Of a DNA stretch of 64,000 nt, positions 1-64,000 are shown piece after piece. The stretch lies in NCBI GenBank assembly GCA_026026165.1, contig JAPEUD010000017.1, positions 248,001-312,000 of the forward strand. The letters are read 5' to 3'. Numbering within the stretch: the stretch's first letter is position 1; each line of letters begins with the position of its first letter. This DNA comes from Sarea resinae. Its lineage: Eukaryota. Both the position numbers and the translations under genes were made by a program. The notes under the pieces are model-generated. The model had not been told where the DNA came from. It saw only the letters and a program-made list of their open reading frames with translations, and made no database searches.

Positions 1-60
1 GAACCTGATCCTGCTCGATGACGATTGAGTCGTGGACTGACGTTTCCTGTACAGTGTCAT
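1..60 (-). CDS. Possible start of a gene running off the left edge (MTLYRKRQSTTQSSSSRIRF...)
   Basis: ATG at 60-58 is open to the edge and lies downstream of promoter-like sequence; it is too short to verify. Confidence 0.25.
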   Translation of the reverse strand, partial: MTLYRKRQSTTQSSSSRIRF

Positions 61-822
61 GTCGCGTGTGAGAAAAAGAAAGATTGTAATAATGATGATA
101 GCATTAGGGGAGGTGGCTACAGAACCAAAAGCAGACCCGACCGTCAATAGAGGATGAAAGCGCACGTGAGAGGACAGCCCCTCTCAAAGCAGATAACCTA
201 AATCCGAGTCACTGCAGAGTATAGATACATGCTGCTGTATGCGCTGCAGTACTGTGCCATAGGTAGAGAGTACCGTATGAGGTGCACAGAAGTTCCAGCA
301 AGGTACGACATGTCGTGCATAATCCAATCGTTCTTCTTGGCTCTTCTTGGCCGCCACTCCCCACACTCCCTACTCTATTCTCAGCTGTACCTTGCTCTAC
401 TCTAATGAGTAAGGTAAGCTACAGAGCTTACACACAACCGGGCTCGACCTGTGACCCGGTTACAGTAGAGTACTGTGTACTGTGATTAAATGATCTAAAT
501 GTCATACCTCAATTCGTACGATGATGCATCATCCTGCCCCATGAGCCATCCTAATCTCAGGCAATTCACGGCCATTATCGGGTTGAATGTATTTCCGCTA
601 GTGGTGAGAGATGAGATTAGTCTATCAGGGTGTATGATTATACCACTCGGCGGAGCGGCCGGGAAAACTATTGCAAGGATTACAACGGGTGGCCTAAAAT
701 GCAAGGGTGCTCGGAAAAAAATACAGGTACTGTTTGAGAATGGCGCCCATACAGAACTAATATAGACGCTTTCTCAAATATCAACAATAAGACATCCTTA
801 AGAAAATACCACGCTCCATGGT

Positions 823-3800
823 TCAACCCGTTTCGCCGTCACCATCCGATTGTTGCTGTCGAGTCTTCGGTCTGTGCAAAGAGCGACTCAGTGCCTGCTT
901 GATCCGCTTCCCGCCCTGAAGATACAGCCATGAGCAGGCAAAGACGACCATAAAGTTGAAAATGCAGTAGGCGAAAACGATGCCATAATCTCGCCAAGCA
1001 TTGCGATAATAGACGTTGAAGCTGGCAGCCTGTATGGAAGACGGAATTAGCTATACATGATTTACCACACAAGGGCGTCATTAACTTACGAATTCATCTC
1101 CGTTGGCATACTGACAAAATTCGCACATTCCAGCCACCTCTTGAACATAACCTCCCGTGCTTTTGATGAAGCCCTGCGTGTATTGCTGACACGTCTGCCC
1201 GGAAGGTGGAGTGAAGCGTGAAAATTCATCAGAAGCACACTTCACGGGAACGCCATGGACAGCCACGCCCAGAAAGCCCTCGACTACCCAGTGGAAGGGC
1301 GAGAGCCAATACATCCATCTCCTCCAGAAGGTTGGTAAGGCTGCAAACGGGACGACCACACCACAGAATGCAATGACAAAGATAAAGAACATCGGGACTA
1401 AAATGGATGCTAGAACCTCATTTGGTGCAAATGAAGCGATTGCTTGACCCAAGCCGACGTAGTAGACCTCGAAAAGCATGAGGAGCATCCATGTGTAGCC
1501 TGCATTGTAGCTGTTCCGCGAGAAACCAACTCCCCAATACCAGCAGTTGAAGTACACAGATCCGGCAAAGATCGAATAAGGTAATTCAACCAGGACAGCT
1601 CCGATACAAAATGCCACCCATGAATAGATCTTCGACTTGGATTCCCTGGATTCGTAGATGTCTCGAAATTGGATGAACCTCGGCTGGAGTTGCTGAATGA
1701 GAGGAGGTGCGATAGTGAGCGTCATGAAAATCGAGAACAATCTATTTTGCATGTCGATTCGCCTTTCGCCGATCATCCAAAACGTAAAGGTATTGAACAG
1801 ACCAGTAACTATGTGCAGCATAACCTTGCCAATCATGTAAGGCGGCGTTCTCCAATAGGCTATGAATGAGCGCTTGACAACGGTCACAATTTGGGTTCCA
1901 ACAGGCATGGCGTATTCCCGATCGTCTTTTAGTGAACCCGATGCCGGCACTTCGCGCCGATCTTTGACCATCTGCTGGATTTCCTTGGTGCGATCTGCCA
2001 TCTCGGGAGACGAAGCCCACACATCCGCCCAGTCTTGACCGTGGTAATCCGGGTTTCCTGCACCTATAACTTCGAGCATGTATTCGGCTGGATTGGCATC
2101 ACGGGGACATGGCCTGCCGCCGTTTCGTTCGAAATAGCTGATAAGCTCTCGTGAGTCTTTGCCTAGGCTGCCGTGATAGACTACTCTCCCCCCACTCTTC
2201 AGCAGCAGAAGCTCGTCAAAATGCTCAAAGAGGACAGATGAAGGCTGATGAATGGTACATAATATTGCCTGACCCGCGTTCGCTAGTTTCCTCAAAAAGC
2301 GGACGATATTGAAAGCGGCGCCAGAATCGAGACCTGAAGTGGGCTCGTCGAGGAACATAAGAAGCTCTAATATTCGAGTCAGATTTGGTGAGTGCTAGCT
2401 TTCGAATGCTGAGGTACTTACCTGGCTTACTGGCCAGCTCGACACCGATCGTAACTCTTTTTCGCTGCTCCAGATTTAAGCCTGAGCCAATAGTACCAAT
2501 GATAGCGCCCGCAATATCGCTCATTTCCAGCAAGTCGATGATCTTCTCGCAATATTCATACTTATCTGCCAAGGGAACCTCTGCCGGCTGGCGAAGTTTG
2601 GCTGAGAACCTCAAAGCCTCCCGAACAGTAGCTGTAGGTTCATGGACATCTTGTTGCTCCGCAAAGCCAGTGGCTCGCTGAAAAGAATGGGGGAGTGGAC
2701 GACCATCGACTAGGAAAGTCCCGGAAACGACCCCAAAGTTGATGCGTTGGGCCAAAGTATTCAAAAGAGTGGTTTTACCCGCGCCTATGGCTGTTAGATC
2801 ATATAGGCAAAGAGCGAAAATGTAACTTACCGGAAGCGCCCATAAGGGCGGTCAATCGCCCTGGTCTGACATAGCCCTGGACATCCTGAAGAAGCTTTCG
2901 CTGCCCGCCAGGCACTGGAATAGTATAGTTGACATTCTGGTAAGTAAATACCGTGGTATTTCTTGCAACACCTTTGGCTTCATCTTTGTCTGTCTCAGAG
3001 CTGCTGTATTCCCCCCCTCCCGCCTTGACAATGCTATCTTTATCAGCGGTCTCTTCATCATTCGGTATTCTGATTCCGTCAATGGCCTGATCTACCGAAT
3101 TGGGCGTTTGACCACGTTTGTAAATCGTCACAGCTCCTCCACCTTTGTTGGGCTTCTGCATTTCCATACCCAAGGCACCAAGTAGCATGAAGAAGATGAA
3201 GAACGCGCAGATAATTCCGAAATTGCGCCATAGATGCGCGCGGGTATAAGAGAAGGCAGTTTCAATGTAGTCTGCACCGTTGACAATGAGCTGTCCAGGC
3301 TGGCTTCCTTGAATAAGGCAAGATTGATGCCCAGCCAGAACACCAGGGCCGATAGGGACAATATCGGGCGAAACGCATTGGATTTTCAGATTATAAAATT
3401 CATTGGACATCAACGCTTCGAATCCGTACTGAACCGGATCAATCCAGCGAACTGTGACCAGGTTAGCTTCGATGGCCATGATATCCGTACAGGTACGGGC
3501 AATTTGATGCCTCGGACTTACGCCAGCTAAACCATGGATGCATGCTCTTCGGCGGAACTGTTGACAGTCAGTTTAAGCAAATTTGCAGTGACAATACAAT
3601 GAAAGACTCACTCAGGTAACCGGTGTATACGACGAGAGCTTGAATGGCAACTCCTGTAATACGGGTTGCTACGTCCAGTGATGGGCAAATGGCGCCGATC
3701 GAGCGGAAAAATGAGTACATCGTCATTGTCGTGATGAAAAGGAATAGCAGACTGATGAAGAATTGCGAGGCCGTCCGCTGAAGGTTTGCCATGAAGTAGA

Positions 3801-5921
3801 CGACCAGGTTGAATATTGAGACCTGGACGAGTACTAATGGCACATCCACGACGGTCTGGGCAATGGCAAAGGCAGCTGGGCGGTAGAATGAACTATTCAA
3901 ATTGTCAGTCGATGAATTCCATACGATGATTCCGGCGAATGGCGCAGTAAATGTGAAGAGAAGCTTACAAGCTCTTGTGCTTCAGTAGTATTGGCCGGCT
4001 CCCAAATGCTGAAGTCAATTCGGCAAGAGCAAGAAGAGCGTTGAAGAGGAGCATAAAGAACATGACGCCACCTCGAGGAAAGACTCCTGCGCTCGTTTTC
4101 GGTTGATTGTAGAAAAGGCTTCCAACGATCAGCGCCAGAAACAAAATTCCTCCCCATTTGCTGACCAGGGTCTGCTTGTCGCCGACCAGGACGAGGAATT
4201 GACGCCGCGTACAAGCAAGCACTTGCTTGTGAAACGGTATGGCATAATTCCTCTTCACTGTATTTTTCGATTGAGCTGATTCCCGTTCGCGGCTTTGCTG
4301 TTCGAGTCCGGATTCAAAAGCCTTGATATCAGCAAGGTTTGCTCGATAGATAGAGCTCTCTTTGTAAGCGTTTGCTAATTGAGCTCCGGACCTGGGAACA
4401 CGATGCTCCCATCCTTCTTTGATTTGCCGCTCATGCTCATCGGTAATCGAAGTGATGAAATCTGCGGTCGTCCACCGATCCGGGGCCTGACAGATCAGCA
4501 TTGGTAAGTCGCTCAAAGAAAAGATCGGCACTCACGGTATAGCCCAGCCCTTCGAAATAAGCTCTGGCTTCTTCGGTACGTCCAAAGAAGCAGCATTTCC
4601 CTTCATGTATCAGCATGACCTTGTCGAACAAGTTATACAAGGTCTCGCCAGCCTGATATAGGGCAACAGAAGTAGAGATCTCAGCCATATTGGTGAGTGC
4701 CCTCAAACTCTCAACGTATTCGAGGGCGGTGTTCGCGTCTAGACCTCGGGTTGAATTATCCCAGCATTGAGTGCTAGCTTTGGTGATCATGGCCTCAGCT
4801 ATACTGACGCGTTTCTTCTCCCCTCCCGATACACCTCGAACGTAAGCATCCCCAACTTTAGTACCCATAGTGTGTTCAATCCAAAATAGCTTAGCAACTA
4901 CTCGCAAGAATTCCCGCACGTAATCAGTTCGGCTTTCGCCTTCGTTTCGACCGCTCTTTCCAGGCGTGCGGCATGTCAGCGCGAAGGTCAAAGTGTCTTT
5001 GACTGAGAGTGTAGCGTAGTGGAGGTCGTCCTCGGGGTTGTACAACACTGTGTGAGCCAGAATGTAAGCGTTCAAAATGAACCAACAAAACTTGAATGAA
5101 AGTAAATGATTACCTTCTCCCCTGAACTGCTTCATCATAGTCCCCGCGTCTGTCCCGCCATACGTAACATCTCCTTGGATACTCTCATAGCCAAATCTTT
5201 GATTGCCCAGAACTTTCAGGAAAGTCGAACAGCCCGCCCCCGGTCGACCCAAGACCAGCAACATCTCCCCAGGTCTTACGCATCCAGTGAAGTTGTCTAA
5301 GAGAGTCCTGACAGGTGGTTTCGCAAATGTTCTTCGCGGACCTTTCGTTGCGAGACTGAGGAATAGACGAGGAAGTCCCAGTAGCACGTCACCGACGGTT
5401 GGCGCCAGAGCAGCTCCAATGCCCATCCCAGTGACAGTGAGATTGCGAAAGATGACACCCAAATGGCGGGTCTTCTCCTCCGCAGACTGTTCTTGTCTAC
5501 TTGTACCAAACATGCGAGACATCAGTCTTTCAATCTCGTCATGCTCTTCCTTAGTATCTAGTTGATCTCCAGTCGACCCCACTCGACCGCTAGTATTCGT
5601 GCGCCTTTTGGACAGCACTTTGAATAGCTGGTCTTCGTCTTTTGAGCTCAGTCCAGAGGCGGTCTGCTTGAACGGTGGCCGTGATGCTGACCGACTCGTC
5701 TCGGCAGCTCTGATAGGTTCATATCTGTCGAGACTATCCTCGTCGTCTTTTTCAAAAGCTTCTTCGTAGGGTGAACTGGTGGCCTGGTCAATGCCATGAG
5801 CAATGCGTTTCTGCCCTGGCTGGCGACCATTGATTTGCGGCACTGTGTCTTGTGACGGCGTCTCTGGCCATGCACCCGGAGCCGCATCCTTCTCATATGC
5901 ATTGTCAAGATTCCCGCCCAT
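823..5921 (-). CDS. Full-size PDR-type (ABCG) multidrug ABC transporter, multi-exon
   Basis: NBD1 has [22 protein letters not shown] and [13 protein letters not shown]2 has [24 protein letters not shown] and [10 protein letters not shown]; there are two TMDs. ATG at 5921 (MGGNLDNA); last exon [16 protein letters not shown]...TGA at 825-823. Canonical GT-AG introns traced by hand. Confidence 0.95.
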
Positions 5922-8451
5922 GGCGTCGACTCGCCTGCGGCAAAAGTGTAGGTTCGAGGGGACGAATTTTGGCGGCGATGCTGGACTCGACGAGAGGGGC
6001 AACTTGTTTCCCAGCTATGGAGTGGTTGAATAGCGACAATAGTAATAATGTTGTACTAAGAAGCAAAAAGTGTGTTGAGAGGGGGGTGGGAGTCTAGTAG
6101 CTTCTATTATTCGAGCTGACACTCCAATATTTAGCCCATCTGAACAGGTGGCAGGTCTAAACACGGGAAATCAACAGCGTCGGATGTCTGACTGAGTCCG
6201 CTCCGGCCCAATGATCACCCCGACGTTCCTCGATTGGAAGAGAAGATGAAGACGAAATAGGACCCAAAGAGGACCCAAACAGGCCAGGCCAAGACAGGAT
6301 CAGTCCCGTTAGTAGGCTGGTAGGAAACGGCAAGGGTAAGGTCACGTAGGTAAGAAATTAAAAGGAAGATGGTGGAGGTAGACAAGGTCAGGTAGGTGGA
6401 GATGGCTGGGGTCAAGATGATTGAGTGCCCAGATGGTGGAGGACCATCAGCGTAGAGGCGGTAATCAGACAAACTTGATTACCTTACCTACCTACGAAGA
6501 CCAGCCACCTGCGGTAGCAAGCCGTTTTGCCCTCAGGTATGTTGTTTCCCTCGAGGGTGGGCGGAATCCACGTTGGTCCTGGGGCCCACCTCACACAATA
6601 ATGTAAGACGTCACCTTGAGCAAGTCTCACGCCGCCATTCAACACCTGCATGTCTGCAAAGGTAAGGTAAGGTGCGAAGGACAGTACGAATTAGTAGATA
6701 CTCCATACCTACCGTACCTCCCTAGAGAAAAGGCTAGTAGGATAAGGTCAGGCAAGTGTAAAGTGCTACCTTGGGTGTGGTTAGTAGGTGATCCATCGCC
6801 CAGACGGAATACAGTAAGCCAGTAGATAAGTCACGGTGGCTACCGTACCTACCTACCTATCATACCTGACCTAAGGTAGGTAGTATGTATACCTTGCCTC
6901 GATGTAGAGAGGTAATCTCAATCAAGTGGATAGGTAGGTACAGTATCTAAGGCCTCTACTGACTGTCGGTGTTAGAAGGGGGTCAATCGCAGTCACGACA
7001 AAGAGAATCTACCTTACTGCGCAGTAGGCGGTGATGATGCATGCGGCAAGCTGGGCTCGCGAGGTCTCAAGCTGGAGGGTTTGGCCCGCTAATCGACAGG
7101 CCCGCTTACCTTAGTCGCATCGCATCGGTTCTAGATGAGGTACCTCAGGTAGTTGCTGATCGCTCGCCCATGGATCTCTCAGGTACCTGCTCCGTACCTA
7201 TCGATCTCTCTTCTGCTCGCTTCAGCTGCTGAGGGGACTGCTAAGATACCTACTGGTACTGTCATCTTACGGAGTCGCACCTCGTAAGGTCATTCAGCCG
7301 GGTTCGTCAAGGTCGGCAATCTTGAATGCGATGTCCCGCCACTACTCTATCTGTGCCTTGCCCACTACCTTACCTACTACCTACCTAAGGCACTCTTCGC
7401 GCGTCCATCATGTTATCCATTGTATCTACGGTACGTAAGCACGCGACTCAAGCCCACCTGCACTCGCTCAGAGAAGGGTTGAGGGATCAATGTTCCCGTC
7501 TCACCCGCCTACATTACTACAGTACCTTCCTGCGCAGTACCTCCTATTGGAGATACCGTCCAAGGCTTATCCTTCTCTCGGACTCAGCACCCTTTTCCCT
7601 CCGACCCCGAGCCTCCGACCCCGACCGACCACGGACGGTTCCTTCATTTCCTCCGCCCCCTACTCCGAGGCGCCAAGTACATGGATCTGCAATCGTTCCA
7701 AGATGGTTGACAGAGCCGCCCCACGGTGCCCCGCCCCGGCGTCAAGGCACAGTACGTAATCCATGTTCTGGGGCATCTACCTACTGCTATCCATGTAATT
7801 GCCCTTTGGAGCCAAAGGTACCCTAAGGGATCTCGGGCTAGCTGCTCATGTGGTCCTATTACATTTTGGTCTTGTCGTCGTTGTGATTTTATGCCCTTCA
7901 ATGCAACGCACTTAGCTTTCCTCTTTTAAAAAGGAGCGTCTTACAACCAAGACATTTGATTTTAAAACATCTCTCTTTCGAGTCGATTTTTTGGAGGAAA
8001 CATTTTATATACTCTATTATCTATTTACAGCTATATACATATCATCTTAAACGCTACAACTAACTCTCTAGGTTCTGGAGAGGGATTCATGCATACCTAG
8101 TAGCTTCTAATCATACCTTAGCTTTCGTACGGTATTCTGTATGCCATGTGATTCATGAACGGAAACAGGTAGAAAAGGTAATGACTACCTATCTAGGTAC
8201 TCCGTACATCTCTGCCTCTCGGGCCGGACTCTCGACTACAAGTCTGCAGGTTGATGGAGGTGTAGATATTCGGTAAAGGTTGCCACCACCCGATTGCTAG
8301 GTTAATCAGACAGCGCGGTCTTGATCATCTATGCACCTGACCGCTACAGAGTATAGCAGAAGGCCATGAAAGGCAGCTGATTGAGCTAAGCAGAACGTTG
8401 TAATGATCGGCTCAAAGTTACGCTAAATGCAACATAAATAAAATCAAGCTC

Positions 8452-9572
8452 TCATTCCATAAATTTCTCGACATCTCCTACTACAGACTTCAGTATCTCC
8501 GGTATCACAACAGCGGCATCTCCTTCAAAGAACCAGTCACCATCTACAAGATCACCAGGCGTGTCCGCTCGGTCCATATTCACTACTGCTACCCGAGCCC
8601 CTTTAGCTCTCGCGCTGTCCACATACCCAGCCGCAGGCCACACTTTGGCGCTTGTCCCAATGACCATGATGAGATCGATCCTATCCGAATCATCGATCCA
8701 CTTTTCGACAGCTGAGAGGGTCTGGCCCGGCAAGGACTCTCCAAACCAAACCACTGCCGGGCGTAGAATACCGCTTTTGCACTTTGGACAATGTGGTAAA
8801 TCACTGATACGTAGCTCTGGGAGAGCCACTCTCTCGTCTGAGATATCAACTTCCGTTGTTGACCCTTCTATATCACGGCAGACAGGCTCATCGGTGGTGA
8901 CACTCATACTTTCTTCAAAAAAGCCGGTCGGCTGCGACCCAGCCTCGGGTAAAGCTAATGCAGGGACAATTGGATCTGTAAAGTTGTCGCGTTCTGCATA
9001 GTCGCAGTAGAACGATGTACATTTCACATCATACAAGGATCCGTGAAGAAGATGAAGCTTCGAACTAGGATGATGTGCCCTCTGTGAGAGTCCTGGAGTA
9101 GGGCATTAGCCAGATACATGAAATGGACTCCAACCACAGGCTTTATACCATCCACGTTTTGACTTAGCGTCAAGAAGCCATCCTTTCTTCTAGAAAACTC
9201 CGCTAGAGCGTAGTGAGCCTCGTTTGGTTTGACGTTCAGCGCCATATGCCTTCTGTAGCTGTAGAATTGCCATACGAGTCCTGGATCGGCATTGAATGCT
9301 GCAGGAGTCGCCAAGGACATAGCATCGTAAGTCCGCCATAGCCCGCCCGCCCCCCTAAATGTAGGAAGACCCGAAGAGGCAGAGAGACCAGCACCGAGCA
9401 ATGCGAGAATGCGTTGGGACGCCTGCAAGTAGGCGGAGAAGGATTCTATGTCAGCAGGGGGAATGGCCGCCTTAGAAAACGCCGAGGAAGCCATGGATGG
9501 GTCTTGAGGAGGTATTTGAGCGGCACTCTGTAGGGTTCGGTCGTAGGCGGTCATGGATCGAGCGATCGCCAT
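8452..9572 (-). CDS. Sir2-family NAD-dependent deacylase, class III (SIRT5-like), 2 exons
   Basis: Motifs GAGLSASSGLPTFRG, WQFYSYRR, SQNVDG|LSQRA...LHGSL, CxxC zinc ligands, RPAVVWFGE and GTSAKVWPAAG. The start may be a downstream ATG (9552 or 9494). Confidence 0.92.
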
Positions 9573-10163
9573 ACTGAGCAGGAGCAGTCACTCTCTGCAA
9601 TGGCTAACATTGCTCTGGTAAGCTGGGCTGCTTGCTGTGACCCGGGCAGGTAGATTCCATTGTCATCCATATCAAGTTCGCTCGTGCTACCTAAGGGCTA
9701 TCTTCAAAGCACCGTGACGTATGTTTTAGGTGGCATTACCTTCAGATTAGTACCGGTAGCTTTCGATTGGTCGAAAATACGCAGAGGTACCTCGTACAAG
9801 CAGCTATCTAAGGTACCTCAGATAGGAAAATTGGTTACATGACATTGCCTTACGTACCGTGCTACCTACAATGCTCGACAGAGCCCAAGGAATTTCATGA
9901 ACCCGATATCAGAGTAGTTCGACAAGATAAAAATAAGACGTCTGTAATTTAGATTTCAATTTCAACTGTTACTATCCCTTGTATGAAGGCGGCGTTGTTT
10001 CTCCAGTGAGCTGCCCTCGCCCGTGGGCCGGAGCTTTGAGAATCTGCGCCTCTGGTCCCAACCATTTCCCTTATTTCCGACCGAGGGACGTTCGCGATTC
10101 CGGCTTGTAGCCGGCGGAATCTGCTCACAGGCAACCTCTGGGAGTAATCACAACAAATAAAGA

Positions 10164-12203
10164 ATGAAAGCAGCTCTGCGGGTTTTATATCGACTCCCTA
10201 GCTGTTGTCGGTATGCACAGCTCCGGCCAAGGGTATCTTTGACGAAGAGGACCATCCGGACATTGCCAGGCTCGAGCTCTCGATCGCGATCATACGCTTC
10301 TGTGTCTGCAGCCGAACTGCAATTCGGCCAGCCACTCCACGAGACCCACCCTCACTTGTTGAAAAGAGGCGAAGGCATGTTTAGTCTCAGTCATTTGAGT
10401 TGAAGGTTGATACCGGGACTAAATTTGGAAATTTCCGTCACAGTTACCCCTGGAATCAGCGCATTAGAATATGCCAATCGTCGTTCGAAGCTTGCCGCTG
10501 CACTCCCCAAAAATGCGGTTGCTATAGTGGCGGCTGCTGATGTAAAATATCGCTCAGGAGCAGTTTTCTACGAATTCCATCAGAACTCCAATTTTTTCTA
10601 CCTCACAGGTGCGCCTCCTAATTATACAAGGGTTGAAGACTAGACTAAACTCCTGGCAGGCTTCAACGAACCTGAGGCACTGGCTGTGATAGGTATAATA
10701 AGTTTGGGTATACTGCCACAGTACTTGAGCTAATACGATATAGAAAAGACTGGAGATGACGCGGACCACATCTTCCACCTTTTTGTCCGACCAAAAGACC
10801 CAAGAGCGGAACAATGGGACGGAGCTCGCTCAGGAGTTCAGGCGGCGTTGGATGTCTTCAATGCCGATGAAGTAGGAACAAATCTACGTCCCTTTGCCAA
10901 TCTTGTGGGCTGACATGGATAGGCAGGAGATGTGAATGAAATAGGGACGTCGCTGCCCCCAATCGTTGCACGAGCTAGCGAGGTTTATACGGACATTCAT
11001 ACTTCAAGAGATTCGTCTCCTTTTTCTAGGTTCTTCTCTGGGTCGTCGAAGAAGATGGAAGGTCTTCGGCATCTCATTGGCACGAGTAAAACAAAGCCTC
11101 TAAAGCCTACCGTCAACAGTCTTCGAGTCTTTAAAAGTGCAGCAGAGATCTCGAACATGAGGAAAGCGGGGCAAGCATCTGGACGAGGTTATACAGAAGC
11201 TATGCGGCAGAGCTTCAACAAGGAGAAGGACTTAGCTGCTTTTCTAGAATACCAGTTCAAGATAAGGGGCTGCGATTCTTCAGCATACGTGCCAGTTGTC
11301 GCTGGCGGAGAGGTACGTTGAGATTCTTCGCGCGCGATACAACAATGCTGATCGTGGCTAGAACGCGCTTAGCATTCATTATGTGCGCAACGATGATGTT
11401 CTCAGGTAAGATAATCCAAAGCTACTCAAGCTGAACATTACTAACCTGCCGAAGTGACGATCAACTCGTCTTAGTTGACGCTGGTGGGGTGAGTCTCTAG
11501 AGCTGACTGCCGTGGCCGATGAATTGACAGCTCTCATAGGAATATGGTGGATACATCACGGATATAACGCGAACCTGGCCTGTCAGTGGAAAATTCTCCG
11601 GACCTCAAAAGGATCTCTACGAAGCCATCTTGAAAGTCCAAAGAAGTTGCGTGTCTCTCTGTCGGGAAGATGCCAACCTCTCTCTTGACAAGCTTCACGA
11701 GATTGCGGAGCAAGGTCTAAGAGACCAACTAAAACAACTCGGGTTCAATATGTCAGGAAGGGTATGTATTCACAGTCGTCTTTTACCGCGCCTGATCGGT
11801 CTCTTACTCACCTGCGACACCCCCAGGCATTGGAGGCGCTCTTCCCACATCACTTGGGCCACTACATCGGACTGGACGTCCATGATTCTCCTGGATATCC
11901 TCGCACCGGACATCTGCGAGCAGGGCAATGCATAACCATTGAGCCGTAAGTCAACCGGTGCATGTGTTGATATACACAATGTCTAATGGGTTCAGGGGCC
12001 TCTACGTGCCAGATGATGATCGCTGGCCCGAGCATTTTAGGGGTATCGGGATTAGGATAGAAGACAGCGTGTGCATACAAGAGGAGACTCCGTTGATCTT
12101 GACGACAGAAGCCCCGAAAGAGGTAAGTCTGCCACTCAATGACCCTACCGCTTGCATCTGACCCTGTAAGGTTGTCGACATCGAAGCGCTCCGCAAAGCT
12201 TAG
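10164..12203 (+). CDS. ICP55: Mitochondrial intermediate cleaving peptidase / Xaa-Pro aminopeptidase (M24B), about 11 exons
   Basis: Arg-rich presequence; motifs [48 protein letters not shown] and [10 protein letters not shown]; stop TAG at 12201-12203. Confidence 0.92.
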
Positions 12204-12968
12204 ACGAAAGAGGAAGTAGCTCACCGCGTCTAGCGATCGTAGAGGGGTAGATATTAGTGAGAAGCTTTGTTTATGTCCACATATGATGATGATGTAGAGA
12301 AGCACCCAAACACGATCAAATGTGATATTGGATGTAGCTCTGTGCACCACAAGGGCGTGCGATGTCGAGTCGATGCTCGAGGGCCCGTGAGCCCCCGAGA
12401 ATTCAAACCTGCGCGAGAGTTGACATGACCTGGTGCAGGTCCGTGGTCGAATTCCCACACCATTTGGGTCAAGTCTCTATCTAGACTGCTTTCGATGGCC
12501 TCGTAAGGGCATTTCAGCTGTTGCGATGGCAATGTTTACCTCGCATTAGCATGCAGGTACGAATCTGTCGCCGTGGGAAGCCTTAGCGTGCTTTGTCTAC
12601 GGGAACCGATGTACCTCGTATACATGTAAACACCTCCACAACAGACACACCTTCGCTCACACCCACACCTTACCTACTCTCTCTCTGTCTCTCTGTTACC
12701 TATACAACATCCGTGACTGGTGTCCATCAGAACAGTCAGAGCTCCTCCTGTTGTTCTTCTCCTCCTCCTCCTACACGCCCTTTGTTTGAGCTTCTCTACT
12801 CTTGTTCCATCCATTCAATGGCTCGAAGCTAAGTTCCCGAAGAAATCGGACGTGTAGCAAGTCGCGTGGCTGGTGCCCCTCCCTCGCCGGCCTGGGCATT
12901 CTCGGCCTCACTTGCTGCTACGTATGGCTGCCGTCTCATTCCCCCCGTCACCTCAGCCTCTCTCCATC

Positions 12969-15296
12969 ATGTCGAGTCGGAGAATACCTTTGGCAAATGT
13001 GCCTAATGCGGCCAATTCGCCCTACCGTGGTTCTACCGCGGCCTCGAAGCGTTCTCGCTCTCAGAGCGCCGCTATTCAAGCCGAGCTGGCATATGGCCAA
13101 CCTCCTCCGGCCAAGAGACAAATGCTCGTCGCAGACGAACCATGCCATCGGGATTCGGGCGAACAGGATAGTTGGCAGAACGCAGAAGGTCGCGTCTTCT
13201 CTAAGAAGGCCAGCGGCTCCCAGCTCACGCCTTTCGAGCGGAAGTTGGTGGCCGCTGCTCGAGAACGGCATACCGTGCAGAAACCCGTCAGGCCTGAGAC
13301 CGCTGCAAAGGACAGTCTTGAAAGTGTGAGACTGTGGCAGAGGCATTATCGGAAGCTCTTTCCCCAATTCGTGTTCTATTTTGAAAGCATTCCGGAAGAT
13401 GCCCGAGCGAAATTCTCAAAGCAAATCGCGTCTCTGGGAGCGGTCAGTTACATGATACATCATTAAACCTGGGGCGAATTTGAAAGACTGACGCTCTAGG
13501 AACTGCAGCATGAGGAGAAGTTCTTCTCCAAAGCGGTTACACATGTAGTCACTACGCGCCCCATACCTCCGGAGGGCGATGGCGTGGGAACCTCGAATAC
13601 ACGTACAGCTCAGTCAATCGCCCAGGACGCTCGCGAACGGGATAGCGAAAGTCAAACGATTAATCCTTCGCTGTTGGAAAAACCTCAGGAGAACGTTCAC
13701 TCTCAAGGGCCGCCCATGCCAATCAAGGGCAAGTTCACCTTCGAGGCATCTTTGAGCCGAAAGTCCAAATTGTCGAACAGATTAGAAGCGTAAGCGTCAC
13801 TATTGCTTTACCCAACATCTAGAGCAAAGCAACTTACCTGAACTCGCTAGGGGTCCGTCGAACCCAGAAAACGATCTCCGAAGACGACACAATGGGAGTG
13901 GTGATGTCTTATACCGAGCGAGGGAGATGAAAATGAAGATATGGGCTTTAGAAAAGTTTCAACGAATGATGACCACAATGTTTGACACCGACACCGAGTC
14001 TCAAACATCACATAGCCATAATACACGCAGCAATGCATTGGCGGCTACAGGCAACAACAAAGCTAATCGAGATGCTGCTCTGTCGCAGTTGCTGCGAAAC
14101 GAGAAGCTCAATGGCCCTGCCGATCGGGACCCCACCGTCGCAAGCAAGGAACTCGTTCATTTCAAAGGACCCTTTATCTACATACATGACATGGACGAGA
14201 AGACCAAACCGGTCATGGTTCGTGAATATGAAAAGGTATCTAACCGAGAGGATGGCTGTTGGCCCCAATTCCGTAGTGTCAGCCAAGGGAGATGCCCCTT
14301 TGTGGACGAAATAGTTCGTATCCGGCGGGATCCTACTCAAGACCTGGGTAAAGAGCACGACGAACAAAAGAAGCCAGAAAAAGACGTGAGGGTGGCACCA
14401 CGTACCCGCGGCTCAGCAGCTACAGAACACGCTACGCTGCAGCAACCCGCTGGCCATGCCGCCGACAGAGCTCTGGGCGAGATTGAAAATGAAGCTGGTC
14501 GGCCGCCTAGGATCGACAAGTGCGCTCCTCACGCCAAACTGTTCGAGCCGCCGAAGGTGATTCCTGCAAAGAGAGGAAGCCCTGAAAGAGTGCCAAGGGC
14601 GCCGCATGGCGTCCAAGCTGGTATCAGAGGGGCTCGCAGATTATATGGGGGCGAACCAGTCGCCTCAGGAGTGCAGCCTTCCAATATTACTTCGGCTATA
14701 CGATCACAGATGATTTCTTCTACGGCAGCGGCACCAGGAGCAAAAGCGGGGACTAGTAAAGAAGTTCATGAGTTGAAGAGAAAGGTCTTGGAAAAAAACA
14801 GCGTCCCCTCTGCCAACAGTATTCCATCATCCTATAGGATGACAGAGGCAACAAACATGGCCAAACACGACACAAGTATATCCGAGCCTAGGCTTGCGAA
14901 ACGGAAAGCTAATGAAAAGTTGGGCATGAAAGATGAACTAGGATATATTGAGGAGATGTCTGAAGATGAAGAGAGTGGCCGCAGACATGTGGAGGCCAAG
15001 AAAGCTAAGCTTATCCGGAGAAGCAAATTAGAAAAGAAGGACCCCAAACCCGGCTACTGCGAGAACTGCCGGGATAAATTCGATGACTTTGACCAGGTAT
15101 GTCTAGGATGATGCTGTAAACTGAAGGCAATGACTGACTTGAAGATAAGCATACTCTTACTCGCAAGCACCGTAAATTTGCTACGAGCTCGGAGAATTGG
15201 AAAGAACTAGATGCTTTGCTCACGATCCTCTGCCGGCCAAGGACTGAGGAATGGGTAGACAATGGGTCCTCACCACACTCGGAGGAGTTTGCGTGA
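12969..15296 (+). CDS. DBF4: Cdc7 kinase regulatory subunit Dbf4/Dfp1/NimO
   Basis: N-motif WQRHYRKLFPQFVFYFE...EKFFSKAVTHVVTTR, M-motif FKGPFIYIHDMDEKTKPVMVREY, and C-terminal zinc finger KPGYCENCRDKFDDFDQ|HTLTRKHRKF; 3 introns. Confidence 0.93.
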
Positions 15297-16417
15297 CACT
15301 CTTTTGGAAGAATAAGATAAGGGGCAGACAGACCCTGGACGGTGTGATACAGAATGCATTTTTTCTGAAACGGGAAAAGCCCAAGAAGCGAAAGTGAGCT
15401 TCCTTACACGTCTCAGAAACTTGCTTCGCGACTAGAGTCTCGTCACAGTATCACTTTCGCTTTTCTGTTTGTAGGCTTTGCTAGATCTGCATTTCCGGAC
15501 GTTTCTTATTCGGGGTCACTGTACAGGCGAGGCGCCTGGTCTTTGTCGTTTGTAGCATGCATATTCTGGCGACAGCAAGTTATTTTCCTTCCTTTTCCTG
15601 TGATTGTTCAACGCTGTTTCCTTTCTATGAATATCTCAAGCCGTGGAGAGAAGGCGCTCAATAGCGTTTCTATGTGTTGATAGGTTTGATAATTGCTACG
15701 TACATGACGTTAGACTTATCTTTGTTCGGGCCCCCGTACCTCTCACTTCCAAGGCCAAAGGCACATCCCCCGCAAGTCATTCGTCGTCATAGGGGAGGCC
15801 TGGAGGGCTGGCCAGCAAAATGAGGCAAGTAAGTTAGACGACAGGACTTCGTCCTCCTAGCTACTTCGACCTCAATCTTCGATCGAAAACACTATGGAAC
15901 GGAGATGCTATCGATGGTCTATCTATGTACCCTACCGCACGCCCTTGCAAGTAGAGTAGAAGTGAAACGTATGAGTGATAGACAGTTTGAATTTCGAGAG
16001 TAGAAGAGCCCAACGCATACTATCTGATTCACTGTTGAACGTCCAGCAGCATGATATCGTGAGCGAGGCCGAGAAGAGGACAGAGGTTTGGGAAGAACGG
16101 AAAGATTCGTAATGAAAAAAGACACCGGACCCCCAACCCTTTACACTTCGTCCGTACTGCTGCACAAAGAAGCCACGGAGAGAGAAAGGGGCAAAGCGAA
16201 TTGAGGAGGGCAAGGGAAGACTAAGCCGACATGTATCCCACAGAAACGCCCTAGAAGAACCTGCCCCTCTTGAAACCCCTGTGAAAGATGAGAAGAAGAG
16301 AAGAAATGAACCAATGCTGCAGTGGCAGCTCCCAACAGATGGCCCAGACAGTAACAGGAAACCTCGCTTATGCAGATGCCTTGAACGACTCGGGCGTTCG
16401 GGCGCTTCAAGAACTGA

Positions 16418-17508
16418 TCAGACCTCCATAGTCCCGGCGGGCTCCTCGTCGCCAGACTCAAAACTGCCCACAGAGCTCATCTCGTCATCGGATTCGCTGT
16501 CCTCGCCTGCTTCGTCTGCCGCGTCTTTGGTGGCGTATTTCGACACGTACTCTATGCATTGTGAGTTTGCATCGAGGACGTGATATGTCTGGGGATTCGT
16601 ACCTTTCACCTTCGCCTCATACGTCTTGGGCTCCCTCATCATTAAGGCGGCCGCCTCTCCGTTCAGCGGGTCGGTGGGGTTCGGATATCGGAGCAGTTGG
16701 GGCAGGAAGACTTCGAAGATGTTGATCATGTCGAACATGGGCGACCATGTTTGATTTATGACGTCGAGACAAACGGAGCCCGACCTATATGAACGAGTCA
16801 GGACATGTCAATGGCTGTACCAATAGGTATAAAGGGAAGTGGCGCACAACTCATCAATATTAGGGTGGAATATCCGGTTGACAAAGCCGATGCTCGGGCT
16901 CTTGTAGGGATACTGGTCCGGTAGCTCGACGTGCACTTTCCAGAGACCACCGGCGAAAGGTGCTGATGAGGAAGTACAAGAGTCAGCGATGTATTCCTAG
17001 AAAGCGCGCATTGCGGGTTTTTCTTACTCTCTTCTGGCCCCTTGAAACGGACATAGAATTCCTGCCTGAAAACCCAGATATGTGAGCTTTATGCCGTCGA
17101 TTTATGGACGGATGGTACTAGAAAGACGGCACGAACACTGCCCATGACTCCGTTAGTATTGAACGGACCATGCGCCCACATGCATATTGTCTCGACCGGT
17201 AGGAGAGTCCACACGTACTGTTATCGTTCACCAAGGTGACTTCGTAATCGCTCATGAGCCTTGTTCTCGTTAGTCCTTGAAGCCAGATCAGGCGAGCGGG
17301 AGCTCGCAGATCGGACGACAGCAAGCATACATTCTGCACATAGTCAGCTCTCCTCACGTTGGCAGGGAATGAATCCTACTCACTTCATGACCTATACAAT
17401 CAGAGACGCATTCGTAGTTAGCCTGCAAGCTCTCCGCATCCCGGGATGTCCTTGAAGCTCGCCATCATGACTCACATCCGTCTCGATTCTTCTCTTTGGG
17501 CTGCTCAT
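16418..17508 (-). CDS. UBC8: Ubiquitin-conjugating enzyme E2 Ubc8/UBE2H; 9 exons including 8-, 3- and 1-nt microexons
   Basis: Spliced product [98 protein letters not shown]... with an acidic tail. Exons: 17508-17476, 17391-17384, 17333-17331, 17259-17219, 17137, 17065-17028, 16962-16848, 16784-16603, 16551-16418. Confidence 0.95.
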
Positions 17509-17564
17509 TTTGACAGTTGACTGGTCGCTTGGCAGCGACAAAACTTAGCCGTATCGATTATGTG

Positions 17565-17610
17565 CAGGTCCCGAGGGTCTCATTCAGGTCCCGAGGGTCT
17601 CATTCAGGTC
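17565..17610. repeat. 20-nt tandem duplication (CAGGTCCCGAGGGTCTCATT x2 plus partial) upstream of UBC8
   Basis: Direct reading of the sequence. Confidence 0.85.
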
Positions 17611-17889
17611 CATTCAAACCTGTAGAGATTGGAGGCGTATTGGCGCTGCGTTGCGGGGTGATCGGCGTGGTCGAGCTTATGGTTGTGGCGGGGTAGGGCA
17701 GTGGAGCATTCGCATGCGGGCTACAGAGACGTTCGAGAGCAAGAGGATATTGCTCCTCGGCGAGAATGAGAATGAGAATGAGAATGAGTGGATAGCTGCT
17801 GTTTGCGGCGATGAGCTGGCAGAGTTGAGGTGGTCAGTCGATGTGCGAGGTCGTGGTTAAATAATGACGCACGTGGAGTCGATACCTAA

Positions 17890-17914
17890 GGTAGGTAGGT
17901 AGGTAGGTAGGTAG
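17890..17914. repeat. (GGTA)n microsatellite
   Basis: gtaggtaggtaggtaggtaggtagg. Confidence 0.9.
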
Positions 17915-19035
17915 GCAAGGTAAGGTAAGCAACGGTGGTTGCGTCTTCACGGCCTGCAAAGTACAGCTCGCGGGCGGGTTGTCCTGATCGGGATAGATGG
18001 GATTGATTACACGCAGCAAAGACACGAACGAGGGAGTGGTGGTAGGTGGTGGTAGGTGGCGGTACTATCAAATGGTATACGGAGGAGATCTGTATGGATC
18101 TGTATGAATCCGATATATTACGGCTCAGGTGCCAGCTGCCAGGTGCCAGGTGCACGTCGCGATGGCATCAAACCTTGGAAGAGATCAAGATCTCCACTGT
18201 CTGGGCGTCGTCACGTGGCCAGCTCCACAGATGACTCTTATCCTGCAGATTATTAAGCATACCATTCTCTTCTGCTGATGCGCTTCGAATTGTTCCCGTC
18301 ACGACGCCGAAGCTGAAGCGGAAGCTGAAGCTGAAGCAGCTCGAGGAGAGGCCTGGAGAGCCGGTGCCTGATCCGGCTTGGGGAGCGACGGAGTACTGCG
18401 TTGCCTGGGATAGCAGGTGACCACTCATACTATGTACATAGTAGTACGAGTACACACCGCGCAGTAGTATCATAGTACTATACTCCGTACATAGTAGTAC
18501 GCAGTACGACGTAGGAGTACTCGTTCTTCAGGTGACGCTAGTCCGCAGTGGGCAGGCCCCTCGAGCCTCGGTCGGAGGGGCCCTGGCGCCCTTCAGCTGG
18601 ATTGGATGCGTTCCGTTGGGGAGAGAGACACAGAGGGACGAAGCGTGAGGTGCTTCGAGATACCCGAGTCGGCCGTCATGGTACCTCTCTCGTCGGCGCC
18701 CTACCTATTGGCTCCCAGGTACCTGCCCCGTTCGTCTTACGTACTCGCTGACTACCTGCATACCTTGTACCATATACTATGCATACCATTTAGGCCTCCG
18801 TAACGGCCGTGCACGACATACTGCGTACGGCAACCATCCCAGATAGCCCATCCTCATGGAAGGGACACCGCCTACGCGGCAGTATTCATCACGACAATTA
18901 CTCAGATAAAAAGTCATCTCGCCGCCCGTTCGCAATGCCTTTATCTCTCTTCGTCTATCATTCTCCAGGCACGCGAGGGGTCCGGCTTTCCCATTTTTCG
19001 ATTCCGCGACTCTTTTTTCCCACAACCAAACCCTC

Positions 19036-20152
19036 ATGTCGCCAGTCATGATGCGTGCCAGTGCTCTACGGCCATGGCTATCGCGTTGCGCCTCACCGAC
19101 GCCTGCGATGCCTGCCATGGTCGCGTCACAAAAGCAGGCCAGATGGAGCTCGCATTCGCCGCTGGGAAGCCCGCCGGTAAATCTGAGGAAGAAAGTCACG
19201 TTGAATACCTTGCAGTCTCTGCACCGGAAGCAAGAGCCCATCACCATGATCACTGCCCACGATTTTCCTAGCGCGCATGTTGCCGATGCGGCCGGTATGG
19301 ATATGATCTTGGTGGGGGATAGCTTGGCCATGGTTGCCCTTGGCATGGAAGATACTAGCGAGATAATGCTCGAGGAGATGATCCTGCACTGCCGATCCGT
19401 CGCTCGAGCCACAAGAAGTGCCTTCACCGTACGTGTTGTCTCTTGATATGTATTGGTCAATGCTGACCATGCCAAACCTAGATCGGAGATCTCCCAATGG
19501 GCTGCTATGAGATAGCCCCTGAACAAGCTCTCGAGTCCGCAATCAGAGTCATAAAGGAAGGAAGGGTCCAAGGCATCAAGCTGGAAGGTGGTGTTGAAAT
19601 GGCTCCAACAGTTGCCAGAATTACCAGAACTGGAATTCCCGTCCTTGGACACGTTGGCCTCACCCCACAACGTCAAAACTCCCTCGGAGGGTTTCGAGTC
19701 CAGGCCAAGACGACAACGGGTGCCTTGAAACTTCTTGAAGATGCGCTCGCTTTGCAGGAAGCTGGTTGCTTCGGGATAGTTCTCGAGGCCATACCGGCAG
19801 AGGTTGCCACTCTCGTCACTCGAAAGCTTCGCATTCCCACAATCGGCATTGGTGCAGGCAACGGCTGCTCCGGTCAAGTTCTCGTCCAGGTTGATATGTC
19901 CGGCAACTTCCCTCCTGGAAGATTTCTACCGAAGTTTGTAAAGAAGTATGGTGACGTGTGGGGTGAGAGTCTGAAAGCAATTGAATTATATAAGAGTATG
20001 CCTTATAAATCGGTTTAATGCCGAATGATACTAATTGTCTTGCAGGCGAAGTCAAGACTGGAATCTACCCGGCACCAGAGCACACATACCCCATATCGAA
20101 AGAAGAGTTGACGGAGTTCGAGAAGCTGATCGAAGATAAAACATTTGACTAG
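19036..20152 (+). CDS. panB: 3-methyl-2-oxobutanoate (ketopantoate) hydroxymethyltransferase, mitochondrial
   Basis: Motifs ITMITAHDFPSA, ILVGDSLAMVALG, IKLEGG, GHVGLTPQ and PTIGIGAG; 2 introns; TAG at 20150-20152. Equivalent to yeast ECM31. Confidence 0.95.
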
Positions 20153-20410
20153 GCATGACGATTCCTTGTCGCATTTTCTTGTCCGAGTAGCGTGTGATTT
20201 TTATCATCTTTTATCGTGCTCTAGGCCATTCGTTTCTCAAGCGCAGCATTCTTGATGCGTTCGGGCGGCATGTTTCCCTGCATTTTGGGTCGTTTTGGGG
20301 TTAGGGCTTGTAAGCGGGCGCTGGCATTTTTGTAATAGAGCACCTGGATACAACCGCCATCGGTAGACAATTTACCATAGTCATGATGAATGGTTTTCCT
20401 CATGAAGGCC

Positions 20411-21034
20411 TCACCCGAACGCCGGTGTCATGGAATACGCAATAATGAGCTGCTCGTCCGTCTTGAAGCACTAAATCACCAGCATCAGCATTCCAGATCT
20501 TGAGCTTCCATTATGAAACGGTGAAGCATAACAGGAAGTCTCAACTTACTCTGTACAGATTTCCAACCACCTCATCCAAAGCTGGAGCGAAGACCGAGTT
20601 GACATACAAGAACACACTATCGCTAGGCTTGCAGTCAAGCCGCTTGCGGAGAAAATTCACAACCGTCTCGAAACGCTGCGTGGCCGAGATCTTGTACACC
20701 TTAGTGCGTAGGATGGGCGCCGCGCCGACGGCCTGGAATCGTACCGTGACTATGTAGAAATATCGCCATCGTCAGTCCGATACTGCGGGATAGAACCTGT
20801 CCACCTGGAAAATGGGGCGTTCTCGAGGAGCAAGAAACGCATCAGAGAGGCCTGGATACCTTTCTTCTGTTCCAGTGCCCCTGCATCCTCGAGTGCAGCG
20901 TGGGCATCCCGCGGCAGCGAGGTTAGCACCACCGAGGCGGCCATCGTGAGAGGAGCGTCAAGCGCATGCTCGTCATCTGGGATCGGAGCCGCCGCGACGT
21001 CTCCTGCCGTGGCGTGTGAGTAGTGCGTCGCCAT
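20411..21034 (-). CDS. ATG12: Ubiquitin-like autophagy protein Atg12, 3 exons
   Basis: [39 protein letters not shown]...[40 protein letters not shown], ending in the C-terminal Gly. Confidence 0.95.
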
Positions 21035-21547
21035 GGTGAGCGTGCCAGTAGGTAGGTAAAGATAGTATGCGAAGATGGTTAGGTGGTGTGAGTGTTGTAG
21101 ACTAGACTCTGATGGAATAGTAGTAGTCGTCGTGAGAGGTGATGTGCCTCAGGTAAGGTAGGGTAGGGTAGGTATGTTGTTGTTGTTTGGCGCTGTCCGT
21201 ATACGGATGTATTCCAGGTTCGTACCGGAGCTATCTTATCGTCACCTCTCTATCTTAAACCGCCCAACCCAGGTCCTAAAGTCATCAACAATTATTGTGG
21301 GCTTCGCAAGACTTGATGGGCCATGTCGCTGTTCAATGGAGAACTACGGAGGCCTGTGATGTTCACGATATTTAAGGACGCTACATTGAATTTGCCATGA
21401 TTCTTTGTGCCATCTATATGGATGCTTTGAGCCCCAAGTAGGATCTTGAATCTCCGGGCGTCTTCTCCACTAAGCTCTCATCGTGATTGCATGTCGATTG
21501 GAATTTCAGACGGTGGAAGCCATCCGAGATCTGTAGATGCTCCCCAA

Positions 21548-22102
21548 TCACTTGATCTTCTCCAGAACTTCCTTGGTCTTGATCACATCTCCAAACGCAA
21601 AGGCAAAACCCTTCAGGCCAGCCGAATGCTGCTCCTTTGAAGCAGACCCACAAGCATCCTCGACCAACCACGTCTCAAAGCCGCGACAAAAAGCACTGCG
21701 GGCCGTCGTGTCGCAACAGCAATCGGTCATGACACCACAGACCACGACCCTCTGCACTCTCTGTTCTCTCAACAAGCTGTCCAGATCCGTGTTGATGAAA
21801 GCATCGTACGTATTCTTGCCTACCACGGGCGTATGCTCGTCTACATGCGCCGCAATTTGGGGGATCAACTGCCAGTCGTCCGAGTCAACGGCAATGGAGC
21901 CAGAAGCGCCCCAGCGGCGCACCAATTGACTAGTGGGCGGGGAGGCGGCGAGTTCTGCTTGACTGTGGCCGTGCTGGGTCAAAATGCATGGGAGCTTGTG
22001 CGCCTTGAAGTGCTCGATCAAAGCTGTGATGTTGCCCAGAGAGGCATTGCACATGGAGAGGAAGAAGTGCTGCATGTCGATGACGAGAAGGGCAGTCTCC
22101 AT
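21548..22102 (-). CDS. Isochorismatase/nicotinamidase-family cysteine hydrolase, intronless, 184 aa
   Basis: ALLVIDMQ, KNTYDAF and GVMTDCCCDTTARSAF provide the Asp-Lys-Cys triad. Confidence 0.92.
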   Translation of the reverse strand: METALLVIDMQHFFLSMCNASLGNITALIEHFKAHKLPCILTQHGHSQAELAASPPTSQLVRRWGASGSIAVDSDDWQLIPQIAAHVDEHTPVVGKNTYDAFINTDLDSLLREQRVQRVVVCGVMTDCCCDTTARSAFCRGFETWLVEDACGSASKEQHSAGLKGFAFAFGDVIKTKEVLEKIK

Positions 22103-23594
22103 GGTGTCCTCGTAAGCTGACGGACGTCAATACTCTACTCTAGTACGAGTACTCGCCCAGAGTACTATAGTAGAATGATAAAGCGGACGGTCAGATACTC
22201 GTAGTAGTAGAGGCGGTTTCAGTCCCAAGATCGGCATTCGTGAGGTCCAGGCAGGTAAGGTCGGTAGGTCCGTAAGGAGCGACGGAGTACGCGACGGATC
22301 TTCATTTGCGTGTCCTCAGCATCACTGCCATGTTGCTACCAGGTACCAAGGCCGGAAAGGACTCTGCACCTGAGCCGCAAGGACTCGGCTGGACCTCAAG
22401 TGCTACCCGCGAGTGACAGCCATGCGACGCATTGGTACCTGTCCTGCCGCACATGGCTTGTTGCAGATAAAGCGTGTCCTCCGTAGAGTACTCTGAGACT
22501 CGTACCTGAGTCGGGTCTACCATAGTAAGGTACTCTACGGTAGCAGTACCACCTACCTACTCCGGAGTACCTTACGTAGCACTTCAGTAGCACTCGACTG
22601 CGTACCGGTCTGTCCAGAACTAATCACAGGTAAATGATGATCCCCTGAGGACCCCTGACCGGCTTCTCCCAGGCGCCTTCAAACAGCCAACGACTCCAGC
22701 TGTCGCCCCTCCACTCTCGGCCACGACAGAAACGTGGGTACGGGGATCTGCAGCCATGCTTTCGACTCGAGGCATCCCGCCACTCATTTCATCCCGGTGA
22801 AGGCAGCCCCGTAGAAAGTTCGTTTTCGCTTCTCTTAGGAGAACGAGGCAAAGGCCGACGGGAACCACATCCCTCTTAGGGGCGTCTCTACTCCGGAGTA
22901 GGCTCCGCCGGACAAGAACCCTCCTTCTTACTCGTACCTCGTGGTCTACTCTAGCGACACTCGTCCGCCGAGGAGAGAGTCGTGGTAGTCACTCGAGTGC
23001 TATTATCGTGGCCCGAGGTCCTCTGGAGAACCATCTACAGTACGATGAGTACCTGACGCTGGTACTCCGTCGATCTCGTAGTTCGCAGTAGTAGTGACTG
23101 CCAAGTAGGCAGGTGATGGTATGCATTGGGCGGTAGATGGGCCATGGGAGGTACCGGACCTACTCTACTCCGTACACCACACACACGGATCCGTACCTGA
23201 ACCTTCGTACTCTACACTTTCACCCTCCGAACGAGTAATCAGGTCAAAGGGCTGTCCTCCCCCAAGACATGCCGTGTGACGGGTGCCTCTCTCGTGCAAC
23301 ATCAACCTCCAACTTGCCCGCTCTTCACGATCAATCAATCATCTAATCACTAGGCACGACCCTTTTCGGGACCAGGGAAGAATACCAGTGGACTCTCTCC
23401 CTTGCTCTGATACCTTCATTCACCCTGTCGACCGCTATCTGCCACATCCTCTCTGCCAGTCCATTGCCCTGCCGGACGTCCTGTCACTACCGCACACACA
23501 TCGCCAATATCACCACCATTTGGATGCATTAGACATCCTCACCCTATCAACTCGCCGTGGATGATATCATCTCTGAAGAGAAACAGACGCACCT

Positions 23595-25648
23595 ATGGGC
23601 AATTCGCAGGGCAAGCCCGTCGTCTTCACCGATGAAGGTACGCGAGCCATCCTCCAGACTGTCACCTCATGCTGTCTCAGAAATCTTCTCATCTGGCTGC
23701 ACGCAATGCAAGAAAGGAGATGCTGCTGCTATCCGCTTGCCTTCCAGCGTCCACACTCTACGGAATGCTGACTTCCTGTTATCGTTCTTACAGTGAACTT
23801 GAATCATTTTCGGCTATTGCGAGTGGTGGGAAAGGGTGCCTTTGGGAAAGTGAGAATAGTGGAGCGCAAGGACACTGGCTTAACATTTGCGCTGAAATAC
23901 ATTCGGAAAGATGAGGGTGAGAACGTCCCTTGTGTTACACTCCAGGGGCCAATGGACTGATATGAGGCAGTGGTACGGTCCGAGAGCGTGCGGAATATAC
24001 TACGGGAACGAAGAATGCTGGAGCATCTGAACCACCCTTTTCTCTGCAACCTAAGATATAGTTTCCAGGACGTCGAATACCTGTATGTTCACCCGTCGAG
24101 ACCCTCGGGCACCGGCGCTGATACGATCTTAGGTATCTTGTCGTTGACCTCATGAATGGTGGAGATCTTCGCTTCCACATATCTCGAAAGACTTTCACCG
24201 AAGATGCGGTCCGATTCTGGATGGCAGAATTGGGGTGTGCTTTGCGATATATTCACAAGCAGGGCATAGTACACCGAGACGTCAAACCCGATAATGTGTT
24301 ACTGGATGGCGATGGACATGTCCATCTGGCGGATTTCGTAAGGGTCCTGAGATAATCTACCTGTTTGCACAATACTGACAATCTCAGAACGTTGCTTCGG
24401 ATTTTGTCCCCGGCAAGCTATTAACAAGCAGATCTGGCACTTTGTCATATCTCGCTCCAGAAGTCTACAGTGGCGTTGGCTACTCCTCCGAGGTTGACTG
24501 GTGGTCTCTTGGGGTGATTTTCTACGAATGCATATACGGAAAGGTTTGTATTCATATTAATATCTTTGATCGAGTGTTAGGAAGCTAAAAAATCGCAGAG
24601 ACCATTTGAATCAAGATCTCGGGATGCCCTCACTAAGGAGATTCTGAGAGGCGAGGCAAAATTTCCGGTCACCCAACCCCCGGTGTCGATGGCTTGTCTT
24701 TTCGCTATCAGTTCATTGCTAGAGAAGGATAGATCTCGACGGATTGGCGCTAGTGGGTTCGAAACGTTTACTGGGAATCCCTTTTTTGAAGAGATAGACT
24801 TCAGGGCATTGGAGCAACGACGAGTGGAGCCTGTGTTCAAACCTTCCAGCGATAAGACAAATTTCGATGCGACATACGATCTCGAGGAACTTCTCCTAGA
24901 GGATGCACCACTAGAAGCGAGGTCCAGGCGGCAACGACCAAGAGAACAGCTAAAAGCAAACGCTTCGGACAAGGAGATCCGCGAGGATGAACTACATCGA
25001 ATGATCGAGACATTGTTCGAACCGTTTGACTATACCACAAACGCGTAAGTTCTACCTCTTTATTATCTGGCCGGACACTGAAGCGTAGAATTAAGGAACC
25101 CTCGGCCCATCACCGAATCAGCAGGCTGTGTAGTACCGCCAGCACATCCACCTGAAGAGGTCCGCCCTTCCGATCAACTCCAGCGGTCCGAACCCATGAA
25201 GTCACACCACACTACTCCAGCAAACTCTGGACCAGTTTCCCCGAATGGATCTCCACCCATCCAGGCCTTCAACATTGGCATCGCTGTCGGAACTCCGGGC
25301 GCTACTACAGATCGCTCGGGCTACTTTGCCCCTCGCGACACAGCTGCAGAAACTGCCACCTCCCCGGCAGCCCGACCCCCTCCGCCCATCTCGCACGTCG
25401 GCAGTACGAGAAATACAAGTGTTGGAGGCGGCATCCAGGTTGTCCTCGACGAGACGGGAAGCTGGTCTGAACTTGCCAATCGGAATGCTACCAGTTTGCA
25501 AGGGGATGCATCACAAGGGCTTAAACCGAAACCAAGTGGGATGCTTGGGTTCCTCGGGAGGAGCAAGGGACGAGAAAAGAGTCCGAAACCACAGCAGAGA
25601 GGTGTGTTAGGGAAGGAAGGCGCTAGAATTATTGTGAATAATTGCTAG
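23595..25648 (+). CDS. AGC-group Ser/Thr kinase, YANK/STK32-like, 7 exons
   Basis: MGNSQGK N-terminus (possible myristoylation); motifs [29 protein letters not shown] (DFN variant typical of YANK), YLAPE and [14 protein letters not shown]. Confidence 0.9.
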
Positions 25649-26585
25649 GCTGTTTCTTTTCAGCGGGCGATACGAAGTTCGAAGAAAGTACCGAGGGGCT
25701 ACGAGAAGACAGATGCAAAGAATTGCCTTGGTGCCACCGTCACTCGTCGCACTTGGCTCCGCAGATTACCTTTGCGGCAGCGAAGGTAGAAGAGAAAGAG
25801 ACCTTTCGACTGGGCTGATTGACGCTGTTGGCGTTGCTGAGTCCGCGGAATAATAACGATTTAAGAGCGAAATCGTTCTCATTGCATCACACACCGCCAC
25901 CCATCTCGCTCGATGTAATATCACCTTCTCCCGCCCTTATTTTCTTATCTGTTCTTCATTTTCCATACAGTCAACTCGTGTCCCTCTACTTTTTCCAGGA
26001 GCGGGAAAGTGGCGACGGAACATGGGAGTTCACGTTTCTCTCATTCAGCATTATTGTCATTTCGCCTTTATTCTCTTTATCTCGTCTTTTCATCGGTATA
26101 CCTTCATCGGTGGCGGCGCGGCGTGACGGCATTGTGGCTTATTGGCTTAGTTGGCTGGTCGGAGTGGAAAGGGGGTTGGAGTGGGGATTGAATGTGTTTA
26201 TGAATGAGATAAAGCTGGGCATTTGGCGATGATTCCGAAACGTTTCTTTCACTTAATATAGTCGGGCATACTTCGGCACGAATGTGGGCGGGGTGGTTGA
26301 TGTAAGTTAGAAGTGAAGCGGTTTGGAGAAAGTTTAAGGGGGCCGGAAATGGGAAAGTGTACAGACAGAGACAGTCTGAATAAACGCATTTCCAGCAAGG
26401 TAGCGGCGTGTAATTTAAATAGCATCCCATAGCAAATATAAAGCATGGCGGGTATCATACATGCAGAAAACCAACACATCGCATCTCACTTTAGTCAAGA
26501 GGCTCACTCCAGTAGCCGGTCCCAACGTGCTGGGGATACATGACAGCCTAGACCTTGATAGCCTAGACCTTGATCTTTGACCGAC

Positions 26586-29080
26586 TCAAATGGTAAGTGT
26601 CCACCAAGGCGCCGGCCCCTCCTCGGGATGACTCTCCGCGTACGTTTCAAACTCGGTTCGCATCTCCTTCGCTTTTCGGAACAGGTCGTCGAAATTCTTG
26701 TATTGCAATGGCCGGCCCACGCGGCCGTAGGTTTGCAGGATCTGGTCGTAGCGATTGGACCCCGTGAATAGCTGAAGCCCGTCCATGAGCGCTGTCAACT
26801 CCTCGTCCGACCATTTCTCTTCCCCGGGAGACCAGTCATCTCTAGACATATCCGCGGCGCTAACCGATATGCCGTTCCGATGGTTGTGCCGGGCTTTGCC
26901 CGAGTACCCTCGTCGTCCCGTGCGACTGTTGTTTTGTGTGGGCATGACGAGATCCATGATCGGTGGTGAAGAATTGTAAGGGTAGAAGTGTTTCCTTTGC
27001 AAGAGTCTGGACAGCTCTCGCGCTTCGTCCTTTGCTCTGATCTGGGCTAGCTGCTTATTGAGGGTCAAGTGTCTTTCGTCCTTCAGACGCAGTTCTTCGG
27101 CGCGTTTGCGTGCGGCTTCTTCCTCCGCTGCCTCGTAGCTCAATTGGAGCGCTTGTTCTTCTTCCTTGCGCCGTGAATCTTTGCTGCGCTTCTCTAATTC
27201 TTTGTTCAACACGTCTCTGATGGAGCGAATTGAAGGGTAAACATGTTGGCGAGAGGGGTTGATCAAATGGAGGGCCGAATCTAGCTTGACTTGCCATAGC
27301 TCTCTTGTGTGATTGGCTCGCTCGTAAAGCGAGCAAATAAGGTCTGTGATTTTTGTGATCTCCGAAAGCGATGTCGTGTCAATGTGGTCCATTTTCCCGT
27401 GGTATCCGATAGCTGCTAAGAGAAGGTGGACCATTCCCGGGATGGCGTGGGCAAAGATGTCCTGAATCATCTCCGTCTTCTTGTCGCCAGCGTATTCGTC
27501 AAAACTACTGATGACGTTCTCGATATCGTCTAGCTTTTCTTGAACACTGAGAAGGCTCTCGGCAAGAGCTGTCTCTGACACCGCGCTAGGGTCCTGCTCG
27601 GCAAGACGTTGATAAGTCTTCTCGGCATCCAGGGCGGAAGAGACAAGCTCCTCGATCGTTTTCGTCCCTAGAACGATCCTGTGTCGGATATTTCGCTCGC
27701 CTACCCGCTGCACGCCGATTTCGTTGAGAGCCTCAAGTGCTTTCTTCAGATTTCGTCGCTGACCATATAGAGAGCCTAGCGTCCCGACAAGCTCAATTCG
27801 ATAGTAGTCATCCACATTCTCTGTCTCACTTTCTTCGCCGTCTACTCCGTCATCCTGTCCTTCGACATACGGGTCGTCCTCGACATTGTTCAAGGTCTCT
27901 TCAACTTCTGCGGCCTCAACATCGGCCTCTTCGGGTGCCTCCTGTTCGCGCCCATTAGATTGGGGTGACATGGATTTATTGATTGTTGATCCTCTTCTGG
28001 GCACCCGAGAGGTAGATTGCTGGGGCGGAATATGCTCAACAGCTTTCTTCCTCGTACGTGTGCCCTTTTGCTTCGAGGATGATGACGGCTGCCGTGACTT
28101 AGTTTTCATCGATTTGCTGGACCTAGTTCGAGGAATCACCGGCACTTTGGTCCCTTCGGTAGCAGAATTGTCTTTCACTGGGCGCCTTCTCCTTAGGTTA
28201 TGATGGCCAGCAGGCTCCCCATCCTCTGGCTCGGTAGACTGTACGGATTTACGTGGAGCCCTCTTGCCGCCAGTCTTCTGCTTTTTCACGAGATGCTCCT
28301 CATGATCTTCATCATTCCGACGGGCTGAGCCTCGTGTCACCCTAGGTGCCGTCATGTTTTCGTATATATGAGCGGGCCTCGCTAATGCCTTCTTTTGTCT
28401 GCCACTTTCGCCTGCACCAACAGTGGCCCTACTGGTTGCGTTTGAAGATGCTCTCTGCGCCTGACTAGAAGTAACCTTCACTGGGGGGGTGGAACGAGGC
28501 TTAGATGCTTCAGGACTTGGTGTACGCTTTCGTTTTCCCGTGCCGGTTTGAGAAGTTTCGGGCGTTGCAGAATCTCTGTCTTCCTCAGATGGACTTCTGG
28601 CTACGAGGGGAACCTGAGTGTCAAATGCATCCTTAATCGATGGACTGCTGGGTATTTCTGGAGATGCTGTCCTCCCGGCCGGCGCCTTTGTCGACGAAAC
28701 GTGAGCGATTATCGAGTGCAACAGACTTTGAAATGCGCCACCTTGTTGTGGAGCATCAGGCGTTTGTCGTTGTTCAGGCGGTGATCTTGGGGTAGGAATA
28801 CCCCCAGAGTCAATCACTTGAATGTCTAGAGAGTCGCTTATTTAGAAGAGTATTGGAGAAACATGAAAGGGCTCCTGCCTTCATCTCCTTCGTCCACCTG
28901 GTCTTCTGCTCCCTCCTCTTGCACTTCTTCCTCGTCCTCGTCCTCGTCTATTACCTGAGCTAGATTGGCTTCTGGCGTATTCGGGCTTGGAGAGGAAGGA
29001 ATGACAGGAAAAACGCCCTGGCCAGGATGTTTGACTCGGCGCGCGTGAGGTGTTAACGACGGAGACGGAGCTCGTGCCAT
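26586..29080 (-). CDS. Large low-complexity nuclear protein with a C-terminal Myb/SANT-like domain
   Basis: 743-aa ORF plus a probable first exon from ATG 29080 (MARAPSPS). It has basic and acidic tracts, a coiled coil, and C-terminal WSDEELTALMDGLQLFTG...YDQILQTYG...LFRKAKEM. Confidence 0.75.
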
Positions 29081-29215
29081 TGCGTTTCTTTCGGCGTGTG
29101 TACCGTAGACGCTCGTCTGGTGAGAGCGAAATGAGGGCAGGATCAGGAAAAAGCTCTTTCTGAAAGACAGTCCTTTGCCTCTAGCTTCCTTCTCTCTCAC
29201 CAAGGCATGCTTGTG

Positions 29216-29263
29216 ATCTGAGGTCGTAATCTGAGGTCGTAATCTGAGGTCGTGATCTCAGGT
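29216..29263. repeat. 13-nt tandem repeat (ATCTGAGGTCGTA x3 plus variant) in the divergent promoter
   Basis: Direct reading; (ACAGCTC)x4 also lies at about 29507-29534. Confidence 0.85.
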
Positions 29264-29563
29264 GGGTGTTGTCGTCGTCGTTGTCGTTGTTGTCTCTTCC
29301 TATCGCGTCAGGTATGTAATCGCGTAGCCGAGTAATACGAGTACAATAGGTACGAGGTTGTGCTACCTACTTACTGCGCAGTACTAGGTACCTTACTAAG
29401 TTACCTTACCTTACTGCGCAGTACGTGCTAAGATACTCTAGTCGCTTCGTCATACCTCAGGTCAAGCTCAAGGTCAAAAGACCGAAAGCTCCAGGGCTCA
29501 CGACTTACAGCTCACAGCTCACAGCTCACAGCTCAGACCAAGACGCCGTGAAGACCCTTCACA

Positions 29564-31277
29564 ATGTCGATTGCTGAACAGAGTACCGTCCCCTTCTCCC
29601 CTTTACCCTCATCCACTTCCTCTTCCTCTTCCTCTTCTGCACCGTCACTACAAGCTCTGGGTCCGTCCGAATCGCACGTCTTCATCACCCCCGCGAAGCG
29701 CATCAACGATGGCCAGGACGTCACTGCCTTTCTCACATCCAAAGCTTACCATGACCTTATTACGTTTCTTCTCCAACTAAATGCTTCCATGTTCCCATGC
29801 CTCGTCACAACTGACGGAGCGCAATCTGATGCCGTTCAGACGTGGGAGCTCGGAAGCCCAGCTATCATCACGTCTGACATAGTCAAGAGACTCAGGGAGC
29901 TGCTTAGCAGGCTGGAGGAAAGAATTGATGAAGCCCCTCCAGACATGGGTCCTCGAAGGTTCGGCAACGTAAGCTTCAGGAAATGGTATCAGTTAATTGA
30001 AGAGGCACTGCCGCAATTATTGAGCGATTGCTTACCAGCCGAATTGCTTTCGCGTGGGAAGGATCATCCAGGAGGTGTCACGGCAAAGGATGAGCTACAC
30101 GCTTATCTCATGGGTAGCTTTGGCAGCGCGCAAAGGCTGGACTATGGAACAGGGCATGAGCTGAGCTTCCTAGCCTTTCTGGGATGCATCTGGAAGCTTG
30201 GCGGATTTGCAAAGGCTGAGCCAGGCGTCGAGGAGAGAGGCATCGTCCTCGGCGTCTTTGAACCGTATGTAATTAGTCAAAATGCAGTTCATTCTGTGCT
30301 ACTTGGCTGGTCCATCTTCTGATATGTGAGAATTTTCAGATATCTTCATCTCGTGCGTCGCCTTATCAAAACATACACCCTCGAACCCGCGGGCTCCCAT
30401 GGTGTATGGGGACTAGACGATCATTCCTTTATCCCCTACATCTTTGGCTCTGCGCAGTTTGCTCCGCCCATGACCAGTCTGGACCATTTGCCCGCCGAAG
30501 GATCACTACCCAGTGCACCTGATCCGGCTGGAGTGTCAAAAGCCAACATCGTGGAAAGGGAGCGGGGGCGGAACATGTACTTTGCCGCGGTAGGCTTCAT
30601 ATACGATGTCAAAAAGGGCCCTTTCTGGGAGCACAGTCCGATTCTCTATGATATATCAGGCGTACGTGCTGGATGGGCCAAAATCAATAAGGTAATATCG
30701 TCGTTCGCTCTAGAAAGTCAATAAAGACTGATATTTGTGCTTGAACCAGGGTATGATCAAGATGTATAACGCAGAAGTGCTCTCCAAATTTCCCGTGGTC
30801 CAGCATTTCCCATTCGGCTCGCTTTTCAAGTGGGAGCAAGATCCCAACGCCATACCACCACCGTCCACGGCGCACACGTCAAGCCAGCCCTCAGCTGGGC
30901 TCTCGGCTTCAGACCAGGCAAGCCATGCTTCATTGAGAGCACCCCGCCAGGAAAGTACCAAAGCGCCATGGGCAAGCTCGCATTCCGCAGCAGCAACACC
31001 AGCACCATCATCGACCGCTAGCACTGGTGCAACGGCTGCTCCCTGGGCGAGACAAGCGGCTGCACCAAGCGCCGCCGTACCAGACAGAGGCAATGAACCG
31101 TCCACCCGCGCTCCCTGGGCCAGTCAGACTGCAGGGCGATCTCCCGCGGGCCTGTCCCAGACAGCGTCTCCTCCCATGCGTGCACCTTGGGCAGACAGTC
31201 GTGCTGCCTCTACGGCTACTCAGCGTGGAATGTCTACAACGGAAGCACCTTGGGCGAAGTCTCCTGGCCAAGGATAG
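29564..31277 (+). CDS. RRD1: PP2A phosphatase activator (PTPA), Rrd1-type, 3 exons
   Basis: Motifs [55 protein letters not shown] and [20 protein letters not shown]. Confidence 0.93.
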
Positions 31278-32979
31278 TAATGATGCCTGAAAGGTGAGAG
31301 GAGAGCGCGATGCATTCCTTTCGATCATTCAGGTCGGGTGCAGAGCTTGGCATATGGATCTGGGCAGCATGGGCGGCGTTGTTTTTACATGAGCGTGGCT
31401 TTTTGGGTCTTCTTCACGGACGCGAACGATGATGAGAGTCCCGTAGAATAATGTGTCCAGGAACCAATGATGCTTCAGATCAGGGTACATTGGCTTCTCT
31501 TGAACTCAACTTTGTAATGGATCTTGTAGGATGGAGGAGATTGACGATGCAGGCAGGGTGGCCACCGGCATCACTAGCCGCCGTTGAGCCGTTCTCGCCT
31601 CCTGCGTAGTTTCGTCGGTTGGCGGCATTTCACAGTCTACCTAGTGCCTGGACCCTGCATCAGCCAGGTTGCGAATGCGTATTTCCACCTCCTGCAGGGC
31701 CGAGTCCTTGGCTACCTTGATCAGCACCAGCGTGTGCACTGCTGTGATGCCTCACCACGAAGATTGTTTGATTAAGGGGCATCCCTGGAAGCATATCATG
31801 TAGACACAGCCAGGGGATCCATCGGGACCGGTAGAAGCTCACTATCTCTCATCTCTGTGGGGATGAGGGAAGACGCAGCAGGTCTGGGATTTGAAGGGGC
31901 TGCATGTAAGGGACTGAGGGCAGAGGGCGAGTATTCCGTAGTAGTAGCAGCCAGGCTTGTTCCTATCACTTTGGAAGAGGCTGTCGTTCAGCCGGATCCG
32001 GGATCGATACACTACCTAGGCAGGTACCTGAGGTACGAAGTAGCCCGTACGGCGTACACGGCGTTGCGTACTGACCTACCACTACCACCTCCTGTAAGCT
32101 CCAACCCGTACTCAGTACTTGGTGATGTGCAGAGGACGCGGTACATTGGATGTACTCTACGAGGTTGCGGCAATAAGCACAACAATCATGTCGGCCTCGG
32201 TCCGACAAGGGGCAATGGGTGCACGCACCAGAATAGAAGGAAGGCGCTCGCACGTATCAACAAGGGATCGATCAGAGAGGTCCGAAGAATCCACCCTCTT
32301 CATCTCCACATCGACTGTTGCTGGGGCCCCGTCGCACCTGGAGACTGATCGCGCCCTCTGTGGTTCGAGATGGAAGGGCCATCATGATAATGGATGAATA
32401 CCTTCTGGATCCATGGATGTCAGACGCTATTTCCTCATCCGGGAATATTCCGGTCATCTGGCAGCTGGCGATATCCATCCACGCATGGATACGGCGGGTG
32501 GATTGCAGCTGCCGGTATGCTCCAGCTCGCCCGCCCAAGCCCAGCCGGCGCGACCCGCGGCCATGTACTCATAGTATTCGATTCGTATTTATTGTCATTT
32601 CCCATTTCCCATCCCCTCTGACCGCTGACCTCTGCCCTCTGACCCCCATCTGACCCCGTGCTCTCGCTCGGCCTCACCGCAGCCAGCACAGCCACTAAGC
32701 ACGACGTGCTTCTGTCTGCTTCTGCTCCTGCCTCTGCCTCTGCCTCTGCCTCTCCAGCTGCCTCGTCTTTTCCCCGTCATCTGCATTCTCGCCGAACACC
32801 TCAGCTGCAGCAACAAGCAACAAATAACAAACAACATCAACATCAACATCGACAAATCTACTCCTCCTCTCCATCTCATCCCCATCAACTCTCCTTGAGT
32901 ACGGTAGCATCCCTACTCGAGCCTCTCTTATCGGCATCCTCCAAGACCTATCACAACCACACCCCATCCTACCGTCAAG

Positions 32980-33719
32980 ATGCCTGGCGTCCGTAAGTTG
33001 AACGCTCCCCATCTCGATGCCTGAGTCCCCTCAAGCTTCATCTCCCTCCTTCACGTCTCACGCTTCTCTTTCTCGAAGCCAACGTACCCCTTCCGCATCA
33101 TCCCTCCTTGCCCCCTTCAACAAGCCCATCGAACCGCAGCCTCACCCACTTGCTTTCTGTCCGCTTCCACTGCAAACTCGCAGCCTGCCATCATGCCTCT
33201 GACTCCTGAACACCTCCGACGCTGATGATCATGTGCGCCAACTGATAGCCTTGAACGCAGTCGATTCGGTCAAGAAGGCCTTCAAGGGTCTCTTCAAGAA
33301 GAATAAGAAGAGCAAGACCGAAGACAAGCCCGCCGAGACTGCTCCTGCCGCAACGACAACCGAGGCTGCTAAGCCTACGGGAACAGAGGCCGCTGCTGCT
33401 CCAGCTGGTATGACTCCCTCTCTTCACCTTTCATTACTTGCCCCCCAAATCTGCCAGCATCTCCATGCTATTCATCCATCCATGCTATCCTCTGGAAGAT
33501 TGCTGACTCAGATCCTCTCAACCCCTAGCGACCGAAGCCCCAGCTGCAACTGAAAGTGCCCCTGCGGCCACCGAGGCAGCCCCTGCTGCGGAGACTGTCG
33601 AGCCGAAACCGGAAGCGCCCGCCGCTCCTGCCCCCACCGAAGGTGTCTCAGCAACGTCTGGTCCGCTCGAAGATAACCCGGTCGAGGCGCCCAAGGCCGA
33701 GCCCACCCCTGCTGCATAG
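32980..33719 (+). CDS. Small (116 aa) protein with a basic amphipathic N-terminus and an Ala/Pro/Glu/Thr-rich tail; 3 exons, not captured as one ORF
   Basis: Exons 32980-32992, 33261-33407 and 33529-33719 with GTAAGT/GTATGA donors and CTGAY branch sites give MPGVLDSVKKAFKGLFKKNKKSKTEDKPAETAPAA...AEPTPAA*. Codon usage is strongly biased. Confidence 0.8.
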
Positions 33720-35032
33720 GAAGATGTCCAGCCCTCCGTCTTGCCGGTCAGTCCATGCTCCCCTCTACCGCGATGTGCTTGTTCGTCTGCTGAACCACGT
33801 TGTCGCTTCCTAGGCTCTGCTCCTCTTGCCGTGATCTTTGGACCAGTAATTCCTTACCTCAAATGGAGGCATAATACCCATACTGTCGTTTACAATTCGT
33901 CGTTCGTCGTTTAGAGAGGTGGATATGGTATGGGCATGTTTTGTTCCCGCGAGTGAGAAAGAACGCTTTGGCTATCATTCCGTTCCGTCCGCTGTACTCG
34001 ACGGTAGACAAGGACTCAAGCAAGACATGCATGCCATGCACGCAAGCATGAATGCCTACCTTATTGGAGGACTCTAGTCTGGTGGTCTTTTCATAGTGCG
34101 CTTTTTAGTGGTTTTCTTTTCAGTGATTTTACAATACCCCCATACCCCCATCGGCCACTCAGTCAGTCAGCTCAGCATCGTTCTCATTGATTCACTTATA
34201 TCGGCAGCCTTAGTCAAGTCGTCGATGACTTTTCTTGAGCCTCGTCATTTGAAGATTATTGTAATGTCGTGTTTCCTTGACACCCCTTTTGCACTCATTG
34301 AAGCAGAAGGAAACAAAGAAAGTTTTATTTTGTGCTATTGAATCACCCCTCCCGTTCCCTTGGTTGCATGCATGCTTCTTGCGGTGATAGAAGGAAAATC
34401 CGGTGCAAAAGTTGATGTGCTCCAGATGCTTTAGATGCTGCCTGCCTCCTGCATGCCCGTGTGTCCTCCCACCTTCCTCCGATCATCTCCCTCGGCTCGC
34501 GCTGCCCCGAGGAAAGCGAAGGGCGAGGAAGAAAGAGAACGTGAAAAGATAAAAAGACGTCAGGAAATGCGAAGCCATTCGTGTGACCGGATCTGCCATC
34601 GAAGTCGCTAGAGAAAAAAAGAAAGAAAGAAATGGGTAGGAACCAAGATCAACAAGCCATAGCGCCATGGGTATCCCGGTAACGCCAGGCATGCCGCTAA
34701 TGAACCAGGAAAGGAGCTGGATGTCAACAGAATGAAGGAAGGTGTAGTGCAACACTATCACCAGCCTGTCATGTCAGCCATGCAGCATTCCGTCGACATT
34801 TGGTAGCCAGCGAGAAGAAAAGAAGAAAGAAAGAAAAAGGCAGGAGTCAAGGGAAGGCCATGAAAAATGAAACAAGAAAGGGAAGACAATAAGAAGGTAA
34901 GCACGCCAGCACTTCGATTTCCAAAGCGAACAACGAGCCGAGTAAACAGCTGAAGAGCGAGGAAGACCCCGGGCAGGAGTAGACGGAAAACGTACTAGAA
35001 CCCTTCCTATCATATTCTCGCTTAATATCCTT

Positions 35033-37205
35033 TCACTTCCCGACGCCCATATTCTCTCCATCTCCGCCAGCCACGGCTCCAACATTGATCGATTCAACCA
35101 TCTCGACATCCCCATCATCGTCCTCTTGGTTAATCGCATGAGACCTCCCTTCGAGTTGTTGCTGGTTGAACGATTGCTGATAGTCGGGGTGGGAGTGTTG
35201 CGATTCTGGAATCCCCACGTGATGTTGGATATCGTTCAGGAGATTATCGAGCCTGAGCTTAAGCCCATCATCAATGGTTGACGCCCGCGAATCATACGAA
35301 GGCGAAGGGAATCGGTATAGACCGCTGGGACTGGTTACCAAGGCATTGGAACGACCTGTGACATGGCCCTCGGACTCGGCTCCGAGGGATCTGTTTTCTG
35401 AGAGGACAGATTGAGAGCGAGGTGGGTAGTTCGTGCCGCCACGAGAGCGGCGGGGCAGATCCTCAACAGCAGCGTAATTCTCTTGGGTTTCGTTGGAAAA
35501 TTGCGTTCCGCTGCTGGCGTGTTGGTGATCTTGAAGGTTGCTGCTCTGTTGGTGTTGCTGGTCGTCAAGCTCGCCTCCGCTGGTCGTTGCGAGGGGATAC
35601 AAATTCCCGGGCTGATGTTCGGCAAGGGCACCGAGGGTTTTGTCATCATCTTCCGCCCACGCAGATTCAAGTTTCATAAGAGGAGGGTAGGGCGCGTCGA
35701 GGAGGTCATTGGAAGATCTAGTGAATGACAGTCAATCATCACTTGAAAGAGTAAATTGTTTAGGCAGGGGAGAGGTAGAGGAAAACTCACTGCAGCCCCA
35801 TCTTCTCCACCTGCTTGATATGATCTCTCCACGCCTGGCCCTTCTCCTTGATCCGCTTCCGGGCTGACTGGCGGGACCACTTTCTCTCCATCTTCGCGAG
35901 CATGAGTGCATCTTTGCCCCACTCGGCTGCTGCCGCCTCGGCAATGAGCGCCGGCTTGATCTCGTTGTCTTCCATGATCAGCTCGACAGTGTCTTCGATT
36001 TGTTGAAGCGAGTGTGAGATGCCAAAGCGGGCATAAAACGTGTCGTGGAGTTCTTCGATGTTCATGCCGTTGAGGCGGTGGCAGAGGATGTATGCGAGCT
36101 GCTCGTACGTCCAGGTTCCGCGCTGGTTATTCTGAACAGGTCGGGACCAGGGAAGCTGAGGGGCAATCGACTGGGCTGGAGCGTGGGGAGCTTGCTGCGT
36201 TTCGCCCTGGCCGTGACCGTATCCGACGAAGCCTTGGACGTATTCATCAAAATGGTTGGCATTTTCCCATGGTCGATCCACGCGCTGGGAGTCTCCAACT
36301 GAATTCCTCGAACGAGTATTTTGAGTATTCGGTTGCCCGTTGGGCAGAGCGCGCAGTGGAGTGTCATCGATGCTTGCTTGCTGTTGAGCGCTAGAAGTGT
36401 CGATGCTGTTGTCGCCGACGGGACTGGGACTGGTATCACCGAAGTAGATGCTGGAGTTGGCCCAAGCACGCTTGAAAGTCGGGGCAAGTTCGATCATCGC
36501 GGCAGCCTCGGCGGCCTTTTTTTCCCTTCGCATGATAGACGCCATGGACGCGACGGTTTCGATGTTGCGCGCACCGGGAAACTGATTGTCGAAAGCCAAC
36601 CACAGGTCCGTTCTCCTGAGGCCGACCCGTTGCGAATGAAAGCAGACAAAGGCCTTTTGTTCGCTGGTCCAGGCAGACCTCTCCACTCCAGGATTTGGTT
36701 CTGACCGGTGGCTCTGGCTCGCGGGGGCCATGGCTGCGGGCGGAGACTCTGGGTGGGCGACTCTCGGCGGGGAATCTGGTGCGGGACGAGCAAAGTTGTT
36801 CTGATAAGCTCGATTCACGACGTCGACCGGATTGTAGGCCTGCCAGGCGGCAAACCAGGGATAGCGCTGTGCTTGCTCCAACAGCCTGGGGCCGTCGTCT
36901 GGCGTTAATCGAAGGAGGTACAGTTTGCTGCTGACGGCTGTGGCCGGGCGATAGATGCCAAATTGCGCACCCAGCATCACAGCAATGAGTTCATACTTGA
37001 CGCCGCGAGCGCGCAGGAAGAGAAGAAAACTCGTCTGCTCATCGGTCCAGTAGGTCGGGCTGTTCCTTCTGGTCTGGGCGGTGTTAGCAATGGGGGCAGA
37101 GTCTACTTCGGTGAGGGAATCGGCCGAGTTCACAAGCAGAGGGGTGGTCGCTGCTGAGGGATGGGTGAGCGGAGGCTCAACGTTCTCGTGATAAGGCGAC
37201 GACAT
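35033..37205 (-). CDS. Uncharacterised protein with three Myb/HTH-like W-T-x-E-Q repeats, 2 exons
   Basis: ORFs 35787-37259 and 35033-35677 join in frame through intron 35790-35718 (GTGAGT...CTAG). ATG at 37205; TATATATA at about 37270-37279. Confidence 0.75.
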
Positions 37206-38152
37206 GGTTTCGAGCACTTTATCATCGTCGATATGTTGTTTCTGGGCGGGGGGCTGCACGCGGCGCGACTATATATATACGTGTAGATTTATGCCCTCCC
37301 GTCATCAGACGCCAACAACACAGGCCGTGAATGAGGTGGCCCGAGGCCGTGAATGAGAACCCAATCTGGAAACCTCACGACTGTTTACCTCCCTTCGTCC
37401 ACCTGCCGAGGAAGCTGCGATGCGTAGGTAAGATGGGGAAGGTGGGCTTGATCTTCTCACTTGCCGTCACTGCCATTACTTCTTTTCTCTCACTTCTATT
37501 CTGTCATTTCTGTCACTTCTGTCACCTCCGTCAATTCTGCCCTTTCTATCTTATCAGACATGTCACTTGATTTCACGGCTTTCTCTCTACTCCTGTCCAC
37601 GTTCCTCTCTGATGTACGAGGAGGTTTAGTAGGTAGATAGTAGGTAGGTAGTCAGGCGTCCACCTTATATCGTAGCAATGACAGCAACGTCGAATATCGA
37701 CGTGCCGTAAATGGTTCAATCGACATCTCTGCACATTGAAAGAAGCCAAGATCCATTGCATGTTGCAAGGCTTCAGCGTCACGACGACCGGTATCTGATC
37801 CATCCGTTGACTTCCACTTCAGTAAGTCGCTCGGCGCCAGAATTGATTGCATTGATCTCATTCGCTTATCCAAGCGCCGGGCGTTGATCAACTCGGGCTA
37901 GACTCGACTGAGATGAATGGAACCTACTATGTACAGTACGCGGTCCGGCAGTAGGCCAGGAGACAAGGGCATCAATCTGGATGAGTAAGGCAGCAGAGCA
38001 TCAGGTAGTACTACATAGGATGAGTAGAGGCCATTTACTTGGAACGGGCTAGGGACCGCAATTGAGGAGATGCGATCGAGGAGTATGTAGACTGCAATAT
38101 CTGTGACGGGTCCAGTGGAGAGCTCGCATCGGAAAAGGGTGAAGCTGAAGTG

Positions 38153-38180
38153 AAGAGAGAGAGAGAGAGAGAGAGAGAGA
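38153..38180. repeat. (GA)n microsatellite
   Basis: Direct reading. Confidence 0.9.
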
Positions 38181-38827
38181 TACCGACACAGGAGTAGGTA
38201 GTAGTAGGTAAGGTAGGTAGGCAGGTATGCGCTTCACCTGGTCGCCAGAACATCCAAGTGACTGCCTTTCGTTCTTCACTTGATCTCACCTCTCCACCTC
38301 TCACCGATAGATCATTGACGGCATCGACATTCACTCGTCCAGCATCACCATCATCGCCATCATCAACATCATCATCATCATCATAACAACACCCGTGCTT
38401 CGTGTGAAGTTACATACGACCAACACCAACACTACCACCATCACCATCACTACTACTTATCGCTAATAGCCATCCATGTAGAGAGAGTATCAGGCAGGCA
38501 AAGGTAGTCGAGGCCCGACAACTTCACGTCCGTCCATTCATTCACTCGTTCAGCCATTCGACCTCCGTCCACCTTCCCCATTCTCGCAATCTACTTCACG
38601 TCCGGATCTCGTCGGCAACCAGCGTCGACATCGCTCGCTCTCAACAGCAGCGATCGGACATATAGAGGGAGGGAACATATATCGTCTCACGGACGGCAAC
38701 ATACTTCGATGGTCCTCCAGCATAGGTCCAGAGTCGCCTGTGTCGTGGGTTCTCCGGAGCTCGGAGTATATCGCAACTGGTTGTGCGTCAGGGGAAGCTC
38801 CGCATTCTTGGAGCTCCATTCCTCCCA

Positions 38828-41472
38828 ATGCAGGTTTGTGGAACCCTCGCCCATCTCAGCTCGTATCCCAGATGTTCGCTGCATTCTTCTGTGCCTATCG
38901 CGTGAGCCTTGGCGCAGACGGAGATCTACCTACCACTCGATGCGCGACGAGATCGTGAAGCATTCAATCGCCACCCTGGTTGTTTTTGCGAGCAAGTCCA
39001 ATTTCTTACACGCGGAAACAGGTTGCTGACTGACGCTGGCTCGACTCTTGCAGACATCATCGGCGTTAGACGACTTCAGCGCAAGTCGTCAATACAGAAG
39101 GGGACATGTGCCCCAAATCTCGATAAGTGACGATAGCCACCACGTCACGGAAGCGATTGGAGACATGTATGGAGACCATGATTACGGCAAACGCGACTCG
39201 AGACCTCTAAGTTTCGTTGCCTCGCCGCTCAATGAGACGATCGAACACACTCCGAACAACTCGCCCAACTCGTCAAGGTCTCCTCACACTCGAGCCCCCT
39301 TATCCCGAACAGTATCCAATGAGCGCATCCCGCCATCGACCACGAACAGTCAAGTGCCAATGGCTTCGAGCAGGCATGGTTCACTCTCTCAGGAGAATGG
39401 ACCCCTATCACCTTCGGTCACGAATCGAACACCATCCGAGACGGCGCACGCGCAATTTCCCCTCAACGACCTCGATTACGAGTCCAACCCGGCAGCGGTG
39501 GCTCAAGAACTCAGCAATCTTCAAGCGCTACGCCGCATGTCCATGGATGTCAATACGGCCGCCGATCCAGACCTCCCCGACTTCAACTCGAACCTCGCAA
39601 TGCCGACCGTGGCACCCACTGGAGCAGAGAGCGAAGACGACGCCGCAAGACTCTTCTGGGTGCCCGCAAGAGTGCATCCGGAATTGGCTCCCAAAGAATT
39701 TCGGGCGTTCCTCGAGAGCCGAGTAGATCAGATCAAACGACACAGTGGTGAAGACTCGCTCTCTCCGGACGGACTCCATCACGAAGGATCGGGCGGCGGT
39801 CTACGAAGGAAGAAATCGATGCTGTCTCGACAGATCGATAACGCCGGCGGAAAGGGAGGAGAAGGGTACACAGATGGAGCGGAGAGATTGGAGAGGAAAA
39901 GGTCCTCTTCCAGTCAAAAGGTACTGGATTCCAGCATGTCTAATCTGCAGGAGCTGGAGATATTGGTCAACGATCCCTCAACACTGGCTAGCAAGATAAG
40001 TCTCGAATCCGATCGTCATGGCAAGCCCGCGCGAGGCGAGGTACCGGCAAGTGAGGACATGCCCATTTTACCCGCTGCGCCGCCTGGACATTCTCTTCGG
40101 AGATCGACTCGGACCACCTATCGACGAGGGAGTCTTCGCAAAGGAGAGCGTGTCCCACTGTCTAGAAGAGCTGCGAAAGCGGCCGAGGCTGAAGCAGATG
40201 ACGCGTCTGCCAGCCCCGCTTTGACCGCTGCAGGTGGCTCCTTGAATCGCAAGCTGGAGCGAGGCCAGACGGAGGCAATTCCAGAAGTGCGCGGGCAGGC
40301 TGAGAATTTCTCTCGCCCTGCCCGTCAAGGAAGAAGCCGAGCTCTATCCCCAGAGGCCAGTACGAATACTTCGTTTGACGGGATCCTTCAGCAACAGCCT
40401 GGATCTGAATCAACCGATCAGGAAAATGCACGGGCGATGTCCTTCAAGCAGCGTTCACTACAGCATAATGCAAATGGACGTTCCAGTGCTCCTCCAACCG
40501 CTCAAGGTGGGCTTATTCCGCAGATAGTCGAAACGCCCCCAACCGAAGATCATGCTTCTATTACACAACAATCCCACATTCCTGAGCGAGTATCCTCTCA
40601 CGAGCCTCCCCCGTCAGTACCGCCGCAAAGTCCTTTGCCCCATGGACCTGGATCTAGTCGGGGTCCAAAAAGGCCGCTACTTAATCGGCAAGCGGCCAGC
40701 TCTAGCTCTAAATCACAGACGCTTAGCGACATGGCAGCACATCCATCACCGCTTCCCGGAAATAGCACTCGTACCGATAACCTCTCTTTCATTCCGACTC
40801 TCACCGAAGACAAAAAGGTCGACAAGAAGACCAAGGATAAGAAAGAGAAGGACGGCCACAGTGACGGACCGCGGAAATCTAGCTGGGGATGGCTGCTAGG
40901 GAGTGAGGAGAAAGAGAGAGCGAAGGAGAAGGAGAAAAAGGAGGAGATGACCAAGGCTAAAGCCAGACTGGGGAAACCGGTCGACAAATCACATGATAAC
41001 ACCCGCCTAGATGTTCTTCAAACGTCCATAGAGGGCAGCGGCGGCCGTGCAAGGGAGAGCTTGGTGCTGGATCGGGATAGTATCAAGTTGGATGAAGAGC
41101 GAAAAAAGGAGAGCAGTCGAAAGTCTGGAGCTAGCGATACCAAAAAAGAGAAAGAGTCAGGACTCTTTTCATCTATCTTCGGTGGCGGTAAGAAGAAGAG
41201 TGATCGAGACTCGGGAGAAAAGAAGTCGAGCAAGTTACGTGCTCTCTCACCGGATCCGCCCCACCGTGTTCTTAGGCCGGACATTGACTACAACTGGACT
41301 CGCTTCTCGATCCTGGAAGAACGTGCCATCTACCGCATGGCTCACATCAAACTCGCAAATCCTCGTCGTGCTCTATACTCGCAGGTCTTATTGTCCAATT
41401 TCATGTACTCATACCTTGCCAAGGTTCAGCAAATGCATCCTCAAATGCAGATTCCGCAATCACCGGCACAAA

Positions 41473-41512
<40 letters not shown>

Positions 41513-41937
41513 CCAGCAGCAACAATCACAACAGCAGCAGCAGCAATATCAACAACACAGCCAGCAGTCCTCCAGAGATCAGCAACCTGACGAATACTAC
41601 CAATATCAGAAGTATCAAGAGGTGAGACTCTGACTTTCCATCTAGGCCCCATCCCAAACTAATTGTTCTACAATAGATGCAGGCCCAGGCCGACTCGGAG
41701 GGGACTGACTATGTTGATGATTCACAAATGTACAACAACTATGAACACCACAGGCAAGATGGCCGTCCTCACCAATCCGAAGACCTACGCCATGGTGGGC
41801 AAAACGGCGACGGCTATGCTTCCAACAATACTAATCATCAACATCATCATGGTCAAAATACTGGAAGTACGCAGCAGCAGTACTCGTACGAAAGCCAATT
41901 CGATGACAGAGATAATTCCAGGGACGAGATGTGGTGA
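38828..41937 (+). CDS. ZDS1: Zds1-like protein (telomere silencing / PP2A-Cdc55 regulator), polyQ
   Basis: Motifs LFWVPARVHPELAPKEF and the Zds1_C domain RFSILEERAIYRMAHIKLANPRRALYSQVLLSNFMYSYL. Inferred 6-nt first coding exon ATGCAG at 38828-38833; last exon 41677-41937. Confidence 0.88.
41474..41546 (+). repeat. CAG trinucleotide repeat (polyQ) in ZDS1
   Basis: (CAG)12 followed by interrupted CAG/CAA. Confidence 0.9.
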
Positions 41938-42723
41938 TGTTCTCTCGCTAGTCGGACGAGGCTGGTTCGTTTCGTCTACTCTTGTTGGCGGCGGGGGGGG
42001 GCGTTGGACGAACAAAGGAGTTGTACCACTGCCAAGAGGCTTTGTTGATTTCTGGGTGGCCTTGGAATAATTATGCATAGCGATGGATCTTATGCTTCTT
42101 TCTTCTTTTTCATCTTTTCTTTTCTTTGGCTGTACTCTGTTGTGGCCCCAGCCTTTCAGGTATATGGGCGGCCATGCAACCTATTGCAACCACTCTTTCC
42201 ACAACTCGCAAAGAATGAATGTACGATATAGGCTCGTCTACTTACAGTTGCTTCCTCAGTTACGCGCACATACATACTAGGAAGGATGGTAGGCTTAGGT
42301 ATTTTTCTTATGAACGAGAGAACGCATTTGGGTCATTTCTCCGAATTTTATATCTGGCGTGGTCGTTGGCGTAATGCCTCACGCGTTTTCTCCACCCTAC
42401 TTCCGTAGAACCTCATATAAATCGAACTTGAAGGCAACACTCTGGAAATCGCTCATCGTGTCCTGTCCTTGATATGCCATCAACACCTCTATCTCCATGT
42501 GGAGTACCCCAGACTTTTGGCAGTTTGGCCCCAGGTACTTCGTACAAGGAGATCGGCTATTTCCGCTATCTCCGCGCCCTTTCCGCGGATGTCGTCAATG
42601 CACTTCGTCAAGAGCACTAAAATAAATGTTCGATCTACGCAGTACAGCATCTCCCTCGCCCACAACTCCTCCATCAATTAGTTCCTCGATCGAACAACCA
42701 AAGAACAACTCAATCGCAATACT

Positions 42724-43708
42724 ATGCCGTCGTTTCCTGAGGTTCAAGGTGGTGGGAGCTTGATGCTTGCGTGGCAGGTCAAGGGAAAGAGGGTTCTTGT
42801 TGTCGGCGGCGGGGAGGTGCGCTAGATCTTTCCTTTGGTCAAAGGTTCTTGAGATAACCAAGGACTCGTCGACTCATCGAATCATCGGTATAGTGGCGAA
42901 CAATCGCTAATGCGCCCGACTACAGGTAGCAGCTGGTCGCATCCTCGCGCTCCTGAACGCCGACGCCCTCATAACCGTCATCTGCCCCGCCACGGGCCTC
43001 AACCCGGAAGTCTCGCACCGCCTCGCCCAAGGCCTGATCACCCACATCGACCGGCGCTTCGAGGCCGCGGACCTCGCCGACGCATCGACGTACTCGCTCG
43101 TGCTCACCGCCATCGACGACCCGGCGACGTCGTCCCAGATCTACACGCTCTGCCACGCCAAGAACATCCCGGCCAACATCGCCGACGTGCCGCCCGAGTG
43201 CGATTTCTATTTCGGCAGCATCCACCGCGATGGGCCCGTGCAGATCATGGTGTCGACCAATGGCAACGGGCCGAGGATAGCGGCCCTGGTTCGCCGCAGG
43301 ATCGCTGCTACGTTGCCGGCGAATCTGGGGGCCGCGGTCCAGAGGGTCGGGGAGCTCAGGAGGCAGCTGCGAGTCATCGCTCCTGGGGACGATGAGGGCA
43401 AGAAGAGGATGAGGTGGATCTCCGGGGTGTCGGATCGCTGGACGCTGGACCAACTATGCGGCATGAGCGATGCGGATATCGGAAAGATCCTGGCGTTTTA
43501 CGAGTCCGGCAAGGTGCCGAGATACGAGGATATTCACCCGGAAGAAACGTCATCCTCGCTCCTCTACGCTCCTCAGCGTTTGGTCTCATCGTTGCTCACG
43601 GGCTCAGGGAGCAAATTGGGAGAGGGGCTTCCTTCGGGCCTGGTGGGCTTTGGACTAGGTATCTCGCTCAGTTGGGCGGTCTGGGCTCTGAGGAGTCGCC
43701 AGAGGTGA
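42724..43708 (+). CDS. MET8: Siroheme biosynthesis precorrin-2 dehydrogenase/ferrochelatase Met8, 2 exons
   Basis: GGSLMLAWQVKGKRVLVVGGGE|VAAGRI, LTAIDD, ANIADVPPECDFYFGS, QIMVSTNGNGPR, KRMRW. Confidence 0.93.
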
Positions 43709-44806
43709 AGGAAGCATGAGGAGGTAATGTCGAGGCTGTGTCTGGGGTCCATCGATCTGGTCTCAACGGAGAGATGGGGGAGGGAATGATGGAGAACGGA
43801 AAGCATAAGAGACAGAGAACCAGAGAGCCTGATCTACAGACCAAAGACGCATGCTCTTCTGCGGCCAGAAACTTGCTGGACCAGCCACAGCCGACTTCGA
43901 CCGACACCCTGAGCATCGACAGCCGGTAGCTGAGGGTTGTCGTCGAGATACCACGGCCCCCGTCTGGTGCTGTACCACCAGTCGCTTTGCTGAACCGAAC
44001 TCGAGGATTTTGACCACTGCAGCCACAGAAGCATACGTACCGCGTGTTTCGTGCAAGATCACCTCAAGAAAGAAAGGCCGGGGTTAAGGGGTACAGGCCA
44101 ATCAGCAGAGCGAGAAGATGGCGGCGAAGGAGAGAAAGCGAATCGAGATACAAATGCAAGTGCTTAGAATTAGAGAATTGATTTCTATAGGAGTTCTTGA
44201 TCTGGAGTCGATGCATGTTTATGTGATAGTTCTGGTGGATCATCTCCCCTTCTTACGCAGCCAGCAGAACCATAACAAAGGGCATGGAGACAGCACTATT
44301 ACGAAGCAATCTCCTTGACACCCAGATAGCAGTCAAATCTCTCACAATCTCCCTACGTCTTCCTCTTCTCTCTGTCCCAACGCCGACTTCTCTGTCCGCG
44401 TTTTTCCAATCTATGCAATCGAGTGACGACCCCTTTCTCAGCTAGTACCTCCAGAACGTGACAAAGCTCCGAGGGCTTTTACCTCATCGCCATCCTGACT
44501 ATACGCTCACGAATCCCGCTTTTCATGTCAATCTCGCATCTTTGCTTTCGCTCTCTAGCACTTCCGATTTCTTCTTCTCTAAAGGGTCATCAGTCGCCCC
44601 TCCAGCTTCCCTCTTTACCCTACATGCTGTCATGGCTCCAGGACGTGAAATAAGCGAGAATGGATCCGGCGGTTGGGAAAACGGGAAAAGGGATAACAGT
44701 ACGCGAACAAAAAGAACGCCGTGGCTGTGGTGTCATGACCGCCCAAAGACTCTTCGAACGAAGTTTTGGTGAACTACTCGGCAATCTGGACTGTAGGGTG
44801 GACTCG

Positions 44807-46036
44807 TCAGGATGAGCCCTCTGTAGCAGGTATAGCGGTCGTTGCAGCGACGGGTGTAGGCGTCGAGGCAGGTGCCGTGGATGTAGAATTGGCACTCGCT
44901 TCGACTTGCTCAGCCCACGATGAGCCAGAAACGGGATCTCGAGCCTGACCTTCTTGGACTGTGGCTACGGAAGGGCCCGAGGTGTTTTGTGGCGTTGGCG
45001 TCCCGGCTGAGGCAGGCAGAGGAGGGAAATCGGCTTGTTTGGGTGGCGTTGATGTAGATGTGGTGTTCCGATCGGATGTCGATGAAGGGCCGCCGTAACC
45101 CCCTCTCCCTCTACCTCCAGCAATGCCTCCTCGTCCCCTGGATCCCCTCATACCGCCCCTGCCAGCCCGGGAAGCAACCTCCTCACGACTCTCCTCGCCA
45201 CCAGCAGCACCACTGGCGCCCCCGTCATAAGCCACCCCCCCGTAGGCGCCCCTCCGGAATTGACTCGCATTGCCCCTTCCCCCACGGCCTGAATAGTCCT
45301 CCTCCTTCTTTTCCGCGTCCCACTCCCGTCCCTGCACAGCCTTGAGTTTCCGCAACCGGTTCTTCTCGCGCTCGCCCTCGAGAATGTGTCTGTTCTGCCG
45401 CTCTTCGCGCCGCTTGGCCTGCGCTTGCTGTTCGCGCTCCTGAAAGGCCTCTTCGTCGGCTTCGGCGCGCGCATGGGCGGCTTCCAATGAGGCGTTTTTC
45501 AGGGCAATCGACGCGAGGCGTGCCGAAAGTTCATCTTCTGTCAATTTGGGCTGAGGAGGTGCAATGTGTTAGCTTCTGCTGAATGCGACTCACTCCGGGG
45601 GAGTACGCGTGTCGTAGGTGATGGGGAAGAGAAGAGACAGTCGTACCTTTCTGACCCCGCCTGTACGGCTGCGATCTCCTCGGACTGCCCCTCCGCCCGC
45701 GCCGCCGCTTTCTCTACCCGCCTCCTTCGCTGGTGTGCCATCGACGACATTTTCTTGCCCTTGACTCTCACTGGTCGCAGCAACTTTATCGTTCGCAGAA
45801 GTGTTCGCTTTGCGACCTCCCGCTCCGTGTCTTCCTCCCCTCCCTCTCCTCTCACCCTGGCCGCGGTGGAAATGATTCTGGCCTTCTTTGGGCGCGGGGA
45901 CCAGACCTGGCTCGATGGGCGGCGGCAATACCTCAACGGGCTGCTCGGTCTCGACTGGCTCAGCAGCAGGGGTGAAGTCGTCGTCGAAAAGGTCGTCGGG
46001 CTCTCTTGTTTGCGCGAAGCCGTCTATGTCATCCAT
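44807..46036 (-). CDS. Hypothetical protein with coiled coil and RGG boxes, 2 exons
   Basis: DDLFDDDF N-terminus; AVRGDRSRTGGVRK|PKLTEDELSARLASIALKN...GREWDAEK...RGGRG; canonical intron. Confidence 0.8.
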
Positions 46037-46865
46037 GGCGCGTGTTTGAAGTCGGTGCTAGAGGGAAGGTGCTGTAAAGGGCAGGGGAATCGGATGGCTT
46101 GATCCAGGGAACCCGGATATTTCGTAGAGGGCAAAGAGCAGTGTTGATCAAATGCTGTACTCTACGTTTCCTTTGGTATGATAGAGTGGGTGCAAAGGAC
46201 CTCTATGCTCCGCGTGCATGGGTCAGCTAAAGTTGCGATTTCGCACTCGTGTTGCAGCGCGACGTAGCTATAAGATACAGCTAGCTTGCCAGATGATGCG
46301 GCCACTTGCGAGTGTCCAGACCTCGATGTTTGGTACTCGACACACAGATTCACGGATAGGACAAGGCTTACCTGTTGGATATTTCTGGTTTGGCGGGCCT
46401 TGAAACGTAATGGGGATGTCGGATTGTGAATTGTCATTCCTGGTTGGGTTTGTGTTCACCAGCACTTGGGGATGATCGTGAGCTCGGATAACGGGTTGAT
46501 CCGAACGGCGACCTGCAGGCTGCAGCAGCCGGAATGCACCACTGTAGTCTGTAGCCATGGATGCCACCCACCACGGCTTTGAGATGGATCAAGATGCAAT
46601 GCGCCTTGAGAATAGAGCCAGTTCTTTGATTTAGGGGCTGATGTTGGAAAATGCAGTGATCGCACTCTACCAGGCCTGACTCTTTGCCCACTCTCTCTGG
46701 ATCCCGTCACAAAGACTGATCACGACATATGCCCATACATGCAAGATGCACCTCGCAGAAGAAAATAATCCATACACATATGTAATTATGACCGCCAAGA
46801 ACAAACAATACCACGACCTTGTGCCCGTCAAGAGACGGCACACAAAAAGAAGAACAAGAATCCGC

Positions 46866-48905
46866 TCATTCACTCTTCGCCTCCTTCTCCTTCCCTTTAG
46901 CTCCCGTTCTTCCCTTTCCCAAAACCTCAACCACCACCGTCTTTATCCTCCCCTGGACTCGCTTCACTACTGCCTTCAAATCCAGTCGCTCGACCTCATC
47001 GGCCCCGACGAAGCGTCGCACAAGAAGATTGAAGACGCTGCCGAATGCCAGGGCCATGACTGTGCTTGTCAGGATGATGACGTTGTACGGCATGCTGAAA
47101 TCAGGGGTCGGAAGAGAGAGCAGGAGGGGAGTAGTGCGGAGGAAGTAATCAAAGTCTCGTTGCGAAGCATGATTGTCTGCAGCTTGTGGGGATGCTGAGG
47201 AAAGAAGACGAATGACGGCGGCGGCAACGTCGAAGCCCCGGTTGGCGTCAGGGGGATACTCCGTATAGCGCAGGATGGCCTTTTCGAAGTCGTAGGTGAG
47301 GGTCATGGTTGAGGCGGGAGGCAGAGAGACGAGAAGTTCAAGATGGGTGCCACGGTGTCGGTCGAGGGCTGGACGGTAATAGATTTCTTTTATGAGGGAG
47401 AAATTCGTAGATGCTTTGAGGGTATCAATGGTTTGATTTGTAGTGCCCGGGAGATTCCTGAGCTCGGCGCGCAATGTATGAAGATAAGGTTTCATAAACC
47501 AGGGAAGGGATTCGAGGTAGACGAATTCGATGGCGTTGGTACGCGAAGGGTTGGTGAGGAGTGTCTGAACGCCACCGCGCTCTTGGCCATAGCCGGTGAA
47601 AGAGCGCTCCGCGTAGAGGGGCGGATCCAATAGGGGTGGGACGGAGCTGATGGGTTGGATAGGTAGCACAATATCAAAGTTGCCATTTGCTATCGCTCAA
47701 TCAGAACAAGATATGTTTAGTTTGTGAGATGCTGGGACTTACGAGGCAGTTTATAGCACCGGAAGTGATCACCCTTGGTCTTCCGCTCCACAGCGCCAGC
47801 GGATGTGTATACTTGTCGTTCGTGGGGGACGTCAATGCAGACGGTCTCCGACTCTTCACCATGGCTTTCCGTCAATGAACACGAACCTCTAATGGGCCGC
47901 CCGAAAATCTCGGTCAAACTCCAGGGTTGCTCAGTGGTCAAATCCAAGGGGTAGCAGGCCTGCTCAGAGGCATACGGTTTTGAGGTATCGCAGGCTAGGT
48001 CTTCCGCCGGAATTGGACGAGGGATGGGATTATCTATATACAATTAGCAACTGCGCCTACTCTTTTGACTTGATTGACAAACCTCGGTGCCGCTTCGACC
48101 GCTCCACATCCAGAACCATGTCTACTGTCTGCTCAATCTCAAGAATACACTCGCTTCCATCGAGTGGACATACAGGCCGTACATCAATAGCCATACTCTG
48201 CCACGATGCGTCGAACAGTTTGTGTCCATCGAGCAAGCTTGATATCCCTGCTTTGCCTTTGCAAGGAAGCAGCTTGAGGAACGGCGTGAGATTTTCCGTG
48301 CACACAGGTTCCCTCGGCAGGGTCCCATGTAGTAGGTGCAGCCTAGAATCACTACCATCCGCGTGGTGCCCAGAGGGCTCGAAAGACATGACTGGTCTGA
48401 TGGTGCGAGTCGAGTCGATAAAGTTGAGGGAGGCGCAAAAGAGGCCGGAGAGGGCATTGGTCAGGGTTAACCAGCGCGCATCAGCTCTGGAGCATCGTTA
48501 GCACTGTGAAATACTCATCGCATTCTTCACGCCCGCCCAAGAAGCCTACTCATCATCCGTATCCGCCTCCACCCAAGCCCACAGCTCCACCCCCGTCCCT
48601 CCTTCCCTCGAGCCCCCCCATGGCCGAGCTCCCCAGCTCTCATCATCCCATCTCCCCAAACTAAATCTCAGATGTAGTTCCCGGGTATTCGAATGCTGGA
48701 GTATCTGTCCCAAAGATCGCGGGAAGAATCTAAAGTTCTGCTGCTCGAAGGAGCTGGCGGAGGCGTTGCTGCGGAAATTGAAAGAGGCCGACAGCGAGGA
48801 TTGAGGAAGAGGGCGCAGAAGCAATCGCTCGTGGTAGTCTGTGGAGGCGGAGATGAGAGAAATGAATGAGAAGATAAAGACAGAGAGAAAGGAAAGGGAT
48901 ATCAT
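46866..48905 (-). CDS. GPI16: GPI transamidase subunit Gpi16/PIG-T, 4 exons
   Basis: Signal peptide; motifs FPRSLGQIL, GGTGVELWAW, LSGLFCASLNFI, EPVCTENLTPFLKLLPCKGKAG, EYPPDANRGFDV and LPTPDFSMPYNVIILTSTV. Confidence 0.95.
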
Positions 48906-49160
48906 GACGGCTCTTCAGCCGGAGCTGTGGTAGGACATCTATCGTTGTTTATTATCTATTCTGCAGCATTTCCGATTTCCAGTTGACGATTGGCGTCACT
49001 TGCAACGGGTTGCGGAAGAAGCCGAGTCGCGAACGGATTTGAACATCTCGACTTTCGCGACAATCATCCAGACACTCCAGACAATCTCCAAACTTCACAT
49101 TCTTTGGTCATATACGGGCCACTCATCTCGCCCACCCTAACCTCAAACGCCATCTTAAGC

Positions 49161-50268
49161 ATGGCTGCGGAGCAGAGGAAGCTGCTCGGTAAGTCCGCTT
49201 TCTACGAATTCTTCTCCATGTCCACCGTCCTCGAAAGCTAACTTATCGTCCGCTATCCAGAGCAGCTCATGGGCGGTATATCTTCCCCTGCCCCTCCTAT
49301 TCCGCGCAACCTCCCACTAACCTACCAATCCCACAGACCAGCTCATGGGCAGCGGCAGCTCACGAACGCCTCAACTCTCCCTCACAGACCCGAAAGTCTG
49401 CCGGTCCTTCCTCGCGGGCACCTGCCCGCACGACCTTTTCACCAACACCAAGCAGGATTTGGGCCCATGTCCGAAAGTGCATAGCGAGGCGCTGAAGAGC
49501 GAATACGAAAACTCGCCGGACAAAGCGAAGTATGGATTCGAGTACGATTACATGCGCGATCTACAGAAGTATCTGGACGAGTGCAACCGGAGGATCGATG
49601 CGCTGCAGCGCCGGCTAGAGAAGACGCCCGATGAGATACGGCAGACGAATAATTTGGTACGTATAATACTATGATGGTAAAGAAGAAGAACAATAGCTAC
49701 ATTCCATTGCGAACTCTCCGCGAAGGACGACGTACTAATCTGTTTAACTTAGCTCAAACAAATATCCGACCTCAACACGACAATCGAGAACGGCCTCCTC
49801 GAGGTCTCCATCCTGGCCGAAGAAGGATCCGTCCACAACGCCTACCTCGAATTCCACAAAGTGCACCAAGCGAAATCTCAAAAAGAGGAAAAGGAGCGCG
49901 AGCTGAAAGCCCTATCCGACACCTCGGGCCCGTCGGGGCATCAGAAACTCCAAGTCTGCCACGTCTGCGGCGCGTATCTAAGTCGGCTGGATAATGATCG
50001 ACGGCTTGCAGACCATTTCTACGGCAAAATGCATTTGGGTTATGCGCAGATGCGCAAGACGTGGGATGCGTTGCAGAAAGAATTGAGGGGGAAGCCGCCG
50101 CCTGTTAGGCATGAGGTTGGCGATGGGAGTCCGAGGGGTCCGAGGGACGGAGGCGATGGATACGGCGATGGTGGGGGATGGGGCGGGAGAGGCGGAGGGA
50201 GAGGAGGATATAGGGGTGGTGGGGGTTATGGCCGGGGTGGTGGGTTTAGGGGGCGAGGCAGGTGGTGA
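49161..50268 (+). CDS. LUC7: U1 snRNP-associated splicing factor Luc7, 4 exons
   Basis: MAAEQRKLLEQLMG; ZnF1 CRSFLAGTCPHDLFTNTKQDLGPCPKVH; ZnF2 QKLQVCHVCGAYLSRLDNDRRLADHFYGKMHLGY; RGG tail. Confidence 0.95.
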
Positions 50269-51093
50269 GGCTCATTTCTGCTCCTGTCTGTCTTATGCAT
50301 GCGTGGCGTTTTGCGTTTTAGGCTTTCTGATTGAAACGATCCGTAAGAGAGATAGGAAGACTACGATGGCGCTTGGCGGTTCAATCTCACAAACAGCTTT
50401 CTCCTTAACAGTATATCAGACTTCATTCTGCAGAGGAAAAGTTTGCTATTATTTTTTTGGTTTTCGTCAAGACAAGCTATATAAGCATTTGCCACGGACG
50501 ACGATATTCTTCACCCATCTCCTGCCTTTCTTTCCACACCTTGTCTCACTACATAAGAGCGTGTGAGAGCAGAAGCACTCGACGCAACAAATCGAAAAGA
50601 AAAGAGACTAGTATACAGATATTCAATTCCTTCCCTTGAGGTGCTTGCTTTCCTTATTTTGCCGTATTCCATATCCCAGATGCCATGACTGTTTCCATAA
50701 ACGATATTCCAGCGAGAATTTAAGTAGAAGGAGAAGGAGAAAGGAAAGGAGAATAGCTCAATTGTGCTCGCCGACGACTGAGAATGAAAGCCTACATGAA
50801 TCTGACCTGGCTCGCTCGGACAGACACTCGTCGAGAGAGGCATCGATGCACACGCAAGGAGGCATTGGAAAGCCCGCGGGATTAAGAAAACGTCTGAAGG
50901 AGAAAGGACCCAGAATTGCTGATAGAGACACAGCATTGAGATCCAAAACAGGTAGAAAAAGAGGCTAACATAGTGACACTGAAGACTGCTCGAGTAGAGT
51001 TGAGATGAAAATCCCTATGAACTGTGAACAGCAAACTAGGGATACATAGTGTACACGCCAGGCGATCAGGCAACGATATCAGCGCCCTTGACA

Positions 51094-53945
51094 CTACTGT
51101 TGCTGCTGCTGCTGCTGTTGTTGTTGTTGCTGCTGCTGCTGCCGGGACTGCAGGATGCTTGTGAGCATATTCATGTCGTTGCGCGCGGTAGGGTATTGCT
51201 CTAGGATGCCCTTGACAACGCCGAGTTCCGGAGCGCCGATGCGTGGGACTTGCGCTAGGAGTTGGTGCACAACTGGGGAGTCGGCAAGCGGACCCATCAT
51301 ATGAGATGCGAGGGCCAGGCCAGTTAGGTGAGGGCCAGGCGGGCCCGCGGTGTAAGGAGATTGGAGGTAGGGTTGTGGCGGGGGGATAGGATAAGGTTGA
51401 TGAGAGCCGTTGTTGTATGGCAGCTGAGGCGCTTGAGCTGGCGTGCCGTTGGAAGGCGCTGCACCGTATCCGACCGGGGAAATGTGCGAGCCTGGCTGTT
51501 GGCCCATAGAGATGGGTGTCTGTGCAGTGGTGGCAGATGGATGAGGAGCGATGGGGCTTTCGGCCGACAACTCAGGCTGACGAGGCGTGCCTTGTTGTGA
51601 CGATGGAGTTGCATTCGATGCGCTTTTGATAACGAACGTAACAAGCAGCACGCGCTCTAGGCGATTGTCCTCGATGGTGTTTTCGAGGATCTCGACAAAA
51701 TCGGGTTTTTTGCCCGTTCCTGCCTCCAGCGGGACGATGTAGATGTCTCTGATAGCCGGATGCGCATGCTTGCCCACAACACCGTAGCGTTTGCGCTCGG
51801 CGAAGTAATTGAAGAGGTTGTTGAATTCAGAGCCTGCAATCGCGCCGCCAGAAGGAGTCAGAGCAATGACCGAGACGTCGGTGGTGTGGCTCCATTTGAG
51901 GCCGCAAAGATACTCGCTTGCGCGATTAATGTCGATACGACCGTCGACATTCAGGACGGGAGGAAGCAGCTGAGACCAAGGAATCAAAGGGCTCAAGTCT
52001 GCACCGCCGACGTGTTTGCCACTGGCAGGGCAGGAGGCAACGTTCGACATTGAAAGCTTCCCGTGCCAGATGACGGCAGGGTCAGAAGTGTAGTCTGTCG
52101 GCGAGTAAGGGGGAGATTCGACATCTTCTTCATCTTTGAGGAGCTGGTCGATCTCTGCATCCACGGCTTGATTTTGCGGCTGTGCAGGAACGGCTCCAGA
52201 AGATCTTCGTAAGGGTGGCTTTTGCAATGGCCGCTTCTCTGCGTCGGGCGAGTGCACGCTGGACCATACATTCTGGATGTCGAACGATGTTGACGATTTT
52301 CTTCCTGGGGCGCCTTGAGGGGAAGCTTTGGTGTCTACAGTCAAAGGCTTGCCCTCAGTCGAGGGCTTTTCGTCGTGGCGATATGCAATGTCTTCTGGAA
52401 GCTCGACAGCAGCAGGACTAGTTGATCGGTTCTCAGGAGAATTGGACGAATGTCCAGCTCCTGACTCCATCTCGCTTTCCCGACGCCGGGGCGGTGCTGG
52501 CGTAAATACTGGCTCGTTGCCAACTCCAAACTGTTCATCCCCACCAACGACTTCCTCTCCCTTGTGCGTGCGTCGGATCCGCGGCCCTGTTTCCTGAATG
52601 AGCATGTGCTGCTTCTCAGCCTCCTTTTTCATTTCTGCATTGCGTTGCTGCAACTCTTCGCTGGCCATTTCCTCTGAGGTCAAAGCAGCGAAATCCTGCG
52701 GAGACAGAATCTCATTGAGAAGTCTGTCTCGAAGAGCAGGGTTCTTTTTTATGTTGAACATAATGGATCGAAGTTTCGCGCGATAAGCCTCACCAATATC
52801 TGCAGAGTGATTCATGAATACAGCATGCTCTACTTGCAGTCCCAGCTGAGACGCTACAGTTTCAGCAGTTTCTCCCTCAGGCAGGCTGTACTTCCCACCC
52901 GCCACAGCTTGTTGTATTTGGTCGGTGAAGACCTTAATGAGCGCGACCGCACTATGCCTTCGTACATCATTCTCCAGACCTTCTACTCCGCTGACCGGTT
53001 CAATCTGCACTGGGCCACTTTGTGACCCTTTCCTTGCTGCAGAACTGGCCCCTTTACCGGTGCCCTCGGTATGCTGTGCAGAGACTTTGCGCACCTTGGC
53101 TTTGGGCTCCTAGAGTTTGTGAGTTCGGATCGAGACAGAGATCTGGAGGATACTAACCTTTGGACTTCCGCTCGCTGGATCTGGCTCGGCCGCTCCTGGA
53201 AGCTTGCGTTTGCTGGCAGTCTCTACTTTGAGAGCGACCGAGGCTCGCTGTTCTGATGAGACGCTAGGACTCTCGTTCCCTTCAACATTGCTCTGCTCTC
53301 TTTGCGGCGTTCCTTTACGACTGACGTCTTCGCTCGCTTCAGACTTCACATCACTCGTGCGAGACTGTCTCCCCCCCTTTCCTTTCTTCCCACCCTTGCG
53401 GCGCCTTGCCTTCCGTTCTTCCTCTTCGCGTTCCCGCACACGAGCTCTCTCCTCCCACGGTTTCTCTCCTCTTGCGGCTCTGGCTAGTAGCTCTTTGTGA
53501 TCGTTGGGCGAGCACTGCTCACATAGATAGTGTTCAGGAAGCTCCGACTCGACCTCTGTGATCTCCATGCAATCATTGTGCTGCCACACCTCACACTTAT
53601 CGCACTGAATCATCATGCGGCCTCCATCGTCTTCATCGGCACCGCATATGCAGCGGACAACGGCGTCGCCGTCCTCTTCTTCGGACGGCGTGGTGTCGGT
53701 CGCCTGCTGCTTCTTCGATCGAGCAGCAGACTTCTTCGACGCTTTCGAAGCGGGGGTATCGGGGAGATCGATGTTCTTATGCTGGCCTTTGGTCGCACGA
53801 CCAGATCGTCGAGGTTCGTCTGTATAGTAGAGGCATCCCGTTAGCAGATTCTCTTTCGTGAAGGAGTAGAGCCAGGTCGACAGCCCATCTCTCGACGGCT
53901 GTCGCCAACAGATAGACGTGGAACTTATCTAAGCTTACCGGCCAT
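51094..53945 (-). CDS. BYE1: Transcription factor Bye1 (PHD + TFIIS-M + SPOC), 3 exons, C-terminal polyQ
   Basis: [25 protein letters not shown]...[14 protein letters not shown]...[27 protein letters not shown]...[36 protein letters not shown]...IRDIYIVP. Confidence 0.92.
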
Positions 53946-54987
53946 GATGGTTGATAGATACAGAATACGTTGATCTACTGCTGGAGGGTATGTGCACAGG
54001 CTGGACTGGACACGGGCAACGCGTGGAGGGCGCGTGGTGAGCGCGAGGTCTCAAGTCTCACGACTTGCTTCTACAGACAGACGTGACGACTGATGCTTTC
54101 AAATACAGGGAAGATGACCCAAGACACAAGATGACGATGGCTCGAACTAATCCCCTTGATGCCTCGATGCCTTGATCGCCGAATCTGCCGATCTTCCGAT
54201 CTTCAGCCCTGGAGATCTTCCAATCTGCCCTTGACAGTAATTGCCAGACCCTGCCAGATCTGTGATGGTGGTGTTGTCGCTGTGGCGGTGGTTCGACGTG
54301 ATTGTTGGCGATGGATGCGTCAGTCTGCTGGAGCGGTCGTTTGTTGGTCTCGGTTTGCCTCCTTGCCTGCGTTGCTCTCCAATTCAAGGTTGATTGCCGT
54401 TGAGATGATGTCCACCGCACCCAATGAGGCAGTGACTACGAGTAATCCGCAGCAATGTCCTGGACGCGTTCGGATTGATCGCCGTGGTGATCAAAGGACC
54501 CTTCTTTCTCGCGGCTGGAACTTCCTGGTCTTCTCTCTCTCCCATACACAGCCCGCGTGCGGGCAGATTGTCGACTGGTTGAATCGAGATGGATGATGAG
54601 AAGAGAGAGGATCGATCGCATGAGGATCCCAGAGCGGAGAACTTCTACGGTCGCACTCGTGCTTGCTGCCTTCGCTTGCACGTTCCTCATCGTACTCTGC
54701 CGCGTGCGTACTTGACCGTCTTCGCCTTCACCTCATCATTACCCTGCGCAGTACCGACCTATAAAGTACCAAGTACAGGTACCAAGTTGCGTCGATGGAG
54801 ATATCGACAGCCCGAGGCTACAGCGAGATGGATAGCTCATGGAAGGTATTGAATATGGATATCTGGAGCTCTTGTTCGCCTGTTGCCGCGACTCCATTCC
54901 AGACGCTATTCAACCATTCTATTCCATACCACGCTACCACGCTACCACTCCTCAACGGCTGCGAGGTTGACTGTCCCCTCTCATTGA

Positions 54988-56034
54988 GTGCAAGAAAACA
55001 AACAGTCAGGCCACCAACGAGCGCGGCTTCTCGGCGTATTCCAGCACCGCCACGCCACGCTCTATCACGCCGCAAATGGGAACCTCGTCTGTCTAGTCTG
55101 CCCTGTGGAGCTTCGTCTTGATTTCTCCGTGGGAGCTGCACCTGCAAACCCAACATCCATCCTACCAGGCACCAAGAACATGTCAGACATCCGAGATGGG
55201 GCTCTTGGTCCGCCTCCAGGAGCTCTCGGACTGTCTGCGTCGCCGGCAAAGGAGTTGAAGAGCAGAAAGCGCAAGGCCGATGACTACGCCGAGGGCACAG
55301 AGCGAATCAAGCACGCGAGAAGTGCCGAGCTGGTGCCAGCTGCAGAGCAGAGCTCGAGAAGAGCGACTCTAGCGGCCGTTCCAAATCGACCTCGAGATGC
55401 CTCAGCTATCCCATCAGAGCGTTCTCCCGCTCTGCAAAATACGCGCGAACCTACCTCAAGCTCTCCCCTACCGCCAAAGACAGCATCTGAGGCAACCGTG
55501 GTCGACGAGGACGAGTGGGAGAACTTTGAACGAGAAATCGCCGAGGCCTCTCGTGTGTCGGCTCTAGAAGCATTACCAACGATATCGGCCGACGCAGTCA
55601 GTCATGATCAAGCGCTCGAGAGCGCTGGAAAGGGCAAAGCATCAGCATTCCCAGACAGTCAGAGTAAGGGTGACATTGCCGCCCAAGAATATGCCGAGGC
55701 CAACCTGGAAGCATTTGACAGGCTAGAAGCCGAAGTGGAAAGAGCCGCGACGGCAGACGAGAGGGTCGACCGACTTCGACGTCAGTACGAGCAAATCCGG
55801 GCAGTGAGAGAAGCTATTCGTTCTGGTCAACGGTCTCCTGATCGCAATACTCTTATTCCGAGGAATAATTCAACGGAGCCGGAGGTATCGGAGGAACCGA
55901 AGACTGAGCGCGATGTTCGCAAGACGAGGGCCAGAGAGGACACACAGCTCGATGCTACAGGTGACTCCGAAGCCTCAGACGAAGAGGATCCATCGTCCGG
56001 AGATTATCTGAGTCGCTGGTGGGACGAAGTCTAA
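54988..56034 (+). CDS. ZNF830/CCDC16-like spliceosome-associated protein; 5' zinc-finger region apparently frameshifted
   Basis: GNLVCLVC, LKSRKRKA, VVDEDEWENFEREIAE, TISADAVS and coiled coil RVDRLRRQYEQIR. The family assignment rests on recalled motifs and the true start is unclear. Confidence 0.6.
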   Translation: MQENKQSGHQRARLLGVFQHRHATLYHAANGNLVCLVCPVELRLDFSVGAAPANPTSILPGTKNMSDIRDGALGPPPGALGLSASPAKELKSRKRKADDYAEGTERIKHARSAELVPAAEQSSRRATLAAVPNRPRDASAIPSERSPALQNTREPTSSSPLPPKTASEATVVDEDEWENFEREIAEASRVSALEALPTISADAVSHDQALESAGKGKASAFPDSQSKGDIAAQEYAEANLEAFDRLEAEVERAATADERVDRLRRQYEQIRAVREAIRSGQRSPDRNTLIPRNNSTEPEVSEEPKTERDVRKTRAREDTQLDATGDSEASDEEDPSSGDYLSRWWDEV

Positions 56035-57321
56035 ATGCAACTTTCGCTCTGTACTTGTTCGTCTTGACTTTGATGATCCTACCACTCTATATGGCTGTTT
56101 CCCATCCCACTCCTCATCTCGCCTATCCCTCAATCTCTCCTCTGCCCTCTGATCAATAAATTAACACCAACCTCGTCTTCCTCTTCTATACCCTCAGCCT
56201 CGCCGACCGCCCGAGGCCACTCATGGCATCATCATCATCATCATCATATGGAGCATTCTTGGCGCGTGGGCAATCTTCATTCTTCCGTCCTCTTTTTCAA
56301 TTGTATTAAATATGGGGCCTCGGGAACGGGCGGATTGGGTCTACCGAAAAGTTATGGCTCTCCCAGAAATAAGGGTTAACTGAAAAGCTATTCCTTTTCT
56401 AAAACGAACAGTGCAAACACTTTTCTTATGCATAATTCTAATGACCTATTCAAAATATGTGAAAAGTGTTTTGGTTCCTTGGATATGTGAATCCATGTGT
56501 CGTCCTCTCTCCCTCCCTCTCTCTCTTGCTGCGAACGTTCGTCGAACGTCTCAATCCGCATTTATTTTCAACGTACTCGGATCACCTACTTGGCAAATCA
56601 AACTCATATCTTGAGACGTTCGATGATATAAGTGCGAAAACCCCGCCCCTATTGGACTGATACTTACCTTAGGTATGTCTACTATCTAATACCACGCACG
56701 TACACTTAGTACCTATCTACCTACCTACCTACATTATCCTAGGACGTCAACTACAATCCGATGCTCATCTATGCCACACCTCTCTATCCACGCAGCGCCG
56801 AGCTCAGATAATCGTTAAACACCTCCGTACTTCAATATAACAAGTCAAAAAAGAGCGACAATCGACAAACAATCCAATCCTTCCCGCCCCCCACACACAC
56901 AGAGTTCTAAACCCCAAAATCTCTATAAACACAAAAAGGTGCGGATATGATATCGTATAGTTCACGAAGACCGTACTATAGAAACAAAGTAGGCTGTTAT
57001 CGGTGGTGGCAAGTCTCTCTATTTTATGAATCAGATACTTACCTCTAGGTAGGGAGGGTAGAGGGTAGGTAAGAGATAGGTAGGTAAAGTAGGTAGTTGA
57101 GATAAATCGCACTCCCCCCCCCCTGGCACAGGCAGCCGCGCGCACGCAGCCGCGCCGCCAGGTCGGCCAACGAGCAACGAGCAACGAGCAACGAGTAATG
57201 CGCAGGCGACAGGGCATTGATCTCACGATAGTCTTCCCTCCCCACGAGCCCCCCGGGGCGTTCCAGTCCAGTCCATAAGCGAAACCAGGGGGGGTTTACT
57301 CGCCACTCGGTTGGCCTTCCG

Positions 57322-57425
57322 GCGTGTGCGTGCGTGCGTGCGTGCGTGTGTGTGTGTGTGTGTCAGCCCAGACGGACAGACGACAGATCTCACGATGTTT
57401 TTTACCGACCGACCGACCGACCGAC
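57322..57425. repeat. Compound microsatellite cluster (CGTG)n(TG)n and (CCGA)n
   Basis: Direct reading. Confidence 0.85.
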
Positions 57426-58075
57426 GATCGATGGCGGCCGCCAAGATCGTCCACTACCTGAGGTAGGTACGGTAGTCAAGGTACGAAGCTACGAAGAAGC
57501 TACGAAAAGGTACGGAGTGACTATCGTGAGATTAGAGTTTGCCTTATGCGAGATCCGTGGGTGACACCTTTTCGCCACTGTGGGGGGGACGGGAGGGACC
57601 TAAGGTAGGTAGGTGACATGGATCCTTGTCTCGGGTTCTGTGGTGTCGTTGGAAGCGAATGGAAGCGAAAGACGACGACGATCGTGACGACGTCTGATGT
57701 TTGAATGCGCAAGACAGGTCAACAATTGGCGTTTGGGCTTTGCACTTGAGGGGATATAAGAGTGTGGTTGGTATTTCAATGGATTAAGCTTCTGCTAGAG
57801 CTAGAGACGAGGGTTAGAATGTGCTCCCAGTCCCATGCTTTATCTTCTCGATATTCAAAAGGCGACGGCACCAGAACAGAAACAGCAACAGCTCCGTCCA
57901 TCTATCGAACAAACGCCTCCCTTGATGCCTGTGCAACAACAACAAATAGAACTTTTGCATAGTCCTCGGCCCCCCGCCCGACACTCGCGAGGGAAATCTA
58001 TAATTAAGAAAGGAAAAGAAACATTGATGGGGCTAGCGAGGGGAGTGAGATTTTGATATGGTCGAGATGAGTCGA

Positions 58076-59292
58076 TTAGTAGCATGAGTAGCCACCCTAG
58101 AGTAATTATTGTCAGCCGCAAAAATCGAGTCTTCTTCGGAAATGCATCCAACTCACATCAATGATACAGTTGGAACCAGTCATGAAGCTCGAAGCGTCAG
58201 ATGCAAGATACGTGGCAAGTCCATTGAGCTCATCGGGATCGCCCAAGCGCTCCTGGGGAGTCAAGGAAGTCCAGATCTTCTTCTGGGCGTCCAGAGCAGG
58301 AACGCGGTTCAGTGCCGTGTCCATGTAACCCGGGGAGATGGAGTTGACGCGGATCTTGTACTTGGCCCATTCGGCGGCGAGGGACTTGGTCAGCTGAATG
58401 ACGCCGGCCTTGGAGGCGTTGTAGCATGACTGTTCTTGTGGGTAATTGACAACGGTTCCGGACATGGACGCGATGTTGACGATGGCGCCGCCTCGGCCCT
58501 GCTGGATCATAGCGCGGCCAACCGCCTGAGCAACGAGGAAAGAGCCGGTGATGTTGATGTCGATAAGGCGGCGGAACATGGCATGGTCGTAGACCTCGGC
58601 CTTGATGTTGGAGCTGAGTGACGTTAGAATTGCTACGCCGAAACATGTGCTCTTGAAAACCTACTCTGCGATACCAGCCGAGTTGACCAAGACATCAACT
58701 GAGCCGAAAGTGCTGACAATGTTGTCGACAACCTCGGCGATGGCACCTCCGTCGCGCACATCGACCTTATAGAACTGGACCGGGATGCCCGTCTGGGCGT
58801 GAAGGTCGGCAGCAGCCTTGTCGCCAATTTCTTGTTGGATATCAAGGATGGCAATCGCCTTTGCGCCGACTTCGCTCATGGCTTGAGCCATGCCGTATCC
58901 GAGGCCACGAGCACCGCTATAATAGGTCAACAAAAAGCTATCTCGATATATGCGACACGAACTCACCCAGTGATGACGGCAACTTTGCCTTGAAGCGTAA
59001 ACTTCTTGAGCGTAGGCGTCAAGGTGTCGATGACGCCCTTGCCCAAAGGCACTGCGGCTCTCGTGTCATCCGCGCCGAAGGCAACCGGCTTTGCTTCCCC
59101 GACCGGGAGAACGGTCTCAACGGGATTCTTGGCCCCTTGCGCAGGAGCTTTTTCCGAGTGATAGCTCGAAACTGGGACCTGCTTCTCAGCGACCTTTTCT
59201 TGCATGCGAAGAGCGGCCGAAGCGAAGGATCGAGCGGCGAGGGGGGCTCTGGCCGTGGAGGCTCGGAGAGCTGTCGTTCGGAGAGCGAACAT
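58076..59292 (-). CDS. Short-chain dehydrogenase/reductase (D-arabinitol dehydrogenase / sorbose reductase-like) with mitochondrial presequence, 4 exons
   Basis: Motifs VAVITG|GARGLG, LVNSAGI, ASMSG, YNASKAGV, RVNSISPGYMDT and IID|GGYSCY*; N-terminus MFALRTTALRASTARAPLAARSF. Confidence 0.9.
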
Positions 59293-62200
59293 TGTGATTG
59301 TTGGTGGGAAAATGTGATGAGAACACTGGAGAAGTTGTGGTAGAGTTCGGTCCAGGGGACAATCCTTGGAGTGAAAGCAAGTGTCTTGAGAGTAGTGGAA
59401 AAATATATTATCAGGGACAGGAAGCCGTATCTAACCACTCCGCTGAGCGAATTGGTTCAGTATATATCTGGAGCACCCTCACTAGCAGGCGCATATGACA
59501 AGGTGGGTGGAAAGGTAGACAATCGGAGGATTGAGGGATATCTTTACGAGGAGTCGAACGTTCTATATTATCGAGGATGAGTCGGACTCTTTTCGTGGGC
59601 AGATGATTGAATGAGTTGGAGGATGACAGGAAGGTCATCGCCGAAGGAAAGAGGCGGGCAAGCTTTTTAAAGGCAATCCAGGGCCCGTCACCAGTAGCAC
59701 CACCATCAACAGGACAAGTCGCCCGTTTCACAGCACCCATCAGACAGAAGCAAGCAGACAGCTGGGAGGCAGGTACGCAAGTTGAGAGGTAGAGAGCTTC
59801 GAGAGGTACACCGGGAGGAGAAGCAGGCCAGCACAAAAGAGATAAGAGTTTGGAGAGGATAGCTTGTATCCGGATGTAGCAGCAGTGTAACTTGCATGGC
59901 AATACGACCTGATGGAAGTTCCCTGATGGTGTCCAGTCTATTTACAGAGGCCAAAGTAGCCAAGTGTCCGTGCAACGTTGGAACTAGGCGATTTGCGATC
60001 GAGGATGGTCGAAGATGGTCGAGGATAGTCGAGGATGGGCAAGGCCGCATTCAGGGACGACAGGACGAAGTGGGTAGCGAGGTGCCAAGCGAGGACAAGC
60101 GGGAGACGGGGGGGTGGAGGGGGGGGAGGGGCCTCCCATTAGGGTGTCAAGTAGACAGCCAGGGAAGCGAATGAATAGTGGAACCCGCTTGACTTTTTCT
60201 TGGACGGACTCTGTACGAAGTCACAATACTCGAGTACTCGTAGTCCTGCACAGTACTACTGCGTACTATGGATCTCTCGTGGGGTGCAGGGCGGAAGTGG
60301 GCGACGGTACGGAGTACAATGTAGGCCAGGGTGGGCGGACGTGGGCGGACGTGGGCGGTCGGGTGGAGGGACAGTGGAGGGATCGTGGAGGAATGCAGAG
60401 ATTGTTCCGCGTTCGAGTAACGTGAGGCGCCTGCAAAGAGCAAAGAAAACAGAAAATGCTAAGAAAGATGATGCTGAAGGCAACGGCACCAAGATGGGGC
60501 GGAACGCAACGATCAACCAGTAGTCACCGCTAGTCTCCCATCTTCGTCCATCTTGCCCCCATCCCGCACGCACCATCATCTCATCTAAAAGTCTCGGATG
60601 CGTAGCCCTAATGCCTGGTCCTGGCTGCGCGCTTACTCGGTAACGTTACCGTCCACCACTGCGTCAAGCTAAATCATCATCAATCTTAACTGCCGTCACG
60701 CGCACGAGCAAAAAGGAAAGCATTGACCGTAACAGCGGTGAAGAGAGCATGTCTGAACTCCACCCATCCGTGCTGAATCCTTGAAGCAATCCATGTCTCC
60801 TGGCCGCAAGTCTTACAAATGCGGCATTATCTTCGGCGCCTGTCACCGACGCCCTTCAGCTGCCATGGGCTCTCAACCCTCGTCATGCTAAAAAGAAAAA
60901 AAAAATAAGGGAAACTATAGTTCCCGAGCCGGGCGACAAATCTACTACGTAGTACACTTTATGGCCTTGCAGGCTCCATCCCTGATTCCTACTCTGCTCT
61001 ACTCTACTGCCGTAGCACTACTTCATTACTCGTACATACTAGGAATCTTACTACCTTACATATATGACCTTCGGGGCCGTCTCATCGGCTGACGCGCAAC
61101 GCCAGAATGTCCACTTTTCCCACCGTCCCCAGTTTTCCCCTATCCGGGCTCGAGCTCCCTCATCCATTAAGTCAAGTCTTGCGCCCCATATCCGGCCCGG
61201 CGACCGGCGTTGACTGTCCCTCGTCCGTGAATTCTCCTCTGGTGGATGCTGAACCGCGGGGGACAAGCAAGCCACATGCGCCTTCTCTGCCCTATGGTAA
61301 TTCCACCCGTGGACTGGACACCAATGGAAGAGAAAATGGGCGTGCGTCGATTGAGGGTATCGACCGTAGATACACGGTTGTGTTAGGTCACCGACGGAGG
61401 TCACCTACGGAGTAGTACTACATACATCGAGCTGCTGAATACAGCATGTTTGTTGTGGTGATCGGTGCATAAAACAGCCTGGCATAATTTCTAAGTCTTT
61501 CTCCTTGCCCTCTCTCGCATAGGAGATTGATGCTACTGCTCAGTACTCGCATGCTTCAGTTACATGAGACACCCATGACAATGATGATCGGTGAATGTGG
61601 CATGGTAAGGTGCCTTACCTACCTCACCACTTGCGCGCCGCCGTTCCTTGACCCTTTTGCCTACCTAGGTACCTAAGGTAGGTAACAAAACATGACCAAA
61701 AATAACTGTATCACAGCCTCAAACACGTTACAGGTAACACAACCCCCCAACCTTATCTCTGCCCTACATACCAGTACGGAGTAATGTACTCCTGACAACG
61801 GGCTCCCGGGCTTCTACTCCGTACTTCATACTATCATGGACATGGATGTTTACGCCGTAGTCCTCATCTTGCCCCAAAGAGTATCCCACCGTCCCCATCT
61901 GCATCATGTGGCGTCACGTCACAAGAAAGCAAGAAACCCGTTTGCCATGCATCAATGCGAAAGCCACCCCATCATCATCATCATTAATCATCCACGGAAT
62001 CGTTTCAGGTGTTCGCTGATGCCATGGATTTGTTATGTGCTCTTCTTCGAACAGTGTGGGCGAGAAAGAACATCTTCATGGCTTTTCGTATTGCTTCTGC
62101 TCAGGCCTGACAGGAGCTACATTCAATTAATTCCTCAAGGCCAAAGTGATGGATGTCCCCATTGCCTATCCACGTAGAGGGGAGATACCCTCTCTGATAA

Positions 62201-62782
62201 CGTGAAAGCTACCTACATGCAATCAGCCTGCACGCGTACGTACCTTGGACGGTTCAGCTGGAGACTAGATAACAGAAGAGGGCCATCACGGGTACGTCAG
62301 AGCTGGCAAGAATGCATTTTCGATTCCACTCTAGCGGGAGCTGAAGAACGGCGCCCTAAACACCCCCCCCTCCCCATCATGCTTCATTGGATGCTTGCTA
62401 CCTGAACAGCAAAATCGAGATGCGGTATCAGAAGAGAGACAGGCGGGAGCTAGCGGAATCAAGGCGATGAAGGAGGCACATCGAATACAAAAACAGCTCC
62501 ATGCGAAAAGGAGCCACGAGAAGGTAGGTAGGCAGAGCAGCAGAGTGGAAGAAAGATGAAACAAAAGAGGCACAGCAATATGCCACAAAAACTCCGGTTC
62601 AACGCTATGATGAGAGAAGTACCGTAGTAATAGAAGATAGCAAAACGAGAAGCTCCCCCATTCCCATTTTCGTTGGCGTCATGAGAAGCCGTGGCTTTTC
62701 TTGGCCCCTTCTCCCTTCAGTGTCCAGGTACAGGATTCGAGTGTATATGCAGATGAAAGAGAAAAGGGAGCCCCTTTCCGGT

Positions 62783-64000
62783 TCAGACAATCTCGACATA
62801 GTTGCTGCAGCGAATCAACATTAGTACAGAAGATTCTTATCCAATGTTCGGATTGTCGAAGTAAGATCCATTGCCATCAGAAGAATAAGAAACATACCTC
62901 GGAAATATGCCTGTCTTATCACCGATACGGCCAGTCCACCAATCGTTCTTACTCTCCGTTTTCTTCACAATCTCAACAATGTCGCCCTTCTTGAAGCCCA
63001 AATCGCCCGGCTGGTCGGCATCAAACGTAAACAACGCGATAGCCTGGTCCGGTCCAAGTGGTCTCGGCTTGACATCGAACTGCGGTTTTGGCGCCGTCGG
63101 TCGGCGTGGGCGTGGCTTGTCGCTGTACACATAGTCGTCGTCAAATCCGCTTCGCACACTCCCGCTCCTGGTGCGGTTCTCGAGACGGTCGAAGGTCTCG
63201 CTAGGGTTCGCGCGGGAGGTATAGGAGCGCTGAATGCCGCCGGCTGGTTCTCGGTCGTAGACGTCGTCCGTCCAGGTGCTGGCTCTGCTGCGTCTTGTAC
63301 GGTAGCCGTAAGGGTCGTCGTCCATCGGGCCCGAACGTTCAATGGTCGAGCCTGTGCGATCTCGTCTGACACCTTCGCCGTACGCCGAGCCCCTTCTCCC
63401 CTCCCATACCACATCGTCAAGTTTATCGTCGTAGATTGGAACGTCGTTGTAGATGTCGTCGCTGGCCATGTTTCCAACGCCAGCAAAGACTCGGGAATTC
63501 AGTACGCGCATCAGTGGCTCCGCTGCCGGCGGTGGCCTGACGCTCCCTCCGAGCAGTTGAGCCGCCGTGACCCGAGAACTGTAGAGCTTCTCATTTGCGT
63601 CCCTGCGCTCGAGAAGAACACTGCCCTCCAAGGAGACTCCAGCGAAGAGGCCCTTGGTCTTCGAGTAGGAGAAAACACCGGCTACACTTCTGAAGCTCGC
63701 TGCTCCAGCAGCTTCCGCATTACGCCCGACAGGCCCAGCCGCGATCGACACATTCCCTCCCAGTGTTATGGAACCAATCTGAGAAAAGGTCCGCACCGCG
63801 GCCGCGTCGTTGAGGATGAAGACGAAATCCGTCAGCTCAAAACCAATCTGGCCACCAAAGCCACCTCCAGCAGTCGCAATGGCCGAAGGCGCCGACCATC
63901 CGCCGTCGGCCAGACGGGCGACAACAATACCGGACCCAAAACGAGCGGATCCGAGGAATCCCGCCTTGAGTATAGTTATGACCGCCAGACCCTGAAACAA
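62783..64000 (-). CDS. YSC84: Ysc84/Lsb3-like SYLF + SH3 actin/endocytosis protein (5' end outside the window)
   Basis: KAGFLGSARFGSGIVVARL...WSAPSAI, SKTKGLFAGVSLEG; SH3 ALFTFDADQPGDLGFKKGDIV...WWTG...GIFPS|NYVEIV*. Confidence 0.93.

Follow-up and report, generated by a model that had tools for sequence, protein, structure and literature searches.

Known single-nucleotide exons and related systems

Our full-text search of the literature found two nuclear genes described as having a single-nucleotide exon, Arabidopsis APC11 (PMC4674806) and Fusarium CYP621A (PMC12940212), and returned no paper on a microexon in UBC8/E2-H. The 1-nt exon of Arabidopsis thaliana APC11 is presented as constitutive, on the basis of RT-PCR and GFP reporters, and its authors argue for intron definition with a recursive-like, one-by-one removal of the flanking introns (Guo & Liu 2015, PMC4674806). 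The Discussion of that paper also cites a 9-nt exon of potato invertase, for which the downstream intron is removed first. In the CYP621A P450 genes of Fusarium the exon is a G in the context AG/G/GT (slashes mark exon borders) and is reported from about 20 species (Nelson & Syed 2026, PMC12940212). The authors present it as the second such exon on record and the first from fungi; by that count, UBC8 is absent from the published cases that we found.

The gene analyzed here lies on the minus strand of a 64,000-nt stretch of Sarea resinae DNA from contig JAPEUD010000017.1 (hereafter the window, whose numbering is used throughout), and its candidate single-nucleotide exon is the base T17137. As described for APC11, this exon lies between two complete GT..AG introns, is essential for the reading frame and is mis-annotated in public records. 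Unlike APC11, which is a plant case in another gene and comes with experimental proof, the UBC8 case is fungal and is made by comparison only; in addition, deeply divergent fungal loci have retained it, and a 3-nt exon lies nearby. With CYP621A, as reported, it shares the fungal setting, the placement in a conserved motif, the phase mismatch, the AG-N-GT arrangement in orthologs, an intron span roughly double the norm, and public models that are nearly all wrong at the site. CYP621A, however, is described from one genus only, as a rarely expressed gene of secondary metabolism with the base G and with SRA reads that confirm it, whereas in UBC8 the exon consists of a T, the gene encodes a housekeeping E2 enzyme, and the loci with the split resemble several classes of Pezizomycotina.

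Stwintrons also involve the removal of two introns from one short span in consecutive reactions and are likewise known from Pezizomycotina (PMC5639578, PMC9024468). As they are described, however, the internal intron interrupts the donor, branch site or acceptor of the external one, with no exon base between them, whereas UBC8 introns 4 and 5 are both complete before any splicing and have a coding base between them. The preliminary description of this locus had likened it to stwintrons; because neither intron interrupts a splice signal of the other, which is the defining test, the UBC8 split is not a stwintron. A further likeness is to the ratchet points of recursive splicing (AG/GT, a zero-length exon; outlined in PMC4674806), at which a 3′ splice site also abuts a 5′ splice site and removal is stepwise. 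Ratchet points are said there to leave nothing in the mRNA and to occur in very long introns; in UBC8, a single base remains and the introns measure 71−81 nt. Finally, exon 3 of UBC8, which is 3 nt long and in frame, resembles the 3-bp exon of Drosophila homothorax (PMC7392893). The latter is reported as an alternative, regulated cassette, whereas exon 3 of UBC8 appears to be constitutive, its codon being present in all 30 uninterrupted relatives.

Gene model and identity of UBC8

Homologous loci were collected by scanning metagenome contigs with an alignment of ten full-length homologs; of 537 confirmed matches, the best 80 were kept (L numbers below). In addition, 196 homologous proteins were retrieved (P numbers) and sorted by their reading at the VNDN motif. 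In the window, the UBC8 gene comprises nine exons and eight introns (84, 50, 71, 81, 71, 65, 63 and 51 nt), and every intron begins with GT, has G at +5 and ends with AG. All features given in the following are on the minus strand.

Exon 1 (17476−17508; 33 nt) holds the ATG and 11 residues and matches the N-terminus of the homologs. It is followed by intron 1 (17392−17475; 84 nt, GTGAGT..GCTAAC..TATAG), the position of which is also occupied by an intron in L030, L058, L059, L068 and L042. Exon 2 (17384−17391; 8 nt), GTCATGAA, encodes V, M and two bases of K. The same eight letters lie between splice sites in L030, L058, L059 and L068, and in L033, which has no intron 1, they directly follow the RIETD codons. 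After intron 2 (17334−17383; 50 nt, GTGAGT..GCTGAC..TGCAG) comes exon 3 (17331−17333), the 3-nt sequence AAT, which completes Lys (AA+A) and gives the AT of the next Met (VMK-M-L). Intron 3 (17260−17330; 71 nt, GTATGC..ACTAAC..ACAAG) precedes exon 4 (17219−17259; 41 nt), which encodes 13 residues and ends with the A of the Met codon at issue. Beyond introns 4 and 5, exon 6 (17028−17065; 38 nt) supplies the G of that Met, 12 residues and one base of a Thr codon. The interval of intron 6 (16963−17027; 65 nt, GTAAGA..GCTGAC..ATCAG) contains an intron in most genomic relatives. Exon 7 (16848−16962; 115 nt) carries the HPN motif (FHPNID) and matches Pfam UQ_con with an E-value of 1.9e−12, and it is separated by intron 7 (16785−16847; 63 nt, GTGCGC..CTGAC..ATATAG) from exon 8 (16603−16784; 182 nt), which carries the catalytic Cys in SGSVCLDVI, matches UQ_con with an E-value of 2.2e−14 and had 4871 homologs in the protein search. 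Intron 8 (16552−16602; 51 nt, GTACGA..ACTCAC..CATAG), the splicing of which is seen in an RNA contig, is followed by the coding part of exon 9 (16418−16551), encoding the acidic tail and ending with the stop codon at 16420−16418.

The nine-exon product is 184 aa long and is identical at 168 of 184 positions to P0062, at 167 to P0064 and at 164 to P0115. P0062 stands for 239 clustered sequences from short, intron-free contigs, the longest of 928 nt; judged by their length and uninterrupted frames, such contigs are presumably derived from RNA. The best homologs carry the source names 'Ubiquitin-conjugating enzyme E2 8' or 'E2 H', the acidic C-terminal tail is 98−100% identical to that of named models, and both the HPN motif and the catalytic Cys of the UBC core (Pfam UQ_con, PF00179) are present. 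Judging by these sequence features, this is the UBC8/E2-H ubiquitin-conjugating enzyme gene of a Pezizomycotina fungus.

A single base between two complete introns

Intron 4 (17138−17218; 81 nt, GTACGT..ACTAAC..GGCAG, with the branch A 15 nt from the 3′ end) and intron 5 (17066−17136; 71 nt, GTTCGT..GCTCAC..TTCAG, with the branch motif 17 nt from the 3′ splice site) each have their own donor, branch motif and acceptor, and exactly one base, T17137, lies between them. Exon 4 ends with GATAACA and exon 6 starts with GCAGGAATTC. When T17137 is included as exon 5 (17137−17137), it forms the middle base of Met29 (A/T/G) and the product reads NDN-M-QEF. This anatomy agrees exactly with the preliminary description, which had also held that removal of the whole span shifts the frame; indeed, when the 153-nt span is taken out as a single intron, 60 out-of-frame codons follow and a stop is reached within exon 8. 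Both introns are ordinary in size for the gene (81 and 71 nt versus 50−84 nt in the other six), and the CTCAC type of branch motif in intron 5 is also that of intron 8, which is spliced according to the RNA contig.

The arrangement is rare in the surrounding DNA. The two strands of the window, 128,000 nt in total, contain 14 occurrences of AG-N-GTNNG with a branch-like motif 6−28 nt upstream, corresponding to 0.017 expected per 153 nt. When the 153-nt span was shuffled 20,000 times, only 15 of the shuffles reproduced AG-T-GTNNG along with a pair of branch-like motifs and with both pieces 45 nt or longer. The site shows two complete U2-type introns with exactly one base between the acceptor of one and the donor of the next, a base needed both for the frame and for a conserved residue, and an arrangement kept in orthologs while the introns drift. 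Based on these sequence data, it is highly probable that T17137 is a 1-nt exon, namely, the constitutive exon 5 of a nine-exon UBC8/E2-H gene, supplying the middle base of the Met in NDN-M-QEF.

RNA editing, ribosomal frameshifting and a pseudogene were considered as causes of the phase problem and ruled out, because complete and conserved splice signals explain the phase and all exons are intact. As to the origin of the two introns, tandem duplication of one intron found no support, as the local alignment of intron 4 with intron 5 did not score above shuffles; in the seven loci having both introns, the real pair was equalled or surpassed by between 33 and 287 of 300 shuffles. Such a duplication event may be too old to detect. 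Folding of the span gave no RNA structure joining the splice sites (minimum free energy −56.6 versus a shuffle mean of −54.7, z = −0.45).

Evidence from RNA came from one metatranscriptome run that matched with a 0.21 share of words; the contigs aligned at 90% likeness are those of relatives and one that is near-identical. The near-identical contig (549 nt, with two other letters in 362 aligned) covers exons 8 and 9 only and skips exactly 16552−16602. A 268-nt contig of a relative (four other letters in 53) joins exon 8 to exon 4 (joint 16765>17219); its alignment stops exactly at 17219, and the length arithmetic fits T and no T alike. The run gave no cover over 16806−17218.

Conservation of the split codon in related loci

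We examined the interval between the DN and QEF codons in the best 80 of the 537 loci. It is exactly ATG in 34 of them, and in six (L030, L033, L045, L058, L059 and L068) it is split as A/GT..AG/T/GT..AG/G. L049 has a single intron at the Met codon (A/GT..AG/TG), and the remaining 39 loci, mostly more distant sequences, fall outside the DN/QEF motif pair. Thus, the comparison strongly supports the preliminary proposal that Met is assembled as A/T/G from three exons: the split contains T in all six related two-intron loci and the codon is ATG in all 34 uninterrupted ones. The search for a conserved AG-T-GT in orthologous loci, suggested at the same time, found it in all seven two-intron sequences (the window and the six loci). 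The 'MQEF' motif named in that description is likewise right for fungal homologs, M29, Q30, E31 and F32 being invariant in all ten full-length sequences. Any base at 17137 would keep the frame (ATG, AAG, ACG or AGG); the occurrence of T in seven of seven sequences, together with a Met that is invariant in the family, is therefore what a translated base should show.

By contrast with the base between them, the introns themselves vary. In the seven two-intron sequences, the first intron is 48−81 nt long and the second 55−73 nt, a branch-like motif lies 7−18 nt before each acceptor, and the intron sequences are unalike. The six two-intron loci are independent of one another and share about 80% exon identity. 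Their exon DNA is about 80−86% identical to that of the 72 remaining loci, all without the split (blastn), and other introns come and go: intron 7 is absent from L030, L058 and L059, and intron 8 from L030 and L033. Given the low exon identity and the turnover of other introns, the A/T/G split has been kept across deep divergence, and by their sequences the six two-intron loci are from different organisms. Their taxonomic placement by the nearest named protein gives hints only, because the UBC8 protein is too conserved. One split-bearing locus encodes an MSEF variant, which is known from Pezizomycetes-like sequences.

A transcript and a genomic sequence of the same species were also sought. 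No such pair was found when the eight intron-bearing sequences were compared with the other 72 loci, the best long matches being about 86% identical (blastn), and a search with the species-specific tail returned no Sarea resinae protein besides the public genome model. The statements that the mRNA reads ATG and that the genome has the split are thereby connected across species and not within one.

The 3-nt exon and a run of microexons

Exon 3 lies 194 nt upstream of T17137 in the context TGCAG/AAT/GTATGC. The arrangement AG/NNN/GT is present in all six sequences that cover the site, the window included; the sequence of L045 ends short of it and was left out of this count. The three letters are AAT in the window, GAT in L030, L033, L059 and L068, and GCT in L058, a variation of the coding type: AA+A and AA+G both encode Lys, and AT+G and CT+G encode Met and Leu, respectively. 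Accordingly, AAT and GAT give K-M and GCT gives K-L, and both VMKML and VMKLL are found among the relatives. The codon is present in 30 of 30 loci with an unbroken frame from RIETD to SPSIGF. Skipping of exon 3 keeps the frame, and several public models do so (VMK-LMSDYEV).

At the exon 3 site, L049, L020, L036 and L037 have only intron 3, the downstream member of the pair, and at the Met29 site L049 has only the upstream intron. These one-intron states may be intermediates or secondary losses, the series being unrooted. With lengths of 8, 3, 41, 1 and 38 nt, exons 2−6 form a row of five microexons. The preliminary description had passed over this 3-nt exon, as it had the frame-restoring donor GTGTGG and the wrong public model of the gene discussed below.

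Public gene models at the Met29 codon

Of the 196 homologous proteins, 95 are without the N-terminal part, 34 read D(N/S)-M-(Q/S)EF, 19 retain EF(Y/F)V without a VNDN, and 48 go astray directly after VNDN. All but one of the 48 astray proteins are named NCBI models of Pezizomycotina species, including those of Pseudogymnoascus, Lachnellula, Rutstroemia, Hymenoscyphus, Pyricularia, Aureobasidium, Venturia, Tuber, Terfezia, Geoglossum and several lichen fungi. Thus, errors at this codon affect at least 48 of the 196 retrieved homologs, and almost all of these 48 are named models from public records.

Several kinds of error recur. Two models join A to G and translate exon 6 in a shifted frame, and five (P0006, P0026, P0080, P0089 and P0143) skip to exon 7. 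Twelve read DN-M-(Y/F) and then run on, because intron 4 is spliced to AG/T and the following GTAT.. or GTTC.. is translated. Five others (P0050, P0069, P0155, P0161 and P0166) read DN-SM-, DN-SE- or DN-SK-QEF. As far as the protein sequences tell, these types of error are those that an unmodelled 1-nt exon would cause. When the 34 intact proteins were compared with the 48 garbled ones by blastp, the sole near pair was P0103 and P0108 (97.6% identity): P0103, from short contigs, reads DN-M-SEF, and the genome model P0108 reads DN-R-SEF.

P0006 is the public model named for the Sarea resinae assembly, and its identity to the window across exons 8 and 9 is 100%. The model begins within exon 2, skips the 3-nt exon, T17137 and exon 6, and contains intron 8 of the window read through in frame. 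Since the RNA contig splices intron 8, P0006 is wrong at least there.

Alternative readings of the codon

The frame can also be restored by a donor four bases further on. GTGTGG at 17214, paired with the acceptor at 17066, would define one 149-nt intron, lengthen exon 4 by 4 nt and yield DN-S-T-QEF, a product one residue longer and without the Met, in which there is no 1-nt exon. This donor has G at +5 and restores the frame without a stop, a lengthening by 4 nt is possible in six of the seven two-intron loci, and the models reading DN-SM-, DN-SE- and DN-SK-QEF are accounted for. However, the option recurs in six of seven loci because the donor consensus is GTNNGT, the GT at +5/+6 being merely part of it. 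The shifted 'donors' of other loci (GTACCA, GTCTCC, GTCAAT, GTACCG and GTCTAC) have no G at +5, and L030 offers no such solution. If six nucleotides stood at this codon, they should be seen in uninterrupted relatives, yet none of the 34 uninterrupted loci has them, all being ATG, and S-X is likewise missing from the 34 intact proteins. The conserved AG/T/GT and the separate branch motifs in seven of seven sequences would also be left unaccounted for, and the resulting intron would have double the length usual in this gene. A weaker point is that the alignment of the relative's RNA contig ends at 17219 and not at 17215. Taken together, these observations make a shifted donor very unlikely. The direct joining of exon 4 to exon 7 (DN-TPF), as in P0006, with both T17137 and exon 6 skipped, is less likely still and can hardly be credited. 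The join is in frame and is shared by the four other models that skip to exon 7, but the product would be without 13 residues of the UBC fold, among them seven columns invariant in ten homologs (M29, Q30, E31, F32, V34, F36 and G38). Moreover, the coding block of exon 6 is intact, conserved and bordered by good splice sites, it is present in all 30 uninterrupted relatives, and P0006 is unreliable in that it retains an intron that is spliced according to RNA.

A different question is whether the 1-nt exon, if real, is regulated, so that its skipping and the ensuing frameshift would lead to nonsense-mediated decay and tune the level of Ubc8, as the preliminary description had suggested. The stop of the skipped form, reached after 60 out-of-frame codons, lies in exon 8, upstream of the last exon junction, which makes the skipped transcript a plausible substrate of this pathway, and an artificial 1-nt exon in potato invertase was skipped in 33% of transcripts, as cited in PMC4674806. 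A form without the T, on the other hand, occurs in none of the 34 uninterrupted loci, a weak argument as assembled contigs drop rare isoforms, and the surroundings of exon 5 yielded neither a conserved RNA structure nor any other regulatory element (z = −0.45). The proposed switch is thus unsupported by the relatives' contigs, and we regard it as improbable, if less so than either of the other gene models. The reading that agrees best with the comparative data is a constitutive exon 5, and T17137 would accordingly be part of regular Sarea resinae mRNA.

Possible order of splicing

Fungal introns of 50−80 nt are usually recognized by intron definition, and contacts of U1, U6 and U5 at the 5′ splice site span positions −3 to +6. 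Introns 4 and 5, with T17137 as the exon between them, would behave as ordinary short U2-type introns of this kind, each recognized on its own. At the donor of intron 5, however, the contacts from −3 to +6 would take in the AG of intron 4, whose 3′ splice site would have to dock at the place of the intron 5 donor. As the two sites are one base apart and the U1/U5 contacts overlap, the introns are expected to be removed one after the other, stepwise as in recursive splicing, and T17137 would mark a site that functions as a recursive splice site does, except that a single base is retained. Either order would leave the remaining intron with all of its own signals, and special machinery would therefore not be needed. 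The ordered, intron-definition splicing envisaged in the preliminary description is, in this analysis, a reasonable inference.

We lean towards removal of intron 4 first. Before its removal, the exon side of the intron 5 donor is AGT, and afterwards it is CAT. The usual exon side of a donor is (A/C)AG, to which CAT is slightly nearer than AGT, and intron 4 is also transcribed before intron 5. On these grounds, the closer match to the consensus and the earlier transcription, intron 4 may be the first substrate.

Significance for Pezizomycotina

The 1-nt exon of UBC8 is probably an addition to a very small known kind and its most widely conserved member. As a third case, it concerns a gene of the essential type, highly expressed and highly conserved, in loci resembling several fungal classes, and it stands out by its conservation across diverged loci, by its place in a row of five microexons, one of them 3 nt long, and by the scale of mis-annotation. 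On balance, we favor the view that the single-nucleotide exon in UBC8 of Pezizomycotina is older and more widespread than any other known, that it is constitutive, belongs to a housekeeping gene and is situated beside a 3-nt exon, and that it pre-dates the divergence of the classes of filamentous ascomycetes.

Gene predictors regularly err at this exon, the model of this very gene (P0006) included; if the above view is correct, the UBC8 codon would be a benchmark that most fungal annotations fail. The split also offers a test bed for the order of splicing, as many of the species with failing models are cultured and transformable. More generally, a single-nucleotide exon of such age and distribution would mean that the spliceosome copes with 1-nt exons routinely, and does so stably over long evolutionary times.

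Small exons of UBC8 and their counterparts in related loci

In addition to its single-nucleotide exon 5, the minus-strand UBC8 gene contains a 3-nt exon (exon 3, AAT; 17331-17333), flanked by introns at 17334-17383 and 17260-17330. Both microexons belong to a run of small exons, exons 2-6 being 8, 3, 41, 1 and 38 nt long, respectively. The AG-NNN-GT arrangement around exon 3 is kept in all six related loci that span the site, and the differences among loci within this exon are of the coding type (K-M or K-L). In one related metagenomic locus, L049 (approximately 2518-2700 in locus coordinates), both microexon sites are occupied by just one intron, which splits the first Met codon as AT/G and the second as A/TG. 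L049 thus preserves an intermediate stage at which the two microexons were still forming, or else it has lost introns.

Upstream of UBC8, a perfect tandem duplication with a 20-nt unit (17565-17611; 2.3 copies, 100% matches) is found approximately 60-100 nt before the start codon, in the likely 5′ UTR or promoter. The intergenic DNA on this side of the gene further contains short, perfect or near-perfect microsatellites, namely, (GAGAAT) x4.5 at 17762-17788, (AGGT) x6.8 at 17889-17915 and (GAAGCT) x4.8 at 18309-18337.

Public gene models

Five named public models of homologous proteins (P0050, P0069, P0155, P0161 and P0166) read DN-SM-QEF, DN-SE-QEF or DN-SK-QEF in place of the conserved DN-M-QEF. 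Such residues arise if a GTATGT, GTGAGT or GTAAGT donor gives up its four leading bases to the exon and its GT at positions +5/+6 serves as the splice donor instead. These models are a repeated work-around by gene predictors for the missing base. P0006, the public model derived from the same sequence as the window, translates intron 8 (16552-16602, minus strand) in frame, which adds 17 residues, whereas this intron is spliced out in an RNA contig. The model also lacks exons 3, 5 and 6, and its start is placed within exon 2.

Persistence of the microexon-flanking introns

Comparison of the related loci L030, L033, L058 and L059 revealed that introns 7 and 8 are missing from some of the loci keeping both microexons. 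Accordingly, the introns flanking the microexons have outlasted ordinary introns of UBC8.
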